Part shown: piece after piece, positions 1 through 64,000 of the stretch
How positions within the stretch are numbered: the first letter of the stretch is position 1
Layout: every line of letters starts with the position of its first letter
Assembly: GCA_963422385.1 (NCBI GenBank)
Contig: OY729432.1
Coordinates: forward strand, 1,989,136-2,053,135
Source of the DNA: Candidatus Binatia bacterium
Lineage (GTDB): Bacteria > Desulfobacterota > Binatia > UBA9968 > JAJDTQ01
Direction of reading: 5' to 3'
Length of the DNA stretch: 64,000 nucleotides
Program-made: the position numbers and the translations under genes
The notes under the pieces: generated by a model
Database searches by the model: none
Told to the model about the DNA's origin: nothing
The model's input: the letters and a program-made list of their open reading frames with translations, nothing else

Positions 1-1122
1 CAGCGACTCGATGGCGAAGACCGCCTGCGGCTGTCCCGGCGACTTCATGTAACCGCCGGGCACGCCATTGGTGTAGACGTTGCTGGTCCGAACGGCGTAG
101 TTGGGAATCCGGTAGGCGTTGGTGACGTACGAGCCGTCGATCTCCGACGGCTTGAAGCCCGAGTAGGCGCCGCTGTCGAAGTAGATGTCGGTGTCCAGGG
201 CCACCAGCCTTCCGTCCCGTTTGGCCCCCAGCTTGAGTCGCATCACCGCAGGGTGTCGGGGGTCCCCGGCCATGAGTTCCTCGGTATAGTTCATCACCAT
301 CTTCACGGGGCGCCCGGCGGCTTTGGACAGGTAGTAGCAGACCGGCACGTCCATCTGGGAGCCCTTGCCGCCGAAGTCGCCACCAAGGGCGACGCCGTGG
401 ACGTGGATTCCTTCTTCGTCAAGGTCCAGTTGCGCGGCCAGCATTTTCTTGAGCCGGAACGGCGCTTTGCACGACGCCCAGACATCGATGCGCGCGGCGT
501 CGCCGGCCGCCACCACCGTGGCGTGGGGCTCGAGGTAGGCCTGGTGGACCTGCGGCGTGCGGAAGGTGTGCTCGACGATGACGTCCGCGTCCGCGAATCC
601 CTGCCCCACGTCGCCGGCGGCGTGCTCCTTGAGGGACAGGACGTTGGGCTGGTGGTCCGGGCGCCCGGGCACGCCGTCATAACTGTCGAGCTGCTCGTGA
701 ATCACCGGAGCCCCTGTCGCCAGCGCCTCCGGGATATCGGCCACGGCGGGCAGTTCCTCGTACTCCACCTCGATAAGCGACAGCGCCTCCTCGGCGGCAT
801 CCAGCGTTTCGGCGGCCACCGCGGCGATCTTGTCGCCGATGAACCGCACCTTGTCCCGGGCCAGCACCGGCAGGTCCCGAAGACTCACCCCCACCCGCAC
901 GTCCGGGACGTCCGCCCCCGTCAGCACCGCATGGATCCCCGGCACCTGGCGAGCCCGTGACGCGTCCACGCGCTTCAACCTGGCATGCGCCACCGTGCTG
1001 CGCAGGCACTTTCCCCAAAGCGCCGCGGGTACCTGCACGTCAGCCGTGTATTCCATCTTGCCGGAGACCTTGTCCGGACCCTCCACGCGTCCGATCGGAT
1101 GCCCTACGACCTTGAGATCCAT
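1..1122 (-). CDS. Xanthine dehydrogenase/CoxL-family molybdopterin-binding subunit (3' end runs off window)
   Basis: Not in ORF track. Manual translation from ATG at 1122: MDLKVVGHPIGRVEGPDKVSGKMEYTADV...LARDKVRFIGDKIAAVAAE...HQAYLEPH...GGDFGGKG. AGGAG RBS upstream. Confidence 0.92.
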   Translation of the reverse strand, partial: MDLKVVGHPIGRVEGPDKVSGKMEYTADVQVPAALWGKCLRSTVAHARLKRVDASRARQVPGIHAVLTGADVPDVRVGVSLRDLPVLARDKVRFIGDKIAAVAAETLDAAEEALSLIEVEYEELPAVADIPEALATGAPVIHEQLDSYDGVPGRPDHQPNVLSLKEHAAGDVGQGFADADVIVEHTFRTPQVHQAYLEPHATVVAAGDAARIDVWASCKAPFRLKKMLAAQLDLDEEGIHVHGVALGGDFGGKGSQMDVPVCYYLSKAAGRPVKMVMNYTEELMAGDPRHPAVMRLKLGAKRDGRLVALDTDIYFDSGAYSGFKPSEIDGSYVTNAYRIPNYAVRTSNVYTNGVPGGYMKSPGQPQAVFAIESL

Positions 1123-1191
1123 GGTTTCTCCTGTTGGCTGGTTCGATGATCCATATCCGGCAGTTTGGCGGATCGATGGAAAAAGGGCAAC

Positions 1192-1218
1192 GATTCCCGC
1201 TTTCGCGGGGAATGACGG
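1192..1218. repeat. CGTC-type REP-like palindrome (reverse orientation)
   Basis: GATTCCCGCTTTCGCGGGGAATGACGG; related copies at 23531, 37656 and 22612 (partial). Confidence 0.7.
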
Positions 1219-1269
1219 AGGATGCGGGGAGCAGCCTTGGGGTTACACCGTCGCGCGGGACAAAACGTG

Positions 1270-1298
1270 TTGAATAACCACCCCCGATTCAATATGCT
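1270..1298 (+). promoter_or_regulatory. Putative sigma70 promoter overlapped by inverted repeat
   Basis: TTGAAT-17 nt-TATGCT; TTGAAT-N11-ATTCAA dyad at 1270-1292. Confidence 0.5.
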
Positions 1299-1380
1299 GC
1301 TTGGCGCGAGGCGCGGGTTTCCGGGAAAGCCGGGTCCGCGCCGTTGATGTCCACGCGTTGTGACGAAGGAGGACTTGACC

Positions 1381-3081
1381 ATGGAATATGATCTGCTGAT
1401 TCGCGGCGGCCGCGTTGCCGACGGTTCCGGACTGCCGTCCCACACGGCGGATGTCGGCGTGAAGGATGGCAAGATCGCCGAGGTGGGCCGTCTCAAGGGG
1501 TCGGCGAGCCGGACCATTGACGCCGCCGGCCTGGTGGTGTCTCCGGGATTCATCGACCACCACACCCACATGGATGCGCAGATCCTCTGGGATCCTTACG
1601 GCACGTCGGAGCCGCAGCACGGCATCACCTCCGTGGTCATGGGAAACTGCGGTCTGGCTCTGGCGCCCGTGGACGACGGCGGCGAGGACGCCCTGGTCAA
1701 GAGCTTCGTGCGGGTGGAGGCAATTCCCCGCTTCGCCCTGGAGAAGGGAGTGACCTGGGGCTGGCACACCTACGGCGAATATCTCGACGCCCTGGAGGGA
1801 AGACTCGGCATCAACGCCGGCGGTCTGGTGGGCCACATCGCCGTGCGCCAGAATGTCATGGGCGAGGATTCGGTGGAGCGAAAAGCCACCGCGAGCGAGG
1901 TGCAGAAGATGAAGGGCCTGGTACGGGACGCCATGGATGCGGGCGCCCTCGGGTTCTCCACCAACCGCAACGAGCGGCACATGAGGGAAGACGGCAAGCC
2001 GGTGGCCAGCCGGCTGGCGGACGACGACGAGCTGTTCGCCTTGTGCGACGTGCTCGGCGAGCTCAACAGCGGCATCGTCGAGACCATCCTCGGCCGTAAC
2101 AAGATGGAGCACTTCGACTACTACCACGATCTGGCGCGTCGGACGCAGCGGCCGATCATCTGGCAGAGCGTTCACCATCGTTGGGCCGAGCCGACGCTTT
2201 GGCAGCAACAGTTGGACGCGGTGTCGCGGATCTTCCGTGACGGCTACCGCGCGTACGGCCTTACCCAGACGGTCCCCCTCGTCCGTCACTTCAACCTGCA
2301 GAACGCCCAGCTTTTCGATGAGTTCCCCAACTGGAAGAACATCATGTTCCTGCCGCTGGAGGCGCGCCAGCAGGCTTTTTCCGACCCGGCCACGCGCGAG
2401 AAGCTGCGCGGGGACTTGGCGACGAAGCGCATGACCAATTTTCACAGGCGCTGGGATATCGTGCAGGTGGAAAAGGTCGTCAAGGACGAGAACAAGCGCT
2501 ACGAAGGCAAGAGCGTGGCGGAAATGGCGGCCATGCGGAACCAGGAACCGCTGGACGCCTTCCTCGATCTCTCGTTGGACGAGGGGCTGTTGACCACCTT
2601 CCAGAACGCCAACACCGGCGGGGATGCGGAGGCCATGGGAGAGATTTTGCGCAGCCCCTACGTGCTGGTGGGTACTTCGGATGCCGGCGCCCACGTATTG
2701 TACGGCGCCGACTTTGGCTACGGCACGACGCTGCTGGGGCTGTGGGTGCGCGAGCGGGGTCTGATGCCGCTGGAAGAGGCGGTTCACAAGCTCACCTTCC
2801 ACGTTGCCTCGGTCTACGGACTCGAGGGCAGGGGGCTGATCCGGCCCGGGTACGCGGCGGATCTGACGCTGTTCGACCCCGAGACCGTGCGGGCGTACGA
2901 ACCCGAGTGGGCGGCGGACTACCCGGCTGGAACCAGACGGCTGATCCAGCGATCCGACGGCATTCACTACACCATCGTGAACGGCGGCGTGATCTACGAA
3001 GGTGGCCGTTTGAGCGGAGACCTGCCGGGTCAGGTGTTGCGCGGCTCCGCCTACGCCCCAAGCCGTGCGGCTGCCGCCTAG
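1381..3081 (+). CDS. N-acyl-D-amino-acid deacylase-like amidohydrolase
   Basis: PGFIDHHTHMD, GITSVVMGNCG, SDAGAH, GRGLIRPGYAADL motifs; AGGAGG RBS before ATG 1381. Confidence 0.9.
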   Translation: MEYDLLIRGGRVADGSGLPSHTADVGVKDGKIAEVGRLKGSASRTIDAAGLVVSPGFIDHHTHMDAQILWDPYGTSEPQHGITSVVMGNCGLALAPVDDGGEDALVKSFVRVEAIPRFALEKGVTWGWHTYGEYLDALEGRLGINAGGLVGHIAVRQNVMGEDSVERKATASEVQKMKGLVRDAMDAGALGFSTNRNERHMREDGKPVASRLADDDELFALCDVLGELNSGIVETILGRNKMEHFDYYHDLARRTQRPIIWQSVHHRWAEPTLWQQQLDAVSRIFRDGYRAYGLTQTVPLVRHFNLQNAQLFDEFPNWKNIMFLPLEARQQAFSDPATREKLRGDLATKRMTNFHRRWDIVQVEKVVKDENKRYEGKSVAEMAAMRNQEPLDAFLDLSLDEGLLTTFQNANTGGDAEAMGEILRSPYVLVGTSDAGAHVLYGADFGYGTTLLGLWVRERGLMPLEEAVHKLTFHVASVYGLEGRGLIRPGYAADLTLFDPETVRAYEPEWAADYPAGTRRLIQRSDGIHYTIVNGGVIYEGGRLSGDLPGQVLRGSAYAPSRAAAA

Positions 3082-3128
3082 GAGCGGGTCCGAGTAAGCG
3101 GGAATCTACTGCGGGTCAAGGGTGATCT

Positions 3129-3157
3129 GTACGGGCGGGTTTCAAACCCGCCCGTAC
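3129..3157. repeat. GTAG-type REP-like perfect palindrome
   Basis: GTACGGGCGGGTTT-C-AAACCCGCCCGTAC; related copies at 31853 and 34897. Confidence 0.75.
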
Positions 3158-3191
3158 TCCGTTTATCCCTGAATCGATTTCAGGAGGCCGT

Positions 3192-3509
3192 GTGGGAGTG
3201 ACATACATTCCGGTGGCGCAAACCGGTGAACTGGAGCCCGGGCAAAGGAAGGCCGTCGAGCTAAGCGGTCGGTCGGTGGTTGTGACGCGGGGGGACAACG
3301 GTTACTTCGCGTTCTCCCGCTATTGCCCGCATGAGAGCGCGGATCTCATGAATGGTCTCATCGTGGCGGGGAAGGTCCGTTGCGACAATCACGGATATTG
3401 CTTCGATCTCGATACCGGAGAATGCGTGTTGCCCAGAGGTGGTGACCCGCTGACGGTTCTCCCGGTGGAGGAGAGAGGGGAGGATATCTGTATTCGTATC
3501 GAGTGGTAG
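3192..3509 (+). CDS. Rieske (2Fe-2S) ferredoxin
   Basis: CPH...CDNHGYCFDLDTG Rieske ligand pattern; GGAGG RBS. Confidence 0.9.
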   Translation: MGVTYIPVAQTGELEPGQRKAVELSGRSVVVTRGDNGYFAFSRYCPHESADLMNGLIVAGKVRCDNHGYCFDLDTGECVLPRGGDPLTVLPVEERGEDICIRIEW

Positions 3510-4429
3510 TCCCGCGGAACCGGTATGACTCGGTCCTCCTGATCGCGTTCGGCGGACCCGAAAGCCCGGACGAAATCAGGCCGTTTCTCGAGCGTGTGAC
3601 CGCCGGGCGGCGTATCCCTCCCGCGCGTCTCGAGGCGGTGGCGCACCACTACGAGCTCATCGGCGGCCGTTCCCCGCTCAACGAGCTCACGCGCGGACAG
3701 GCGGATGCCTTGCGACGCAGGCTGGCCCGGGACGGAGCCGCCATCCCCGTTTACGTGGGTATGCGAAACTCGCGCCCGTTTCTGGACGAAACCCTGGTGG
3801 AGCTTGCAGCGGATGGCCGCCGGCGCGTGCTGGGGATCATTCTCTCCGCCTTCCGGACCGAGGCGTCCTGGAGCCGGTACATCAGCGGAGTGGAAGCCGC
3901 CCGCGAGGCCGTAGCGGGCGGGGCGCCGGTCGTGGACTACGCCGAGTCCTGGTCGCATCGCCCGCTGTTCATCCAGGCAGTGGCGGAGCGCGTTGCCGCC
4001 ACCATCGACCGGATGCCGCGGGCGTCTCGGAACGCGCCGATGGTCTTCACCGCCCACAGCATTCCACGGTCCATGGCGGAGGATTCACCCTACGCGGATC
4101 AGTTTCGGAAGGCGTCGCAAAGGGTGGCCGAACGGCTGGGGCGGAGCAACTGGTCCCTGGCCTACCAGAGCCGCAGCGGCAACCCGCGGGATCCCTGGCT
4201 CGAGCCCGACGTGAACGAAAGGATCGAGCAGTTGGCGGGAGCCGGCGAGAAAGCGGTCATCGTGGTGCCCGTCGGTTTCGTTTCCGACCACGTGGAGGTT
4301 CTCTACGATCTCGACGTCGAGGCCCGGCAGCGGGCCCGCGGGTTGGGGATGCATTTTTGCCGGGCGCCCGCCGTGAACGACCACCCCTTGTTCATCCGGA
4401 TGCTGGCGGACCTCGTTTCAGGGGCCTGA
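3503..4429 (+). CDS. hemH: Ferrochelatase
   Basis: FGGPE, GGRSPL, FTAHSIP, AYQSRSG...WLEP, GFVSDHVEVLYDLD motifs. Confidence 0.95.
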   Translation: MVVPRNRYDSVLLIAFGGPESPDEIRPFLERVTAGRRIPPARLEAVAHHYELIGGRSPLNELTRGQADALRRRLARDGAAIPVYVGMRNSRPFLDETLVELAADGRRRVLGIILSAFRTEASWSRYISGVEAAREAVAGGAPVVDYAESWSHRPLFIQAVAERVAATIDRMPRASRNAPMVFTAHSIPRSMAEDSPYADQFRKASQRVAERLGRSNWSLAYQSRSGNPRDPWLEPDVNERIEQLAGAGEKAVIVVPVGFVSDHVEVLYDLDVEARQRARGLGMHFCRAPAVNDHPLFIRMLADLVSGA

Positions 4430-4459
4430 TCGCCCGGTCCTTTTCGTTTTCCGGCCGTA

Positions 4460-4488
4460 TTGACCGCGGCGGGTCCTGTCTATAGGAT
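4460..4488 (+). promoter_or_regulatory. Putative sigma70 promoter
   Basis: TTGACC-17 nt-TAGGAT upstream of the binding-protein gene. Confidence 0.5.
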
Positions 4489-4582
4489 TGCCGATGCGGC
4501 ATCCTGCGCGCCTTGTTGTGCGGATCAACCGGACGGGACACGCGGTGTCCGGCCGACGTCCATCGCGCAGGGAGGAGGGATC

Positions 4583-5590
4583 ATGTTCTCCGGATTCCCG
4601 GGTTCGCTCGCGGCAGCCGTCTTGGCGGTGTTCACGTTCGCATCCGTCTCTTCGGGAGCTGAAGCCAGGGCACCGGTCCGGGTCGCCTTCGCCGGCTTCG
4701 GCGTGGGAACCGTCGTAACCTGGATAGCCGGGGACAAGGACCTGTTCGCCAAGTACGGCCTCGACATCGAGGCTGTCTACCTCGACGGAGCCGCCGCCGG
4801 CGGAGTGCGGTCCCTCCTGGGGACTGACATCGTCGTGACCTCCCGGGACGTGTTGCCTCCGCTGGAGGCCGTCAGCAACGGCGCCGACCTGGTATTTTTC
4901 GGGGGCCACGCGAGCCCCGAAAACTACCGTTTCGGAGTGGCTTCCTATGTCGACCACCTCGCGCAGCTCAAGGGCAAGAAGGTCGGCGTGTCGAACCTGG
5001 GCAGAAAGTCCGACCTGATCGCGCGCGTGGTCCTGCGGCGCGCGGGGCTGGATCCGGTCGAAGACGTGGAGATGGTTCCCATCGGCTACTCGCCTCAAAG
5101 AGCGGCTGCCATCTATCGCAACATCGTCCAGGGGGCGCCGTTGATTCCACAGGTGGCGGCGGAAGCGCAACGGGTGGGGATCAAGGTGCTCGATGTGGGC
5201 GAGGTCAACCTGGCCACCGATTTGCTGGTCACGACGCGAACCTTTGCCGAGCGGAATCCCGGACTGCTGCGGCGTTTCCTGATGGCCTATCTCAACGGCA
5301 TCCAGTATTTTCTCACCGAACGCGCCGACAGCATGCGCATCATGAAAGAGCACGTGACCTTGGCCGAGGGGGCTTCCCTCGCGGAGACCTATCGCTCCCT
5401 CGCGCACCGGCTGGATCCACTGCCCCTGCTTCAGGCCGAGGCGGTTCAGGCCCTGATCGACGCGGTTTCGGTTACGGATTCGCGCGCGCGGCAGCTCAGT
5501 CCCCATCCGCTCCTGGAGTTGGAAGCCCTCAAGCGGTTGGACAGGGCGGGCTTCGTCAAGGGACTGTACTCGGAGAAGATCAAGCTCTAG
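4583..5590 (+). CDS. ABC transporter substrate-binding protein, NMT1/THI5 (SsuA/TauA)-like
   Basis: Signal peptide, FAKYGLDIE, LKGKKVGVS, AGLDPVEDVEMV; GGAGGAGG RBS. Confidence 0.85.
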   Translation: MFSGFPGSLAAAVLAVFTFASVSSGAEARAPVRVAFAGFGVGTVVTWIAGDKDLFAKYGLDIEAVYLDGAAAGGVRSLLGTDIVVTSRDVLPPLEAVSNGADLVFFGGHASPENYRFGVASYVDHLAQLKGKKVGVSNLGRKSDLIARVVLRRAGLDPVEDVEMVPIGYSPQRAAAIYRNIVQGAPLIPQVAAEAQRVGIKVLDVGEVNLATDLLVTTRTFAERNPGLLRRFLMAYLNGIQYFLTERADSMRIMKEHVTLAEGASLAETYRSLAHRLDPLPLLQAEAVQALIDAVSVTDSRARQLSPHPLLELEALKRLDRAGFVKGLYSEKIKL

Positions 5591-5636
5591 TGTGGTGTCC
5601 TGTACAAGCCGTGGACAAGGTGTACAGGACACCACG
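5587..5636. mobile_element. CTAG-anchored miniature inverted-repeat element
   Basis: 15-bp inverted repeats GTGGTGTCCTGTACA (5592-5606) / TGTACAGGACACCAC (5621-5635) right after a CTAG stop; homologues at 11695 and 37596. Confidence 0.55.
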
Positions 5637-5691
5637 CCAGGAGCCCGTACTGCGCGTCCCTTCTCCGCCCGGCTTGCCTGCCCGCCAAAAA

Positions 5692-5720
5692 TTGCATTCG
5701 GTGCGCATATCCCATAGAAT
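5692..5720 (+). promoter_or_regulatory. Putative sigma70 promoter of plsC-rnj-ftsK-lolA
   Basis: TTGCAT-17 nt-TAGAAT. Confidence 0.6.
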
Positions 5721-5810
5721 GAAACAACCTCGGGTTTTTCATAGTCGTATGTGTGAGACATCCGACCCGGACAGGCTCCCAGGGGCCCGGGCAGACGCGC
5801 CTTCAACAGC

Positions 5811-6557
5811 ATGTACACGCTAAAGCTGGCCCTGATCGTCCTTGGGAGCATTCTCCAGAGCATTCCCATGATCGCCCTCGGGCTCCTGGATCCCTACGGC
5901 AAGCGCGTCTATCCGATGTTTCGCTTCTGGTCCTGGTGCGTTCTCAAGATCGGTGGCGTGGGGCTGCGGGTACGTCTGGTCGGCCGTCTGGATCCGAGTC
6001 ATGCCTATGTCTTCATGGCCAATCACCAGAGCAATATCGACATTCCGGTTCTCGTGCAGGCGCTTGCGCCGTTTCAACTGCGCTGGATGGCGAAGCGGGA
6101 ACTGCTCCGTGTCCCGTTTTTCGGCTGGGCTCTATGGGCCTCCAGGCACATCATCGTCAAACGTTCGCGGTCAAAGGCGGTGGTGGCGGCCATGGCTGCC
6201 GCCTGTGAGAAGTTGACCCGGGGGATTTCCGTGGTGGTGTTCCCCGAGGGCACCCGCAGCACGGACGGACAACTGTTGCCGTTCAAGCGCGGTGGGTTTC
6301 GGCTGGCCGAGCAGGCCGGTGTTCCCATCGTGCCCGTCACCATCAATGGCTCGGGCGTGCTCATGAAGCGAGGGGACTGGCGTCTCAAGCCCGGAGAAGT
6401 CGAGATCGTCATTGGTGACGCGATCCCCCCGGACGACGTACGGGATCGTTCCCGCGGGCAGATGCATCGTGTCCGGGAGGCCATCGATTCGCGCCTGGCG
6501 CCCCGCGCCGCGGCATCGGGCGAGTTTTATGAACCTATTCGTGAGGCAGGACACTAG
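5811..6557 (+). CDS. plsC: 1-acyl-sn-glycerol-3-phosphate acyltransferase
   Basis: NHQSNID, VFPEGTRS, PFKRGGF motifs. Confidence 0.92.
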   Translation: MYTLKLALIVLGSILQSIPMIALGLLDPYGKRVYPMFRFWSWCVLKIGGVGLRVRLVGRLDPSHAYVFMANHQSNIDIPVLVQALAPFQLRWMAKRELLRVPFFGWALWASRHIIVKRSRSKAVVAAMAAACEKLTRGISVVVFPEGTRSTDGQLLPFKRGGFRLAEQAGVPIVPVTINGSGVLMKRGDWRLKPGEVEIVIGDAIPPDDVRDRSRGQMHRVREAIDSRLAPRAAASGEFYEPIREAGH

Positions 6558-8213
6558 ATGGAGTCGGTGAGGATCGTTCCCCTCGGAGGCCTGGGAGAAT
6601 TCGGCTGCAACATGCTGGCAGTGGAGTGGGAGGACTCGGTTATCGCCGTGGACTGCGGCGTCATGTTCCCCGGCCCCGAGCTCCTGGGCATCGATCTGGT
6701 CATTCCGGACATCAGCTACCTGATGGAGCAGGGCAGGATTCCCCGGGCCATCATTCTGACTCATGCCCACGAGGACCACATCGGCGCCTTGCCCTATATC
6801 CTGCGGCGTTTCCAGGCGCCGGTGTACGGCACCCGTCTGACTCTGGGGTTCCTGCGTCACAAATTGCGGGAGCACAGGCTCGAAGAGTCCACGGAACTGG
6901 TGGAAATCACGCCCGGGAAGCGGTTTTCGGTGGGGCCTTTCACGATCGAGGGGATTCCCGTAACCCACAGCCTGGTTGACTGCATCGCTTTGGCCATCGA
7001 GACGCCCATCGGCGTCATTCTTCACACCGGGGACTTCAAGATCGACAACACGCCCATGGCCGGCCAAAGCTTCGACTTTCACCGCTTTGCGGCCTACGGC
7101 GACAAGGGCGTCCTGCTGCTGCTTTCGGACTCCACCAACGTCGAGCGCACGGGCAGTACGCCCTCCGAGCGTGTTGTCGGCGAGGGTCTCCGGGGGATCT
7201 TCAACTCCAGTCCGGGACGCATCTTCATCGCGACGTTCGCCTCCCACATCCCGCGCATTCAGCAGGTTGCGGAGCTGGCCACCGACTTCGGGCGCAAGCT
7301 GGTCCTCAGCGGACGGAGCATCATCAACAACACGGGCATAGCGGCGGACCTGGGCTGTCTCCGCCTGCCGGATGACGTCATGACCGACAGCCGGGGCTGG
7401 CAGGACGTGGCCGACGACCATCTCTGTTTCCTCACCACCGGAAGCCAGGGGGAGCCCCTCTCCGTCCTGCATCGCGTGGCCTTCGACGAGCATCGATCCA
7501 TCAGGATTCAGCCCGGGGACACGGTGGTGCTCTCGGCGAGGTTCATCCCGGGAAACGAGAAGATCATCAGCAGCCTGATCAATCATCTCTACCGGCGGGG
7601 CGCCCAGGTCCACTACGAGCGCACGTCGGAGATACACGTCTCGGGGCACGCCAGCCAGGAAGAGCTGAAGACCATGATCCAACTCACCCGCCCGCGGTAC
7701 TTCGTGCCCGTGCACGGAGAGTTCCGCCAGCTCTGCAAGCACATCGAGCTCGCGCGCGCGGTGGGCATACCCTCGGACCACTGTTTCCTCATGGAGAACG
7801 GCGACGCGCTGGAGATCAACGGCCCGGACGCGGTGCGTGTGGACCCGGTGGCAACCGGCAAGGTCTTCGTCGATGGCAAGGGGACCGGCGACGTGGAAGA
7901 CATTGTCATACGGGACCGCCGGCATCTGAGCGAGGACGGGCTGGTGGTGGTGGCCATGGCGGTGCACCAGCGAACCGGCGAGGTGGCCGCCGGCCCGGAT
8001 TTGCTGGCCCGGGGGTTCATGCGTTCGGAGGAAGAGGACGACGTTCTGGGCGCGGCCCGGGATTCATTGCGGGAGTACATCGACGGCTGCGGCGTGGAGA
8101 GGCGTACCGACTCCGCCCAGCTCAAGGAAGGCATACGGCGGTCGCTGCGAAAGTTCTTCGAGAAGAGGCTGCACCGCCGGCCGGTGATCCTGCCTTATAT
8201 CATGGAGATGTAG
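6558..8213 (+). CDS. rnj: Ribonuclease J
   Basis: PLGGLGEFG, THAHEDHIG, TGSQGEP, HVSGHAS, PVHGE motifs. Confidence 0.96.
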   Translation: MESVRIVPLGGLGEFGCNMLAVEWEDSVIAVDCGVMFPGPELLGIDLVIPDISYLMEQGRIPRAIILTHAHEDHIGALPYILRRFQAPVYGTRLTLGFLRHKLREHRLEESTELVEITPGKRFSVGPFTIEGIPVTHSLVDCIALAIETPIGVILHTGDFKIDNTPMAGQSFDFHRFAAYGDKGVLLLLSDSTNVERTGSTPSERVVGEGLRGIFNSSPGRIFIATFASHIPRIQQVAELATDFGRKLVLSGRSIINNTGIAADLGCLRLPDDVMTDSRGWQDVADDHLCFLTTGSQGEPLSVLHRVAFDEHRSIRIQPGDTVVLSARFIPGNEKIISSLINHLYRRGAQVHYERTSEIHVSGHASQEELKTMIQLTRPRYFVPVHGEFRQLCKHIELARAVGIPSDHCFLMENGDALEINGPDAVRVDPVATGKVFVDGKGTGDVEDIVIRDRRHLSEDGLVVVAMAVHQRTGEVAAGPDLLARGFMRSEEEDDVLGAARDSLREYIDGCGVERRTDSAQLKEGIRRSLRKFFEKRLHRRPVILPYIMEM

Positions 8214-8223
8214 GCGCGCGCCC

Positions 8224-10452
8224 ATGCAGAAAGGCTCTCGACTCAATCGTGAACTCTGGGGCTCGGTGATTCTGGTCACGGCCTGCTTCGTCGTGCTCAG
8301 CCTGGCTTCCTACAGCCCCCTGGACCGCTCCTTCAACGTCCCGTCGGGTTCACGGGACCCCGTCAACCTGGGCGGACTGGTGGGGGCCTATATCGCGGAC
8401 GTGTTGCTGCAAGGCCTGGGCCTGATCGCCCATCTCCTTCCCGTCATTCTGCTGCTGTTGGCCTTTCGCCTGTTCCGTCGCGACCCCGGCAGGCTCGGGG
8501 CCCTCAAGGTCCTCGGCTACGGCGTGTTGTTCTGGGGTCTGGCCATCCTGGTCAGTCTCGTTCACGAAATGGAGTTGGCGCGGGAGAGCGGCGGCATCCT
8601 CGGCGGGTTCTCCATGGAGTTCCTCACCGATATGTTCGGCTATGCGGGAACCTGGTTCATCACGGTTTTCCTGTTGCTGATGGCGGCCATGCTGATGTCC
8701 CAGACCTCCATGCTGAGTTGGTGGAGCCGGATCACGGGAGCGCAGAGGCAGCTACGTTCGACGGTGGTCGAGGGCATGACATCCATGTGCCGGACCAAGG
8801 TGGACCGGAAGCCGCCGGCCGACTCCGGGAAGGAGCGGGCATTCGAGGCGCCGCCCATTGTCCTGGAGGAGGACGTTCCGAATGAAGCGCCCAAGGGCCG
8901 CCGGAAGAAGGCCAGAGCCAAGGCCAAGCCCGAAGCCGAGCAGTTCGTCTTTCCCGAGATCACGGGCGGCTACGCGTTGCCGTTGCTGGCCTTTCTCGAC
9001 TCCCCGCCGACGGAGAAGGCAGGCATCGACAAAGCCACCCTGGAAGCCAATTCCCTGATGCTCCAGCGAAAGCTCCAGGACTTCGGCATCGAGGGCGAAG
9101 TCCTGGCGGTGCGGCCCGGGCCGGTCATCACGGTGTACGAATTCCGGCCGGCTCCCGGTGTCATGGTGCGCCGGATCGTGGGCGTGGCGGACGATCTCGC
9201 CATGGCCCTCAGCGCCGTCAGCATCCGTATCCTGGCGCCGATCCCGGGAGAGTCCGTGGTCGGCATCGAAGTGCCCAATACCCGGCGTGAAACGGTCCAT
9301 CTGAGAGAGATTCTGGAAGATCCGGTCTACGCCGACTCCGATTCGAGCCTGCCCCTGGCCTTGGGCAAGGATATCGCCGGAGCGCCCTTCGCCACGGATC
9401 TGTCCCGCATGCCGCATTTGCTGGTGGCCGGCGCTACCGGGACGGGCAAGTCCGTGTCCCTGAACTCGATGATTCTGAGCATCCTGTACAAGGCCACCCC
9501 GGATGATGTCCGCTTCATCATGATCGATCCCAAGATGCTCGAGCTGACGCCCTACGAAGGACTGCCGCATCTTCTGACACCGGTGGTGACCGATCCCAAG
9601 GAGGCCCGGGCCGCGCTGTTCTGGGCGGTGGAGGAGATGGACCGCCGCTACCGGCTGATGCGCGACAAGGGTGCCCGCAACATCGACAACTACAACCGGA
9701 TCCTGGAACGGGAACCACCACCGGACAAGACCCGGACCGGTGAGGAGAATCCGGAGACAGGTGGAAGGCTCGACGGCGGCGAGGATCTGGAGCACGAACG
9801 GATGCCGCGGGTGGTGATCCTCATCGACGAGCTGGCGGACCTGATGATGTCCGTGGGCCGGGACATCGAGGAGCACATCACGCGTCTGGCCCAGAAGGCC
9901 CGGGCGGCGGGGATCCACATGGTCCTGGCGACCCAGCGGCCGTCGGTGGACGTGATCACCGGATTGATCAAGGCCAATTTTCCGGCGCGGGTCTCGTTTC
10001 AGGTGACTTCGCGAGTCGATTCACGCACTATTCTGGACGGTATGGGGGCCGAGCAACTCCTGGGTAACGGGGACCTGCTCTTCCTGCCTCCCGGCACGGC
10101 CCGGTTGATACGGCTCCACGGTCCCTTCGTCTCGGACAAGGAAGTCCGCAAGGTCACCGATTTCATCAAGCAGCAGGGCCGGCCTCAATACCGCCCGGAG
10201 ATTCTCGAGGCGGCGGTGTCGGGGAACGGGGAGCTTGGCGGCCTGGATGACGACTACGACGAGATGTACGACCAGGCCGTCGCGGTGATCACCGAGACGC
10301 GCCAAGCGTCCATATCCATGATACAGCGGCGCCTGAGGGTAGGATACAACCGGGCCGCGCGAATGATCGAGAAGATGGAACGGGATGGCGTGGTGGGGCC
10401 GCCGGACGGGGCCAAGCCGCGTGAGGTGCTGGCGCAGAAGATCGAGGAGTAG
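8224..10452 (+). CDS. ftsK: DNA translocase FtsK
   Basis: N-terminal TM region, HLLVAGATGTGKS, DELADLMM, ATQRPSVDV, gamma domain QRRLRVGYNRAAR. Confidence 0.97.
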   Translation: MQKGSRLNRELWGSVILVTACFVVLSLASYSPLDRSFNVPSGSRDPVNLGGLVGAYIADVLLQGLGLIAHLLPVILLLLAFRLFRRDPGRLGALKVLGYGVLFWGLAILVSLVHEMELARESGGILGGFSMEFLTDMFGYAGTWFITVFLLLMAAMLMSQTSMLSWWSRITGAQRQLRSTVVEGMTSMCRTKVDRKPPADSGKERAFEAPPIVLEEDVPNEAPKGRRKKARAKAKPEAEQFVFPEITGGYALPLLAFLDSPPTEKAGIDKATLEANSLMLQRKLQDFGIEGEVLAVRPGPVITVYEFRPAPGVMVRRIVGVADDLAMALSAVSIRILAPIPGESVVGIEVPNTRRETVHLREILEDPVYADSDSSLPLALGKDIAGAPFATDLSRMPHLLVAGATGTGKSVSLNSMILSILYKATPDDVRFIMIDPKMLELTPYEGLPHLLTPVVTDPKEARAALFWAVEEMDRRYRLMRDKGARNIDNYNRILEREPPPDKTRTGEENPETGGRLDGGEDLEHERMPRVVILIDELADLMMSVGRDIEEHITRLAQKARAAGIHMVLATQRPSVDVITGLIKANFPARVSFQVTSRVDSRTILDGMGAEQLLGNGDLLFLPPGTARLIRLHGPFVSDKEVRKVTDFIKQQGRPQYRPEILEAAVSGNGELGGLDDDYDEMYDQAVAVITETRQASISMIQRRLRVGYNRAARMIEKMERDGVVGPPDGAKPREVLAQKIEE

Positions 10453-10511
10453 CCTGCTATGGAGACGACGATGGCCTTCAAGCGCCCCGTGGCAGTCGGG
10501 GCCGGCTCCGA

Positions 10512-11162
10512 ATGAGACGGGCTTACGCCGTTCTCGCGGGGGCGGTTCTGTGCGCGGCGGCGACGCCGGGCGCGCGCGCGCAAGACGCCCACGACGTCGT
10601 CAGGGAAGTTCAGCGACGCTACGACGAAACCAGGGAATACAGCGCGGATTTCCGGCAGACCACCGAGTACCGTACGCTGAACCGGCGCGTTGAAGGTGAA
10701 GGCCGCGTTTTCTTCAGCAAGCCGGCGAAGATGCTGTGGCGCTACCAGGAGCCCGACGGCCAGTTCGTGCTGTCCGACGGCAAGCACCTCTACTTCTATC
10801 AACCCGCCGAACGGCAGGTCATCAAGACCGCCCTCGGGTCGGTGTTTCGCTCGGACCTCCCGCTTTCCTTCCTGCTGGGTATCGGCGAGCTGGAACGCGA
10901 TTTCCGGTCCGAGTTGATGGATTCCACGGAGGATGGGCGCCGGCTGAAGCTTTTCCCCAGGAAGGCCGATTCCGGCGTTCGCGAGATTCATCTGACCGTC
11001 GATCCCGGCAACCACGATATCCGGCAGGTGCTCATCGAGGACGGAGGCGGCAACCGGTGGTCTTTCCGCTTCGAAAACATCCGGCGCGAGGTGGGGTTTG
11101 ATCCGTCCCTCTTCCAGTTGGAAGTACCGCAAGGCATTGATATCGTTGAATTTGGCTCCTAG
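10512..11162 (+). CDS. lolA: Outer-membrane lipoprotein carrier protein
   Basis: Signal peptide, SADFRQ, KPAKMLWRYQEP, SDGKHLYFY; conserved position after ftsK. Confidence 0.9.
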   Translation: MRRAYAVLAGAVLCAAATPGARAQDAHDVVREVQRRYDETREYSADFRQTTEYRTLNRRVEGEGRVFFSKPAKMLWRYQEPDGQFVLSDGKHLYFYQPAERQVIKTALGSVFRSDLPLSFLLGIGELERDFRSELMDSTEDGRRLKLFPRKADSGVREIHLTVDPGNHDIRQVLIEDGGGNRWSFRFENIRREVGFDPSLFQLEVPQGIDIVEFGS

Positions 11163-11272
11163 TCCTCCGTCTCGGTAGCTAACCGGCGGCTACCGCGGAG
11201 ACGGCCCCGTATCATGTGGTTGACTCCGCCGTCGATTAGTGTTGAATTGAGTCTCTTCCAGGAGAGACAAAC

Positions 11273-11698
11273 ATGAGGAAAGACGTTTTGAAGAAGTTTC
11301 GGGAGACCCTTCTCGGAATGAAGGTGCAGCTTCTGGAGGACCTCCCGGATCGGCTCAAGCACGAGGTGGAGAGTTCCAAGGACGAGGGACGCGATACCTA
11401 CGATCTGGCCAGCGACGAGCGGGACCGTGAGATCAACATGATACTCAACGATCGCGAGAGAACGAAATTGATGGCCATCGAGGACGCGCTGCTTCGGCTC
11501 GGCGACGGTTCCTACGGTATCTGCGATGAATGCGGCGAGGAGATCGGCGTCGGTCGGCTCAAGGTGATGCCGTTTACGCGTTTGTGCGTGCGGTGCCAGG
11601 AAGAGTTGGAGAAAGAAACTCGCATGATGAAGAGTTTCGACGATGACCGGACACTGCGCCGGCTCCCGACGACGGATACGGAAGAGGAAAGCTACTAG
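11273..11698 (+). CDS. dksA: DksA/TraR C4-zinc-finger RNAP-binding factor
   Basis: DTYDLAS coiled-coil tip; YGICDECGEEI...RLCVRCQ. Confidence 0.85.
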   Translation: MRKDVLKKFRETLLGMKVQLLEDLPDRLKHEVESSKDEGRDTYDLASDERDREINMILNDRERTKLMAIEDALLRLGDGSYGICDECGEEIGVGRLKVMPFTRLCVRCQEELEKETRMMKSFDDDRTLRRLPTTDTEEESY

Positions 11699-11717
11699 GG
11701 TCCTGTACAGGACCCCA
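11695..11717. repeat. Collapsed copy of CTAG-anchored mini-element
   Basis: CTAG overlapping the palindrome GGGTCCTGTACAGGACCC; shares the GTCCTGTACA core with 5587. Confidence 0.45.
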
Positions 11718-11797
11718 CAGACGCTACGCCAGGTCCTGATCGCACCTTTCACCCGTCGATAGAGGACACGACGCCTGCCGCGTCCGAGGAAGATGCC

Positions 11798-12196
11798 ATG
11801 AAGTACTTCTTTTCCAGGGACGAAGCCGAAGTCGTGCGCATCCACGGCGAGGCGCCCCGTACCCTCTATCCGTGCGTCGAGCCGGCCACGACCGGGACCC
11901 GTCACTTCTCCATGGGCCTGCAGGAGGTCGATCCTCACAGCGAGATCCCCCTGCACTCGCACGAAGAAGCCGAAGAGATCCTCTTCGTCATCAGCGGTCG
12001 GGCCACGGCCACGGTGGATGACGAAACCGCGGAGATCGTGTCCGGCTCCGTCGTGTTCATACCGCCCCGAACCAACCACGGATTCGTCAATAACGGAGAT
12101 GAGCCGCTGTGGCTGACGTGGACCTTCTCACCCCAGGGCTTTGAGGGTTACATCCGCGGTGTGGCTCAAGGTACCGTGCAGCTCAAGACCGTCTAG
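11798..12196 (+). CDS. Cupin domain protein
   Basis: PLHSHEEAEE...G...IPPRTNHGFVN cupin motifs. Confidence 0.88.
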   Translation: MKYFFSRDEAEVVRIHGEAPRTLYPCVEPATTGTRHFSMGLQEVDPHSEIPLHSHEEAEEILFVISGRATATVDDETAEIVSGSVVFIPPRTNHGFVNNGDEPLWLTWTFSPQGFEGYIRGVAQGTVQLKTV

Positions 12197-12322
12197 CCCA
12201 AGCGGACACCATCGGTTCCCTCCGGCCGGCGGAACTCATGCGACGGGCGCCGGCACTCTTTTCCGAATGCGTTCAGAAGGCGTCGGTCCGTGAGTATCCA
12301 CACATGATCGGAAGGAGGCTCC

Positions 12323-13141
12323 ATGCTTGATGACAAGATTGGCTTCATCGGCGCCGGGAAGATGGGCAGCGCCATTATCAAGGGGATTCTGGGTGCGGGC
12401 CTGGTGCACCGGAGCCAGTTGGCCGCCAGCGACCCCGTCGAGGCCTTGGGAAAAGCGCTCGTCGAAGAGACCGGCGTCCGATTCATGCAGGGTAACGCCG
12501 CTCTGGTGGAAGCGTCGGATATCGTGCTTCTGGCGGTCAAGCCTCAGGTCATGGACGGGATGCTGAAGGAACTCGCCGCGGCGTCGCTGGGTGGCAGGTT
12601 GTGGATCTCCATCGCGGCCGGGGTACCGATCAGCCGCATCGAGGGCCTTCTTCCGGAGGGGACGCGCGTGGTCCGGGTCATGCCCAACACGCCTTGTCTG
12701 GTGGGCCAGGCGGCCTCCGCATACTCCGGAGGCCGGTGGGCGAAGGACGAAGACCTCCACAAGGTGGGCGAGATCTTCTCCAGCGTCGGGCTCGCCGTTT
12801 CCGTGGACGAACATCACCTCGACGCCGTGACCGCCTTGAGCGGCAGCGGCCCGGCCTATGTTTTCCTCTTCATCGAGTCGCTGACGGCAGGCGGCGTTCA
12901 GATGGGGCTCAACCGGGACGTGGCCCTCAAGCTGGCGCTCCAGACCGTGTACGGGTCCGTGGTGATGGCCCGCGACGCGAAAGAGCATTTGGCGGAGTTG
13001 CGAGACGCCGTCACGTCTCCCGCCGGAACCACCGCCGCGGGCCTTTTCGCCCTGGAGCAAGGCGCCTTTCGCGCCACCGTCATGGAAGCCGTGGCGCAGG
13101 CAACCGAGCGTTCGGAAGCCTTGGGGAGAGGGGAGCATTAG
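12323..13141 (+). CDS. proC: Pyrroline-5-carboxylate reductase
   Basis: GFIGAGKMG, LAVKPQ, RVMPNTP, LSGSGPAY, VTSPAGTT. Confidence 0.97.
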   Translation: MLDDKIGFIGAGKMGSAIIKGILGAGLVHRSQLAASDPVEALGKALVEETGVRFMQGNAALVEASDIVLLAVKPQVMDGMLKELAAASLGGRLWISIAAGVPISRIEGLLPEGTRVVRVMPNTPCLVGQAASAYSGGRWAKDEDLHKVGEIFSSVGLAVSVDEHHLDAVTALSGSGPAYVFLFIESLTAGGVQMGLNRDVALKLALQTVYGSVVMARDAKEHLAELRDAVTSPAGTTAAGLFALEQGAFRATVMEAVAQATERSEALGRGEH

Positions 13142-13157
13142 TGACGGGACCAGCGAC

Positions 13158-14069
13158 ATGACCCAACGCCATCCGTTCGGAGGGCGTCGCGTTTCGCGCC
13201 TCATTCTGATGCTGGCGTGGCTCATGGTCGCGCCAGCGTATGCCAATCAACACACCCCTTCCGTCCCCGAAGTCCAGCCGTCCCCGGAAGCCGGAAAACA
13301 GGCATTGGAGAAGATCGTGGAGGCCCGGGGCCGCGCCCGGGCCAAGCGTTATCCCGAAGCCTTGAATCAGCTCGATGACGCCGTCTCGCTGGCCGAAGGA
13401 ATGGAGGACAAGCTGCCGCTGGCGTTGGCGCTCCACAACATTGCGGAGATCCAACTCCTCAAGGGCGAGATCCCGGACGCGTTGAAGGCATACTACCGGG
13501 CTTTGGGAGTCTATACCGAGTTGGGGAACAAGGCTGGTGCCGGGATTGTGCAAGGGCGCATCGGGACACTGTCACGCCTCCTCCGGAAGCCCAGGGAACC
13601 CGCCGCTCCCGCCAAGACCGGAGACCGGGTTTCGCTCATCGACGAGGCCGTGGAACGGGTCCGGCTGCGGAAACGGTCTCGTGGTCAGGAGACTGCGGAG
13701 ACCGCGCCGCCGGGGCCCGTCCGGGTCACCCGGTTGGAGGTTCAGCCAGTGGACAACCCCGGAGAGTCGGCTTACGTCGAAACACTCAGACGGAAGATCA
13801 GCGGCAATTCGAGATACCCCGACTACGCCAGGCGAACGGGTCAAGAGGGGAGCGTTGACCTGGCCTTCGCCGTCTGGAAAAACGGCGATGTCACAAACGT
13901 CGAGTTGTTGAAGTCGTCCGGCTTTATCATTCTCGACGTGGAAGCGCTTCGCAACGTCAGGGAGTCCGCGCCGTTCGGCCTCGTGCCCAACGGTACTGCC
14001 CCCGGCTCCTTGACCGTTCGTCTGACGTTCAGCTACGAGTTGCCGGCCGCGGCCGCCGGCGCCCCCTGA
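13158..14069 (+). CDS. TPR + TonB C-terminal domain protein
   Basis: Signal peptide, TPR-like helices, then YPDYARRTGQEGSV...SSGFIILDVEAL TonB_C motif. Confidence 0.8.
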   Translation: MTQRHPFGGRRVSRLILMLAWLMVAPAYANQHTPSVPEVQPSPEAGKQALEKIVEARGRARAKRYPEALNQLDDAVSLAEGMEDKLPLALALHNIAEIQLLKGEIPDALKAYYRALGVYTELGNKAGAGIVQGRIGTLSRLLRKPREPAAPAKTGDRVSLIDEAVERVRLRKRSRGQETAETAPPGPVRVTRLEVQPVDNPGESAYVETLRRKISGNSRYPDYARRTGQEGSVDLAFAVWKNGDVTNVELLKSSGFIILDVEALRNVRESAPFGLVPNGTAPGSLTVRLTFSYELPAAAAGAP

Positions 14070-14119
14070 GTCCGCGGGGAAAGGGAAGCCAGCGGCCCTC
14101 CTCCGGAAGCCGTCGGTCT

Positions 14120-14941
14120 TCACCGGTTCTGATCGGCGCCGGCAACGGTCTCGATGGTGGTGAGTTGCGCCAGCGCGAACGCGTGACGCGGGTCGAGGCT
14201 GAGGGCACGGATATAGTTGACGTCGGCCCGTCCGTGGAGTCCGATAGCGGTGGCGTTGCGGGCTCGCAAGACATGGACCTCCGCGAGCCAACGGGCATCG
14301 GTCGCGAGCCTCAACTCCGCCATGTCGAGAAAGTTCAAGGATTCACGGTAGTTCTCCAGGAAATAGTGCGCCCGGGCAATGAAGTAGTGACTGGCGGGAT
14401 TGGTCGCGTCTATGCCGATGGCCTGCTCGAACCTCCCCAGTGCCGCCTTGTACCTTTCAGCCCGCAGAAGCGCCCGCCCCTGCTGCACCAGCTTCATGGA
14501 CGCCTTTCGTTGCGGCAAGGCCGCGCCGGTGACCGGCCCCATAGGCGGCAGCTCGTATGAGGCGTCCGGTTCCACGACGGCCACGCGGGTGACCTCGATG
14601 TTCGGGTCCCCGGCCGGCGCCGGCGTCCCGCCCGTGGAAGACTCGGACCGCGGCGCGGGCCCCGGGTTTCCTTCAGGCCCTGTTTCCCGGACCGGCGGCG
14701 CCGGCTCCTGACCGGGGATCGACAGATCCTCTTCATGAATCGTGCCCTCGCGCAGGAACGGGGACACCGGAGCGTGCGGCAGGTTCTGCGAGAAGCCGGT
14801 TCCGCACGCGAGCCATACAGTGAGAAATACCGCCCCGGCGGTCACGCACATTGAGGACGCCTTCGGTCTCCATGCCTCGCCGCGCGTATCGGTCGGCGGC
14901 GCCAAGGCTGCATCCGCAGGGTTCTTCGACAAGGGTATCAC
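14120..14941 (-). CDS. Tetratricopeptide-repeat protein (exported or membrane-anchored)
   Basis: Hydrophobic segment, Pro-rich linker, TPRs (FEQAIGIDATNPASHYFIARA). GTG start overlaps upstream stop (GTGA); start is inferred. Confidence 0.75.
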   Translation of the reverse strand: MIPLSKNPADAALAPPTDTRGEAWRPKASSMCVTAGAVFLTVWLACGTGFSQNLPHAPVSPFLREGTIHEEDLSIPGQEPAPPVRETGPEGNPGPAPRSESSTGGTPAPAGDPNIEVTRVAVVEPDASYELPPMGPVTGAALPQRKASMKLVQQGRALLRAERYKAALGRFEQAIGIDATNPASHYFIARAHYFLENYRESLNFLDMAELRLATDARWLAEVHVLRARNATAIGLHGRADVNYIRALSLDPRHAFALAQLTTIETVAGADQNR

Positions 14942-15084
14942 AGTAATATCACCGCCAGCACCGTACCGAGGGCAAAAGGAACCAACGCCGCCGGAGGCAG
15001 GTTCCCGCTCACCGTATCGAGAACCACCAGCAACGACAGCCCGATGAAGACGAGACCCGGGTAGGTCACCAGCATTTCGATCAT
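14938..15084 (-). CDS. Small 48-aa two-TM membrane protein
   Basis: MIEMLVTYPGLVFIGLSLLVVLDTVSGNLPPAALVPFALGTVLAVILL*; below ORF-track cutoff; stop overlaps the next start. Confidence 0.6.
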   Translation of the reverse strand: MIEMLVTYPGLVFIGLSLLVVLDTVSGNLPPAALVPFALGTVLAVILL

Positions 15085-15323
15085 GGGTCAAGGTCTGCTC
15101 GCCCGGTTCGCCCGGAAAGCCGTCCGGGCCACGTGGCGTTGCATCTCATTCTGGGCTCCGGCGATCGGGGTGTCAAGGAGAGAGGTGTGGGGCGCAGGAC
15201 CATATTTTGTCCCGCGTCAGGAGGGGGATGAGGAAGAGTGTGTACACCGTAGGGGGTTGACGGGGGTCTTCGGGTTTTGCGGGAGAACGACAAGGGGAGC
15301 GGTCGAACCGGCCGAACGGCACT

Positions 15324-15410
15324 TTCGCGCACTGCAGGGATCTCGTTGCTCTTGCTGTCGACCTCGACCTGTCCGAGGACCGGGCCGGCGCCATGCTCCA
15401 CCGCCGCGTT
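15324..15410 (-). pseudogene. ISAs1-family transposase fragment
   Basis: VLGQVEVDSKSNEIPAVRE matches the ISAs1 'LGQ..VD.KSNEIPA' motif; only about 30 codons remain. Confidence 0.7.
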
Positions 15411-15519
15411 CCTAGTGACTTGTCCGGTCACTTGGCACTGAAGCAAGGTTTATTGTAAGATCGTCGTCGGGGCAGGACAATGGAGGTCATCGCGATGGCA
15501 CTTGGTCTCGGCCGGCCGC

Positions 15520-15720
15520 TGGCGGTCCTGGAGCCGGTCGTCGCCGGGGATGCCTTGCCGGTCTCCGACGCCAACCGTTGCTATCCGCCCGTCGCGGCGG
15601 CGCTCGACCTCCCCCACGAGAGCATCGGCGGCTCCGCCGGCAAGCGGGTCCGCGGCGCCCTGCACCATCGCCGCCAAGTACCTCGACAGCTATCTTCGGT
15701 GGTTCCACCCGATCGAACTC
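15520..15720 (+). pseudogene. IS1595-family transposase fragment with internal deletion
   Basis: LEPVVAGDALPVSDANRCYPPVAAALDLPHES...RVRGALH joined out of frame to IAAKYLDSYLRWFH. Confidence 0.7.
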
Positions 15721-16083
15721 GATGCGCGGCTCTTCATGGTGTTCGACGGCCGGTACAATCTGATCCATGCCGAAGGTGGCTTCCGGCCGATGATCTTCGA
15801 TCTCGATAATGATCCTGACGAGTTCCATGATCTGGCCAAGGGCGATAGCCACCAAAGGGAAATCCACCGGCTCTACGGCTTCCTGGCCCAGTGGGGCCGA
15901 CGCATGTCACAGCGAGTGACGGTCTCCAGGGCGGAGCTCGAAGCCATGCGCGGGCGACCCGCTCGCCGAGGCGTCTTGCCAGGCATGAAGGACGGCACGG
16001 AAGTCCGGCCGGAGTTCACCGCCGCCTATCGCAGGCCGGTCAAGCGACGCTTCGTTGCTTCGGGTGAGAAAGAGGAGTCGTAG
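15721..16083 (+). pseudogene. C-terminal fragment of sulfatase/phosphonate monoester hydrolase-like gene
   Basis: DARLFMVFDGRY...MIFDLDNDPDEFHDL sulfatase C-terminal motif; catalytic N-terminus missing. Confidence 0.7.
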
Positions 16084-16084
16084 G

Positions 16085-17935
16085 GTGGCCAATGATGCAT
16101 CACTTGGTTCGGAAGATCTGGAGCAATGGGCGGGGTCCGTTGTCTTGAAGCGCGGCAAGGGCTATCGGCGCCATGTGTATGATCTTGCGGTGACTGAGGA
16201 AGGCCATCTTGTTGCCAACGTCATTGGAAGCGAAAGCTACCTCACCCGCGTCTGGATGACCGGGGACAAACCTGACCACGAGTGCAGTTATCCTTACACG
16301 GGGCCTTGCAAACACGCCGTTGCCGTCATTCTGACCTATCTTGATCTTGTCGCGTCAGGGACATCGGTTCCACAGATCGAGCCTGACGAACTAAGTGCCC
16401 GGCTATCGACTTATGGCTTGGCGGCCGGGTCGGGCACGGAGCAGGCTATCGAGCACGAGGAGGCGCGCGCCGCCCTTGAAGTGCTGACCAAAGCGCAACT
16501 TGTTGAATGGGCCATGAGCCGGGTTGCTTTCGACCCGTCGCTTCTTGTTACGTTGCCCTTGGCGGCGCCACCGCCACCTACCGATAAGACTCGGGACAAG
16601 GCAGTCGCACGACTGCGCCAACAGATCCGCAAAACGGGGAGTGAGAGAGTCTGGCAAGACTATTGGCGCCACCAAGGCTCTACGCCGGATTACTCTCCGA
16701 TTCGAGAGCAACTCAAGAAGCTGCTGAATGACGGGAATCACGAAGCGGTCCTGGAACTGGGAGAGGAACTATTCGAACTCGGCGTCACCCAGGTCGAGGA
16801 ATCGGATGACGAAGGGAAAACAGCGTCTGGAATCACGAATTGCCTGGCCGTGGTGTTGGATGCGCTGAGCAGAACCAAACGGCCAGCCGCAAAGCGCATG
16901 ATCTGGTATTGGGACAAGCTGCTGGACGACGCGTACTGTTTGCTGGATGGGCTGAAGCCGCCGGTGGACAAGAACCAAATGACCCGAGATGATTGGCGCG
17001 AGGTTGCTGAAGCATTCGGCAATCGGTTGGCGGCCAGTCCCAAGCCTGAACGCGACGGCCGTTGGTCTTCGGAACGGTACCGTCGGAAGCAGCTATTGGG
17101 TTACACGCGGCAGGCGTTGTCCGAAGCCGGCGAAGACCAGCAAGCGGTGGAATGGTTGATTGCGGAGCTGCCCTATTGCGACAATTATGTCGAGCTCGTT
17201 GACGCCCTGTTGGAAAGCAATGCCTATGATCAGGCCGTGCACTGGATATGCCGGGGCTTCAGGCAGACCCTGGAGCATCTACCCGGCATTGCCTGGAAAC
17301 TGGTGGACCGGTTGCTGGACATCGCCCGGCGGCGCAAGGATTGGTCGCTGGTAACGGCGTTGCGAGTGGAAGCGTTTCTGCATCGAATCGACGTTGACAG
17401 CTATCGACTCGTCGAAGAGGCAAGCAGCAAGGCGGGCTGCTGGCAGCAGGTGCGGCCTGCGCTATTGCACTTCCTGGAGACCGGGGCCACCCCTTTTACC
17501 GCGGCTGGTTGGCCACTGCCCGATACAGGGCTGCAATTCTCCAGTCCACGATTCCGGCGAAACTTCCCTGACTATAACGCACTGATAGCCATCGCGCTTT
17601 CCGAGAAACGGTCGGAGGATGCCTTGCGGTGGTTTCGGGAGACTCCCCACAAAGACCATAATGCCGACGCCATCGCCAAGGCCGTGACGAAGACGCATCC
17701 CGACGTGAGTCTTGATGTTTGGCAACGCAAAGCGGAGAACCTGATCGCCAGAGTCCAGCCCAGCGCTTATCGTGAAGCGATGCCTTATCTGTCGAGAATG
17801 GAAGAGCTCATGCAAAGCCTGGGTCGAAGCGATAATTACCGCCGGTACGTTGCAGCGTTGCGTATGCAACACAAGGCGAAGCGGCGATTGATGGAAGAGT
17901 TGGACAAGTTGGAAAGGAGGAAGAAGAACGGGTGA
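16085..17935 (+). CDS. SWIM zinc-finger domain protein
   Basis: RGKGY...CSYPYTGPCKHAVAV; helical C-terminus ending HKAKRRLMEELD; AGGAG RBS before GTG 16085. Confidence 0.82.
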   Translation: MANDASLGSEDLEQWAGSVVLKRGKGYRRHVYDLAVTEEGHLVANVIGSESYLTRVWMTGDKPDHECSYPYTGPCKHAVAVILTYLDLVASGTSVPQIEPDELSARLSTYGLAAGSGTEQAIEHEEARAALEVLTKAQLVEWAMSRVAFDPSLLVTLPLAAPPPPTDKTRDKAVARLRQQIRKTGSERVWQDYWRHQGSTPDYSPIREQLKKLLNDGNHEAVLELGEELFELGVTQVEESDDEGKTASGITNCLAVVLDALSRTKRPAAKRMIWYWDKLLDDAYCLLDGLKPPVDKNQMTRDDWREVAEAFGNRLAASPKPERDGRWSSERYRRKQLLGYTRQALSEAGEDQQAVEWLIAELPYCDNYVELVDALLESNAYDQAVHWICRGFRQTLEHLPGIAWKLVDRLLDIARRRKDWSLVTALRVEAFLHRIDVDSYRLVEEASSKAGCWQQVRPALLHFLETGATPFTAAGWPLPDTGLQFSSPRFRRNFPDYNALIAIALSEKRSEDALRWFRETPHKDHNADAIAKAVTKTHPDVSLDVWQRKAENLIARVQPSAYREAMPYLSRMEELMQSLGRSDNYRRYVAALRMQHKAKRRLMEELDKLERRKKNG

Positions 17936-18093
17936 GCCCGCATGCCTCCGCCGCGCGCTTCGAGGACCTGATTCAGCAGGGATGCAGAGGGCTTTACTGC
18001 TTTGGGCGTAGGCGAGGAGTTGGCCTCGGAATTGCCCTACAAGAAATACAGACTAAAATCAGGTCGGTTCCCACGGGTTGGGAGGACGAAAGG

Positions 18094-18447
18094 ATGGGAG
18101 TAACCTACATCGACGGTATCGCTCGGGGCGCCGAAGGACAAGAGCAGACGGTCCGGTTTATGGTGGACAGCGGGGCCAGGTACTCCCTGCTGCCCAAGCC
18201 GGTATGGGAGTCTCTGGGACTGAAGCCTAACCGGGAACTCACCTTCGTTCTGGCCGACGGCGCCACGGTGGAGCGGGGCGTGTCCGAGTGCTATCTGATT
18301 CTTCCTCAGGGCCGATCCCACAGCCCGATCATCCTGGGGGAGGAAGACGATGCAGCCTTGCTGGGCGTCGTTACACTGGAAATTCTGGGGCTGGTGCTCA
18401 ATCCATTCAACCGGACCTTGCAGCCGATGCGCATGACCCAAGCCTGA
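18094..18447 (+). CDS. Clan AA aspartic protease (retropepsin-like)
   Basis: FMVDSGARYSLLP, LADG, LLGVVTLEILGLVLNP. Confidence 0.88.
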   Translation: MGVTYIDGIARGAEGQEQTVRFMVDSGARYSLLPKPVWESLGLKPNRELTFVLADGATVERGVSECYLILPQGRSHSPIILGEEDDAALLGVVTLEILGLVLNPFNRTLQPMRMTQA

Positions 18448-18597
18448 GCCGGGCGGCGAATCTGCATGGCGGCCTGGGCCAACAAGCGGCCAGGGCCGCG
18501 TTGACACGCCCGGGCCTGCATGTTACGAGCGGCGAAAGTCATTGGCTCACGCCACGCGCATTTCCCTGACAGACGTTCGCAGATCGGAGGAACGGCC

Positions 18598-18774
18598 GTG
18601 AAGGATCAGATTCGACAGATCGACAAGGAGTACGGGTTCAACCTCAGCGAAGACGAGATCGAGTCCATCGCGAATCAGGCGGAGGAAACCCACCGGCTGT
18701 TGCAGGACCTCTACAAGGTCGACGTCGCCGGGGTCATGCCCATCATGAAGATCGACAAGCAACGGAAGAGTTGA
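18598..18774 (+). CDS. Small hypothetical protein (weakly GatC/AtzG-like)
   Basis: GGAGG RBS, GTG start, 58 aa: KEYGFNLSEDEIESIA...LYKVDVAGVMP; first gene of a co-directional cluster. Confidence 0.6.
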   Translation: MKDQIRQIDKEYGFNLSEDEIESIANQAEETHRLLQDLYKVDVAGVMPIMKIDKQRKS

Positions 18775-18790
18775 ACCTACCCATCGAACC

Positions 18791-20065
18791 ATGGACGACA
18801 ACACCAAGGAACAAATCCTCCAGCACATCGACGGCCAGGAGTTGGCCGAGCTCACCCGGGACCTGGTGGACATCCCGAGCCCCACCGGGTCGGAGAAGGA
18901 GATCGGCGAGTTCATTCTCGAGTGGTACGGACGCAACGGCCTCAAGCCCATCCGCCAGGAGGTCGACCCCAACCGCGTGAACGCGGTGGGCGTGCTCCAG
19001 GGCAGCGGCGGCGGCGTGTCGTTGATGATCAACGGCCATATGGACACGAGCTTCACCGGACAGGAAGACGACCTGATGCTGTGCCGGGAGCTCGAGCCCC
19101 GGAGCGAGCTTCGTGGAGCCATCCGGGACGGCAAGGTGTTCGGCCTGGCGGCGTCCAACATGAAGTCGGGGCTGGCGGCCTTCATGGTGGCCGGCAAGGC
19201 CCTCAGGAAGAGCGGCGTCGCCCTCAAGGGGGACCTGATCCTCGCGGCCGTGGCGGGCGAGATCTCCCGCACCCCCATCGGGCCGTACCAGTCCGGGTTG
19301 TACCGCGGGGAGGGGACAGGCACCCGCCACCTGCTGACCTACGGCGTCCAGTCCGACTACGCCATCGTGGCCGACCGCTCGGCGTTGTCCGTCATCTGGA
19401 CCCAGGCCGGTGTCGCCCAGTTCAAGATCAGCACCTTCGGCAATCCCCACGCGGCCTGGGGTGTCACCCGGGAGCAGGAACCGCCCGAGGAGCACAGCGC
19501 GGTATTGAAGATGGCCAAGGTGGTGCAGGCGGTGGACGCCTGGGCCGAGGGGTTCGAGGCCAACCACGTCTATCAGTCGGCCAACGGCCCGATCCTCCCC
19601 AAGGTCAACATCGGCTCGGTGCAGGGAGGCGCTCCCTACCGGCCCAACTACTATCCGGGCATCTGCTCCCTGTACGTTGACGTGCGGATTCCGCCGAAGC
19701 TCCGGCCCATCGAGGTGCAGCGCCAGTTGCGCGCGGTCATGGACGCCACCGGCTACGAGTACGACGTCGAGATGTACACGTCGAAGATGGGCTACGAGGC
19801 CAAGGGCATCGAGCCGGTGGTGGACGTCATCGAGTCGACGCACCAGGAGCTGTTCGGCGAGAAGACGACTCCGGCCAACACTTTCCGGTCCAGCATCTGG
19901 ACCGACACCAACATCTATAACGAGATGGGCATTCCCGCCTGCAAGTTCGGCCTCGGCGGCGGCCGCTTTACCACCCGGTCGGAGCAGATCGACATCGACG
20001 AGATCGTGCGCGCGGCGAAGATCTATGCCCTGTCGGCCGCGGCCATCTGCAATTGGAACCGATAG
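18791..20065 (+). CDS. M20/ArgE-DapE family metallohydrolase with atypical ligands
   Basis: LVDIPSPTGSE, SLMINGHMDT, DGKVFGLAASNMKSG, GIPACKFG. Confidence 0.88.
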   Translation: MDDNTKEQILQHIDGQELAELTRDLVDIPSPTGSEKEIGEFILEWYGRNGLKPIRQEVDPNRVNAVGVLQGSGGGVSLMINGHMDTSFTGQEDDLMLCRELEPRSELRGAIRDGKVFGLAASNMKSGLAAFMVAGKALRKSGVALKGDLILAAVAGEISRTPIGPYQSGLYRGEGTGTRHLLTYGVQSDYAIVADRSALSVIWTQAGVAQFKISTFGNPHAAWGVTREQEPPEEHSAVLKMAKVVQAVDAWAEGFEANHVYQSANGPILPKVNIGSVQGGAPYRPNYYPGICSLYVDVRIPPKLRPIEVQRQLRAVMDATGYEYDVEMYTSKMGYEAKGIEPVVDVIESTHQELFGEKTTPANTFRSSIWTDTNIYNEMGIPACKFGLGGGRFTTRSEQIDIDEIVRAAKIYALSAAAICNWNR

Positions 20066-20086
20066 CCATCGGATCAGGAACGACGC

Positions 20087-20593
20087 ATGGAACCGGTACT
20101 GGCTGAGAAGATCGTCCACGGCTTGAAGGCGGCGGGTATCGATTTCCTGACCTACCTGCCGGAGAGCCGCCTGAGCCAGATCCTGCCGCTGTTGCGCGAG
20201 GACGGCGCCGTGCAGATGGTTGCGGCCGCCAGCGAGCAGGAGGCCGTCACCATCGCCGCGGGCGCGGCCCTCGGGGGCAAGCGGGTAGCCTGCTACATGG
20301 AGAGCACGGGACCCTACGTCTCCGCCTATTCCCTGCTTACCGTGGGAAAGCAGATGGGCGTGCCGATCCTGTTGCTCATCGGCTTTCTGGGCAGTTTTGC
20401 CGATCAGAGGAACAGCTTCCTCTACGTGTCCATCGGCATGCGGATGATCCCCACCCTCGAAGGGCTGGGTCTCGAATACCGCGTGGTCGAGAACGCGGAG
20501 AATCTCGAACGGCACATCAAGGACGCGCAGCGGGTCAGCGACTCCATGCGGGCGCCGGCCGCCCTGATCTTCTCCGGGGAGTTCGCCCGATGA
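20087..20593 (+). CDS. ThDP-dependent decarboxylase alpha subunit (ComD/phosphonopyruvate decarboxylase-like)
   Basis: GIDFLTYLPES, EQEAVTIAAGAALGGKR...MESTG. Confidence 0.85.
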   Translation: MEPVLAEKIVHGLKAAGIDFLTYLPESRLSQILPLLREDGAVQMVAAASEQEAVTIAAGAALGGKRVACYMESTGPYVSAYSLLTVGKQMGVPILLLIGFLGSFADQRNSFLYVSIGMRMIPTLEGLGLEYRVVENAENLERHIKDAQRVSDSMRAPAALIFSGEFAR

Positions 20594-21192
20594 TCCGGCG
20601 CGACTGTCTCGAGCTCATCGCGCCGTTGATGACCGATCAATTGGTGCTCAGCTCCCAGAGCGGGCAGCGCATCGAATGGTTCCACCTGTCGCAGCACGAG
20701 GGGAACCTGCTGGTGGGAATGATGGGATGCGCCACGGGCGTGGGCATGGGACTGGCGCTGGCGCTGCCCCACCGGCGCGTCATCGTGCTCGAATCGGACG
20801 GCAGCGTCCTGCTGTCGCTGTTCAATCTTCCGACCTTGGGCAATCTCGATCTGTCCAACCTGTCGGTGTTCGTGTTCGACAACGAGGTCTACAGCGGCAG
20901 CACCATGAGCGAGCCCACGGCAACGTCCGGCAAGACCGACCTCGCCGCCGTCGCCCGGGCCTCGGGAATCGAAAACGCCGTGACCGTGGACGACCTCGAA
21001 GGCTTCAAGGAGCACGGCCTGCCGGGTGTGACCGGAGACGGGCTCCACTACGTGGTATGCAAGGTCGAAGAGAGCCTCTGGCACCGGGAGATCCCGCGTC
21101 CCAGCGTCGATCTGGCGGAGTACAAGTACCGGTTCGTGCGCTATATCGAGCGGACCGAGGGGAAGACCATCCCCTTCATCGGCTTGGGATAG
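20590..21192 (+). CDS. ThDP-dependent decarboxylase beta subunit (ComE-like)
   Basis: GMGLALALPHRRVIVLESDGSVLL...FDNEVY; ATGA overlap with alpha subunit. Confidence 0.85.
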   Translation: MIRRDCLELIAPLMTDQLVLSSQSGQRIEWFHLSQHEGNLLVGMMGCATGVGMGLALALPHRRVIVLESDGSVLLSLFNLPTLGNLDLSNLSVFVFDNEVYSGSTMSEPTATSGKTDLAAVARASGIENAVTVDDLEGFKEHGLPGVTGDGLHYVVCKVEESLWHREIPRPSVDLAEYKYRFVRYIERTEGKTIPFIGLG

Positions 21193-21258
21193 GGCTCTCC
21201 CCCATCCCGGATTCGCGAATTCTGGAGTATCAACTCAATCACAAGGAGGCGATTCACA

Positions 21259-21771
21259 ATGGCAACGAACCCTGAAGCGGTTAAACGGCAGGAAGCCGAA
21301 AAGACCGAATACGACTGGGGCACGCTCTGGCCGCACTATCACAAGGAGAGGATGAACTGGGCCACGGGCTTCCGCACCCGGGGTGACGTGGATATTCTGT
21401 TCCTTTCGGGTTCCACCGGACGCGATCCGTTCGAGGACGCGCCCTGCCGGGAACCCAACGAGGAGCGGGCGGGCCGAGGCAAGGTCGTCGGCGGCATCAA
21501 GGAGCAGACGCGTCAGGCCTGGCAGGACATCAAGGACAATCTCGAGATGATGGGCGGCGAGTTGAAGCACATCGTCATGATCCGCTACTTCCTCACGCGC
21601 AGAGAGGACGTATTCGACATGCGCGACGAGATGTACAAGTTCTTCGAGGAGCACGAGCCCGACCTGCGGGCCCACCCCCGTCCCGCCACCTTGCTGCGCG
21701 GCGTGGGCATCGATCTGCAGGACATGCTCATCGAGATCGAGGCATGGGCGGCGGTGCCGCGCAGCAAGTAG
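21259..21771 (+). CDS. RidA/YjgF/UK114 family protein
   Basis: LFLSG, IKEQTRQAWQDI, PATLL, LIEIEAWA. Confidence 0.85.
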   Translation: MATNPEAVKRQEAEKTEYDWGTLWPHYHKERMNWATGFRTRGDVDILFLSGSTGRDPFEDAPCREPNEERAGRGKVVGGIKEQTRQAWQDIKDNLEMMGGELKHIVMIRYFLTRREDVFDMRDEMYKFFEEHEPDLRAHPRPATLLRGVGIDLQDMLIEIEAWAAVPRSK

Positions 21772-21823
21772 TTCGGCAATCCCGTGGTTCGGGGGGCAGC
21801 GGCTCCCCGAACCACGTCCAAGC

Positions 21824-22597
21824 CTACGGCCAATCCAGCTCCGCCATCACCGGAGCGTGATCCGACGGCTTCGAACCCTTTCGCTCATCCCGGTCCACGC
21901 CCGCGGACGTGGTCCGCGACGCCAGTTCCGGCGTGGCGAGAATATGGTCGATGCGCAGCCCCTGGTTGCGCGGGAACGCGAGTTGCCGGTAGTCCCACCA
22001 CGAATAGAGCCCCGGCTCCGGATTGTGCTTCCGGACCACGTCCTGGAGGCCCCGGTCCAGCAGCCGCGTCATGACCTGAGTCATTTCGGGATTGAAGAGC
22101 ACGGTGCCACGCCACGCGTCCGGCTCCGCCACGTCCGCCACGTCGGGTGCGATGTTGAAATCGCCCGAGATCAGGAGCGGCGTTTCCGGGATCCGGGTCT
22201 TCTCCAGGTACACGAACAGCCGTTCCAGCCACGCCCGCTTGTAGACGTACTTGTCCGATTCGACCTTGGCCCCGTTGGGGACGTAGACCGATACGAATCG
22301 AATGCCCTGGACCATGCCGCAGATGCAGCGCGCCTGGGGGTCGTCGGCTTCGTCACCGAAACCGACCCGGACATCCTCGATGGGCTCCCGCGACAGGATT
22401 GCCACGCCGTTGTAGGTCTTCTGGCCGTGCACCGCGGCGTGATAGCCCTGCTCCTTCACGGCTTCGTAGGGAAACTGCTCGTCGGTGACCTTGGTCTCCT
22501 GCAGACAAACCACGTCGGGGGCTTGTCGTGACAGCCAGCTCAACAAGCGTTGCTCCCGCGCACGGATCGAGTTCAGATTCCACGTTACGACCTTCAA
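21824..22597 (-). CDS. xth: Exodeoxyribonuclease III
   Basis: TWNLNSIR, LQETK, YNGVAILS, YVPNG, GDFNIAP, GLRIDH, SDHAPV. Confidence 0.96.
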   Translation of the reverse strand: MKVVTWNLNSIRAREQRLLSWLSRQAPDVVCLQETKVTDEQFPYEAVKEQGYHAAVHGQKTYNGVAILSREPIEDVRVGFGDEADDPQARCICGMVQGIRFVSVYVPNGAKVESDKYVYKRAWLERLFVYLEKTRIPETPLLISGDFNIAPDVADVAEPDAWRGTVLFNPEMTQVMTRLLDRGLQDVVRKHNPEPGLYSWWDYRQLAFPRNQGLRIDHILATPELASRTTSAGVDRDERKGSKPSDHAPVMAELDWP

Positions 22598-22639
22598 GTT
22601 CTTCTCCCTTTCGTCATGCGGATGCGGGAATGACCTTGT

Positions 22640-23434
22640 TCAGGCTCCCATCGTCCAGTACCGGCCGTTGCTTCGCCTCAGGGCGAGGGGGGTTTCATAG
22701 AGTTCCTGCAGCAGGCTTTCGGTGACGACCTTGGAGGTGTCGCCCGAACGGAAGACCCGGCCGCCCTTGAGCACCAGGATCTTTTCGAAGGCCGGCAGGA
22801 TCTCCTCGATGTGATGCGTGACATAGACCAAAGCGGTGGCGTCGCTGGTGCGCCCCAATTCCTGGAGGGCCGCCAGCAGGCCTTCCCTGGCGCCCGGATC
22901 CAGGCCCGCGCACGGCTCGTCGAGGAACATCAGGTAGGGACGGGTCATCAACGCCCTGCTGATGAGGATCTTCTGCTGCTCCCCCTGGGACAGCGTGCCG
23001 AACGCCTGATCCTTCAGGCGCAGGCATCCCATGCGCTCCATGATGGCCTCGGCCCGCGCGTAGTCTCCCTCCCCGGGACGGACCGTGGACATCTCGAGCA
23101 GGCCGATCTGCGCGAACTTTCCCGACACTACCGTGCGTAACGCCCTTTCCCGGCCGGGAATCTGGGAGGTCAACGACGCGGTGACCCAGCCGATGCCCTT
23201 GCGCAGCTCCCGGAGGTCCACCCGCCGGCTGCCGTTGCGGTAGATGACGCCGCCTTGATTCGGCCACAGGTAGCCGCAGGCCATCTTTAGCAACGTGGTC
23301 TTGCCCGAGCCGTTGGGTCCCAGGATCACCCAGTGCTCACCTTGGCCCACGGTCCAGTCGATGGAGTCGAGAATCGTGTGTTGCGCCGCCGCGTACGAGA
23401 CGTTGCGGATGTCGAGCGGGACTGCCGTGTTCAT
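22640..23434 (-). CDS. ABC transporter ATP-binding protein (ModF/YlmA-like)
   Basis: GPNGSGKTT, LSQGEQQK, LDEPCAGLD, VTHHIEEI. Confidence 0.9.
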   Translation of the reverse strand: MNTAVPLDIRNVSYAAAQHTILDSIDWTVGQGEHWVILGPNGSGKTTLLKMACGYLWPNQGGVIYRNGSRRVDLRELRKGIGWVTASLTSQIPGRERALRTVVSGKFAQIGLLEMSTVRPGEGDYARAEAIMERMGCLRLKDQAFGTLSQGEQQKILISRALMTRPYLMFLDEPCAGLDPGAREGLLAALQELGRTSDATALVYVTHHIEEILPAFEKILVLKGGRVFRSGDTSKVVTESLLQELYETPLALRRSNGRYWTMGA

Positions 23435-23530
23435 GTCTCCCTGTTTCTCCTCGGATGGAACATCGCCCTGCCGCTCTATCCTGTCCGTCTTGTCCCGGCA
23501 TCCCATCCCCTCCTTCGTTCCCCGGCCTTT

Positions 23531-23560
23531 CCGTCATGCCCGCGAGAGCGGGAATCCAGG
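23531..23560. repeat. CGTC-type REP-like palindrome
   Basis: CCGTCATGCCCGCGAGAGCGGGAATCCAGG. Confidence 0.7.
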
Positions 23561-23629
23561 AGGGTTGGGGCGGGGCAATTCCGCAGACCGTATTGCCAAC
23601 GTAGAGCGAAGGTTCTAAATAGCATTCCC

Positions 23630-24379
23630 ATGCGTAGACTCGAAGGGCGGACGGCCATCGTGACCGGGAGCGGCCAGGGAATCGGAGAGGCCATCGCCGT
23701 GGCGATGGCAAAAGAGGGCGCTGGCGTGGTGGTGGCGGAGTTACGCGAAGAAAGCGCCAAGGCCGTCCGGCGGAAAATCGAGGAGGGCGGCGGCACGGCC
23801 CTTTGCCACCCCACCGACGTGTCGCAGGAAGCCTCCGTCGATGCCATGGTGCATGCCTGCCTGAGCCGTTTCGGCAAGGTCGATATCCTGGTCAACAATG
23901 CCGGCATCTACCCCACGAGCACGGTCGAGGACATGGCCGAGAGCGAATGGGAGCGGGTCATCGGCACCAATTTGTTCGGGACGTTCCTGTGTAGCCGGGC
24001 GGTGACGCCGCGGATGCTGCAACAGCGAAGCGGCCGCATCATCAGCATCACCTCCGGCCGGGGACTTCAGGGCGCGGCCAACGGCGCCCATTATGCGGCC
24101 TCCAAGGGCGGCATCATCGGCTTCACCAAGAGTCTGGCCCTTGAGCTGGCGCCAGCGGGTATTGCCGTGAACTGCATCTGTCCCGGGGTGTCGGACACCG
24201 CGCAGCCCCGTGGCCACCGGACCGAGGAGGAGCTTTACGCCAGCGCCGCCACCATACCGCTGGGGCGCATCGGGCAGCCGCGGGACATGGCCAAGGCGGC
24301 GGTCTTCCTCGCCAGCGACCAGGCCCGGTTCGTCACCGGACAGACCGTGGTGGTCAACGGCGGGGCGATCATGTTGTAG
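23630..24379 (+). CDS. SDR family oxidoreductase
   Basis: TGSGQGIG, NNAG, YAASK. Confidence 0.93.
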   Translation: MRRLEGRTAIVTGSGQGIGEAIAVAMAKEGAGVVVAELREESAKAVRRKIEEGGGTALCHPTDVSQEASVDAMVHACLSRFGKVDILVNNAGIYPTSTVEDMAESEWERVIGTNLFGTFLCSRAVTPRMLQQRSGRIISITSGRGLQGAANGAHYAASKGGIIGFTKSLALELAPAGIAVNCICPGVSDTAQPRGHRTEEELYASAATIPLGRIGQPRDMAKAAVFLASDQARFVTGQTVVVNGGAIML

Positions 24380-24430
24380 GGCCGCCGCGCCACGGCTTCA
24401 GCTTCACGAGCGTTTGAGAACGAAGGATGG

Positions 24431-25177
24431 ATGATGGATTCGAAAGTGGTTGTCGTGACCGGCGGCGCCAGCGGCATCGGCCGCGCCACGGTGCTGCGCT
24501 TCAGCGACGAAGGCTACCTGCCCGTGATCCTCGACCGGGATGCCGAAGCAGGTGCCGCCACCGCGTCGCTGCTTGAGACAAGACAGGTGGAAGGCCGCTT
24601 CATCCAGGCGGACCTGACCAAGAAGCCGGAGGTGACGGCCGCGTTCGAACGCATCCTGTCCGCCTGCGGCCGCATCGATGTCCTGGTGAACCTCGCCGGG
24701 GGAACGTTCCACAAGAACGCCATCCAGGACGTCACCCCAGCCCAGTGGAAGGAATGCCTCGATTCCAACCTCAAGACCACGTTCCTGTGCTCCCAAGCGG
24801 TCATCGCGCCCATGAAGCGGGCGGGGCAGGGGACCATCGTCAACACCGCCTCCAACTTCGGCGTGACGGGCGGCGCTGAGCGGACCCATTACGCCGCCTC
24901 CAAGGCCGCCATCATCGCCTTCTCCAAGTCCCTGGCCACGGAGCTGGCGCCCCACGGCATCCGCGTCAATACCATCGCCCCCGGACTCACCGGAACCGAG
25001 CGGGTGCGGAGCAAGTACGACGCGGACGAGTGGGCCCAACTGTCCGGCGCCCTCCCCATGGCGAGAGCCGCCATGCCCGAGGAGATCGCCCACGGCATCT
25101 TTTTCCTCGCCGGCGACGCGAGCGACTACGTCACCGGCGCCACCCTGCACGTTAACGGCGGCATGGTCATGCCGTGA
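24431..25177 (+). CDS. SDR family oxidoreductase
   Basis: TGGASGIG, VNLAG, YAASK. Confidence 0.93.
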   Translation: MMDSKVVVVTGGASGIGRATVLRFSDEGYLPVILDRDAEAGAATASLLETRQVEGRFIQADLTKKPEVTAAFERILSACGRIDVLVNLAGGTFHKNAIQDVTPAQWKECLDSNLKTTFLCSQAVIAPMKRAGQGTIVNTASNFGVTGGAERTHYAASKAAIIAFSKSLATELAPHGIRVNTIAPGLTGTERVRSKYDADEWAQLSGALPMARAAMPEEIAHGIFFLAGDASDYVTGATLHVNGGMVMP

Positions 25178-25289
25178 GCAGCACCCATGAGCAGAGGGTC
25201 CGACCTGCCGCCCGGGATCGCGCAACGGATGCGGCGCGTATTCACGCCTGTTCCCCCTCAGGTGAGGTATCGTTATGCTACGGGCATGT

Positions 25290-26263
25290 GTTCGATACAC
25301 TTCGGGGCGGTCGACTTCGAGGCTGCGTGCTGCACGTGGTGGTCGACGGCCGTTATCGAAGAAGATGAGGTACTGCGCACCTTTTCCGCTCCGGCGCACG
25401 AAGCGGCCATCGAGAAGTTCCGCCAGATCGATGATGGTTTTCAGAAGCTCACCGCAGGGTATGTCGCTGCGAAGCATCGTTGCCGGCGGTCCCGAACAGA
25501 TGCCGCCAACCAACTTCTTTTCACGTGCGGATGACGACCCCGACGGTGATGTGGATAAGGAGGGAGATCCGGAGCGCATTCCGGACGGGATGCTCGGGGC
25601 CAGCATCCCTGCCATAACCTTGAACCTTCACTATCGGTCGCGCCACGAGAGTCTGATCGCGTTCTCCAATGACCGGTACTACGGCAACGGGCTGATCACC
25701 TTTCAGCCCTCGAAGTGGCTGATCGAGCAGTCCGCCTCGAACGCCCCGACGCCTTCTACGCCCGTGGCGGCGCTCGTCACAATCAGGGAGAGGCGAGGGC
25801 GATTGTGGACGAAATCGTCCGTCGCTTGACCAACCGGGATTCGGTGGTCCGAGGCCGTTCGATCGGCCTCGTTACTTTCAATTCCGGGCAACGGAGAGTG
25901 TGACGGCGCCATGTACCATGGCTCCGCCTTTGCGCGTGAACGGGACAAGATCCGTCAGTCCGTGCTGGAAAGCATTGGTTGGACGATTTCTCGTAACTGG
26001 TCGACGGACTGGTGGACCAACAGGGAAGGCGCGATCAAGAATGTCGACGACAGGCTTCGCCAACGTCTCGATGAAGACCGTCGGGAACAGGTTGAGCAAG
26101 AGGATGTTGGCGCCTCCGATGAAGACATTGGCACGGAACCGGAAGCCGATGACGTCGATGTGCCGGAACCAGCGCCGGAAGGCATCGGGGGTACGGAGCC
26201 TCACTCTGGCGCAGACCGTGGCCCGGACCTGAGCACCCATGAGGAAGAGAGGGCCGGTTTGCG
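25290..26263 (+). pseudogene. Collapsed DUF4011/DUF3320-type SF1 helicase-Vsr-like nuclease gene (Hhe-type)
   Basis: Out-of-frame pieces: QMPPTNFF, LNLHYRSRHESLIAFSNDRYY, NQGEARAIV...SIGLVTFN, ECDGAMYH...RERDKIRQSVLESIGW...WSTDWW. Confidence 0.82.
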
Positions 26264-27435
26264 TCAGCCACGGTACGACTGCACCAGCCGATCGACCATG
26301 GCAGGCAACGTCACGGCCTGAATGTCCTTGGCCAGCGGGAAGCTTTCCTTGCCGGCGTGCACGACGAACTTCCGGTACGGCCGCAGGTCTTCGCAGGCGC
26401 TGTGGAATCCCTTGGAGACCGTAGGTGCGGAGCTGCGTTCGATCTCTACCGCCCAGAGTTCGCCGGCGCCGACGTCGATGATCCAGTCTACCTCGGCGCC
26501 GCCGGATGTCCGGTAGTAGCCGTATGAGGCTCGTCTCGGCAGCGCGCTGATCATGTTCTCGATGACGTAGCCTTCCCAACTGCCGCCGATGACGGGATGC
26601 CCGAACAGCTCATCCATGGTCTCGATGCCCAGCAGCGCATGGCAGATACCGCTGTCCCTGACATGGACCTTTGGCGCCTTGACGAGCCGTCTTCCCAGGT
26701 TGCTGGTCCACGGCGGCAGCCGGCGCATCAATAGGAGATCGACCATCAGTTCCAGATACCTTGCGATGGTGACGCCGTTGACGTCGAGTCCGCGCACCAG
26801 TGCCGCGGCGTTGTGAATCCGCCCTTGATTGTGGGCGAGCATGGTCCAGAACCGGCGTAGCGTCTCGGCCGGTATACGCGGCCCGAACTGTGGGATGTCA
26901 CGCTCGAGGTAGGTGCGAATGAAGTTCAGGCGCCACTCCAGGCTCTCCCCGTCACCGGGAGCAAGGTAGCTTTCCGGCAAACCGCCTCGGCGTCAGAGCC
27001 GGTGAAGCTCGCCCATGGGCACCTCTCCGGCGTTGAAGGCATGCAGTTCGCAGTGGGCGACACGGCCTGCCAGGGTCTCACTCGACTGTTTCAGCAGGTC
27101 CATGGAGGCTGAGCCGAGCAGCAGGAACAGCGCAGTCCTCTTGCCGGCCCGGCGGCGTTCGTCGATGATGCTGCGCACGGGGCGAACAGACCCGGCGTAC
27201 GGTGTATCCCGTCGAGAATGAGCAGGTCGTCGGCGGTTTCCTCGCAGTAGCGTTCGATGTCGGTCGTCTTGGCGAGGTCGCTTGGCCGCTCCAGGTCCAG
27301 ATAGACGGCATTGCGCTCGCGGGCCACTTCCCGGGCGAGGGTTGTCTTGCCGACCTGACGTGGCCCGATCAGAACAACGGCGGGGTTTGTGTCCAGCAGC
27401 CGGTTCAATGTCGGTTTGATGTGGCGATCAATCAT
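26264..27435 (-). pseudogene. AAA_14 ATPase + DUF4143 gene, frameshifted
   Basis: GPRQVGKTT, FLLLGSAS...SETLAGR and GFPESYL...RLVKAPK...SWEGYVIEN...AEVD lie in three different ORFs. Confidence 0.88.
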
Positions 27436-27632
27436 CCATGTAAATATAACTTGTCATGTCATATTTGCATAGTTTCTGCGTTGGCTCTCTTGATATCCGC
27501 GGAAGGCGGAGCTGCCAATATCGGCGACCAGGCTTGTTGCCCGTATCCCACACGGGTGTATGCTGGAAATGTGCGGAAATTCCGCCACGGGGGTGATGTG
27601 CCGACCGGCAATGGACGCAGAGGGTGGTGTCT

Positions 27633-28805
27633 ATGAAGAGTTCTGAATTGACCGGACGGCGCCGGTTTGGCCGTCTGTTGCGCTGTCTCGCCGGCGCTGT
27701 CGTCCTGACCCTTGGTTGGTCGGGGATCGTGAACGCGGACACCGTGCAACAGACCGAGCGCCACACGGTGCGCGTCCGTATCCTGACCCGCGGGCTCGAA
27801 CACCCGTGGTCGCTCGCGTTTCTCCCCGACGGACGGATGCTCGTCACCGAACGGGCGGGCCGGCTACGTTACGTCGCCGCCGACGGCACGCTGGATCCCA
27901 CCTCCATTTCCGGCCTTCCCGAAGTGGTGGCGGAGAGGCGCCAGGGCGGGCTGCACGACGTGGCGCTGCATCCACGGTTCTCGCAGAACCGCCTCGTCTA
28001 TGTCGCCTACGCCGGCAAGGGCGACGGCGGCCATGGCACGGAGCTGGCCCGGGGCCGGCTCGCCGGCTACCGCCTCACCGGCGTGAAGGTCCTGTTCAGA
28101 GCGTTGCCGAAGTCGTGGGGAGGCCGTCACTTCGGCGGGCGCGTGGTGTTCGACGGCGACGGCCACGTGTTCCTTACCTTGGGGGATCGGGGTGACCGGC
28201 CGCGCGCGCAGGACCCCGGCGACCATGCCGGCTCCATCATTCGCCTCACCGAGGACGGCGGCATACCGCGGGACAACCCCTACCGGTCGCTGGCCGGTGC
28301 GAGACCCGAAATCTACACCCTCGGCAACCGTAACGTGCAGGGCGCCGCGATGAATCCCTGGACCGGCGAGCTCTGGACCCACGAGCACGGTCCGCAGGGC
28401 GGTGACGAGGTCAACGTCATTCGTGCCGGGGTGAACTACGGCTGGCCGGTGATCACCTACGGCAGAAACTACGGTATCGGCACGCGGATCGGCGAAGGGG
28501 CTCGCAAGGAGGGTATGGCTCAGCCGCTGCATCAATGGACACCGTCCATCGCGCCCTCGGGAATGGCGTTCTACGACGGGGACCGGTTCCCCGCGTGGCG
28601 TGGCAACCTGCTGGTGGGCGCGCTCAAGTTCCGCCTGCTGGTGCGTCTCGAGCTCGATGGAGAGCGAGTCGTGCGGGAAGAGCCGATACTCGAGGGCGTC
28701 ATCGGCCGGATCCGGGACGTGCGGGTCGGCCCGGACGGGTACGTCTATCTCCTGAGCGACGAGCGGAATGGGGTAATCGCGCGTCTGGAGCCTGCCGGCG
28801 GCTGA
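27633..28805 (+). CDS. PQQ-dependent sugar dehydrogenase (GSDH/YliI family)
   Basis: GLEHPWSLAFLPDG, HFGGR, GNRNVQG, EHGPQGGDE, NYGWP, SIAPSG, GRIRDV. Confidence 0.93.
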   Translation: MKSSELTGRRRFGRLLRCLAGAVVLTLGWSGIVNADTVQQTERHTVRVRILTRGLEHPWSLAFLPDGRMLVTERAGRLRYVAADGTLDPTSISGLPEVVAERRQGGLHDVALHPRFSQNRLVYVAYAGKGDGGHGTELARGRLAGYRLTGVKVLFRALPKSWGGRHFGGRVVFDGDGHVFLTLGDRGDRPRAQDPGDHAGSIIRLTEDGGIPRDNPYRSLAGARPEIYTLGNRNVQGAAMNPWTGELWTHEHGPQGGDEVNVIRAGVNYGWPVITYGRNYGIGTRIGEGARKEGMAQPLHQWTPSIAPSGMAFYDGDRFPAWRGNLLVGALKFRLLVRLELDGERVVREEPILEGVIGRIRDVRVGPDGYVYLLSDERNGVIARLEPAGG

Positions 28806-28874
28806 AGGGTACTATCCCATAAAGTGCCCGCTGGCGGCGTGCTCGTCATGGATCGCCACCGCCGTCCCCGCCGG

Positions 28875-29429
28875 CTACGCTCGCGCAATGCGACAGGTTC
28901 TCCAACTCTTCGACCAGTGTTCATCGGACTGAACATGGCCCGCGCGAACGCTCTTGCAGACGTTGAGATGGAACTCGCTGGCTGGAAATGGCCGCGCCAA
29001 CCTGATCACTACGCCTTCCCTGGCGCCGCCTAGCGCAGACGGCTCCGTGTGAGCATGGCTGACGAAGTCCCGGATCTCGCTCACTGACCGAAACTCACCC
29101 TCATACAGAACCGGGACCAACGGGATCTCCCGTTCCTCGGCGTGGCTCACGAGTGCCTGGAACGAAGAGAACGAGCCGTCCGCGAAACGAAGCGCAAAGG
29201 CATAAAAGGTCTCGTTCTCCGACACGGGGTCGTACTCGATGCTGTGAACACCGTAGATGTCCTCACCGTAGAGAAAGATGCCCGGCTCCGTGACCTTCCA
29301 CGCATGGTGCTTCCTGACCATCGCCATCCACTTGCCGATGGAGGGCGCGGAGACGCCACGCCCGTACATCTCACCCCTGTGGAGGAGCGTATTGCCGCCG
29401 TCGAGCTTCTCGGTGACGACGTCCGTCAA
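28875..29429 (-). pseudogene. ATP-dependent RNA ligase family protein, 5'-truncated
   Basis: VTEKLDGGN (KxDG), YGE, FYAF, REGVVIR; reading frame begins only a few codons before motif I. Confidence 0.75.
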
Positions 29430-30361
29430 CGTTGTTTGGGGCTGTTCTGATGCGTTTGCACACGGGCTTGGTAGAGGTTGGTCCCAGACTTGATTTCCTC
29501 AATCCGAAACGAGTGGATCAGACCCAGTTCCCCTAGCCAATGGGCAACTATTTCCTGGAACTTTGTACTCTTGCGTCTGCCCCCTGGGGGTTTCAACTTT
29601 TCGCCGCCTGCGGTAGCTGCCAGAATGGCATCGACGGTGCGTTCACCGCGTGGCCCCACGCCATCGGGGCTGGCCCCAGACCAGCCGTACTGGCGTTGCG
29701 GATACTCTCGGAGTGGGCCGAGATAGAATATCCTGTCCATCAATGCTTCGTACTCGGTTTCGAAGTCGCTCAGAAGACTCGTGTTTTGATAGTAGGTCCG
29801 GGCTTGGTCGGGAAAGAGGTGGGTTTTGACTGGACCCGGCAGATCTCCCGGTCGCCCTCGATTACGACGGAACTTGAACGGAGGACGGCCTTCTGCCGAG
29901 TTGAGCTCGAACACACTGGGGTTCTCCGCGTTGGGTTCGATACCGAAATCGGTGTCGGAAAACCTGTATTTCATATGGCGTGCCGAGAGACGCGAGTCTT
30001 CCAATCCTACCTGGGCGCTCAATTGCAAACGGCTTCCCTCGTATTTTGCGTTCCTTCGATGGTCCTCGAGTTTGAGCGGTTCCGGGAGCTTCCAATCCAG
30101 CGTCCAGGCGATGTTGTCCGTCACCTTGCCTTGATGCACAATGGCTTCGTAGGTGCCCAGATTTACCAGTTGGTTCGGTCCTCCGAAGTCCAGCACGCGA
30201 CCCCGGTCCGTCGCATTTTTCGTCTGCTTGAGCAAGAGCAGAAACTGAAGCACGCTGCTCTTGCCGGAACTGCTCGCGCCGAAAAGGCCGGTGACCTTGC
30301 CGAATTGCATATCCAGCTTGCGCCACGCCTTGAAGTTGGTGACCTCAAGTCTGTCCAACAT
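29426..30361 (-). pseudogene. AAA_21/DUF3696-type ATPase, 3'-truncated
   Basis: NFKAW, GLFGASSSGKSS, YLGPLREYP; ends before the DVGFG signature/Walker B region. Confidence 0.78.
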
Positions 30362-30384
30362 TCGTTGCTCTCCCTAATTCGGAA

Positions 30385-30453
30385 ACCACCCTCGTTTCGC
30401 CCTGAGACAGCGCCCTTCGACTTCGCTTCGCTACGCTCAGGGCGAACGGTGGT
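30385..30453. repeat. Inverted-repeat element (REP/MITE-like)
   Basis: TTCGCCCTGAG (30396-30406) / CTCAGGGCGAA (30436-30446) with outer ACCACC/GGTGGT. Confidence 0.6.
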
Positions 30454-30525
30454 CGAGCACGATACGCCGGAGTTTGCTGATTAAATAAACAAGATTACAA
30501 GAAGACCAACGAGAGTGAAGAGCGC

Positions 30526-31812
30526 CTACCCGGCATCCCCCTCCGCTTTCAAAGAGTCCAGCGCCTCCTGAACCAGCTTGCGCCGCAGCGCCTTCTCCTC
30601 GTCCGCGGGGAGGCTCGCGTCTCCGGCCACGTGGACGATGCCGTGTCCCAGCACGACGCGGTTGGAGCCCACCATCTTGGCGATGGGCAGGGCGGAGGTC
30701 ATCTGCACGACGGGGACGCCGGCCTTTTCGAGCTCGGTGGTGATCGCAGCGCCGCTGCGAGTGCTGGTGCCTCACGTGGATGTGAGGATCACGGCATCGA
30801 CCCCCTCGCGCTTCACCTTCTCCGCCATCTCCCGGCCCAGCCGGCGGGTGTTGGACAGGGGATTGGACAGGCCGGAGGTGGAGAGGAACTCGCCGTGTAT
30901 CCTGCCCACCGTGCCGTCCTTCTCCAGTTGTCTCAGGGCGTCGAGGGGCACCAGGCGGTCGGGGTCGGCTTGAACGAAGCGGGGGTCATAACCCCCGTGG
31001 GAGATCTCGTAGTCCTCGCCCGCGAGGTCGTCGGCGCCGGAGATGTCGTAGGCGCCCCAGCGGGTGGCGGCCATCCCCTCGATGGCGTCCGGATTGCCCT
31101 TGGGCACCAGCCCGCCGTCGGTGATGAGCATGACGGTGGCCTTGGAGATGTCGTCCACGCCCCTGGGCCTGGCCACGGGCTCGAAGGAGGTGACGGGCAT
31201 CTCGGTGTCGAACGGCTGGTTCCGGACCTTGGCCAGCATCATGTCCACGAGACGCTCGGCCGAGGACTTGCCGACGAACTGATCCCGTATCAGCCCTCGG
31301 GTCAGGTAGCCCTCTTCGCTTGGCAGGCCGATGGCCTCTCCGGCCGCCAATTTACGGGCCAGCCCGGCCATGCGTTGGACGACCTGCTTCATGTTGGCCG
31401 CATTCCGCCCGGAGTCGATGATGTAGAGGCCTTCCCGGTAGAGGTCCACCCCCGGGTTCTCCTCGTGCATGCCGGTGAGGGCGGGGATGCCGAGCTCGGT
31501 CCGTACCGCGCTGCACAGGGCGCCGGCGGCCATGCCGTAGCGGCCGGCGTCGAAGCACGGGCCGGCCACGAACAGGTCCGCCCGGGCGCTCCGGACATGC
31601 TCCAGGACCGCGGCCGTCAGTTCCTCCTGATGCTCGACGGCGTGGTTGTCGCCGCAGATCAGGGTCCTGACGACGGTGGCCCCTTCAGCGCAGGTCTGCT
31701 CCAGCAGACGGCCCGGGCCGACGGCGTTCCCGACCGCCCTGAGCGGGTTCCCGGCTTGCTCCTCACCGCCGATTCCTCCGAAGAACTGGTTGAGGTAGTG
31801 AACGATTCTCAT
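30526..31812 (-). CDS. grdB: Glycine/sarcosine/betaine reductase component B selenoprotein (GrdB/F/H family); Sec at TGA 30772-30774
   Basis: MRIVHYLNQFFGGIGGEE, AGPCFDAGRYG, HGGYD, DPDRLVPLD, VILTST-TGA-GTSTRSG. The frame continues with the family C-terminus to the stop at 30526. Symbol marks family only. Confidence 0.9.
30744..30771 (-). promoter_or_regulatory. Putative bacterial SECIS element
   Basis: UGA + 11 nt + stem UCGCAGC / loop GGC / GCUGCGA. Confidence 0.7.
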
Positions 31813-31852
31813 GGGTTGCCTCCCTGTTCGAGACTCGCGGCACGCGCGATGG

Positions 31853-31880
31853 GCGCGGGCGGGCTTAAACCTGCTCCTAC
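31853..31880. repeat. GTAG-type REP-like palindrome
   Basis: Minus strand reads GTAGGAGCAGGTTTAAGCCCGCCCGCGC. Confidence 0.6.
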
Positions 31881-31915
31881 AACGGGTCATCGCGCGCTGT
31901 CGCGCTGCCGGACAT

Positions 31916-33196
31916 CTAATAGACCATGGCCCGCAGCCGCGACGCGCCTTGCTGGTTGGTGACGCCCGCCACGTTCATGGCGCCCAGCTCGCGGACTCCG
32001 GCCAGAAGCTCGCCGATGGCCGGGTTTGCCGCGATCACCCGCCCGGCGGGCGGTACCTGCCACCGGGTGTCGTTGCCTCCGCCGTAGACGATGGCGTTGA
32101 CCTCGGGGAAATTGAACAGCAGGGCCGACTCCACCCGGCGGTCCCGCGACACGTCCGAGACCATCACCGCGGTGCGGATCCCCTGGGACTCCAGCAGCCG
32201 CGCGGACTCCGCCAGATCCGCATGGGGTACGCCGCCGCCGTATTTGGTCAGCACCGCGGCGTCGGCGTTCAGTGCCCACCGGACCAGGGACGCGGCGGTG
32301 CGACAGTTCCGGTCCCGGTCGGCGTTGTCCGATCCGGCGACGCTCGCCACCGTGCCGACGAAGTTCAGCTCCCCGGCGTGGTGCCTGCGATAAAGCTCGG
32401 TGATGATGGGATGGTTCTGGTAGCCGTAGGTCTCCGCGCCTCCCATGGAGGTGTAGTAGGAGGTCACCAAGGCGCCGTCCAGCCACTCGTCCGGATGCAG
32501 CAGCACCGGCAGCATCCCGGTGGTGTTCAGCCCGTAGAGCACCGGCTCGTCCAGCTCCGCCTGCCGTTGGCGGGAGAAGATCTGTCCCACGTACGCCACC
32601 CGGGGCAGTCCCGGGCGGCCCGGCGGTCCGGGGTTGACAGGCTCGAAAGTGCGGCTTTCGGCGGGTGCGTGCGGAGCCGCGGCTTGGGCGAGATGGACTG
32701 CTGTCCTGAGTCCGGCCACCCGCTTGACCCTCTGGGCCGCGTGGCCTTCCTTGCCCGGCGCCATACGGGGTATGAGGACGAGGTGGTGCAGCTTGGAGTA
32801 CCCTGAGCCCTCCGCCGCCGGTCCGGTCATCTCGAGGACGCGACCGATGGAGCCGCGCGATCCGCCCGCGGCGTGCTCGTCCAGGACCGTGACCGCCATG
32901 CCGGACAGCACGTGGGTGACGCCCATGCCTGCGGTCAGGGGAGGGCCCAGGATACCCGGGAAGTCGGGACTGGCGCCGGAAGCCTTGGCCCTGGGCTCGA
33001 TGATGTCGAACACCGGCCCGGCCCGGCAGTCCTCACCCGGAGCGACGAACTCGAAGGTAACGTCGCTGAGCGCTCCGTCTTCGAGCAACAGCCCGCGAAG
33101 CTGATCCGCATCGATGTCGAGGGTCGTTCCGTCGAGCCGGGTGGAAGGGCCGAACCGAAGGGCTCGCACCGGGTGGTACGCCAGTGTCAGATTCAC
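31916..33196 (-). CDS. Reductase component B alpha/beta subunit (GrdE/G/I-like)
   Basis: DIIEPRAK, GVTHVLSG, LPRVAYV, LLHPDEWLDGALV, TYGYQNHPII, ELNFVG, GGGVPHAD; GGAGG RBS before GTG. Confidence 0.88.
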   Translation of the reverse strand: MNLTLAYHPVRALRFGPSTRLDGTTLDIDADQLRGLLLEDGALSDVTFEFVAPGEDCRAGPVFDIIEPRAKASGASPDFPGILGPPLTAGMGVTHVLSGMAVTVLDEHAAGGSRGSIGRVLEMTGPAAEGSGYSKLHHLVLIPRMAPGKEGHAAQRVKRVAGLRTAVHLAQAAAPHAPAESRTFEPVNPGPPGRPGLPRVAYVGQIFSRQRQAELDEPVLYGLNTTGMLPVLLHPDEWLDGALVTSYYTSMGGAETYGYQNHPIITELYRRHHAGELNFVGTVASVAGSDNADRDRNCRTAASLVRWALNADAAVLTKYGGGVPHADLAESARLLESQGIRTAVMVSDVSRDRRVESALLFNFPEVNAIVYGGGNDTRWQVPPAGRVIAANPAIGELLAGVRELGAMNVAGVTNQQGASRLRAMVY

Positions 33197-33303
33197 GCGG
33201 TGACCTCCATCTCGCCACAGTCGGCCACATGATTCCACATTCCCACGGCGATGGCAAAGCGGCATGAGCGCCGCCACGGGTGACGGGTCCGGGGACCCGG
33301 CGC

Positions 33304-34821
33304 CTATCCTCGCCTCGGTGACGGAGAGCCGAGATGACTGGCGTAGGCGGCCAGTGCGGTGCCGTACTCTGCCGCGTGGACCCCGTGGTCCGTGAAGTCG
33401 CCGTGATGACACTGGAGTGCCCACAGAGCGGCGTCGCAATGCTCCGGCTTCCCGGTGAGGTCGTGGAGCTTCAGGAAGAAGCGCGCCGCGACGCCGTTTT
33501 CGGTGACCCGTGTCAGGGGATATTGAAGGAATGCGGGTCCCTTCTCGGCAATGTCGAAGAAGCCCCCTGCCGAATTTTTCAGGCTGGCCCGGATGAATCC
33601 CGCTAGGGCTTCGGCGCGTTCGAGAAAGGCCGGTTCACCGGTGGCTTGGAACCCATCCGCCAGGGCGCGTCCCGTGAGAGCCTGGTCCGTGAGGAGTCCC
33701 CGCAACCGGGCCGCGTCGTCGAAGTAGTGGGCGATGCCGCGGGAGCCGTCCCAGCAACGCTCCAGCAGGAACCGCAGTGTTTCCAGGGAGCGTTCCTCGC
33801 AGTCTTTGCGTCCCAGGGTCCCGGCGGCTCGCAGACAGGCGGAAACCGTGCGGGCATTGGCGTCGGTGTACATCCAGGGATCGGTCATGGAGAACATGCC
33901 CCGGCTCTCGTGGAGCATGGATCCCGCGGGCGTGTCCCGGCCTGGTGTGATGCGGATGTAGTCGCGGCAGCCGTGGAAGTACGGCTCGGCGGGGTCGCGG
34001 AACCCACGGTCCAGGTAGTCCAGAATCTCCTCGGCCAGCTCCCTGAAGAACGACTCCCCGGTCAGTTCGAACACGTGCAGGGCGTTGTCCAGCAGGCCGG
34101 CGTGGTCGGACAGCAGTTTCTCGTGGTGAGGCTCGCTCCAGTCCGGTTTCGACGAGTAACGAAAGAACCCGCCCTCCGGGTCATGGGTCTTGCTCTGGTG
34201 CATGCGGTGGAGGGTTATGCGGACGTGGTTGAGGTAACGCGCGTCGCCGGTGGCCGCATGACGCTGCAACAGGAATTCGTTGGCCTCGCAGTGGGGAAAC
34301 TTTCGCTCCGTTTCGTAGCCGCCGTGAACGGGATCCGCCAGGTTCCGGATGATCTCGGCGATTTCGTCCACCGCCTCCGGCCGAACGGTGGTCACGCGAG
34401 GTGGTGGCGCTACCGGAGGGCCCGGGGCCGCGGCGGGCTCGCCTTCCTGATAACCGACGTGAAGTCGCACCAGGACGTCGCTGAAGTCCCGGGGAGACAG
34501 GTAGTTGACGCTCGCCAGAAAATCGCCCTCGGCGCTCAGGAACACGATGGTGGGCCAGCCGTTCCGGTTGTAGCGCACGTCCAGGTCCGGCCGCTGGGCG
34601 TCCTCCACCCGGACCGGAACGAAGTACGCGTTCAGCAATGCCACGTTCTCGGTGTCGGAGAAGGTGGTCTCATCCATGCGTTGGCAAATGCCGCACCAGA
34701 ACGCGCCCAGGTAGAGCATGACCGGTTTCTTCTCGGCGCGCGCGCGGTCGAAGGCCGCCGTTCCCCAATCCGACCAGTGGATTCGGTGGGCGCCGTTGGG
34801 GTTGGGGGAGAAGCGAAACAT
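33304..34821 (-). CDS. DUF255/YyaL-type thioredoxin-domain protein with helical barrel
   Basis: WCGICQRMDETTF, RPDLDVRY..GWPT, KFP, GGFFRYS..PDWSEPHHEKLL. Start could be 34860. Confidence 0.88.
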   Translation of the reverse strand: MFRFSPNPNGAHRIHWSDWGTAAFDRARAEKKPVMLYLGAFWCGICQRMDETTFSDTENVALLNAYFVPVRVEDAQRPDLDVRYNRNGWPTIVFLSAEGDFLASVNYLSPRDFSDVLVRLHVGYQEGEPAAAPGPPVAPPPRVTTVRPEAVDEIAEIIRNLADPVHGGYETERKFPHCEANEFLLQRHAATGDARYLNHVRITLHRMHQSKTHDPEGGFFRYSSKPDWSEPHHEKLLSDHAGLLDNALHVFELTGESFFRELAEEILDYLDRGFRDPAEPYFHGCRDYIRITPGRDTPAGSMLHESRGMFSMTDPWMYTDANARTVSACLRAAGTLGRKDCEERSLETLRFLLERCWDGSRGIAHYFDDAARLRGLLTDQALTGRALADGFQATGEPAFLERAEALAGFIRASLKNSAGGFFDIAEKGPAFLQYPLTRVTENGVAARFFLKLHDLTGKPEHCDAALWALQCHHGDFTDHGVHAAEYGTALAAYASHLGSPSPRRG

Positions 34822-34896
34822 GGCATGAGTATCCCGGAAGTGAAGTGCGTGGACAACCATGCGCAGGATTTTCCGTTGTCGGCAAGGCGACGACCT

Positions 34897-34925
34897 GTAG
34901 AGGCGGGTTTGAAACCCGCCCGTGA
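34897..34925. repeat. GTAG-type REP-like palindrome
   Basis: GTAGAGGCGGGTTTGAAACCCGCCCG. Confidence 0.7.
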
Positions 34926-35032
34926 CCCATCCCGGGCGCGTCGGCTCGCGGCCTTGCCGGACCCCGCGGGCCTGTGGCGGGCGCCGGGCGTCTGTAGTAG
35001 AGAGAGGCCTGAAACCTTGCGAGGGGAATGCC

Positions 35033-36403
35033 ATGGCTTTTTCACGGATCGAATTGCCCGCGACGGTATCGCGCGAACAGACCCTTCGCGACTCCGAAGC
35101 GGTGCTGGCCATGCCCGACATTCCGGTCAGTGTCGAGGAGGACATCGTCCGGATCGAGGCGTTGGGAATGGAATGGGACCTGGGCATGATGGTCTACCAG
35201 CCTCGGGACGAGGCCCGGATCCCATGCGGCGCCGACGGCAGGAAGGTAGGAATCTTTCTGCTCCACGGTGGCTCGGGCGACTACAAGACCATGGAACGGG
35301 TTGCGTTGCTGGCCGCGGGCAAGTTCGGCTTCAAGGTCTTGAGCGGGACGTTTCCCGGCCGCTTCTGTTTCCCCGAGCCGAGCCGCGACTGGCCGGATGA
35401 CACCATTCACGGGGACGGGAGTGTCCGGACACCCATCTGGAAGAGGGGAGAGCTGATTGCCCGTGATGAATACGACGTCGCCCGGGACCTCTCCATGCGG
35501 CCGCGTTACGGCGCCCGAACCGTTGCCAGGGCCAAGCCCGAAACCAACTTCTATTACCGCATGGCTGCGTGGCCGGTGGCCTTTGAAGAGGGCATGAAAG
35601 AGGCCATGCGCAGGCATCTGCCCGAAGGGGCGTATTCGATCTACGGGGAAGGCCATTCCACCGGCGGCCCCTTCGTCTCCATGCTGTCCCAGCGCGTGCC
35701 GAACTTTGCGGGCGTCGTCGCCACCGAGCATACGCCTTTCGGCTACGTCGGAGCCTTGAGGGACAACTGGAGCGGCTCTTTGGGAAAGGTTCCCGGTTTC
35801 GAGCGCGTGAGCACCGACGACGCGGTCCGGAGCGACCCCTTCAACGAGCTGTACATCCGCACTTGGCGCGATCTGGCGCGCTATGCCGGTCCCGAGGCCC
35901 TGGGGCAGCAGGGCCCGGTGGCGTTGATGCAACTGCCCATGCTGATGGAAGAGGTTCTCGACGACTGGGACCGGTCCCGGTCGCGGCCGCAGTTCAAGGC
36001 GGAATACGTGATCACCCACGACATCGCGGCTTCGTTGACGGAGGCCGCGAAGGTCAGCGCCCGGCGCCTCGGCATGAACGGCGCCGAAACCGAAGCGCTT
36101 GTGAAGCGTTACCGGGGTTATCCGCGCGAGTTGTCGGGACCGGACGCACCGCCGCTGCCGCCGTTCCTGTTCATCATCACCAAGGACAGCCGGGACCACA
36201 GCCCGGAGGTCTACAAGGAGGTCGTCCTGCCCTCCTTCGCGGCCATGCGTCCCGCGCCGAAGACCCATCTGACGCACTTCGCGGCCGGCGTGCACAGCTT
36301 CTGGAAAGCCGAAGAAGGACTGCCGCAGGGCGTGGCGCCGGTCGCCGTCAAGCTGTGGAGCGACGCCATCACGGGCGGCTACTTCGCGGCCGCTGGAGTG
36401 TGA
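35033..36403 (+). CDS. Uncharacterised alpha/beta-hydrolase-fold protein
   Basis: LLHGGSGD, GHSTGG nucleophile elbow, late GVHS His; strong GC3 codon bias. Confidence 0.7.
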   Translation: MAFSRIELPATVSREQTLRDSEAVLAMPDIPVSVEEDIVRIEALGMEWDLGMMVYQPRDEARIPCGADGRKVGIFLLHGGSGDYKTMERVALLAAGKFGFKVLSGTFPGRFCFPEPSRDWPDDTIHGDGSVRTPIWKRGELIARDEYDVARDLSMRPRYGARTVARAKPETNFYYRMAAWPVAFEEGMKEAMRRHLPEGAYSIYGEGHSTGGPFVSMLSQRVPNFAGVVATEHTPFGYVGALRDNWSGSLGKVPGFERVSTDDAVRSDPFNELYIRTWRDLARYAGPEALGQQGPVALMQLPMLMEEVLDDWDRSRSRPQFKAEYVITHDIAASLTEAAKVSARRLGMNGAETEALVKRYRGYPRELSGPDAPPLPPFLFIITKDSRDHSPEVYKEVVLPSFAAMRPAPKTHLTHFAAGVHSFWKAEEGLPQGVAPVAVKLWSDAITGGYFAAAGV

Positions 36404-36453
36404 GGCCCTGGCCCCGACTCTCTCCGGGGAAAGCGGGCTCAAGCCGAGGTTGT

Positions 36454-37599
36454 ATGATGAAGTTTTCCTTTTTCATGATGCCGATACACGATCCGTCGGA
36501 GAATCCGGCCTTGGCGTACGACCGGGACATCTCGCTGATCCACTACGCGGAAGAGATGGACTTCGACGAGTTCTTCATCGGCGAGCACCATTCGGGCGGT
36601 TGGGAAAACATGCCGGCCCCCGAGCTGGCGCTGGCCAAGGCCGCGGCTCACGCCAAGCGCATACGCCTGGGCACCTCGGTTATCAACACGCCGTTCCACC
36701 ACCCGTTCCACGTGGCCGAGCGCATGGCGTTCCTTGACCACCTTACGCGCGGTCGCGCGATCCTGGGCGTGGGCCCAAGTGCGCTGGTCACCGACAAGAA
36801 GCTGTTCGGCCTCAACAACGAGATGCTCCATCCCATGCTGACCGAATCGGTGGAAGTCATCGTGCGGCTGCTGGAGTCTCCCGAACCTGTCGATCATCAC
36901 GGCCGGTTCTGGAACTTCGAGGGCATGCGGCTTCAGCTTCGCTCGTATCAGCAGCCGCGTATGCCCTTGGCCATCGCCTCCTCGGGAAGCGCATCGAGTC
37001 TGGAGCTGGCGGGCCGGCACGAGATGATGCTGCTCTCACCCGCGGGCAAGAACCGCTGGCGCAACCCCGCCCATGCCGAGCAGTGGAAGTCCGTCGAAGC
37101 CGCCGCGGCCGAGGCCGGCAAGACCGCCAGCCGGGACAACTGGCGTATCGCCACGAGCGTCTATCTGGCGGAGACGCGGGAGCAGGCCTGGGCCGACGTG
37201 GAGGCGGGCATTGCCCGGGATATGCAGTACTTCTTCGCCATCGGCCTCAAGACGCCCTACGAGTCCTATCCCAACCAGCCGGCGTCGGAGATCACGCCCC
37301 GCTCGGCCGCGGACCGGCGGGACTGGATCATCGGTACTCCGGACGACGCCATCCGCCACATCGAGCGGCTGCAGCAGGAGACCGGCGGCTTTGGCGGCCT
37401 GATGCTCACCACCCACGAGTGGACCCGCAGCCACAAGCTTCGCCATTCCCTGGAGCTCTTCGCCCGCTACGTCATGCCGCATTTCCGCGGCCACACCTGG
37501 AGTTTCAGGGACGAGTGGGACCGCCTGCGCCAAGCCGCGGCCGGGAGCGGCGTGAAGCTGCCGGACAACGGCCGTCCCAGCAACCTCGCCAACAGCTAG
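36454..37599 (+). CDS. LLM-class flavin-dependent oxidoreductase
   Basis: FIGEHHSGG, IRLGTSV, HPFHVAERMAFLDHLTRGR, IIGTPDD, LELFARYVMPHF. Confidence 0.93.
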   Translation: MMKFSFFMMPIHDPSENPALAYDRDISLIHYAEEMDFDEFFIGEHHSGGWENMPAPELALAKAAAHAKRIRLGTSVINTPFHHPFHVAERMAFLDHLTRGRAILGVGPSALVTDKKLFGLNNEMLHPMLTESVEVIVRLLESPEPVDHHGRFWNFEGMRLQLRSYQQPRMPLAIASSGSASSLELAGRHEMMLLSPAGKNRWRNPAHAEQWKSVEAAAAEAGKTASRDNWRIATSVYLAETREQAWADVEAGIARDMQYFFAIGLKTPYESYPNQPASEITPRSAADRRDWIIGTPDDAIRHIERLQQETGGFGGLMLTTHEWTRSHKLRHSLELFARYVMPHFRGHTWSFRDEWDRLRQAAAGSGVKLPDNGRPSNLANS

Positions 37600-37627
37600 T
37601 GCGGTGTCCTGTATAACGGTGGATAAT
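37596..37627. repeat. Single end of CTAG-anchored mini-element
   Basis: CTAGTGCGGTGTCCTGTATAACGGTGGATAA versus CTAGTGTGGTGTCCTGTACAAGCCGTGGACAA at 5587. Confidence 0.55.
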
Positions 37628-37655
37628 CTGCCGGTCCCCGCTCCTACCCCCTCCC

Positions 37656-37681
37656 GGATTCGCGCTTTCGCAGGAATGACG
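37656..37681. repeat. CGTC-type REP-like palindrome (reverse orientation)
   Basis: GGATTCGCGCTTTCGCAGGAATGACG. Confidence 0.6.
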
Positions 37682-37741
37682 TTTTGGGGTGGCGGCTATT
37701 TCGTATCAACAACGGAGCGACGGATGGGCGCGGGCGTAGGT

Positions 37742-38461
37742 TTACGCCTCCGCTGGCCGTTCGGCGCGCCAAGCGTGGAGATACTGCACGATCTCGTCCA
37801 GCGGCAGCACGTCGGCGTACTTCTGGTTCATGTCGAACAGATTGATGGCGTGGCACGCCTCGTGACGGTCGAAGACGCATTCCTCGGCCACCACCATGCG
37901 GAACCGGTAGGTGCAGCCGTCCACCACGCTGGCGCGTACGCAACCGCTGGTGCTCTCGCCGCAGGCGATGACGGTATCGATGCCGTACTGGTTCAGGTGC
38001 GCCACCAGGGGGGTGCCCCAGAAAGCGCTGGGTGAGAGCTTGCGCAGTACCGCCTCTCCGGGGAGCGGCTGCACCTCTTCGATGATGTCGAACTTGTTGC
38101 GCCGCCGTTCCAGGGCTTCGGCCGACAGGTTGGTTGACGAGTTGTCGCGCCGGAAGGACCATTCGTCAACGCCGGCTCCGGGAAGCCCGGAGATGTGAAT
38201 GACGGGGATCCCCACCTCGCGCGCCGTACGCAACAATTTCTGGATGTGAGGGACGGCGTTCCAGCCGGCCATGCCGCAGCTTCCCGGCCATTCCTTGATG
38301 GCCTCCAGCACGGGCTCCGGCTTGTCGCCGAAGACCCACCGGTAAAGGTCGATCAGGAGCAGGGCGGGCTTCTTGCCGAACCCGATGGGCCTGGGCGCCT
38401 TCATCGCAACGTGCGCCTTGTCCTGTTCCGTCAGAAAACGATCCCATACGCGTTCGCTCAT
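37742..38461 (-). CDS. Isochorismatase-family cysteine hydrolase (N-carbamoylsarcosine/maleamate amidase-like)
   Basis: PALLLID, K..PSAFWGT, GESTSGCVRASVVD. Confidence 0.92.
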   Translation of the reverse strand: MSERVWDRFLTEQDKAHVAMKAPRPIGFGKKPALLLIDLYRWVFGDKPEPVLEAIKEWPGSCGMAGWNAVPHIQKLLRTAREVGIPVIHISGLPGAGVDEWSFRRDNSSTNLSAEALERRRNKFDIIEEVQPLPGEAVLRKLSPSAFWGTPLVAHLNQYGIDTVIACGESTSGCVRASVVDGCTYRFRMVVAEECVFDRHEACHAINLFDMNQKYADVLPLDEIVQYLHAWRAERPAEA

Positions 38462-38760
38462 GATCGGTCTCCTTGTTCCGTTCGCTTGGTGTGCGGCCAG
38501 CCGTCCGGGAACGGTTACGTGGATTGTTGACGAACTCTCTTTATGGATGCTCCCGGCGCCGCGGTCAAATGCCTGTCTCCTCCGCCCACCATGCTACGGC
38601 CTGCACAGTCCGTCCCGGCCGTGAGACTCATTCAGGTGGGCCATGGACCGACAGTTCCGAGGCGAAGCGGACCGTTTGCCGGAGGGTGGTCTTGTGAGTC
38701 TTGAGGGACGCGGCTATCCTCGGACTGGCGTCACCCCGTTCCGACACTCTTTCCTGGATC

Positions 38761-39963
38761 ATGTATAGAACCTTCTGGCCGGTATTTCTGGCCGTGCAGC
38801 TTCTGACCGCGGGGGCGTCCGCCGCCGAGCTTCCGTTGCAGTCGCTGGCACGGGCGCGGGTGGGTGACGACCACGGGGTTTTTGTACAGTCAGAGAACGG
38901 CGCGGTGCTGGCCGCGTTGAACGCGACGCGCCCGTACCATCCCGCCTCGGTCACGAAGGTGGCCACGACGCTGGCCTTCCTCTCCAGGCTTCGTCCCGAT
39001 CGCCGTTTCCGCACGAAGATACTGGCTGCGGGTCCCGTAACCGACGGCACGCTTCAGGGAGACCTGGTCGTGCAGGCGGAGGGTGATCCGTACTTCCTGA
39101 TCGAGAACGCGTTCCTGGTCCTTTCGAGGCTCCGTGCCAAGGGGGTCCGCCGGGTCAACGGGCTGATCCGGGTCGAAGGACCGTTCTTCCTCGACTGGAC
39201 CCCCGACCTTGAAGGGCGCAGGCTCAAGCGCGCCTGGACGGGTCGCCTGGGCGCCCAACGCTGGCCGGTGGTGACGGGCGCTCTTTTTCCCGGCAAACAC
39301 GCGCCGTTGGAAGATTTCAAGCTCCGGTTCGGGCGCGGCGACGCCCGCGAGCCCCGCCCACGGCGTGTGCTCGTGGTGCACGCGTCACCGCCCTTGCTCC
39401 GCCACCTCAAGGATTTCAACAGTCACTCCAACGACAACTTCCACGAATTCTCGTACCGGATCGGCGGTCCGGAAACGGTCCAGCGCATTCTTCGGGCAAA
39501 CGTCTCCGGTGTGCCCCGGTCGTCCATGGTCATCGACAACGCCGCGGGTGACGGCAGGACGAACCAACTGAGCCCACGGGCCGCGGTGGCAATGTTCGAA
39601 GCCCTGGAAAGGACCCTCAAGACACGCGGTCTGTCATTTTCGGATGTCCTCCCCGTGGCCGGAGTGGACCGCGGCACGTTGGAGGACCGCCTGGCCGAGT
39701 CGCGCTATCGTGGAGCGGTGGCTGGCAAGTCAGGCACCGTGCGCGTGCTTCGGATATCGGCCCTGGCCGGGGTCGCGCATACCCGGAGGTTCGGTCGAAC
39801 GTTCTTCGCGGTGATGATCCGGGGCGTGCCGTTATGGGCCGCCAGGGAGCGCCAGGACGCCTTCTTGCGCGGGCTGCTCGACGTGGGCGGCCCGCGACCC
39901 CTGCGCGCCCGCGGTGCGGCGCCTCCCGCATTCCTGGAGGCGCGCCTGGAAACGCCGCGGTAG
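38761..39963 (+). CDS. dacB: D-Ala-D-Ala carboxypeptidase/endopeptidase (peptidase S13)
   Basis: PASVTK (SxxK), GDP, SNDN, LPVAGVDRGTL, GKSGT. Confidence 0.85.
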   Translation: MYRTFWPVFLAVQLLTAGASAAELPLQSLARARVGDDHGVFVQSENGAVLAALNATRPYHPASVTKVATTLAFLSRLRPDRRFRTKILAAGPVTDGTLQGDLVVQAEGDPYFLIENAFLVLSRLRAKGVRRVNGLIRVEGPFFLDWTPDLEGRRLKRAWTGRLGAQRWPVVTGALFPGKHAPLEDFKLRFGRGDAREPRPRRVLVVHASPPLLRHLKDFNSHSNDNFHEFSYRIGGPETVQRILRANVSGVPRSSMVIDNAAGDGRTNQLSPRAAVAMFEALERTLKTRGLSFSDVLPVAGVDRGTLEDRLAESRYRGAVAGKSGTVRVLRISALAGVAHTRRFGRTFFAVMIRGVPLWAARERQDAFLRGLLDVGGPRPLRARGAAPPAFLEARLETPR

Positions 39964-40162
39964 CGTTCCTGAAGGGTGTGCTGTCTTGATCCGACTTCCG
40001 GGAGGAATGGTGCGGACCCGCTACAGCAAACCAGCAATGCCGGTACCCCGTTCCGTGGACCTGTCGCGCCTTTCCTTGCGTCGTCCGGGAGCGCCGGTGT
40101 AGTGTCCTGAATGCGTAAAGACGCATCACTCGTGACGGCTCACCAAGGAGGAGACAGCGCTC

Positions 40163-41011
40163 ATGGCTGACAGACCGTTGGAAGGAAAAGTGGCGTTGGT
40201 GACCGGGGCCGGAAGCCCCATCGGCTTCGGCCGCCGCATGACGTTTGCCCTGACGGCCGCCGGGGCGCGCGTGGCCATGGTGGACATCAAGGAGGAGTGG
40301 CTCAACCAGACCGCCGGGGAGGTGCGAGCCGCGAACGGCAAGGACAGCGTGCTTCCCGTCGTGGCCAGTGTGGCCGATCCGGAGGACGCGGCGCGGGCGG
40401 TGGAGTCCGCGATTTCCAACCTGGGCGGGTTGGACGTTCTGGTCAACAACGCCGGCACCAACCCTCGCAATGTCGGCCTGACTTCCGAATTCCGCATGAA
40501 GTGCTGGGAGGTCTCGCCCGAGGCCTGGCAGCGGGTCGTGGCGGTGAACTGCAGCGGACCTTTCTACACCGTGCGCGCCGCGGTGGGGCACATGATCGAC
40601 AAGGGTTGGGGTCGCATCATCGGCGTCACCACCAGCCTGGACACCATGTACCGGGCGCACGGCTCGCCCTACGGGCCGTCCAAGGCGGGCCACGAAGCCT
40701 TCATGGCCACCCTCTGCCAGGAGCTGGAAGGCACCGGAGTGACCGCCAACGTCTTGGTGCCCGGGGGGCCGGCCAACACCAACCTGCTACCACCGGACAT
40801 CGACTGGGACCGGAATCAACTCATTCAACCGCCGGTCATGGAGAAGCCGGTGGTGTGGCTTGCTTCGGAGGCGTCCAACGGCATCAACGGCCGACGTTTC
40901 ATCGCTTGTCACTGGGACGAGACGCTGCCGCTGGAAGATCGGTTGTCCAAGGCTGGCGCACCCGCGGCGTGGCCGCAGGCAGGCCAGCCCGCCATCGCCC
41001 CCGGCCGGTAG
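40163..41011 (+). CDS. SDR family oxidoreductase
   Basis: TGAGSPIGFG, NNAG, YGPSK. Confidence 0.92.
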   Translation: MADRPLEGKVALVTGAGSPIGFGRRMTFALTAAGARVAMVDIKEEWLNQTAGEVRAANGKDSVLPVVASVADPEDAARAVESAISNLGGLDVLVNNAGTNPRNVGLTSEFRMKCWEVSPEAWQRVVAVNCSGPFYTVRAAVGHMIDKGWGRIIGVTTSLDTMYRAHGSPYGPSKAGHEAFMATLCQELEGTGVTANVLVPGGPANTNLLPPDIDWDRNQLIQPPVMEKPVVWLASEASNGINGRRFIACHWDETLPLEDRLSKAGAPAAWPQAGQPAIAPGR

Positions 41012-41083
41012 GTCCAGAGGCTCGTTTGTTCTTCCCGGAAGGATCCGGCGTCATCGCATTGGCCATCGAGCTTCCGGAGAACG

Positions 41084-42604
41084 TCAGCCGCCTTTGGATG
41101 CGCCCCTTCCTCCGAACCGCGCGAAACCCGCCCGGATGGAAGGAAGGAAGATCAGGACGACGGCGAAGATCAGCAACGTCGCGGTCATCGGCCGTTCCCA
41201 CATGAAGCCGATGCCGTCGGTCAGATTCATGGCGCGGGCGAAGTTGTCCTCCAGCAGCGGGCCGAGAATGAACCCGATCAGCATCGGCGCCAGCGGGAAA
41301 CCGGCCATGCGCATGATCGTCGCCGCGACCCCCATGCCGGTGAGCATCAGCAGCTCGGTGGCATTGTTCTGGCCGATGTAGCTGCCCATCATGGTGAAGA
41401 ACAGGATGAACGGGATGAGGTAGTTGCGGGGGATCTCCAGAAGCTTGGCGATATACGGGATCAGCGGCAGGTTGAGGACCAGCAGCACGACGTTGCCGAC
41501 GTACATGGAGATGATCACGGCCCAGAAGATGGAGGGATTGTCGACCATCAGGCGTGGGCCGGGCGCTACGTTCAGGGCGATCAACGCCCCCAACAGGATC
41601 GCCGTGGTGCCGGATCCGGGAATACCCAGTGTCAGCAGCGGAACGAAGGAGCCGGTGCAGGCCGCGTTGTTGGCGGTCTCGGGCGCGGCCAAGCCCTTGA
41701 TCGACCCCTTGCCGAACCTGGCCTGATCCGCTCCTTTGGCGATGTTGCGTTCGACGGCGTAGCCAAGGAACGATGCGATGGTCGCTCCCGCGCCCGGCAT
41801 CACCCCGATGAAGAAACCCTGGAGCGATTGGCGACCGATCACGGGAGCGATCTCTTTCGCTTCGCTACGCGTGATCCGCAGGTTCGAGATCCTGCCGCCA
41901 TCATCGCCGTCTCGTTCCGAACGCTTTGGATTGAGGACCAGATACAGAGCCTCCGGCAAGGCGAAAAGGGCCATTGCGAGGGTAATGAAGCTTATCCCGC
42001 TTTGCAGGTCCTGAATGCGGAACGTAAAGCGTGGGGCGTTGAACAACGCGCTTTCGCCGACGGTCGCCAGCATCACGCCGAGGACGGTCATCATGAGCGC
42101 CTTGGCAACCACACCCTCGCCGGCAAAGGCGGCAATGGCCGCCAGACCCACGACCATCAGCGCGAAATATTCAGCGGAGTGGAACAACAGGGCGACGGTG
42201 GCCAGCCCGGGCGCGAACCCCATCAGCAGGATGGCGCCGATGGTGCCCCCGGAGAAGGAGGCAATGGCGGCAATGGTCAGCGCCTTCCCGGCCTGTCCCT
42301 GGCGCGCCAGGGGATAGCCGTCGAACGCCGTGGCGACCGTGCCGGCGACACCCGGCGCATTGATGAGGATGGACGAGGTCGAGCCGCCGAATATGGCGCC
42401 GTAGTATACCCCCGCCAGCAGAATCAGCGCGGCCGCCGGATCACCGATCCGTATGGCCACCGGGATCATGATGGCGATGATCGACATGGGACCCAGGCCC
42501 GGCAACATGCCGATGAAGGTGCCGATCAGGCAACCGGCAATGACCATGAAGAGGTTCTGAATACTGAAGGCGGTCGACAGACCGGTGAGGATTCCTTCAA
42601 CCAT
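41084..42604 (-). CDS. tctA: Tripartite tricarboxylate transporter large permease
   Basis: GMLPGLG, GGSTSSILINAPG, DGYPLARQG, APETANNA, LTLGIPGS. Confidence 0.94.
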   Translation of the reverse strand: MVEGILTGLSTAFSIQNLFMVIAGCLIGTFIGMLPGLGPMSIIAIMIPVAIRIGDPAAALILLAGVYYGAIFGGSTSSILINAPGVAGTVATAFDGYPLARQGQAGKALTIAAIASFSGGTIGAILLMGFAPGLATVALLFHSAEYFALMVVGLAAIAAFAGEGVVAKALMMTVLGVMLATVGESALFNAPRFTFRIQDLQSGISFITLAMALFALPEALYLVLNPKRSERDGDDGGRISNLRITRSEAKEIAPVIGRQSLQGFFIGVMPGAGATIASFLGYAVERNIAKGADQARFGKGSIKGLAAPETANNAACTGSFVPLLTLGIPGSGTTAILLGALIALNVAPGPRLMVDNPSIFWAVIISMYVGNVVLLVLNLPLIPYIAKLLEIPRNYLIPFILFFTMMGSYIGQNNATELLMLTGMGVAATIMRMAGFPLAPMLIGFILGPLLEDNFARAMNLTDGIGFMWERPMTATLLIFAVVLIFLPSIRAGFARFGGRGASKGG

Positions 42605-42615
42605 CAGGTGATGCT

Positions 42616-43119
42616 CTAAAGGAACCAGGGCCAAGGGCGGAGAAAAATACCGAGCACTTCCTGCACCAGATACCAGATCAGGAACGCCGAGAGCACGGCG
42701 ACCGGGACCAGGACGACGTAGCGTCGCTCGCCGAGAATCACGGCGCCCAGGACCAGGAAAAGCGTCGTTGTGGTTACGAATCCTGCGGGTCGAAGCAGAA
42801 GCGCGTAGGCGATCATGAGGACCAGCAGCAGGATCGCCTGACCGAGCTTGTACTGTCGGAGATTGCCGACTTCGATGCCGGCGGGGTCAGTGTCCCCGCC
42901 GGCCCCGGGACCGCCCTGAATGAGTACGGCGACACCCGCTGCCACGCCCAGTACGCTCAACCATTTGGGAAGGACGTTGGGCAGGAAGGTCATGTTGCGC
43001 TCGAACGGAAGGAGACCGGCCTCCATGACCACGAAAGCCGTATAGCCGTAGACCAGACAGACGACCACGAATATCAAGGCGATGGCGCGTTCGAGGGTCA
43101 CGAATCCACTCCTGCTCAT
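42616..43119 (-). CDS. tctB: Tripartite tricarboxylate transporter small permease
   Basis: Four TM segments; lies between tctC and tctA. Confidence 0.87.
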   Translation of the reverse strand: MSRSGFVTLERAIALIFVVVCLVYGYTAFVVMEAGLLPFERNMTFLPNVLPKWLSVLGVAAGVAVLIQGGPGAGGDTDPAGIEVGNLRQYKLGQAILLLVLMIAYALLLRPAGFVTTTTLFLVLGAVILGERRYVVLVPVAVLSAFLIWYLVQEVLGIFLRPWPWFL

Positions 43120-43182
43120 CGCGCACGCGGATGGGAGAGAATCCGGGGCGCCCACGCCGGACGCCCCGGATGATGTCGGTGG

Positions 43183-44172
43183 TTACTTCAGGAAGCCAAG
43201 CTTCTGCATCAGCGCCTTGATTACCTTTTCCTGGTTCTCCAGGAACGCCGTGAAGTCCTTCCCGGAATTGTGGATGTCGACCCACCCGTTGCGGTCGCGC
43301 ACAGCCTTCCACTCGGGCGTGGCATACATGGCGGCGAGGGCCTTGCGATACAGAGTGGCCTTGTGGTCCGGCAGTCCGGGGGCGGCAAAAAAGCCCCGCC
43401 AGTTGACGAACGTCGCGTCGTATCCCAGCTCCTTCAGGGTCGGCGCATCCTTGAACGCCGGGACGCGTTCTTCCGAGGTCACCGCAAGAATGCGCATTTC
43501 CCCGGCCCTTGCCAAGGCTACCGCCTCCGAGAAACCGGTTGAGCCCGCAGAGACCTCGCCCGACAGGATGGCCGCGTTCAGCTTGCCGCCGGCGTCATAG
43601 GGAATGTACTTGACCTTGGTCGGATCGGCGCCTGCAGCCTGGAAGGCCAACGCGGCAACCAGATGGTCCATTCCACCCGGTACCGAACCGCCCCCGACCG
43701 ATACCTTGCGCGGATTCTTCTTGTAGGCCGCAACCACGTCCGAGAAGTTCTTGTAGGGGCTGTTCTTGCCCGTGATGATCGCCGCGTAGTCGCCGATGGT
43801 GCCGGCGACCATCGTCAGGTCGCGGAAGTTGTGGGGGAAACGTCCGACCAGGGAGCGAATGACGATGGGCGTCGAGTTGACCATCAACGTGCCGTGGTTG
43901 GACGCCGCGTTCTCGATAAGGTAGCCGATGGCCTTGCCGCCGCCGCCGCCGGACATGTTCTCGTACGATGCCGATCCGACGATGCCCGACTTGGTCAGCG
44001 CCTCTCCGGTTCCGCGGGCGGTGCCGTCCCAGCCGCCGCCGGCGCCGCCGGGAATGAGAAAATGAATTTTGTCGATCAGCTTTTCGGCTGCCGGAACGGA
44101 GCTCGATACACCCAGCGCCACCGTTACGATTGCGATTGCGCCGAAGAGCGTCAGTAAACGGGTTCGTCTCAT
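43183..44172 (-). CDS. tctC: Tripartite tricarboxylate transporter binding protein
   Basis: PGGAGGGWDGTAR, ENMSGGGG, PTLKELG, NWRGFFAAPG. Confidence 0.93.
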   Translation of the reverse strand: MRRTRLLTLFGAIAIVTVALGVSSSVPAAEKLIDKIHFLIPGGAGGGWDGTARGTGEALTKSGIVGSASYENMSGGGGGKAIGYLIENAASNHGTLMVNSTPIVIRSLVGRFPHNFRDLTMVAGTIGDYAAIITGKNSPYKNFSDVVAAYKKNPRKVSVGGGSVPGGMDHLVAALAFQAAGADPTKVKYIPYDAGGKLNAAILSGEVSAGSTGFSEAVALARAGEMRILAVTSEERVPAFKDAPTLKELGYDATFVNWRGFFAAPGLPDHKATLYRKALAAMYATPEWKAVRDRNGWVDIHNSGKDFTAFLENQEKVIKALMQKLGFLK

Positions 44173-44364
44173 CTGATTGTCCTCCTGACTGATAGATAGA
44201 TGTCGAGCTACAATCTGATAGCCGAACCGCGGGCGTTTGTCCAACCGGATTTCAGGAGGGTCGGTGTACCGTTCCGCCGGTCCCCGCCCAACGGAACTTG
44301 TTGTTGATGTTGCATGGCAAATGGGATAAGTAGGCCGAATCGACAAAATTCAGGAGGTGTTCGA

Positions 44365-45369
44365 ATGAATCGAAAAGCCCTGTTCTTGAGCCTGGCCTTG
44401 GCGGTGGTGGTGCTGCCGGGCGTGAATGCATTTGCACAGTCGTGGAACATCTCGGTAGTGGGGTCGCCGGCCGGCGGCACACTCCAGGTGAAGGCGGAGG
44501 GGGTCGGCGAGGCCCTGCGGCGGGCCATTCCCAACTCGAACGTGAGCGTTCCCACATCCAGTCCCGGCGCGGGCTTGGCGCTCATCGGCACCGGCAAGGC
44601 GGAAGTGGCCGTGGGCGCCTCGGCGCGCATGGCGGTCAGCGCTCAGCGGGGCCTGGCGCCGTTCAAGAAGAAGTACAAGTTCAATCTGCTGGCGTTCTGG
44701 GGCGCGGACCTCTTCATGTTCGTAGCCACCCCCAAGAGCGGCCTCGTTACATTCGGCGACTACGTGTCCCGCAAGGCCAAGGAGGGAATCTCGGTGGGTC
44801 CTCCGGGAAGCGGCTCCTACATGGTCTTTTCCGACGTGGCCAAGGTGCACGGCACCAACTTCAAGGAGATGGAAGCCTGGGGCGCGAAAATCCACTATCA
44901 GTACTCCGCTCCCTCCCTGGAGTTGCTCCAGGACGGCCAGATTGAGGGCCTGGGGGGTCTGTGGGGGCAGCCGAGCGCCCGGATCATCGATCTCACCAAC
45001 AACCGGAAGATGGTTTGGGTGGGCCTCGACAAGGCCGCCATCGACAAGCTCGGCGCGGAGTTCGGGTACGAGTACGTGAAGCTCGACAGCCCGGGGGACT
45101 TCGGATACGGCTACAAGTTCGTCAACAAGGAGCCCCTGCATACCGTGCGCATGGCCGACATCATCGCTATCCGGTCGGACCTGCCCGTGGACCAGGCATA
45201 CACCATCACCAAGGCCATCTTCAGCAGCAAGGACTACCTGATGAATGTGCACACGTCCTTCAAGGCGCTGACCGCAGAGAACACGGTGGGCTTGGACAAG
45301 GCGTCGGATGCGCTGGATCTCCACGAGGGCACCAGGAAGTATTTCCGTGAAGTGGGCGCCATGAAGTAG
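44365..45369 (+). CDS. TAXI-family TRAP transporter solute-binding protein
   Basis: GSPAGGT, SVGPPGSGS, AYTITKAIF, LHEGTRKYFREVG. Confidence 0.88.
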   Translation: MNRKALFLSLALAVVVLPGVNAFAQSWNISVVGSPAGGTLQVKAEGVGEALRRAIPNSNVSVPTSSPGAGLALIGTGKAEVAVGASARMAVSAQRGLAPFKKKYKFNLLAFWGADLFMFVATPKSGLVTFGDYVSRKAKEGISVGPPGSGSYMVFSDVAKVHGTNFKEMEAWGAKIHYQYSAPSLELLQDGQIEGLGGLWGQPSARIIDLTNNRKMVWVGLDKAAIDKLGAEFGYEYVKLDSPGDFGYGYKFVNKEPLHTVRMADIIAIRSDLPVDQAYTITKAIFSSKDYLMNVHTSFKALTAENTVGLDKASDALDLHEGTRKYFREVGAMK

Positions 45370-45384
45370 TGGCGCGTACGAGTC

Positions 45385-45423
45385 GGGCGCCGGTGCGGGA
45401 CGTTACGTCGCGCACCGGCGCCC
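45385..45423 (+). other. Intergenic stem-loop between binding protein and permease
   Basis: 13-bp stem GGGCGCCGGTGCG / CGCACCGGCGCCC; no U-tract, so probably an mRNA-stability element. Confidence 0.55.
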
Positions 45424-45475
45424 CGTTGCGCGGCACGCCTTCGCCGCGTGACCTGCCACAGTTGACCCACAACTC

Positions 45476-47395
45476 ATGCCATTCCTGACCGCACTGGGCC
45501 GGGTGTACGAGGAGTACGCCGAGGGTAGCCGCAGGCCGTTCACGGGTGTTGCCGCCAAGCTCGTCAGCGGCTTCGCCATCCTGTACTCGCTCTACCACCT
45601 CTACGTCTTCATCATGGGCGTCGGCAAGCTCAACGTGTTTCAGCACCGGGCGACGCATCTGCTGTGGCTTCTGGCTTTTTCCTTCATCGTCTACGCTCCG
45701 AGTGCCAGGAAGACCCGGGTGGGGGTGTGGGACATAGTCCCGGCGGTCCTGTCGATTGCCATCTGGGTCTACATGATGCTCAACCTGGAGCGCATCACCC
45801 TGTGGCTGAGCCTCATCGACGAGCCGCCCCTGCTGGACCTCGTCTTCGGCAGCCTGCTGATCCTGCTGGTGCTCGAGGGGGTGCGGCGGGTGTCGAGGAT
45901 ACTGTTGGTGCTGGTCACCGTGATCTTTCTGCTCTACATGTTCTGGGGCAATCTTCTCGGCGGGATCTGGTGGCACTCGGGCCTGACCTTCGACCGTGTC
46001 ATCGACGTGCTGTTTCTGAGTCCCCAGGGCATGTGGGGCTCGCTGATGAACATTTCCGCCACCTACATCATCCTGTTCGTGCTGTTCGGGCAGTTGCTGC
46101 TGCACTGCGGCGGCGCGGCGTTCTTCGTGGACCTGGCCGACGCCATGGCCGGACGCGCCCGGGGCGGACCGGCCAAGGTGGCGGTGGTGGGAAGCGGCCT
46201 TTTCGGCACCATCTCCGGCAGCCAGATCGCCAATGTCGCCACCAGCGGCTCCTTCACCATCCCGATGATGAAGCGCGTCGGGTTCCGGCCGGAGTTCGCC
46301 GGGGCAGTGGAGCTGTCGGCTTCCATGGGTGGGATGTTCATGCCGCCGGTGATGGCGTCCACCGTCTTCCTGATGAGCGACATCAGCGGCATCCCCTACG
46401 TCGAGATTATCGTGGCGGCGTTCATCCCCGCCTGCCTCTACTTCTTCACGGTCTTCTGGCAGGTGCACATGGAGAGCGTGAAGATGGGCATCATCTCTCC
46501 CACCGAGGGTCGGCGTACGGCGTGGGACGTGCTCAAGGAGGACGGCCACTTCATCGTGCCGCTGGTGGTCATCGTCTGGGTCCTGCTGGAAGGCTATACG
46601 CCCATACGGGCCGCCCTGGTGGCCATGGCGACGCTGCTGGTAGTCACGGCGCTGAGGAAGAAAGGCCGCAAGGAATTCATCAAGAACGTGTTGCTGGGAC
46701 TGGAGACCGGGGCCAAGACCTCCATCATCGTGGCGTTGCCCATCGCCGCTGGCGCCATCATGGTGACGGCGATCTCCGCCACCGGCCTCGGCGGCAAGTT
46801 CGGCTCCATGGTGATGCTGTTCTCCGGCGGCTATCTGTTCCCGGCCCTGGTGATCGCCATGATCGCCTCTCTGGTGCTCGGCGCGCCGTTGTCGGTGGCG
46901 GCCACATATATCCTCACGGCGATCATGATCGTGCCCGTGACCGTGTCCCTGGGCGTGGCGCCGCTGGCCGCGCACCTGTTCGCGGTCTACTTCGCCGTCA
47001 TCGCGCCCATGTCCCCGCCTGCGGGCCCGGCCATGTTCCTGGCCGGCGGGCTGGCCGGAGCCAACCCCATGCTGGTGGGGCTCATCGGCATACGGCTGGC
47101 CATCGGTGCGTTCGTGCTGCCGTTCCTGTTCGTCTTCAATTCCGGCCTGCTGATGGACGGGAGCGTTGTCGGGATTCTGTTCTCGACCGCCATGGCCGCG
47201 CTGGCGCTGTTCGCCCTGGCCGCGGGCTTCGAGGGCTGGATCTCGAAGGAAACCGCCATATGGGAACGCGTACTCCTGGTGGCCGGCGGTTTCACGATGG
47301 TCTTCCCGGGAGTCATCACCCTCAGCGTCGGTGCCGCCGCCGTGATTTTCGCCATCGTAGCCCACTTGGTGAGGGTGAAGGTCGCACGGGCCTGA
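45476..47395 (+). CDS. TRAP transporter fused 4TM/12TM permease
   Basis: RGGPAKVAVVGS, ANVATSGSFTIPMMK, MPPVMAS, AAHLF, SPP. Confidence 0.93.
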   Translation: MPFLTALGRVYEEYAEGSRRPFTGVAAKLVSGFAILYSLYHLYVFIMGVGKLNVFQHRATHLLWLLAFSFIVYAPSARKTRVGVWDIVPAVLSIAIWVYMMLNLERITLWLSLIDEPPLLDLVFGSLLILLVLEGVRRVSRILLVLVTVIFLLYMFWGNLLGGIWWHSGLTFDRVIDVLFLSPQGMWGSLMNISATYIILFVLFGQLLLHCGGAAFFVDLADAMAGRARGGPAKVAVVGSGLFGTISGSQIANVATSGSFTIPMMKRVGFRPEFAGAVELSASMGGMFMPPVMASTVFLMSDISGIPYVEIIVAAFIPACLYFFTVFWQVHMESVKMGIISPTEGRRTAWDVLKEDGHFIVPLVVIVWVLLEGYTPIRAALVAMATLLVVTALRKKGRKEFIKNVLLGLETGAKTSIIVALPIAAGAIMVTAISATGLGGKFGSMVMLFSGGYLFPALVIAMIASLVLGAPLSVAATYILTAIMIVPVTVSLGVAPLAAHLFAVYFAVIAPMSPPAGPAMFLAGGLAGANPMLVGLIGIRLAIGAFVLPFLFVFNSGLLMDGSVVGILFSTAMAALALFALAAGFEGWISKETAIWERVLLVAGGFTMVFPGVITLSVGAAAVIFAIVAHLVRVKVARA

Positions 47396-47411
47396 CTCAT
47401 CCGGCGTCTTC

Positions 47412-47440
47412 TTGACGCCTATGCGGCCAAACACTATCCT
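47412..47440 (+). promoter_or_regulatory. Putative sigma70 promoter
   Basis: TTGACG-17 nt-TATCCT. Confidence 0.55.
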
Positions 47441-47564
47441 TGTATCCGTCCGTACGTCCTTGGTATCGGGAGGAGGCCGCGCGCCCGTATTGAACGGGGC
47501 GGCAAGACCTCGGCGTCTACCGGAAGGATGTCGGCCCCTTCTCGATCGAAGCTGTCACGAAAGG

Positions 47565-47954
47565 ATGACCGCAGTGCCTCAGGAGAAGATCACCAACGTG
47601 TCCGTTCCCGTGCTGGATCAACAGGCCGCCAAGGCCTTCTACATGGAGAAGCTGGGATTCGAGCTGGTTGTCGAGGCCGAAATGCCCGACATGGACGACA
47701 AGTGGATTCAACTCAAGCCGCCCGCCGGGGAAACTTCGATCTCACTGGTGACGTGGCTCCCGTCGCTGTCTCCGGGTTCGCTGGATGGAGTCGTGATGAG
47801 CACCGACGACATCGATGCCAGCCGTGCGCAACTCGCGGGCCTGGAGGTGGAGATCACGGACGTTACGGACGCGGAGTGGGGCCGATGGGCGACCTTCCGC
47901 GACCTGGACGGAAACGGCTGGGTGCTGGTGCAGATGCCGGAACGTGAGGATTAG
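47565..47954 (+). CDS. VOC/glyoxalase family protein
   Basis: SVPVLDQQAAKAFYMEKLGF...WGRWATFRDLDGNGWVLVQ. Confidence 0.92.
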   Translation: MTAVPQEKITNVSVPVLDQQAAKAFYMEKLGFELVVEAEMPDMDDKWIQLKPPAGETSISLVTWLPSLSPGSLDGVVMSTDDIDASRAQLAGLEVEITDVTDAEWGRWATFRDLDGNGWVLVQMPERED

Positions 47955-48585
47955 CGGAGAGTTGGCTTCAGCGCGGACAGTGCTTGTCGTGCTCCTGCTG
48001 GCATGGGTGTCAGGTTGCTCCCATGCGCCGCCGCCGCAAAATCAGCGGGACATTTGCCAGGTCTTCGCGCAGTATCCGGACTGGTACGACTACGCCCGCG
48101 ATTCCCGGAGCAAGTGGGGAACGCCGGTGCACATCCTCATGGCCTTCGTGCGCCACGAGTCCAGCTACCGCAGCCATGCCAAGCCGCCCAGACGGTGGCT
48201 GTGGTTCATTCCATTGGGGCGCCCGTCGTCGGCCCGGGGATATGCCCAGGCCCAGGATCCGGTCTGGGGCGAATACCAGGCAGAGCGGGGCAGGCTGTTC
48301 CGCAGCCGCTCGGACATGGAGGACGCCCTCGACTTCATCGGCTGGTACAACCACAAGACCTGGCGGCAACTCGGCATTTCTCGCGACGACCCCGAGAAAC
48401 TTTACCTCGCCTATCACGAGGGCCGCGGCGGCTATCGACGCGGCACCTGGAAAAAGAAGCCGCAATTGCAGCGTATCGCCAGAAGCGTGGCCGCCACCGC
48501 CGGCCGGTACCGCTCGCAGCTCGCCCAATGCGAATCGCGTTTCCGCTGCGACTCCTGGTACCAGGTATGGCCGCTGTGCCGCTGA
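47944..48585 (+). CDS. Lytic transglycosylase-like (SLT_3-type) lipoprotein
   Basis: Lipobox VSGC, FVRHESSY, SSARGYAQA, LYLAYHEGRGGY. Confidence 0.82.
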   Translation: MRISGELASARTVLVVLLLAWVSGCSHAPPPQNQRDICQVFAQYPDWYDYARDSRSKWGTPVHILMAFVRHESSYRSHAKPPRRWLWFIPLGRPSSARGYAQAQDPVWGEYQAERGRLFRSRSDMEDALDFIGWYNHKTWRQLGISRDDPEKLYLAYHEGRGGYRRGTWKKKPQLQRIARSVAATAGRYRSQLAQCESRFRCDSWYQVWPLCR

Positions 48586-48773
48586 CCATTCCCGGACGCC
48601 CGGTATCATTCCTGCGATTCATACGATGCCCGGGTGGCGGGTCCTCAAAAGGCAAATCGTTCCCATGTTCATTTCCGTCATTCCATGCCTCCCCCCTTGC
48701 AAACCGCCACGACTCTGTCATAGAGTTCGGTCGCTCATCGGCTTGCGATGAAGAAAAACCAAGGAGTGTCGAA

Positions 48774-49799
48774 ATGAAGCAATTCAGGAACAAATGGGCG
48801 GTCCCGGCAGCGCTGCTGGTGTTCGGTATCGCAACTCTGGCGGCCTCGGCCGGAAGCGCCGCGGACATGAAGACCATCACCGTGGGCCGGACCACATCTG
48901 CGAGCGGGTTCCACATCCCCTCCTATATCGCCATGGACCAGGGCATCTTCAGGAAGCACGGACTGGACGCCAAATACGTCAGCATGAGCGGCAAGGCCCT
49001 GCTCAACGCCGGCATCGCCAAGCAGATCGACTACGTGCCCATCCCCGGCGGCGGCTCCCAGGCTGCGCTCAAGGGCGCCCCGATCACCTACCTGGTGGGC
49101 CAGTCCCTCATCTCCCAGTGGACCATTACCGCCCACAAGAGCATCAAGACGGTCGAGGATCTCAAGGGCAAGATCATCGGTCTGGGACGGCCCGGCAGCG
49201 CCGACTACGATGAGGCCGACATCGTGCTGTCGAAAAACTTCGGGATGGAGCCAGGGAAGGACTACAAGGTCATCAGCTTCCGGGGTGAGGCCGAAAGGAT
49301 CGCCGCCATGATCAACGGCGACATCCACGCCGGCCTCCTCACGTTCCCGCACGCCGCCAAGGCCAAGCTTGCCGGCTTCAAGGTCGTGTTGAAGACCGGC
49401 AAGTACCTGCCCCGCATCGGTGGCACCTTCTGGGTCCACAACGACTATCTCAAGGCCAATCGGGCAACGGCCAAGGCCTTCATCCACGCCATGGCCGAAG
49501 CCGCCGAGTACATGGAGTCCAACAAGGAAGGGTCCGTGGACGTGATCCAGAAGTACTTCGCCATGAAGGACCGCAGGGAAGCCGAAGGCGTCTGGGAGGA
49601 AGTGTTCGACCAGTACGGCCCGGACCTGCCTGAAGCCTTGGTCAAGAGCCTGTTCTCTTCCCGCGTCAAGCGCATGATGGCCAAGAACCTCTGGCCCAAG
49701 GACAAGCCTCTCCCTGACGTCGAGAAGTTCGTCGCCAGGGATCTTCTGAACGAGACCCTGAGGGAGCGGGGCTACTACCTGCAGCCCAAGCCGCTGTAG
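48774..49799 (+). CDS. ABC transporter substrate-binding protein, NMT1/THI5-like
   Basis: Signal peptide, YIAMDQGIFRKHGLD, VEDLKGKIIG; AAGGAG RBS. Confidence 0.88.
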   Translation: MKQFRNKWAVPAALLVFGIATLAASAGSAADMKTITVGRTTSASGFHIPSYIAMDQGIFRKHGLDAKYVSMSGKALLNAGIAKQIDYVPIPGGGSQAALKGAPITYLVGQSLISQWTITAHKSIKTVEDLKGKIIGLGRPGSADYDEADIVLSKNFGMEPGKDYKVISFRGEAERIAAMINGDIHAGLLTFPHAAKAKLAGFKVVLKTGKYLPRIGGTFWVHNDYLKANRATAKAFIHAMAEAAEYMESNKEGSVDVIQKYFAMKDRREAEGVWEEVFDQYGPDLPEALVKSLFSSRVKRMMAKNLWPKDKPLPDVEKFVARDLLNETLRERGYYLQPKPL

Positions 49800-49823
49800 A
49801 CAGACCTTCCAGGCCTGCTTTTC

Positions 49824-49854
49824 CGGGGCACGCGGGACCGACCCGCGTGCCCCG
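49824..49854. terminator. Perfect 13-bp hairpin downstream of binding-protein gene
   Basis: CGGGGCACGCGGG-ACCGA-CCCGCGTGCCCCG; lacks a clear U-tract. Confidence 0.45.
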
Positions 49855-50059
49855 TGGTCGTGTGGATTCCCGCCCGATGGCCCACAAAAGCTTTTCGGTC
49901 GGGCCTTTGTGCAGCCTGCCTCCAAAGACCTTGGAACACACGGAATCGAGAAACAAGCATCTTGCCGATGGACGTTGGGCGCATGGTATGCTTGACAAGG
50001 TTCGGAAACCAGGTCCGGGAAATCTGTTTTGCAAGGTAACGTGAAGACGGCGCCGACGG

Positions 50060-50375
50060 ATGCTGACCAAGCCCACCATACGAAACTTCAAGCGCTTCGG
50101 TGAAGTCGAGATCGGGCTCGGCAGCCCGGTGGTCTTCATTGGCCCGAACAATTCCGGAAAGACCTCGGCCATGCAGGCGCTCGCCCTCCGGGACATCGGG
50201 CTCGGATTGGAGTTCGACTACGCGAACGAAGAGTCCTTCCATTGCCGGCCCCTCCGTCAATCTGACGGCAAAACGCCGGAGCGTATGCCGGTCCCGGAGG
50301 AAGCCGGTCATGCGCGGATCGCGTTCCTGCCCCCGATGTCCGGGCTCGCGGCTACGGAAACCCGGCTCGACCTGT
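50060..50375 (+). pseudogene. AAA (OLD/AAA_15-like) ATPase remnant
   Basis: IRNFKRF, IGPNNSGKTS, then abruptly GLEFDYANEES...AFLPPMSGLAATE; no Walker B. Confidence 0.75.
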
Positions 50376-50589
50376 CTTCAGCCGGATTCGTGTCGCCAAT
50401 TTCAAGGCGTTCGCTGCTGTATGACGGGTGTCCTTGCGACCGATCAGTTTGCCGATCTCATATCTGTCGCCGGCCGGCGTAGTCAGGTGCCGATCGTCTT
50501 TTACGCTTAAGAGCATCTTGGGACTCCTTTCGCCATGCGATTATAGTTTTTGGTTAGGGGGGCTTATCCCCACGGCGGAATAGACACCC

Positions 50590-50690
50590 TTGGGTCACCT
50601 GCGTCTCATCCGCTGCCAAGGCGTCACAGCGCTTGACAGGGAAGCCATCGAAGGTCAGGATCTGCTTCCCGCCAAAGTTCTCGAAAGATC
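50590..50690 (-). pseudogene. Possible phage major capsid C-terminal fragment
   Basis: FGGKQILTFDGFPVKRCDALAADETQV resembles the 'GK....FDGIPVRRCDAL...E..V' capsid terminus. Confidence 0.45.
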
Positions 50691-50758
50691 GTCGAGATTC
50701 ACCGCGTGTGCTACGAGGAGTCGTTCTGCGTGGACAGTTCAACCTTCCGCAGGCAACA

Positions 50759-51808
50759 TCATGAGCCCGCTACCTCGCCGGCAGGAAACTCCCGCACCCG
50801 GCGGACGCCATCGGTCGATGGGCCGATAATGCGGAGCGCTTCGGCCGTTTCATTTTCGGGTAGCGGCTCTTGGCCCTTCGCCTTGCCGGCCTGCGCCACG
50901 CTCTTGAGTGACATGAGCTTGTCAGCGCCGGCGATTGCCGCAGCATCGCCGCCATACCACTCGAACCAGGGAAGACCGGCTTTGGTATAGTCCTTCGCTG
51001 TGGGCGGGGGAGTCGGCGGACGCTCCCCGCTGATTGCCACCCACTGGACGGAATTGGCCAGAGTAACGAAGCAGCGACTCGCATGCCGCTGGTCCCAGGC
51101 GTCCAGGCCATAGGGGTCATCATAGATTTCCTGCTTCATCCGGCCGCCGGGCGCCAAGCCCATCCCCGGCGCTTCGAGCGATTCGCATTCGTAGGAAAGC
51201 GATTCGCATGCGTAGGAAGGCAAGTCTTGCTCGTGCCGGGCGATCAGCCTCTGGTATCGTTCGCGCTTCATGGGATAGACGACGATCTGAAGGCCGCCGT
51301 GCCTTGCGGCGCCCGTAAGTTGTTCCTCGACGGTGTAGCCTTCGTCCAAGGGCATGGCAACGAACTGACGAATCACTCCTTTCTCGACACAGTAGCCGTC
51401 GAGCCACGGCTGTTCCGGCAATACGACATAGTCCTGCGGATCGCGGTTCAGGTGATCTACCCAACTGTCGCCGGTGAGCGCGCAGATTTTACCGGTTGCG
51501 ATCTTCACCGCGAATGGATAAGCGGACGCGCTGAACCGGCGCACCCCGCCGGTGCTGAAAGCGATCCACATGGCCTCGGTTTGGTGAATCGGCGCGATCA
51601 CACCGCCGCGGTGGCGCCATTCCTCGGGCAAGCGCCGCACATAGTCGTCCAGATGCCGCAAAGGGAAGGCGCCAAGGCCCGGCGGCAGCGGGTAGTCCCT
51701 GCCGTCGTCCGGGATTCGCAAGGTGCGCTGAAACTTGATGGCGCAGTGCGCCTCATCGTGGATTGCGGGAAACCTGAATACCAGTCTGTCGTACTCCAGC
51801 GTGATCAT
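50759..51808 (-). CDS. Conserved uncharacterised protein
   Basis: FQRTLRIPDDGRDYPLPPGLG.FPL, EAMWI.F, QDYVVLPEQPWLDG, RQFVAMPL, MGLAPGGRMKQEIYDDP; GAGG RBS. Confidence 0.8.
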   Translation of the reverse strand: MITLEYDRLVFRFPAIHDEAHCAIKFQRTLRIPDDGRDYPLPPGLGAFPLRHLDDYVRRLPEEWRHRGGVIAPIHQTEAMWIAFSTGGVRRFSASAYPFAVKIATGKICALTGDSWVDHLNRDPQDYVVLPEQPWLDGYCVEKGVIRQFVAMPLDEGYTVEEQLTGAARHGGLQIVVYPMKRERYQRLIARHEQDLPSYACESLSYECESLEAPGMGLAPGGRMKQEIYDDPYGLDAWDQRHASRCFVTLANSVQWVAISGERPPTPPPTAKDYTKAGLPWFEWYGGDAAAIAGADKLMSLKSVAQAGKAKGQEPLPENETAEALRIIGPSTDGVRRVREFPAGEVAGS

Positions 51809-51821
51809 CGTCGGTCCCTCC

Positions 51822-52175
51822 TCACCATTCGCCGTCCCGCACCTCGCGCACTACGCGAAGAATGGCGTCGTCCGGTGCTTCCCTTAGTTGTCTGATCAAT
51901 TCCGCGAACAGTGCGGGTCGCTTGCGGATGATCTCCTGAAGATCGCTCGACACTTTCCCCGCCATGGCCAAGAGCACGTCGGGATCCTCGCCCAGCTCCC
52001 GTGCCAGACGCACAGCCGTCGCCTCCGAGGGAGGCGGGACGTCGCCCCGCTCGATCTTGCTCAAATAGGCAGGCTCGATGCCGATGCGCAGGGCCGTCTG
52101 GCGCACCGAAAAGCGCCTGTCCTTCAGCCGCAGATGCTCACGCCGGTGGCGTATGGTTTTGCCGAAATATGTCAT
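51822..52175 (-). CDS. XRE-family HTH transcriptional regulator
   Basis: SVRQTALRIGIEPAYLSKIERG..PPPSE. Confidence 0.9.
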   Translation of the reverse strand: MTYFGKTIRHRREHLRLKDRRFSVRQTALRIGIEPAYLSKIERGDVPPPSEATAVRLARELGEDPDVLLAMAGKVSSDLQEIIRKRPALFAELIRQLREAPDDAILRVVREVRDGEW

Positions 52176-52269
52176 GTGTCCTATCTAGTACACATTTCTG
52201 TCAACGTCAAGACCCGGGTCTGCCCGAAAACGCACTGCTCATCCAACCGGTGACCAGGCCGGCGCGCCC

Positions 52270-53070
52270 TTAGAACGTCTTCACCTGCTCCGGCCGCCAG
52301 CGGCTCAGGCGGTTCTCCAGCTTCTTGACGGCCAGGGTCATCACGAGGGAGATGCCCATGAACAGGACGAGGCCGGCGAAGACCACGTCCACCACGTAGT
52401 TGCCCGCGGCCGCGGCCATGAGGTAGCCGACGCCCTGATTGGCGCCGAAGAATTCTCCCACCACCACGCCGAGGATGGCGCGGCCGATGGCGAGCCGCAG
52501 GCCCGCGATGATGTAGGGGAGGGAGTTGGGCAGCACCACGATCTTCATGAGCTGCCATTCGTTGGCGCCGAAGGAGCGGACCACGTTGACGAGCACGCGG
52601 TCCACGTTCTTGACGCCTTCGTAGGTGTTGATGAGGAGCGGGAAGAGGGCGCCGATAAAGACGATCACCACTGTGGACCAGATCCCGAAGCCGAACCAGA
52701 GCACCACCAGCGGCAGGAATACCAGCCGGGGGGTGGCGTTGAACGCGGTCACGAAGGGGTCGAACATGGCGTTCAACGTGTCGAAGCGGCCCATGACCAG
52801 CCCCACCGGCAATCCCACGGCGATGGAAAGCCCGAGCCCGATGACGAACTCGCTGGCGCTGACGTAGAAGTGAAACGCCATCTCGCCGGAGGTGGTCATC
52901 TCGAAGAGCTTGATCGCGATGTGGTACGGGGTGGTGAAGAAGAGCGCCAGTCCCTTGGGCAGCGTCACCACCACGGGCAGCAACTCCCAGCCCACCAGGA
53001 ACAGCACGATGAAGCCCCATCCCAGGATGGGCTCCTCGTTCTCCCGGTACTGTGCGAGGTAGCGGTTCAT
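52270..53070 (-). CDS. NitT/TauT ABC transporter permease
   Basis: PRLVFLPL, VVRSFGA, LPNSLPYIIAGLR, VVGEFFGA. Confidence 0.92.
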   Translation of the reverse strand: MNRYLAQYRENEEPILGWGFIVLFLVGWELLPVVVTLPKGLALFFTTPYHIAIKLFEMTTSGEMAFHFYVSASEFVIGLGLSIAVGLPVGLVMGRFDTLNAMFDPFVTAFNATPRLVFLPLVVLWFGFGIWSTVVIVFIGALFPLLINTYEGVKNVDRVLVNVVRSFGANEWQLMKIVVLPNSLPYIIAGLRLAIGRAILGVVVGEFFGANQGVGYLMAAAAGNYVVDVVFAGLVLFMGISLVMTLAVKKLENRLSRWRPEQVKTF

Positions 53071-53852
53071 CGTGTTTCCTGGGTCCGCCAGGGAGCGATG
53101 GCGAGCTCGGCCTTGCGCAGGCCCTGGGTAAAGATGACGGCGATGATCATCAGCACGAGAATGCACACGAACATCTGCGCCAGTTGGTACATGTCGCCGT
53201 ACCAGATCAGCGCGTGGCCGATGCCCTCGGAGGCGGCGTAGAACTCGCCGACGATGATGCCGACGATGCCCCGGCCGATGGCGATCCTGGCTCCCGCCAC
53301 GATGTAGGGCAGGGTGCTCGGCAGGATGACCTTGAGGTAGAGGTCGCGCTCCTTGCCGCCCAGGGACTTGACCACGTTGATGAGCAGCGTGTCCACCGAC
53401 CGGACGCCGGCGAAGGCGTTGAAGATGAACGGGAACACCGCCAGGAGGAAGATCAGGATGGCCTTGCCCTTGACCCCCACGCCGAACATGACGATGAGGA
53501 GCGGCGCCAGCGCCACCAGCGGGCTGGCGTACATGGCGGTAAGGAACGGGTCCAGGGTGAACGCCACCCGCCGCCTCCAGCCCATGACCACCCCCAGCGG
53601 GATGCCGACGACCACCGCGGCCGCGAACCCGAACACGAACGGCCTGCCGCTGACGTAGAGGTCCTTCCAGAGCTCGCCGCTCAGGATCAGATCTCCCGTC
53701 GCCTCGGCCATCAGGGACGGCTTGGTGATGAAGAACGGGTTGAACGCGAACACGTAGGTCAGCAGGAACTCCCACACGAGGAAGAAGCCCACCACGGCGC
53801 CCGCCCCGAGCAGGAACCGCACGCTGCGTTCCGACAGCCCCTTGAATCCCAT
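53067..53852 (-). CDS. NitT/TauT ABC transporter permease
   Basis: PLVALAPL, LPSTLPYIVAGAR, IVGEFYAASEGIG. Confidence 0.92.
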   Translation of the reverse strand: MGFKGLSERSVRFLLGAGAVVGFFLVWEFLLTYVFAFNPFFITKPSLMAEATGDLILSGELWKDLYVSGRPFVFGFAAAVVVGIPLGVVMGWRRRVAFTLDPFLTAMYASPLVALAPLLIVMFGVGVKGKAILIFLLAVFPFIFNAFAGVRSVDTLLINVVKSLGGKERDLYLKVILPSTLPYIVAGARIAIGRGIVGIIVGEFYAASEGIGHALIWYGDMYQLAQMFVCILVLMIIAVIFTQGLRKAELAIAPWRTQETR

Positions 53853-53862
53853 ATGACTCTCT

Positions 53863-54639
53863 CTACTCTCTCGGGTTCAGCTCGTCCTTGAGGGTGTTCC
53901 AGATGTCGAGCTTGATGTCGTTGAATTCCGGCGACAGCCGCATCTCGTAACCCCGCGGCCTCGGAAGGTTGATCTTGATGATCCGCTTGGTCCTGCCGGG
54001 CCTGGCGGTCATGACGATGACGCGGTCCGACAGATAGGCGGCTTCCTCGATGCTGTGGGTGACGAACAGAACGGTCTTCTTGTGCTTGTCCCAGATCTGC
54101 AGCAGCTCGGCCTGCATGAGGTCCCGGGTCTGGGCGTCCAGCGCCGCGAAGGGCTCGTCCATGAGCAGCACCTCGGGGTCCGTGGCCAGCGCCCGGGCAA
54201 GACCCACCCGCTGCTTCATGCCTCCGGACAACTCGTGCGGAAAGTGTCCCTCGAACCCGGTGAGCCCAACCAGGTTGACGAGCTCCTGGGCTCGGGGGCG
54301 GCGTGTGGCGACCGGCTCTCCCTTGAGCTCCGGACCGAGCTCCACATTGGCCATGACCGTCCGCCACGGCAGCAGGCCGAACTCCTGGAAGACCATGGCG
54401 CGCTCGATGCCCGGACCGGTGATCTTCTTGCCGCCGATCTCCATCTCGCCCCGGTCGGGCTTCAGGAGCCCCAGCAGCACGTTCAGGAACGTGCTCTTGC
54501 CGCAGCCCGACGGCCCCACGATGGAGACGAACTCGCCGCTGTTCAGCTCGATGCGGAAATCCTTGAGGGCGGTGACCGGATCCCGGTTCTTGGGTGTGAA
54601 CGTCAGCGTAATGTCGGTGGATCGGATGTAGGGTTCCAT
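53863..54639 (-). CDS. NitT/TauT ABC transporter ATP-binding protein
   Basis: GPSGCGKST, LSGGMKQRV, LLMDEPF, VTHSIEEA. Confidence 0.94.
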   Translation of the reverse strand: MEPYIRSTDITLTFTPKNRDPVTALKDFRIELNSGEFVSIVGPSGCGKSTFLNVLLGLLKPDRGEMEIGGKKITGPGIERAMVFQEFGLLPWRTVMANVELGPELKGEPVATRRPRAQELVNLVGLTGFEGHFPHELSGGMKQRVGLARALATDPEVLLMDEPFAALDAQTRDLMQAELLQIWDKHKKTVLFVTHSIEEAAYLSDRVIVMTARPGRTKRIIKINLPRPRGYEMRLSPEFNDIKLDIWNTLKDELNPRE

Positions 54640-54840
54640 CGGCCCCGAAGCTACTACAATGACGGTGGGGTGACAAGTGGCGCGCCCGCGTCCGGGTGGA
54701 TTCCATTGCACCAGGGTCGGCGCCGGGGCGCCGACCTGCCGGACGCGGTTCGGGAAGCGAGCGGCAAGGGCAGCGGGCGCACTCGCAGGATCAGATGAGA
54801 GGGGAGTTGAGACGAGGTGGTGGGAGTGGCGACGAGTTAT

Positions 54841-54869
54841 TTGACACGCCCTGTTGGAGCGACTACGTT
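54841..54869 (+). promoter_or_regulatory. Putative sigma70 promoter of glycosylation locus
   Basis: TTGACA-17 nt-TACGTT. Confidence 0.5.
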
Positions 54870-54885
54870 CCAACACCTTAGAGCG

Positions 54886-55671
54886 ATGCGTATCGTTTTG
54901 ATCAATCTTGATCGGGCTTCTGAGCGACGGGCGCGCATGGCTCGGAAGTTTGCCGCAGTCGGCCTTGCCTATGAGATCAGGAAGGCCATGGACGGGCGGT
55001 TGTTGTCGGCGGACGATCTTGCCCATGTTGATTGGGCGAGCCAGCGGCATTTCGGTATCCCTCCGCCGACCGATGGCGCCATCGCCCTTTGGTTGACGCA
55101 GCGTGCACTGTTGCAGGACCTTGTGGAGAACGGTCCTGAAATGATGGCGATTTTCGAGGACGATGCGTTGCTTGAGCCGGGGCTTCCCGACGTCTTGAAG
55201 GCATTGGAGCGGAAACCGTTCAGCTTCGACATTGTCGCATTGAACAGGAGACATCCCAAAAGGCGCTTCTTTCCTTGCATCTCGCTGACGGACCGGCATA
55301 CGGTCGGAAGAGTACGGTTCTCGGACAGTGGGGGAGAGGGCTACGTCATCACGCGGAGCGCCGCCAAGCGCTTTCTGGAGGCCACACCGAGGATGATCTG
55401 GCCGGTTGACCACGCGGTCTTGCGTTTCTGGATCAATGGGCTCAACGTGTTCTACGTCGAGCCGCCGGTGGTCCGCCATGCCGGATACGAGGGTTCCCTG
55501 ATCGAAGGCAATCCGGTTTCCAGCCGCCTGCGAGCGGAGACGAACCACTCCCTCGGTTTTTGGCGGCGAACTCTGACGACCGTTTCGCGTGGTGTGCAAA
55601 AGTATATTGCGTTCCGCAGACTTCTGCATGGCGATCGGCACAACGGGGCGCTGCCGCTTATCCGACCCTGA
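54886..55671 (+). CDS. Glycosyltransferase family 25
   Basis: INLDRASERR, AMDG, IFEDDA, GYVITRSAAKRF, PVD. Confidence 0.9.
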   Translation: MRIVLINLDRASERRARMARKFAAVGLAYEIRKAMDGRLLSADDLAHVDWASQRHFGIPPPTDGAIALWLTQRALLQDLVENGPEMMAIFEDDALLEPGLPDVLKALERKPFSFDIVALNRRHPKRRFFPCISLTDRHTVGRVRFSDSGGEGYVITRSAAKRFLEATPRMIWPVDHAVLRFWINGLNVFYVEPPVVRHAGYEGSLIEGNPVSSRLRAETNHSLGFWRRTLTTVSRGVQKYIAFRRLLHGDRHNGALPLIRP

Positions 55672-55736
55672 CGACTCTTCGCGCATACGCCTGACGGGAA
55701 TCAGACACTTGGCGACAGGAGGAAGCTGGCCATCCC

Positions 55737-56477
55737 ATGAGAAGAAAGATCCGTAAGGGAATCGAACGGACAGGGTGGTACAGAGCCTTCCGGAGAAGGA
55801 TCGCGCTCCGCAGATTGGAACGGTGCCGGCCTGGATCGGCGACATGGTTCGTCGAGACCGAGATCAAGTACGGCGGCTTCATTGAAAACGTACTGATGAA
55901 GCGTTCAAGTGCCTATGACACCGGCGATCCCGAGCGCCACAGGCTGCTGCAGGGGGGCGATCGGATGGGGATGAGAGCACACGGGTACGCGGCCAAGTAT
56001 TCCCAGTACGTTGCACCTTATTTGACGACGCGGGCTCCGCTTGTGGTAGTGGAAGTCGGGATTCTGACGGGTATCGGGCTGGCGTTATGGTCCGATCTTT
56101 TTCCGAAGGCCCGAATCATAGGACTCGACATTGACCTGAGTCATATACGAGATAACATCGCCAACCTCAAGCAGATGGGCGCTTTTCGAGAACGAGAACC
56201 GGAACTCTACCAGTTCGATCAATTCGAACCGAATCGATGTTTTCTGGCAGATATTCTCGAAGGCGATAGAATTCACGTCGTTGTCGATGATGCCGATCAT
56301 AGTTCCGACGCGATTTTGAAGACCATGGAGAGTGTGGCGCCTCATCTCAGTGAGCAGTTCGTGTATTTCATCGAGGACAATCGCTTGGTCGACATCGACA
56401 TCCGCTTCCTTTATCCGTCGTACAAGGTGGAGAAATCGGATGAGTTGACGATCGTTACGCACGGAGTTTCCGACTGA
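55737..56477 (+). CDS. Class I SAM-dependent methyltransferase-like protein
   Basis: VEVGILTG, IIGLDID, VVDDADH, YFIED. Confidence 0.75.
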   Translation: MRRKIRKGIERTGWYRAFRRRIALRRLERCRPGSATWFVETEIKYGGFIENVLMKRSSAYDTGDPERHRLLQGGDRMGMRAHGYAAKYSQYVAPYLTTRAPLVVVEVGILTGIGLALWSDLFPKARIIGLDIDLSHIRDNIANLKQMGAFREREPELYQFDQFEPNRCFLADILEGDRIHVVVDDADHSSDAILKTMESVAPHLSEQFVYFIEDNRLVDIDIRFLYPSYKVEKSDELTIVTHGVSD

Positions 56478-56547
56478 GTGGTTGTCGACGAACGAAAAGT
56501 CCGCCGGTACGGCTTGAACGCCTGAATCGCCTTCCAGGGACCCTCGC

Positions 56548-57786
56548 GTGCATATCGCTCTTGTCATTCCGGACCTTGTCGGCGGCGGCGCCGAACGGTC
56601 GGTGCTCATCCTGGCCCAGGGGTTGCTCGACCGTGGCCACAAGGTTGATGTGGTTCTGTTCCGAACCCGAGTTGATTACCCGGTTTCCGAAGGTGCGCGG
56701 CTGTTCGTGATGGATCGCAGGCTGGACGGACTCGCGGCAGATGGCGCCGCGGAGGCTCCTGCCCGCCGGGTCCACCTCCCCGCGCCTTTCAGTCCGTTGG
56801 ATTGGGCGCGCATGGCGTACGCCGTCCGTTGGAATCCGCTTTGCCTGCCCGCGCGGCGCCACGTCCGCCAGGCTCGCGCCCTCGCAGGCTACATGGAGCG
56901 TGAGAAGCCGGATTGTGTATTGCCGAACCTTGCCAGCGCGAGCATTGCGACACTCTGGGCAGCGGGTCTCCTTGCCGTACCCCCGCCGATCATACCCATC
57001 TTTCGCGATATCGTTCGATACGGGACATCCCGCCGCCGCGACCTGCGCCGAAGCCGGCGTCTGTTCACCGGCGCCGCTCGTTTCGTGGGCGTGTCTCAGG
57101 GGGTCTCCGCAAGTTTGGCGGCGACCATGGGAATGTCGGACGATAGCATCACGACCATCTACAATCCGGTGGTAAGCCCCGACCTTCAAGTCAGGATGGC
57201 GGAGCCTCCGGACCACCCCTGGCTCCTGGACGGAGAAGAGCCCGTCATTCTCGCGGCGGGACGCCTGTCGTATCAGAAGGACTATTCCACCCTCATCAAG
57301 GCCTTTGCCCGACTCGTTGCGCGGCGTTCGTGCCGCCTGATCATCCTTGGCGAGGGACGCCGCCGGAAGGTGCTTGAAAGACTTGTCGAGGATCTGCGCC
57401 TCAACGATCGGGTGTCGTTGCCGGGATGGGTCGAAAATCCTTTCGCATTCATGTCCCGCGCGTCCCTCTTCGTATTGTCGTCAAGACACGAGGGACTGCC
57501 CGGGGTTCTGATTCAGGCACTCGCGTGCGGTTGTCCGTGCGTGAGCACCGATTGTCCGTCGGGTCCCGCGGAAGTGCTTCAGGACGGTCGAGTGGGGCCA
57601 CTTGTTGTGGTCGGGGACGAGGCGGCGTTGGCGGAGGCGATGGCTCGTACCCTTGATCAACCGCCCGACGGTCGGGAGTTGAAGCAGCGGGCCGCGTATT
57701 TCTCCGTGGACCGTGCCGCTGCCGCCTACGAGGACCTGCTGTCCACCGTTGTGCCGTCACGCCTGACCGGACGGTCGGTGAAATGA
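56548..57786 (+). CDS. Glycosyltransferase family 4
   Basis: GGGAERSV, IYNP, AGRLSYQKD, SRHEGLPGVLIQALACG, TDCPSGPAE. Confidence 0.93.
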   Translation: MHIALVIPDLVGGGAERSVLILAQGLLDRGHKVDVVLFRTRVDYPVSEGARLFVMDRRLDGLAADGAAEAPARRVHLPAPFSPLDWARMAYAVRWNPLCLPARRHVRQARALAGYMEREKPDCVLPNLASASIATLWAAGLLAVPPPIIPIFRDIVRYGTSRRRDLRRSRRLFTGAARFVGVSQGVSASLAATMGMSDDSITTIYNPVVSPDLQVRMAEPPDHPWLLDGEEPVILAAGRLSYQKDYSTLIKAFARLVARRSCRLIILGEGRRRKVLERLVEDLRLNDRVSLPGWVENPFAFMSRASLFVLSSRHEGLPGVLIQALACGCPCVSTDCPSGPAEVLQDGRVGPLVVVGDEAALAEAMARTLDQPPDGRELKQRAAYFSVDRAAAAYEDLLSTVVPSRLTGRSVK

Positions 57787-57947
57787 AGGCCGGCAACCTC
57801 CACGTCCGAAGACCACGGCGTCGCGATGGCATCCCGCGATCGTCGAGTGCTCCCCTTGCGGAAACGCCCTAACGGGGTGTCTACCTGGCCATGGAAAAGG
57901 CGCTTGGCTATCGGGAGTGTATTCCAATACGGAAGTGAGCGTGAAGC

Positions 57948-58844
57948 ATGCTTGACCTCCCCTGGACTTTCCTCAGGAAAGTTCGGCGAACCCGAAGAGA
58001 GAGAAAAAGACTTTCGGAGATAAACAGGATCGGATGCCATGCAGCATCTCTCAGGACCGCGAACCCGGAGCGTTTGCGCGAAGTCTTTTCTTCGTACGAA
58101 ACAGATTCGCTGTGGAACTCGGCCATCCGGAAGTTGACCCTTTGCCATATTCCGGATGGATCGGGTGGCGTCAATCCTGGAGACCGAAGGGCGCTCTTTT
58201 ATCTGATCTGCGCCTTCAAGCCCCGGTCCATTCTGGAAATCGGAACGCACATCGGCGCGTCAACGGTGCATCTAGCCATGGCGCTTCACATGAACCGGAC
58301 GTTCGGTCATGGCGGGGATCCCGGCGGGCTTGCCACCACTCCAACCCGTGCCTCAATGGCCGAAAGACCCGGGCTGGTATCCGTGGACGTGGCGGATGTC
58401 AATGATGCCGTTTCGAAACCGTGGCTGAAACATGGAACGAAACACTCTCCCGTCGAGATGGCAAGACGGATGGGTACCGGGCATCTCGTCGAGTTCGTCG
58501 TTGATCATTCACTCGATTATCTGAAAAAGTCCCACGACAGGTTCGATTTCATTTTTCTCGACGGTGATCATGGCGCGGAGACGGTGTATCAGGAAATACC
58601 CAGTGCCCTTGGTGCGCTGGACCAAGGCGGCGTCATTCTGTTGCACGACTATTTTCCCGGCTTGCGACCGCTGTGGATGGACGGCTCGGTAGTTTCGGGT
58701 CCCTTTCTCGCCATCGAGCGCCTCAGGAACGAAGGCGCCGACTTCATCGTTTACCCTCTGGGCAAACTGCCTTGGCCAACGAAGTTGCGGTCGAACGTCA
58801 CGAGCCTGGCTCTTCTCGTAAAACCGGAGGGGCGAGGAGTGTGA
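57948..58844 (+). CDS. Class I SAM-dependent methyltransferase (Methyltransf_24-like)
   Basis: ILEIGTHIGAST, FDFIFLDGDH, GGVILLHDY. Confidence 0.88.
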   Translation: MLDLPWTFLRKVRRTRRERKRLSEINRIGCHAASLRTANPERLREVFSSYETDSLWNSAIRKLTLCHIPDGSGGVNPGDRRALFYLICAFKPRSILEIGTHIGASTVHLAMALHMNRTFGHGGDPGGLATTPTRASMAERPGLVSVDVADVNDAVSKPWLKHGTKHSPVEMARRMGTGHLVEFVVDHSLDYLKKSHDRFDFIFLDGDHGAETVYQEIPSALGALDQGGVILLHDYFPGLRPLWMDGSVVSGPFLAIERLRNEGADFIVYPLGKLPWPTKLRSNVTSLALLVKPEGRGV

Positions 58845-58877
58845 GGCGGTCCTTTGAGACGGGACGGCCGTGGCCCG

Positions 58878-60800
58878 CTACCGGTGCGTTTCGCACCACG
58901 CCGCCAGCGCAAGCACGCGAAAGTCCCGTCGCCGGAATTTTCCATGCCGCAGGCGAAGGGATGCGGAGCGTGCCGCGCCGGGTTTCATGAGTCCGTGTTT
59001 GGAAACGGTTTCGTTGTTCAACAGATCTGCCGCCCATTCCCGGAGCGGCCCTTTCAGCCACGAGTCCAGGGGGCCTCCGAAACCCTGTTTCGGTCTTTCG
59101 AACAGGCGTTCAGGAACGCGGCGGCCCAGCACCTTCCTGAGTATGCGTTTGGTGCCCAGGGACCCCGCCTTCATCGCCGGGGGCAGACGGTAGCTGAATT
59201 CCACGACTCGATGGTCGAGAATCGGCACCCGGACTTCCAGGGAAACGGCCATGCTTGCCCGGTCAACCTTTGTCAGTATGTTGTCCGGAAGATAACCCGA
59301 CATATCAACGTATTGTTGTCGTTCTGCCGCGGACAGGAACTCACTCTGCTCAAGGCAGCGGTTCACCATGTTGGCCGTAAGTCCCGTCCCGGCAGCTTTT
59401 CTGCCGCCGTGTGTCAGGTAGTGGTGGATCAAGGCGGGATCATGAATTCCGTCTGCCAATATGCCCAGTTCTTTTCCCGAGTAGTCCCCCCGCGAGTCCG
59501 AGTCCATTCCCGGAATCCTCCAGACCCTGGGCCTCAGACGCCGTGGCGTCATCCGGATGGACTTGCTGAACAATGCTTTTGCGAGTGGACTGTATCCCAG
59601 TGCCGGATGCTTCAGCAATCTGTCCGCTGACACGTGCCGGTCGTAGCCGCCAAAGACTTCGTCGCCGCCGTCTCCCGAAAGCGCCACGGTCACCCGAGTT
59701 CGCGCCAACCGCGATAACAGCAGCGTTGGAAGGCGGGATGGGTCGGCGAACGGTTCGTCGTGATGCCCCATGACTGCCGGGCCGTGCTTCTGTATCTCCT
59801 TGGGGTCGATGTAGTGTTCGCAATGATCCGTGCCCAGATGTTCCGCGATGGCCTTGGCGTAGGGCGCTTCATCGAAGGCGCCTTCCGAAAACCCGATGGA
59901 AAAGGTCTGCACCGGCCTGCTTGCCTGCTGCTGCATGAGCGCGACGACGGTGGACGAATCGATACCGCCGGAGAAGAACGCGCCGAGGGGAACGTCAGCA
60001 ACCATGCGGCGCCCGACGGCATCGGCGAGCAGGCAGTCCAACTCTTCCGTCGCATCCTCGAAAGTGCCGGTGTACCGATCGGCATGGCCCTTGCGCGCGG
60101 CCTCCTGCAACGTCCAGTACGGCGTGTGCCGTATCCGTCCCGGAAACGCGTTGTCCACTCGAAGAATGGCGCCCGGTTCAAGCTTCCTGGCCTCGCGGTA
60201 GATGCAGAACGGCGCCGGAATGTAGTCAAGGGCCAGAAACGCTTCGACGGCATCGCGGTCGACCGAGAAAGTGAACTCGGGATGAGCCCGCAACCCCGTG
60301 AGCTCTGACGCGAAAAAGAAATGTCGCGTGTTTGCACTGTAATACAAGGGTTTGATGCCAATGCGATCGCGGACGAGGAACAGGCTTCGATCCGTGCGGT
60401 CCCATACGGCGAAGGCAAACATGCCGATGAGGCGTTCGACGGTCCGCTGGACGCCCCAGGCCGCACAGGCTTCCAGAACGACTTCCGTATCGGAATGGCC
60501 CCGGAACCGTGTGCCCCGGCTTTGAAGCTCGGACCGGAGTTCGCCGCTGTTGTAGATCTCGCCGTTGTAGGAGATCACCCATTGTCCAGAGACGGAGACC
60601 ATCGGTTGCGCTCCGGCCGGTGAGACATCGACGACGGATAGTCTTCTGTGACCGATACCCACACCCGCATCGGCATCGACCCATACGTCCCCGGCGTCCG
60701 GCCCCCGATGCTCAAGGGGAGCAATCATCTTCCACGTGTTTTCCTCAAGTGGCGTCGTGGAACGTGGGCTCCACTCGATGAATCCGGCGATGCCGCACAT
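58878..60800 (-). CDS. asnB: Asparagine synthase (glutamine-hydrolysing)-family amidotransferase
   Basis: MCGIAG, HRGPD, GHRRLS, YNGEIYN, RDRIGIKPL, SGGIDSS, SGDGGDE, KVDRASMAVSLEVRVP. Confidence 0.94.
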   Translation of the reverse strand: MCGIAGFIEWSPRSTTPLEENTWKMIAPLEHRGPDAGDVWVDADAGVGIGHRRLSVVDVSPAGAQPMVSVSGQWVISYNGEIYNSGELRSELQSRGTRFRGHSDTEVVLEACAAWGVQRTVERLIGMFAFAVWDRTDRSLFLVRDRIGIKPLYYSANTRHFFFASELTGLRAHPEFTFSVDRDAVEAFLALDYIPAPFCIYREARKLEPGAILRVDNAFPGRIRHTPYWTLQEAARKGHADRYTGTFEDATEELDCLLADAVGRRMVADVPLGAFFSGGIDSSTVVALMQQQASRPVQTFSIGFSEGAFDEAPYAKAIAEHLGTDHCEHYIDPKEIQKHGPAVMGHHDEPFADPSRLPTLLLSRLARTRVTVALSGDGGDEVFGGYDRHVSADRLLKHPALGYSPLAKALFSKSIRMTPRRLRPRVWRIPGMDSDSRGDYSGKELGILADGIHDPALIHHYLTHGGRKAAGTGLTANMVNRCLEQSEFLSAAERQQYVDMSGYLPDNILTKVDRASMAVSLEVRVPILDHRVVEFSYRLPPAMKAGSLGTKRILRKVLGRRVPERLFERPKQGFGGPLDSWLKGPLREWAADLLNNETVSKHGLMKPGAARSASLRLRHGKFRRRDFRVLALAAWCETHR

Positions 60801-61303
60801 TACAGATATCCCTCAACAACAGGAAGGTGAACGCGATAAAGGGTCAGGCAACTCCAGAACACTGAAATATCTGCCTGACATGTAACATGTCTGCCGCGTC
60901 GACCACAGTAGACGGTTCCGAAATCTGGTCCAGGGCTGCGTTGAGCTGCGCAAACAACGGAATGCCAGAGAACCTGTGGCCGCGTTCGAAGGGCTTGGCC
61001 GGCTCCTTGCCTCGACTATCCTCCACCCAACTCGTTTCCCGATGCTGTCGGATCGACGGTGTGGGTCACGCTGGTGGACAACATGAGTGCCGTTTGCCAT
61101 CATACCAGAGGATGAGCACCCCCGATCAGTCGCCGGTTGGAACTGGAGAGCGTCCTGACATCTCTTCCCTGAGTGGCCGGTTGCCGCGTGCGACACGCCA
61201 AAAACGCGGATGATCTTGTGCCATCCCGCGCACACCCGCCGTGTGAGCAGCCAGCTAGCTGCCGAAGAGATGGACTCGAACGTTCGGGTCACTGAGGAGA
61301 CCC

Positions 61304-62581
61304 ATGCACATCACTTTGGTCCTCCCGAATCTCAAGGGTGGCGGTGCGGAACGGGTGGTGCTCAATCTGGCTCAAGGTCTGATCGACCGTGGGCACCGTC
61401 TCGATATCGTGTTGATCCGACCTCTGTTTCACTACGTCAAGGAAATTCCCGTGAACGCACGGCTCTTCGCCGTGGACGGCATCCCGGCCCGTTTCTCGAA
61501 AGAGGACGGCGCTCCTCCGTTCGTCCGGCTGTCACACCTGCCCGCGTCTTCAAGGGGCTTCAACTGGTTGCACGTCGCGCGCGCCTTCGGCCGGGATCTC
61601 TTTCATTGCCGGCCTGATCTCAAGTTGCTGCACAGGGCTCGTGCCATCGCATCCTATATGGCGCGCGAAAGGCCTGATTGTGTTCTGCCGAGTCTTCCTC
61701 GCGCGAAGGTAGCGACTCTCCTGGCTGGTTGTTTCCTTCCCGAACAACCGCCCATCATACCCATTGTCCACAGCAACTATGAACGTAGGCGCACCCGAGA
61801 CCGGTACCGATTGCGGCGTCTGGTGGGGTGCGCGGCGCACTTTGTCGGTGTATCTCAAGGCACCTCTGAACGTTTGGCCGCCGTGGTCGGGGCGCCGAAT
61901 GGCGGCATCACGACCATATACAACCCGGTGGTTACGCGGACGCTTCAAAACGGAATGACGGAGCGTCCGCTGCATCCTTGGCTCCTGGACGGCGGTGCGC
62001 CGGTGGTCCTGGCGGTCGGTCGGTTGGAAAGGCCCAAGGATTTTCCGACCCTCCTCAAAGCCTTTGCCCGACTTGCGTTGCGCCGGCCGTGCCGTTTGAT
62101 CATTCTTGGCGAAGGGAAGGAGAGGAAGAAGCTCCAAGGACTCGTTCAGAAGCTCAAGCTCGATGATCGCGTCTCTCTCCCTGGTTGGGTGGACAATCCA
62201 TTTGCGTACATGTCCCGCGCCGCTTTGTTCGTGCTGTCCTCGATACACGAAGGTTTTTCGATGGTCCTGGTGGAGGCGTTGGCTTGCGGCTGTCCCTGCG
62301 TCAGCACGGATTGCCCGGCCGGCCCTGTGGAAATACTTCAGGACGGCAAGTTCGGACCGCTGGTTGCGGTCGGCGACGAAGTAGGATTGGCCGAGACCAT
62401 GGACCGCGTCCTCGATCGGCCGCCGGACAAACGGATGTTGCAGCGACGGGCAGCGGACTTCTCGGTGGACACGGCAGCCTCGGCTTACGAAGGGCTGATC
62501 CAGACTATTGTGTCCAGCGGTGAGTGCCGGCCCAGGCCGTCGGCGCGTAAGGGTGCGGGTCGAGCAGCAGATAGCCGGTAA
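61304..62581 (+). CDS. Glycosyltransferase family 4 (paralogue of 56548-57786)
   Basis: GGGAERVV, IYNPVV, VGRLERPKD, HEGFSMVLVEALACG. Confidence 0.93.
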   Translation: MHITLVLPNLKGGGAERVVLNLAQGLIDRGHRLDIVLIRPLFHYVKEIPVNARLFAVDGIPARFSKEDGAPPFVRLSHLPASSRGFNWLHVARAFGRDLFHCRPDLKLLHRARAIASYMARERPDCVLPSLPRAKVATLLAGCFLPEQPPIIPIVHSNYERRRTRDRYRLRRLVGCAAHFVGVSQGTSERLAAVVGAPNGGITTIYNPVVTRTLQNGMTERPLHPWLLDGGAPVVLAVGRLERPKDFPTLLKAFARLALRRPCRLIILGEGKERKKLQGLVQKLKLDDRVSLPGWVDNPFAYMSRAALFVLSSIHEGFSMVLVEALACGCPCVSTDCPAGPVEILQDGKFGPLVAVGDEVGLAETMDRVLDRPPDKRMLQRRAADFSVDTAASAYEGLIQTIVSSGECRPRPSARKGAGRAADSR

Positions 62582-63471
62582 TGTCCGACTTCATTGATAC
62601 GGCCTCGGGGTTGTTCCATCGCTTTGCCGCAAGCGGAGTTCTGCCGGCCTCGTGGTTGCGGGACGTGGACCCTGCCAGCGTGGTGAGAGCCAGGCGCACC
62701 GGAAGGCTCTCCCTCGAGATCGTCACCCATTGCTGGCGGTACGGCCACTTCCTGACTTACCAACTCAGCTCCCTCGTAAACCATCGCACCGAGAAGCTCG
62801 ACGTGACCATGACCGTGTACCATGCGCCCGACGACGAATCGGTCGTGCGCGTGCTGCGGTTCTTCGATGGCATTGACGTTCCCGGCGTCTCGTGGTGTTG
62901 GCGGCCGCTGCCCCGAGAGCGGCTTTTCCGCCGCAGCATCGGCCGCAACCTTGCCGCCCAGGTGACTCCGGCCGACTGGATCTGGTTCGCCGACGCCGAC
63001 ATCGTGTTCCACGAGGGCTGCCTCGACACGCTGGCGGAGGTGTTGCAGGGACGGGACGACGTGCTGGTGCATCCCGGAACGATCCTGGGCACGTCCTTGC
63101 TGCCGGAGGACCATGAGATCCTGAGGCAAGGCCGCGCCGCCCCCGCCGTCCGCGAGATCCCGATCGAAGAGTTCCGTCCCTACAACGGAAACCACGCCAA
63201 GGCCAAGGGATCCTTTCAGATCACCCACGGCGACGTGGCGCGAGCCTTTGGTTACTGCAGGTCCATCGGCCTTTATCAGCGGCCCGCGCCGCGCTGGCGC
63301 AAGACCTACGAGGACCGGGCGTTCCGATGGCTCTTGGGCACGAACGGCACACCCATCGACATTCCGGGCGTCTGCCAGATCCGCCATGCCGCCAAGGGAC
63401 GGTACAGGAAGGACTCGGTGACCGGAAGGGTGCGCTCCTTCATACGGAGAAGCCGGGACCGGCGTGGGTGA
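62581..63471 (+). CDS. GT-A fold (family 2-like) glycosyltransferase
   Basis: RSIGRNLAA, DWIWFADADIVF, EDRAF. Confidence 0.82.
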   Translation: MSDFIDTASGLFHRFAASGVLPASWLRDVDPASVVRARRTGRLSLEIVTHCWRYGHFLTYQLSSLVNHRTEKLDVTMTVYHAPDDESVVRVLRFFDGIDVPGVSWCWRPLPRERLFRRSIGRNLAAQVTPADWIWFADADIVFHEGCLDTLAEVLQGRDDVLVHPGTILGTSLLPEDHEILRQGRAAPAVREIPIEEFRPYNGNHAKAKGSFQITHGDVARAFGYCRSIGLYQRPAPRWRKTYEDRAFRWLLGTNGTPIDIPGVCQIRHAAKGRYRKDSVTGRVRSFIRRSRDRRG

Positions 63472-63489
63472 GGCCGTTTGATGTGGCGT

Positions 63490-63728
63490 GCCGGGCGTTG
63501 GTCATGAGTGCCCGGCCGATGGCGAGCATCTGCTGCTCGCCCCCGACAGGTTGCGGCCGTTCGAGTTCTTGCGCGACTCCGCCATGGCCACATTGTCCTC
63601 CGCGGCAAGTCCACCGAACACGGACGTGATCTGAAACGAGCGCGCCAGACCGAGACGGGCGCGCTCATCGACCGGTTTGCGGATGATGTCCCGGCCGCCG
63701 ATGTGAATGGCGCTCTGGTTCGCGCGGC
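63490..63728 (-). pseudogene. Fused LivG/LivF branched-chain ABC ATPase fragments
   Basis: Manual translation: GRDIIRKPVDERARLGLARSFQITSVF...DNVAMA (LivG-like) joined to NGRNLSG/EQQMLAIGRALMTN (LivF-like, 1-nt frameshift). Confidence 0.72.
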
Positions 63729-63729
63729 C

Positions 63730-64000
63730 TTGCCGGACGGCTTGCCGTGGTCACTGTGCGTCATGCGCTTGGCCGGCTTGCGAAGGCTCCGGGCGCCGTC
63801 TTCCATCCACCGTTCGCCCAACTTGATCTCGAACGCCGCCCAGCGACCATCAGCCGCCTCCACGACGGCGTCCACTTCAGCGCGGGGCTTTTGTCGCCAA
63901 ACTCGGCGGTCAACTTCGACATGGTCGCAGGGGTGGCCACGTTGCGAGCCAGCGACCGTAGGAGATGCCCCACCTTGTTGGGATCCCGCGACTTCCCGCT
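63730..64000 (-). pseudogene. DUF4143 ATPase C-terminal remnant
   Basis: LLRSLARNVATPA joined out of frame to EVDAVVEAADGRWAAFEIKLG; continues beyond window. Confidence 0.72.

Follow-up and report, generated by a model that had tools for sequence, protein, structure and literature searches.

The locus analysed here raises the question of whether a UGA codon within a grdB-like gene is read as selenocysteine (Sec) and, if so, what a protein of this family does when both cysteines that follow the Sec in its canonical members are replaced by serine. The window, that is, the whole stretch of 64,000 nucleotides of Candidatus Binatia DNA that was analysed, contains the following features at this site:

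30526..31812, minus strand: GrdB-family selenoprotein gene of 428 codons, one of them UGA, followed by a TAG stop
30772..30774, minus strand: UGA read as selenocysteine U347 in S-T-U-G-T-S-T-R-S-G, at the Sec column of the family (STUG)

When TGA is translated as U, the minus strand holds a single 428-codon frame, which starts with an ATG at 31812..31810, preceded 8 nt upstream by GGGAGG, and ends with a TAG stop at 30528..30526. The open reading frame list made with table 11 breaks this gene into 30772..31890 and a 60-residue remnant at 30526..30708. A preliminary description of this DNA had noticed that the track splits at the TGA while the frame runs on to 30526, and had given the residues around the codon (...AVILTSTUGTSTRSGAAITTELEKAGVPVV...); the minus-strand translation reproduced both. 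Its assignment to the GrdB family was likewise borne out by matches to PF07355 (GRDB; 438.4 bits, cut-off 22, residues 1–346) in Pfam and to TIGR01918, the model of the selenoprotein B family with GrdB, GrdF, GrdH and PrdB (482.3 bits, cut-off 65.45, residues 2–424, spanning the UGA), in NCBIfam. The protein scores below the cut-offs of the models for individual members: TIGR01917, the equivalog for GrdB proper (442.5 versus 602.2 bits), the GrdF model NF040794 (469.8 versus 800) and the GrdH model NF040795 (432.4 versus 775). The U-x-x-C-x-x-C motif, given as conserved in GrdB, GrdF and GrdH in passages of PMC6778437 and PMC13188914, reads U-G-T-S-T-R-S here.

A sequence search of the PDB with the GrdB-like protein returned no relative. 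Its AlphaFold2 model has a mean pLDDT of 89.4, and Foldseek comparison of the model with the PDB found no solved GrdB-family structure, the matches being generic two-domain Rossmann or periplasmic-binding-protein-like folds only, with TM about 0.2. We regard the gene as genuinely Sec-encoding and its product as the substrate-handling subunit of a glycine-reductase-type enzyme.

The UGA and its surroundings are strongly conserved. The alignment to the orthologues covers residues 1–427, with exactly one TGA in 30/30 loci, and the UGA together with STUGTSTRSG is kept in all 30, down to 69% protein identity, as well as in 24/24 genomes of the same genus. The 81 codons past the UGA are under purifying selection, with a median dN/dS of 0.132 versus 0.152 upstream (medians from the 1,473 of 1,770 pairs that passed the dS filter). 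The genome, a single contig that is 98.3% complete, encodes selA (583 bits), selB (383 bits) and selD (372 bits), all above their cut-offs and adjacent in an operon at 1.124–1.128 Mb, where selD itself has one TGA; it also encodes a tRNA-Sec (77 bits, gathering score 47). Contigs from RNA libraries that bridge the UGA come from relatives roughly 90–94% identical and are weak evidence; the two metatranscriptome runs contain only about 5% of the sampled words, and their contigs stem from relatives 85–99% identical, possibly from DNA, so that they neither prove expression of this gene nor inform on read-through. The preliminary description had named as refuting findings an absence of sel machinery, homologues without U or C at this column and a downstream segment free of purifying selection; none of the three was found.

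The UGA might instead be a real stop that yields a 346-residue product, the downstream frame being either a remnant in decay or a small gene of its own. Gene callers do end the protein there, nearly all of the best 120 database relatives are 346 residues long, and table 11 splits the frame. Such termination is, however, highly improbable in view of the downstream dN/dS of 0.13, the 20 residues past the UGA that are identical in 25 of the 30 orthologue loci, the complete Sec machinery, the position of the UGA on the Sec column of the family in 108/108 full-length family loci and a covarying hairpin at SECIS distance from the codon. Judged by comparison of sequences, the UGA is decoded as Sec, and the gene is intact and conserved.

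This hairpin lies within the coding sequence:

30744..30760, minus strand: SECIS-like hairpin, core of 6 bp (30759..30754 with 30750..30745), loop GGN at 30753..30751

It begins 11 nt past the UGA and consists of UCGCAGC (30760..30754), the loop GGC (30753..30751) and GCUGCGA (30750..30744). The preliminary description had reported a 7-bp stem with a G-containing loop at this distance. Position and loop stood, but the stem shrank by one pair: the outer U-A (30760/30744) is unpaired in 32 of the 85 distinct family sequences and thus lacks conservation, which leaves the inner 6 bp (CGCAGC/GCUGCG) as the only conserved stem. In the orthologues the stem is invariant (30/30), whereas they differ at the third base of the loop and at synonymous sites on its flanks. 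Across the 85 distinct family sequences, pair 24–34 is CG in 45 and UA in 40, and pair 25–33 is UA in 45, AU in 38, GC in 1 and UG in 1; neither is ever unpaired. The covariation that the preliminary description had asked to see is thus present as two compensatory pairs, in a hairpin common to canonical grdB, with a stem score of 0.312 that was reached by 0/500 shuffles (slid controls, 0.012–0.099). A search of Rfam with the 14 kb surrounding the gene (E ≤ 10) gave chance-level matches only and no SECIS family.

As described beforehand, both downstream cysteines are replaced by serines with AGC codons, and the AGC of the second serine sits in the 5′ arm of the stem: Ser353 AGC pairs with GCU, where in canonical genes Cys353 UGC pairs with GCA. 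These data support a hairpin that behaves as a SECIS element and overlaps codons of the presumed active site. It offers a clean natural example of how an active-site change from Cys to Ser or Gly goes along with a synonymous, compensating change in the RNA stem that directs Sec insertion.

The departure from the canonical motif is itself conserved. U-x-x-S-x-x-S is found in 60/60 sequences from Binatia and Dehalococcoidia/SAR202, which form one clade (SH-aLRT 100), whereas U-x-x-C-x-x-C (STUGTCTRC) is kept in 39/39 canonical loci and in 19/19 further Bacillota loci, true GrdH included. On these alignments, serine in place of both cysteines after the Sec is shown to be a trait of this clade. 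Other cysteines differ as well: Cys86, set in the most conserved loop of the family (AGP-C-F-x-AGRYG), is present in 60/60 clade members versus 0/46 others, Cys96 and Cys372 are lost in the clade, and Cys53 is family-wide. A split with support of 99 separates all UxxS sequences, FarB included, from all UxxC sequences. Serine at position +3 is therefore common to a larger group, and the feature is less unprecedented than the preliminary description had implied.

We found no description of the U-x-x-S-x-x-S clade in the literature, though relatives may stand in supplementary trees and alignments, such as those of PMC10838667 and PMC6778437; the main text of the Binatota genome paper does not mention ‘selen', ‘betaine' or ‘glycine reductase'. 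A genome paper, in a passage of PMC6778437, calls a copy without UxxCxxC a likely pseudogene. The present clade shows that copies without this motif can be under strong selection.

The gene directly upstream encodes the second subunit expected of protein B:

31916..33196, minus strand: GrdE-family partner (second subunit of protein B), start approximate, PF09338 247 bits

Its best NCBIfam matches are GrdG (177 bits, cut-off 780) and FarE (NF053623; 139 bits, cut-off 675), and the Asn-Cys site that forms the pyruvoyl group is absent. The cleavage-site Cys occurs in 32/32 canonical partners (SGN/CVSAC, the slash marking the cleavage site) versus 0/57 clade partners, which carry Tyr, His, Trp or Ser in that column; all 57 lack the Asn-Cys site as well as the second Cys (SAC). 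At the position two residues ahead of the canonical Cys, the clade partners have Ser in 56/57 and Cys in 1/57. True GrdH partners also lack Asn-Cys (5/5, reading SGSFMP). Loss of the pyruvoyl site alone thus fails to explain the loss of the cysteines after the Sec, since UxxCxxC persists in true GrdH, which has an unprocessed partner.

The remaining components of glycine-reductase-type systems are incompletely represented. The genome has one GrdA (G000:C1:488208-488648; PF04723, 201 bits), with one TGA and the motif C-F-V-U (CxxU), adjoined by GrdC (NF040746; 497 bits, cut-off 450), and the two lie 1.5 Mb from the GrdE-like/GrdB-like pair. GrdD (NF040747) gave 0 matches at E ≤ 0.001 in this 98.3%-complete single-contig genome, while 5/5 Bacillota positive controls scored above the cut-off; of the two parts of protein C, GrdC is therefore present and GrdD was not found. 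Elsewhere in the clade, grdC and grdA adjoin the pair in 9/32 loci, and they do so too in the sister-family genomes G025, G029 and G036. GrdA is present in 33/34 relatives positive for the GrdB family and absent in 6/7 negatives, counts taken among kin that are not independent.

Directly upstream of the partner, on the same strand, lies a third gene:

33304..34821, minus strand: DUF255/thioredoxin-like gene with WCGIC and an alpha/alpha-barrel-like C-terminal part, start set at MFRFSPNPN

Its product matches Thioredox_DsbH (DUF255; 78 bits) and Thioredoxin_7 in Pfam, and in the genus all three genes stand side by side on a single strand. Of the 32 clade loci with 6-kb flanks, 12 have a DUF255 gene next to the pair, versus 0/48 other loci, and AFWCxxCQRMD is conserved in 12/12 of the linked homologues. 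The linkage was found in Binatia, in one SAR202 locus and in one Dehalococcoidia locus; for most Dehalococcoidia copies no DUF255 gene was seen within 6 kb. Upstream of the DUF255 gene, the minus-strand open reading frames 35042..36442 and 36439..37020 matched nothing in Pfam or NCBIfam and nothing convincingly in the ESM Atlas. At least the second is probably a shadow frame, as the opposite plus strand encodes a luciferase-like monooxygenase. The flanks of two Dehalococcoidia/SAR202 loci hold an FAD oxidoreductase (DAO), an MFS transporter, an amidohydrolase and a gene of the PEP-mutase family, and gave no clue to the substrate.

From a Sec acting without neighbouring cysteines, the preliminary description had inferred altered chemistry or resolution by an outside partner. 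Several observations lean in this direction, namely the missing pyruvoyl Cys of the GrdE-like partner, the failure to find GrdD, the clade-specific Cys86 and the linked CxxC protein of the DUF255 type, but they are correlation only.

Three known systems provide points of comparison. The clostridial GrdABCDE system with thioredoxin (TIGR01917) shares with the window the family, the Sec column and the position of the SECIS hairpin, a GrdE-family gene directly upstream, and GrdA and GrdC in the genome; unlike clostridial GrdB, the gene of the window has UxxSxxS, lacks Cys96 and Cys372 and has Cys86, its partner lacks the canonical cleavage site, and GrdD was not found; the phylum of the present host is described in PMC8262859 as aerobic methylotrophs. 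GrdH/GrdI (NF040795) likewise combines a Sec subunit with a GrdE-family partner without the Asn-Cys site. This betaine reductase depends on GrdA and GrdC. GrdH, however, keeps STUGTCTRCGA in 5/5 and falls on the UxxC side of the tree.

The third system is the fluoroacetate reductase FarB/FarE of Cloacibacillus porcorum MFA1. Passages of PMC10838667 describe FarB as lacking CxxC and FarE as lacking the pyruvoyl Cys and unprocessed, with a radical-SAM gene and an antiporter in the far operon and with grdA induced by fluoroacetate; there, the pair is proposed to feed GrdA. Like our protein, FarB is a Sec subunit of the GrdB family that reads S-T-U-G-T-S, with Ser at +3, and has neither CxxC nor Cys at the Cys372 column (where FarB has Thr); the two lie on the same, UxxS, side of the tree, although the FarB branch is long (1.27) and its exact placement unsure. 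The differences are that FarB reads STUGTSSR(G/C)G in 8/8 loci (UxxSxxG in 5/8, UxxSxxC in 3/8) and hence has Gly or Cys at +6, keeps Cys96, has Gly at position 86 and is only 38–43% identical to the GrdB-like protein of the window, whose partner remains far below the FarE cut-off. The radical-SAM gene and the antiporter of the far operon were not seen here, and the FarB/FarE hosts are anaerobic Synergistota. The resemblance is a likeness in how the enzymes may work, not orthology.

Taken together, these sequence features suggest that the branch probably acts on something other than glycine. In the reading that we favour and consider fairly probable, the gene encodes the Sec subunit of a protein B substrate-activating module, with its UGA decoded via the SECIS hairpin and with a non-Schiff-base, non-glycine, GrdA-linked working. 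Such a module, like GrdH/GrdI and FarB/FarE, would need no pyruvoyl Schiff base, and would therefore act not on glycine but on an alpha-substituted acetate from which the substituent departs directly, for instance a halide, a quaternary amine as in glycine betaine, or a similar group. Sec347, which sits at the N-terminal end of a helix, would attack the alpha-carbon to form a Se-carboxymethyl intermediate; the single GrdA, a selenoprotein with CxxU, would receive it, and GrdC would handle it further. As GrdD was not found, the final reaction, in which acetyl phosphate is formed, may be a different one. The task ascribed to the lost cysteines, protective or resolving, could have passed to other thiols: Cys53, common to the family, Cys86, specific to the clade, or the CxxC of the linked DUF255 protein.

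Two other explanations were weighed against this one. The pair might form an ordinary protein B of glycine or sarcosine reductase, with the pyruvoyl group made from the serine of V-x-S-Y and the Cys-to-Ser changes in GrdB neutral or an adaptation to oxygen. Both Ser and Cys can undergo the acyl shift that makes the pyruvoyl group, as established for other pyruvoyl enzymes, and nearly all clade partners have the Ser noted above, two positions ahead of the canonical Cys; the scores for GrdF (470 bits) and GrdB (442 bits) are about equal to that for GrdH (432 bits), and GrdA and GrdC are present. Those scores are nevertheless far under their cut-offs of 800, 602 and 775, every clade partner has lost both the Asn-Cys site and the SAC Cys, GrdD was not found, and the clade falls on the side of FarB, whose partner is reported as unprocessed, so that we hold an ordinary protein B to be unlikely. 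We are similarly doubtful of a self-contained reductase that would dispense with GrdA and GrdC, in which the CxxC of the DUF255 protein would directly resolve the selenium adduct formed by the GrdE-like/GrdB-like pair. It would fit the contiguity of the three genes in the genus at a distance of 1.5 Mb from GrdA/GrdC, the invariant CxxC of the linked DUF255 homologues and a linkage that is seen in Binatia, in one SAR202 locus and in one Dehalococcoidia locus, and in none of 48 loci outside the clade; it fits poorly with grdA and grdC adjoining the pair in 9/32 clade loci and in sister families, with the co-occurrence of GrdA and the family in 33/34 relatives and with the lack of a nearby DUF255 gene at most Dehalococcoidia copies.

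Beyond the GrdA-linked module that we favour, a bolder version, to which we give a small but appreciable chance, is that of a rebuilt glycine-reductase active site, with a lone Sec nucleophile, a cysteine relocated to position 86 as resolving thiol, a dedicated CxxC protein (DUF255) as reductant and no GrdD, which would therefore cleave a C–N+, C–halogen or C–S+ bond of an abundant alpha-substituted acetate without making acetyl phosphate. Such a site would belong to a widespread selenoenzyme lineage from Binatia, SAR202 and other Dehalococcoidia, bacteria of soil and ocean that are presumably exposed to oxygen. If this were true, the enzyme might, for example, convert glycine betaine to trimethylamine, which these methylotrophs could use, by a reductive route not known outside strict anaerobes.

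Enzymes of the GrdB type are textbook enzymes of anaerobes. The branch described here is present in 24/24 sampled genomes of a Binatia genus, and also in marine SAR202 and other Dehalococcoidia; it lacks the three hallmarks by which functional members are recognized (UxxCxxC, the pyruvoyl Cys and GrdD) and is routinely truncated in databases. The identity of its substrate would add a selenium-dependent reductive step to the cycling of carbon and nitrogen (or halogen) in soil and ocean, and would also test the role of the cysteines that neighbour Sec.

The preliminary description read the UGA within the GrdB-family gene of the window as a selenocysteine (Sec) codon, and this reading holds. The gene and its upstream neighbours are as follows:

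31812..30526, minus strand: GrdB-family selenoprotein gene (ATG at 31812, TAG at 30528..30526; frame translated with TGA as U)
30774..30772, minus strand: in-frame TGA, the only one in the frame
~33196..31916, minus strand: GrdE-family partner (PF09338), directly upstream of the selenoprotein gene
34821..33304, minus strand: DUF255 thioredoxin-like gene, immediately upstream of the pair

The sequence GGGAGG lies 8 nt 5′ of the ATG. Translation table 11 breaks the frame into an ORF of 372 codons plus a short remainder; with TGA read as U, it yields a 428-residue protein including ...DAVILTSTUGTSTRSGAAITTELEKAGVPVV.... Pfam GRDB matches residues 1–346 (438 bits), while the match to NCBIfam TIGR01918, the glycine/betaine/sarcosine/D-proline reductase selenoprotein B subfamily, covers residues 2–424 (482 bits, cut-off 65) and thus crosses the UGA. 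The protein scores far under the cut-offs of the specific models GrdB (442 of 602 bits), GrdF (470 of 800) and GrdH (432 of 775).

The source genome (3.95 Mb, single contig, 98.3% complete) encodes adjacent selA, selB and selD, each above its curated cut-off, and a tRNA-Sec (77 bits). Its selD (G000:C1:1127288-1128214, plus strand) itself has one in-frame TGA and thus encodes a Sec-containing SelD. A six-frame search of 40 relatives recovered the orthologue in 24/24 same-genus genomes and in 9/16 of two sister families; each full-length match has exactly one TGA and aligns from residue 1 to ~427. The motif STUGTSTRSGAAI was found in all 30 fetched orthologue loci. Within the UxxSxxS clade described below, median pairwise dN/dS was 0.152 before the UGA versus 0.132 after it (Nei-Gojobori, 1473/1770 pairs, those with saturated or very low dS dropped). 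With the decoding machinery present, the UGA kept in homologues and purifying selection continuing downstream, none of the three refuting outcomes named in the preliminary description occurs; the codon is read through as Sec, and a true stop, as table 11 has it, is extremely improbable.

A hairpin begins 11 nt 3′ of the UGA (UCGCAGC, loop GGC, GCUGCGA), its 5′ arm including the AGC that encodes the second serine. Seven base pairs had been proposed for it; its position and the serine codon in the stem stand, but the outer U-A pair is unpaired in 32 of 85 distinct whole-family sequences. The inner six pairs (CGCAGC/GCUGCG) are unchanged in 30 orthologues, with variation at the third loop base and nearby synonymous sites. 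Across the 85 sequences, pair 24-34 (linking position 3 of the Arg352 codon to position 1 of codon 356) is C-G in 45 and U-A in 40, and pair 25-33 (linking position 1 of codon 353 to position 3 of the Ala355 codon) is U-A in 45, A-U in 38, G-C in 1 and U-G in 1; neither is ever unpaired. The stem covariation score was 0.312, with a shuffled mean of 0.118 (0/500 shuffles as high) and slid controls of 0.012–0.099. Variation mostly tracks clades, and the C-G/U-A switch recurs within at least three groups. Codon 353 and the opposite arm match as Cys UGC with GCA, Ser AGC with GCU, and Gly GGG or GGC with GCC, the last in one Planctomycetota sequence and again in FarB, the Sec subunit of fluoroacetate reductase. 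The Cys-to-Ser change at the sixth position after Sec (+6) thus came with a compensating synonymous change in the Sec-inserting RNA signal. Judged by this covariation, the hairpin serves the whole family as a SECIS, and its stem has undergone compensatory changes. The window gene is intact and under selection, encodes Sec and has a SECIS that covaries.

According to PMC6778437 and PMC13188914, UxxCxxC is the conserved GrdB/F/H motif, and one of the two takes a copy without it for a likely pseudogene. We surveyed the motif in 80 loci from a species-representative genome scan, 30 orthologue loci and the second paralogue of the source genome; 109 full-length read-through sequences were aligned (L069 is partial, L085 broken at the Sec region).

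Motifs in the aligned sequences (motif, number, sources)
UxxSxxS, 60: Candidatus Binatia; MAGs labelled delta proteobacteria or Thermodesulfobacteriota; Dehalococcoidia; SAR202
UxxCxxC, 39: Bacillota, Synergistota
UxxSxxC, 7: Rokubacteria, Methylomirabilia, Anaerolineales, Myxococcota-labelled MAGs
UxxSxxG, 1: Planctomycetota
UxxGxxC, 1: one MAG (L114)
UxxCxxS, 1: second paralogue of the source genome

Further Bacillota loci all carried UxxCxxC (19/19, including 5 true GrdH above the 775-bit cut-off). We built a maximum-likelihood tree from 92 rows, leaving out three frameshifted or over-long rows and any row that shared 90% identity or more with one retained; in it, the UxxSxxS sequences fall into a single clade (SH-aLRT 100). 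That clade is nested in a 36-row UxxS clade (support 99), itself among UxxC sequences, with GrdH elsewhere, outside the UxxS clade. This nested position indicates that the serines are derived, acquired stepwise and stably inherited.

Among MAG orthologues, L085 has lost the Sec-codon stretch (~7017-7021) with a change of frame, L086 has a frameshift near its 3′ end, and in L083 an internal segment is garbled; either assembly error or genuine decay may explain this damage. The second paralogue (G000:C1:3809122-3810450, plus strand; 37% identical, one TGA, S-T-U-G-T-C-S-R-S-G) is followed by a GrdE-family gene (3810474-3811733) and has orthologues in most same-genus genomes. A third GrdB-family group (~45% identical) occurs in most same-genus genomes and is absent from the source genome, which has a third GrdE-family gene (PF09338, 298 bits; G000:C1:986920-988095, plus strand); no GrdB-family member was detected next to it. 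Some database relatives of 774–798 aa (P0139, P0151, P0161, P0230) end, at positions ~430–790, in what corresponds to the N-terminal 346 residues of GrdB-type proteins, which suggests fused GrdE-GrdB genes likewise cut at the UGA.

Other cysteine columns also separate the clade from canonical sequences.

Cysteine by column (clade UxxSxxS; canonical UxxCxxC; UxxSxxC)
Cys53: 57/60; 39/39; 7/7
Cys86: 60/60; 0/39; 0/7
Cys96: 0/60; 36/39; 6/7
Cys372: 0/60 (Thr); 39/39; 2/7 (0.29)

Cys86 lies within the invariant family loop AGP-x-F-x-AGRYG. In an AlphaFold2 model (mean pLDDT 89.4), U347 is at the N-terminus of helix 348–363, following strand 340–344, and Cys86 at the end of strand 80–87; from this topology, Cys86 might lie near U347. 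The partner differs too. In canonical partners the site is DGAIVSGN|CVSACDK, and both cysteines are present in 32/32; in the clade it is DGAxVxSYxxSMGGAETY, with Cys at either canonical column in 0/57. Partners of true GrdH also lack Asn-Cys (5/5, SGSFMP).

According to PMC10838667, on the fluoroacetate reductase FarB/FarE of Cloacibacillus porcorum MFA1, FarB is without the CxxC, farE lacks the two pyruvoyl-processing cysteines, as in GrdI of betaine reductase, and fluoroacetate upregulates grdA. In eight loci whose FarE exceeded the curated cut-off, the FarB motif is STUGTSSRGG (5/8) or STUGTSSRCG (3/8). A Sec subunit without neighbouring cysteines beside an unprocessed partner is thus a known kind. 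An IQ-TREE analysis of 51 rows gave one split (support 99) between all 28 UxxS sequences, including FarB, and all 23 UxxC/UxxG sequences, and FastTree on 99 rows agreed; FarB sits on a long branch, its placement within the UxxS side being uncertain. FarB shares Thr372 with the clade, but it keeps Cys96 and has Gly at 86, whereas the clade combines Ser at +6 with Cys86 and a DUF255 linkage, lacks Cys96 and yielded no GrdD match. Within this cysteine-poor kind, the Binatia/Dehalococcoidia clade forms an uncharacterised branch of its own.

The source genome has one GrdA (C-F-V-U, 1 TGA) with adjoining GrdC (497 bits, cut-off 450), ~1.5 Mb from the window gene; GrdD gave no match in this genome (controls positive 5/5). 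Beside the pair, grdC and grdA occur in 9/32 clade loci with 6-kb flanks (1 Binatia, 8 Dehalococcoidia/SAR202), and grdA lies just upstream of it in three sister-family genomes (G025, G029, G036). Among 41 related genomes, which are kin and not independent, GrdA is present in 33/34 with a GrdB-family gene and absent from 6/7 without. A DUF255 gene adjoins the pair in 12/32 clade loci versus 0/48 others, with AFWCxxCQRMD invariant.

Just past the selenoprotein gene lies a 43-nt hairpin-forming element (30410-30452). Allowing up to 6 mismatches, the source genome has seven copies of it; its summed depth in metagenome/metatranscriptome contigs is very high, and in several records it is flanked by loose ends on either side. 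It resembles a small family of REP-like or terminator-like repeats. At 28875-30361 (minus strand), directly downstream of the selenoprotein gene, are an AAA ATPase that weakly matches AAA_15/AAA_21 and the MADS3 antiphage ATPase (syntenic in 14/30 same-genus loci examined) and an RNA-ligase-family protein; the two may be a small defence-type pair. A luciferase-like monooxygenase gene (~36457-37599, plus strand; PF00296, 158 bits) diverges from the DUF255, GrdE-like and GrdB-like genes; long minus-strand ORFs over it, with no family match, are probably shadows.

On balance we favour a module that would activate an alpha-substituted acetate needing no Schiff base (betaine-type, halo-type or other) and would hand a Se-carboxymethyl group to GrdA, other thiols taking over the role of the lost cysteines. 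The residue two before the canonical Cys column is Ser in 56/57 clade partners (Cys in 1/57), so a serine-derived pyruvoyl group is possible, and with it an ordinary glycine/sarcosine reductase; given the lost cysteine columns and the low GrdB and GrdF scores, we think this unlikely. A GrdA-independent module using DUF255 would fit that gene's linkage; beside the co-occurrence with GrdA it seems similarly doubtful.

Our literature search, with supplements outside its reach, found no paper on the UxxSxxS clade. The Sec-gene call is itself routine; what is noteworthy is that the whole clade, from lineages presumed to be aerobic, has lost three hallmarks, and that a Cys-to-Ser change is coupled to the SECIS.

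Follow-up and report, generated by a model that had tools for sequence, protein, structure and literature searches.

We found in the window, i.e., the whole stretch of 64,000 nucleotides of a Candidatus Binatia genome analysed here, three genes that are predicted to form an operon. In our reading, to which we give a probability of about 55%, they encode the substrate-specific 'protein B', the substrate-binding half, of a GrdD-less, cysteine-poor glycine-reductase-type system, together with P255, a DUF255-type paralog, as its redox partner. A stand-alone system is improbable, since the genes of two partners, GrdA and GrdC, lie elsewhere in the genome. The features of the locus are as follows.

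33304-34821, minus strand: P255, the 505-aa DUF255-type paralog with the motif AFWCGICQ
31916-33196, minus strand: GrdE-like alpha subunit of 'protein B', about 426 aa, with the start inferred from the ortholog alignment
30526-31812, minus strand: GrdB-like selenoprotein, 428 codons, stop codon within the coordinates
30772-30774, minus strand: in-frame TGA of the GrdB-like gene, read as selenocysteine
30745-30759, minus strand: SECIS-type hairpin CGCAGC-GGC-GCUGCG, starting 12 nt past the TGA
34822-35032: intergenic region between P255 and a divergent 493-aa ORF, presumed from the gene ends only to be the promoter region

The co-directional genes are separated by 107 nt (P255 to GrdE-like) and 103 nt (GrdE-like to GrdB-like), in agreement with the short gaps given in a preliminary description of this locus. 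A promoter consensus scan of 34822-35032 returned no promoter-like site.

A GrdE/GrdB-like pair lacking the canonical cysteines

The GrdB-like protein was matched by the GRDB Pfam profile PF07355 (438.7 bits, cut-off 22) and by TIGR01918 'various_sel_PB' (482.2, cut-off 65.45), and it stayed under the cut-offs of glycine reductase selenoprotein B (TIGR01917, 442.5 against 602.2) and sarcosine reductase GrdF (NF040794, 470.1 against 800). It matches neither substrate motif: the glycine reductase motif AHGGxD[QTAP]...RV[IL]PxD...TxGNxTxV (PMC9751293) and the sarcosine motif IHGGYDR...TTGTGT are absent from the window protein, and they match their respective controls, A. noterae and P. acidaminophilum GrdF.

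Read-through translation placed Sec347 (TGA codon 347) in the motif TSTUGTSTRSG, opposite the Sec of GrdF in the alignment and at the STUG position. The Sec reading of this TGA is supported by short homologs, by the selenocysteine genes of the host and by a frozen hairpin. All of the homologs listed, at least 120, stop ahead of the TGA or fall short at that point in another way, with a length of 346 aa in the majority, and TGA occupies the Sec codon in all 58 distinct orthologous DNA sequences. The host genome carries selA, selB and two predicted tRNA-Sec genes. The hairpin is present in the MFE fold of the region after the TGA, and its stem codons are frozen at synonymous sites, AGC, GCT and GCG in 58/58 sequences each and CGC in 57/58, with the single CGT exception retaining a G-U pair; residues of equal conservation near the hairpin use three to four codons in the 58 sequences. 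No Rfam family matches the hairpin.

The selenoprotein had been described as a UxxS-type GrdB, which can be extended to UxxSxxS, found in 59/59 motif matches; all P255-linked GrdB proteins read UGTSTRSG. Both cysteines of the canonical GrdB motif UxxCxxC (PMC13188914, from the part of the text available) are thus missing from the linked proteins, whereas clostridial controls read UGTCTRCG.

The GrdE-like protein was identified by the Gly_reductase Pfam profile PF09338 (247.7 bits, cut-off 22.2) and fell under the cut-offs of NF040793 (177.5 against 780) and of FarE (NF053623, 139.8 bits against 675). Asn-Cys cleavage of the GrdE/GrdG proprotein yields a pyruvoyl group (Cys242). The segment GNC242VAPC246 of P. 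acidaminophilum GrdG aligns with SYYTSMG in the GrdE-like protein, and no cysteine occupies the Cys242/Cys246 site in 55 of the 56 linked GrdE-like segments, against cysteine in 3/3 controls. The available part of PMC9908766 likewise places the pyruvoyl group of GrdE at Cys242. Because the GrdE-like subunit lacks the pyruvoyl-precursor cysteines, it is predicted from its sequence not to be a self-cleaving proprotein.

P255 and its linkage to the pair

The Thioredox_DsbH profile PF03190 matched P255 with 78.9 bits (cut-off 27) over positions 18-127 of its 163. P255 is cytoplasmic, and a Pro-rich linker, which is variable, joins its N-terminal thioredoxin fold to an (alpha/alpha)6 barrel at the C terminus; the WCGIC thioredoxin motif, correctly recognised in the preliminary description, contains Cys43 and Cys46. 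PDB 7tkv was the top match of P255 by sequence (E 3.3e-30) and also the top Foldseek match (E 4.9e-20) of a P255 model with a mean pLDDT of only 71.5 and a CxxC loop below 50. Canonical DUF255/Thioredox_DsbH proteins, such as 7tkv and a distinct 684-aa copy in the same genome, share with P255 the thioredoxin fold followed by the (alpha/alpha)6 barrel. In contrast to them, P255 has 505 rather than about 684 aa, being shorter by ~60 residues of an internal insert and by ~70 residues at the end; it carries WCGIC (more generally the thioredoxin-like WC(G/R)(I/Y)C) in place of CHWC, and is genomically tied to GrdE/GrdB. Its identity to the canonical copy is 30-36%.

The linkage of this DUF255-type CxxC gene with the GrdE/GrdB pair is supported well beyond chance and across phyla. 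Among 80 P255 loci, contributed by Binatia, Chloroflexota, Nitrospinota, Entotheonella and other groups, 72 have GrdE and/or GrdB next to P255, and the gene order takes four forms (30, 30, 10 and 2 loci). The P255-grdE/grdB variant is thus carried by bacteria of several phyla, from soil and from the sea. A GRDB match lies within 10 kb of P255 in 28/32 relatives. The conserved linkage proposed earlier is therefore borne out, strongly from P255 to the pair and more weakly in reverse: a search with the frozen SECIS pattern gave nine metagenome loci that are fully informative, of which four have P255 and five do not, one of the latter carrying a different GrdB type. In the genome G035 (98% complete) the GrdE/GrdB pair is of the UGTSTRSG type and P255 is missing, and the loci without P255 show no other thioredoxin-like gene in its place.

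A pure redox role does not account for the (alpha/alpha)6 domain, which is the larger one in P255. The barrel makes up about three quarters of the protein, is conserved in the ortholog alignment and resembles epimerases and GH76 enzymes in Foldseek, which would suit a P255 that is not a redox partner. Its barrel would then bind or convert the substrate or a precursor, or assemble or mature protein B, which would leave a structural or regulatory part to the thioredoxin fold. P255 is also dispensable or conditional, given its absence beside the pair at about half of the informative UGTSTRSG loci and its complete absence from G035, and no function of DUF255 proteins was found in the portions of the literature covered. 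We nevertheless regard a non-redox P255 as rather unlikely, because both CxxC cysteines are invariant in 7/7 aligned orthologs from four phyla, the motif has moved from the CHWC of the family to a thioredoxin-like one, and the GrdB type with which the paralog is linked is precisely the one whose own two cysteines have been lost.

Known reductases and probable partner genes elsewhere in the genome

The host system shares with the glycine/sarcosine reductases of Peptoclostridium acidaminophilum and Acetoanaerobium homologous GrdE-, GrdB-, GrdA- and GrdC-type proteins, Sec at the same STUG position, the CxxU of GrdA and a SECIS after the TGA. Those enzymes have UxxCxxC in GrdB, Cys242/Cys246 in GrdE, GrdD and TrxA/TrxB, whereas the window pair has UxxSxxS and neither GrdE cysteine, GrdD was not found, and the window cluster holds a DUF255 paralog instead of trx genes. 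The host also differs in encoding a haem-copper oxidase, which agrees with the earlier suggestion of an aerobe.

The same cysteine losses are known from fluoroacetate reductase FarE/FarB of Cloacibacillus. According to the available text of PMC10838667, FarB lacks the CxxC that in GrdB is called protective for Sec, FarE lacks the two processing cysteines, and GrdI shows the same two losses; FarE/FarB is a separate protein B module on shared GrdA/GrdC, and several such modules feed one common A/C system. However, the far operon as described there has no DUF255 protein but genes for a transporter and a radical-SAM protein, and its hosts are, by a figure legend of that paper, strict anaerobes with GrdD. 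The nearest functional analogy is betaine reductase GrdH/GrdI, in which the unprocessed alpha subunit is the hallmark of GrdI and no Schiff base is needed (PMC10838667, same portion).

By this hallmark the window pair could be a betaine-type reductase of the ordinary kind, with the function of GrdH/GrdI, glycine betaine as substrate and P255 as a mere local thioredoxin substitute; several close homologs carry the JGI label 'betaine reductase' and many carriers are marine or sponge-associated by their record titles. The GrdB-like protein, however, scored 432.4 bits with the GrdH profile NF040795 (cut-off 775). In addition, the UxxSxxS rows form one group with support 100/99 in a GrdB tree that took in no GrdH sequence, and betaine transporters were not observed next to the pair, whose recurrent neighbours are a Mo-hydroxylase, a Rieske oxygenase and a family-5 binding protein. 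We consider an ordinary betaine reductase unlikely.

The preliminary description regarded the trio as an orphan module working without GrdA, GrdC and GrdD. The window indeed contains no gene for selenoprotein A, protein C or thioredoxin reductase, but whole-genome search located the sole GrdA outside it at C1:488208-488648 (NF040748, 202.8 against a cut-off of 130; CxxU motif CFVU). Directly upstream lies the sole GrdC at C1:486660-488084 (NF040746, 497.4 against 450), this GrdC-GrdA pair being 1.5 Mb from the trio; the thioredoxin reductase TrxB is encoded at C1:1944579-1945484, and no Trx domain occurs among eight small ORFs scanned beside grdC-grdA. GrdD is the alpha subunit of protein C and its acetyl-phosphate-forming part, and GrdC is the beta subunit. 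No GrdD match was obtained in the host genome (98.3% complete), in 41 relatives (none over the cut-off, best 28.8 bits) or in five distant carriers, and the best tblastn hit had E 0.12; a clostridial positive control scored 581.1 bits. The orphan reading is thus only half right: it fails for grdA, grdC and trxB, because the genome holds a GrdC-GrdA pair and TrxB, and it stands for grdD.

Co-occurrence and clustering in other genomes suggest that the window pair acts in trans with GrdA/GrdC. GrdA was found in 34/41 relatives and GrdC (over the cut-off) in 33/41, always adjacent. GrdC and grdA share a cluster with the GrdE/GrdB pair in 8/80 P255 loci, P255 keeping company with grdE-grdB even where grdC-grdA lie elsewhere (72 loci against 8). 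P255 adjoins grdC-grdA-grdE-grdB clusters in the genomes G025 and G036.

A stand-alone system of GrdE/GrdB and P255, in which the P255 CxxC would resolve the Se-carboxymethyl group or the oxidised Sec and free the product, would suit this preference of P255 for grdE-grdB, the 1.5-Mb separation of the two gene sets in the genus of the window, a second GrdB/GrdE pair, at 3.81 Mb in this genome, for which GrdA/GrdC may really work, and the genome G001 (95% complete), which has P255 and the pair and no GrdA or GrdC match, but it is improbable given that GrdA accompanies P255 in 31/32 P255-bearing relatives and 5/5 distant carriers, that the only GRDB-family gene of G025 is the UGTSTRSG one in the grdC-grdA-grdE-grdB run beside P255, that grdA-grdC abut grdE-grdB-P255 in Chloroflexota loci, and that G001 is a draft in 80 contigs.

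Proposed mechanism and genomic surroundings

For the preferred reading, a GrdD-less protein B module with P255 as redox partner, a mechanism can be proposed by analogy with GrdHI and FarEB. The substrate would be X-CH2-COO- with a leaving group good enough to dispense with a Schiff base, and Sec347 would attack it to give a Se-carboxymethyl intermediate. This intermediate would be handed to the Sec of GrdA and then to GrdC, and with GrdD missing acetyl phosphate would be a less likely product than acetate or an acyl thioester. The CxxC of P255 would supply reducing equivalents for protein B, keeping or restoring the selenol of a GrdB that has lost its cis-cysteines; P255 may also reduce GrdA, and it would be recharged by thioredoxin reductase/NADPH. 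Counting against the preferred reading are the incomplete reverse linkage, G035 without P255, the lack of a stand-in thioredoxin-like gene at the P255-less loci, G001 without GrdA/GrdC matches, the low pLDDT of the modelled CxxC loop, and the large barrel for which a redox role does not account; GrdA/GrdC could also serve only the second GrdB/GrdE pair.

More tentatively, P255 might be a dedicated selenol/selenosulfide reductase acting in trans on a GrdB without protective cysteines, and might constitute, with GrdA and a GrdD-independent GrdC, an unrecognised Stickland-type reductase of aerobically respiring bacteria. If so, P255 would be the first member of the DUF255 family to which a role can be assigned, and a lead to the function of the wider family. 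An abundant environmental X-CH2-COO- compound (betaine-like onium, haloacetate or similar) would be cleaved to acetate or an acyl thioester instead of acetyl phosphate, by which bacteria of soil, ocean and sponges would acquire carbon or nitrogen or achieve detoxification. The system was put forward as undescribed, and no publication describing P255 with GrdE/GrdB was found in the parts of the literature that the search covered.

As for the surroundings of the trio, a Rieske protein had been listed among the neighbours, and none was detected among the 51 window ORFs scanned. The other two neighbours named with it were recovered by the ORF domain scan of the window: an LLM oxidoreductase domain (PF00296) lies inside the ORF at 35863-37599, and a PQQ-type sugar dehydrogenase (PF07995) is encoded at 27624-28805.

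Gene organisation and the in-frame TGA codon

The genome of the Candidatus Binatia bacterium (G000) is a single contig of 3.95 Mb with 64% G+C. Three co-directional genes, P255 (the DUF255/Thioredox_DsbH-type gene of the window), a GrdE-like gene and a GrdB-like gene, are encoded on the minus strand of the window and separated by gaps of 107 and 103 nt. The operon as found matches the coordinates assigned to this module in the preliminary description.

33304-34821, minus strand: P255, 505 aa, with the motif AFWCGICQ; Pfam Thioredox_DsbH (DUF255), 78.9 bits
31916-33196, minus strand: GrdE-like gene; Pfam Gly_reductase, 247.7 bits; start taken from ortholog alignment A8
30526-31812, minus strand: GrdB-like gene; Pfam GRDB, 438.7 bits; open only with read-through of the TGA at 30772-30774

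The GrdB-like protein translated across the TGA (...ILTSTUGTSTRSGAAI..., where U is selenocysteine) belongs to the broad NCBIfam subfamily TIGR01918 (482.2 bits), and its scores are far under the glycine-specific (442.5 vs 602.2), sarcosine-specific (470.1 vs 800) and betaine-specific (432.4 vs 775) NCBIfam cut-offs. The GrdE-like protein is likewise far under those of GrdG (177.5 vs 780) and FarE (139.8 vs 675). The PDB search by sequence returned no solved structure related to either protein. The scan for promoters and terminators gave one promoter-like site in the gap between P255 and the GrdE-like gene and one terminator-like site within P255; shuffled sequences gave counts that were not clearly lower.

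Sequence evidence identifies the TGA at 30772-30774 as a selenocysteine codon. The selA gene (582.9 bits) adjoins selB (383.1 bits) in G000, and ARAGORN predicted two tRNA-Sec genes, at C1:1335876-1335961 (86 nt) and C1:3019815-3019909 (95 nt). The 120 homologs listed are mostly 346 aa long, which indicates that gene callers end them at the TGA codon. Codon usage was compared in 62 orthologous copies (58 distinct as DNA) from the window, related loci and the locus L112. The TGA was invariant across the 58 distinct sequences, and codons 5, 6, 8 and 9 after it were frozen as CGC (57/58), AGC (58/58), GCT (58/58) and GCG (58/58), the single exception at the CGC codon being a CGT that retains a G-U pair. 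Unlike these codons, nearby invariant residues are encoded by three or four synonymous codons, as in the case of the Ala located 17 codons after the TGA (GCC 43, GCG 12, GCA 2, GCT 1). The frozen codons make up the hairpin CGCAGC-GGN-GCUGCG, 12 nt 3' of the TGA. The Rfam scan of 30300-35400 gave no match at E up to 1, and the minimum free energy fold of the 76 nt that follow the TGA was unremarkable (z-score +0.87) and gave no support from energy alone; the hairpin is proposed as a SECIS element because of the frozen codon counts and not the folding energy. Three metagenome loci (L126, L140 and L170) encode another type of GrdB, 39-41% identical and with GrdE downstream, in which the TGA is followed by the same frozen nucleotides, so the putative SECIS sequence is shared with GrdB outside the UxxSxxS clade.

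Cysteine losses and partner genes

All 59 motif matches within 80 P255 loci read UGTSTRSG, in agreement with the UxxS-type GrdB recognised in the preliminary description. GrdF of P. acidaminophilum and GrdB of A. noterae carry UGTCTRCG instead, and the family motif is given as UxxC/UxxCxxC in a recent review (PMC13188914). In a tree of 24 rows, none of them GrdH or FarB, the 16 UxxSxxS rows formed one group (100/99), apart from the four clostridial and the three UxxCxxS rows. The GrdB and GrdF motifs as published in PMC9751293 are both absent from the GrdB-like protein of the window, and each control matches its own motif. The pyruvoyl group of GrdE comes from Cys242 (PMC9908766). The segment reads GNC242VAPC246 in GrdG of P. 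acidaminophilum and SYYTSMG in the GrdE-like protein of the window; it contains no cysteine in 55 of the 56 linked GrdE-like proteins, whereas cysteine is present in all three controls. The same two cysteine losses are reported in PMC10838667 for the fluoroacetate reductase FarB/FarE and the betaine reductase GrdI, and that paper also states that several protein B modules can supply one GrdA/GrdC system.

G000 encodes one GrdA with the motif CFVU (NF040748, 202.8 vs a cut-off of 130) and, directly upstream of it, one GrdC (NF040746, 497.4 vs 450), both at 487-488 kb. TrxB is encoded 44 kb before the window, subunit I of a haem-copper oxidase is also encoded in the genome, and no Trx domain was found among the eight small ORFs scanned beside grdC-grdA. 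GrdA was found in 34 and GrdC over its cut-off in 33 of the 41 genomes of the same order, with the same distribution and always adjacent. GrdD had no match in G000, which is 98.3% complete, was over the cut-off in none of the 41 same-order genomes (the best match, 28.8 bits, was PlsX-like), and was found in none of five distant carriers. The clostridial GrdD used as positive control scored 581.1 bits and is encoded about 3.5 kb from its grdE; when it served as tblastn query, the best E value in G000 was 0.12 and the 80 related loci gave no match. The earlier view of a module without grdA, grdC and grdD thus holds for grdD and fails for grdA and grdC, and the module is neither an orphan nor a complete system.

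At about 3.81 Mb (C1:3809125-3811770; L007:9123-11773), G000 also encodes another GrdB/GrdE pair, with grdB ahead of grdE. Its selenocysteine motif is UGTCSRSG (UxxCxxS), it scores under all specific NCBIfam cut-offs, and its GrdE-like protein has Asn-Thr at the position of Asn-Cys242 in GrdG. Glyoxalase-fold genes, a Zn-ADH gene and a TctA transporter gene lie nearby.

P255 and its linkage to the GrdE/GrdB pair

P255 is a paralog of the canonical 684-aa DUF255 protein of G000, to which it is 30-36% identical. It is without the internal insert and the C-terminal ~70 residues, and carries WC(G/R)(I/Y)C in place of the canonical CHWC. Both CxxC cysteines are kept in all seven aligned orthologs. 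The structure model (mean pLDDT 71.5, under 50 in the CxxC loop) served for fold class only, and the fold search returned Trx + (alpha/alpha)6, with 7tkv as top match. In the Chloroflexota/Entotheonella loci L089, L094 and L096 (9001-10731), the ORF of P255 reaches about 575 aa, as compared to about 500-505 aa in Binatia. A frameshift or a selenocysteine in the CxxC motif was considered for the 'split' P255 matches and TGAs of some relatives and was rejected, since the copy in the related genome G021, when translated, gave an unbroken reading frame whose linker is longer and whose motif reads WCGVC.

Of the 41 related genomes, 32 have a P255-type best match, and 28 of these carry a GRDB match on the same contig no more than 10 kb away. 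The P255 contigs of G028, G034, G037 and G039 have no GRDB match; in two of them (G034 and G039) P255 is matched at the start of the contig. The P255 alignment scan, with one genome per species, returned 80 loci, which by their record titles come from Binatia, Dehalococcoidia and other Chloroflexota, Nitrospinota, Entotheonella, Verrucomicrobiia and others. GrdE and/or GrdB are encoded beside P255 in 72 of the 80 loci and both in 62, arranged as P255>E>B (30 loci), divergently (30), as E>B>P255 (10) or as B>P255>E (2). Of the eight loci that lack the pair, just two, L060 and L072, offer 9-kb flanks in full. GrdC and GrdA share the locus with P255 in 8/80. Two other families of the same order have a cluster of P255 beside grdC-grdA-grdE-grdB, and the genome G025 has no further GRDB-family gene beyond that of this cluster, which is the best argument that the protein B encoded here works with GrdA/GrdC.

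In the reverse direction, the frozen SECIS pattern led to at least 120 metagenome contigs, of which 80 were retrieved. Nine of these 80 have sufficient flanking sequence in both directions to be fully informative. P255 was present in four of the nine and absent from five, one of the five having a different GrdB type (39% identical). The related genome G035 (98% complete) also has the UGTSTRSG pair and no P255. No alternative thioredoxin-like gene was found in the 33 ORFs scanned at the P255-less UGTSTRSG loci L112, L124, L125, L141 and L201. The linkage of DUF255 to the pair, a check named in the preliminary description, is therefore strong from the side of P255 (72/80) and weaker in reverse (4/9).

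Proposed function and genomic neighbourhood

The substrate bound by the module is most likely a carboxymethyl compound with a leaving group that requires no Schiff base, and the module would then pass the carboxymethyl group to GrdA and GrdC. As no GrdD was found, acetyl phosphate is probably not the product. P255 can be read as a thiol partner that acts in trans on protein B, as it stays with grdE-grdB rather than with grdC-grdA, retains both cysteines in the 7/7 aligned orthologs, and is linked to the GrdB type whose own cysteines have been lost; this reading is close to the 'resolving partner' put forward earlier.

Glycine-reductase-type selenoenzymes are classically associated with strict anaerobes, which use them to gain ATP via acetyl phosphate. 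The system described here is a pared-down form of this machinery, without GrdD, the protective cysteines and, by prediction, the pyruvoyl cofactor. Its hosts have a haem-copper oxidase, and they come from at least five phyla of bacteria living in soil and the sea. The module represents a common environmental selenoenzyme. GrdC can thus occur without GrdD, and DUF255, a family without known function, gains its first tight genomic association. The results also correct an annotation habit, as the public protein sets examined cut these genes short at the TGA and give some of them the label glycine or betaine reductase. Our literature search, made in paper listings, found no publication that links DUF255 to glycine reductase, describes a GrdD-less system or reports glycine reductase in Binatia.

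In the genus of the window, a divergent ORF, an LLM oxidoreductase gene and an isochorismatase-like gene are syntenic with the operon.

34922-36403, plus strand: 493-aa ORF, divergent from P255, with a GHSTGG nucleophile-elbow-like motif

This ORF has no Pfam or NCBIfam match, and its synteny with the operon holds in 20 loci of the same genus. FrsA-like alpha/beta hydrolases are encoded near the pair in L112 and L141. Many other Binatia-type loci have the module among genes for a three-subunit Mo-hydroxylase, Rieske oxygenase alpha/beta subunits, a family-5 solute-binding protein, and patatin-like and TPR-S proteins. The Mo-hydroxylase/Rieske loci span L057-L107 (e.g., L062:2-5522 and L075:2091-14705) and are kin to one another rather than independent. 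These neighbours hint at a catabolic pathway without naming the substrate. L079 has P255 between the Mo-hydroxylase genes and those of the oxygenase, and lacks GrdE/GrdB.

Directly downstream of grdB (28875-30361, minus strand), a 311-aa AAA_15/AAA_21 ATPase ORF abuts an RNA-ligase-family ORF; in same-genus loci the corresponding matches lie about 1 kb apart, so the ATPase of the window may have lost its C-terminal part. An AAA_14/DUF4143 ATPase (26264-27435, minus strand) lies in two ORFs, 27091-27435 and 26264-26980, probably split by a frameshift, and a similarly split copy is found near grdC-grdA (L006:1602-2943). At 20087-21192 on the plus strand, N- and C-terminal TPP-binding domains are encoded on the overlapping ORFs 20087-20593 and 20590-21192, a layout as in two-subunit TPP decarboxylases, flanked by M20 peptidase and RidA-family genes.
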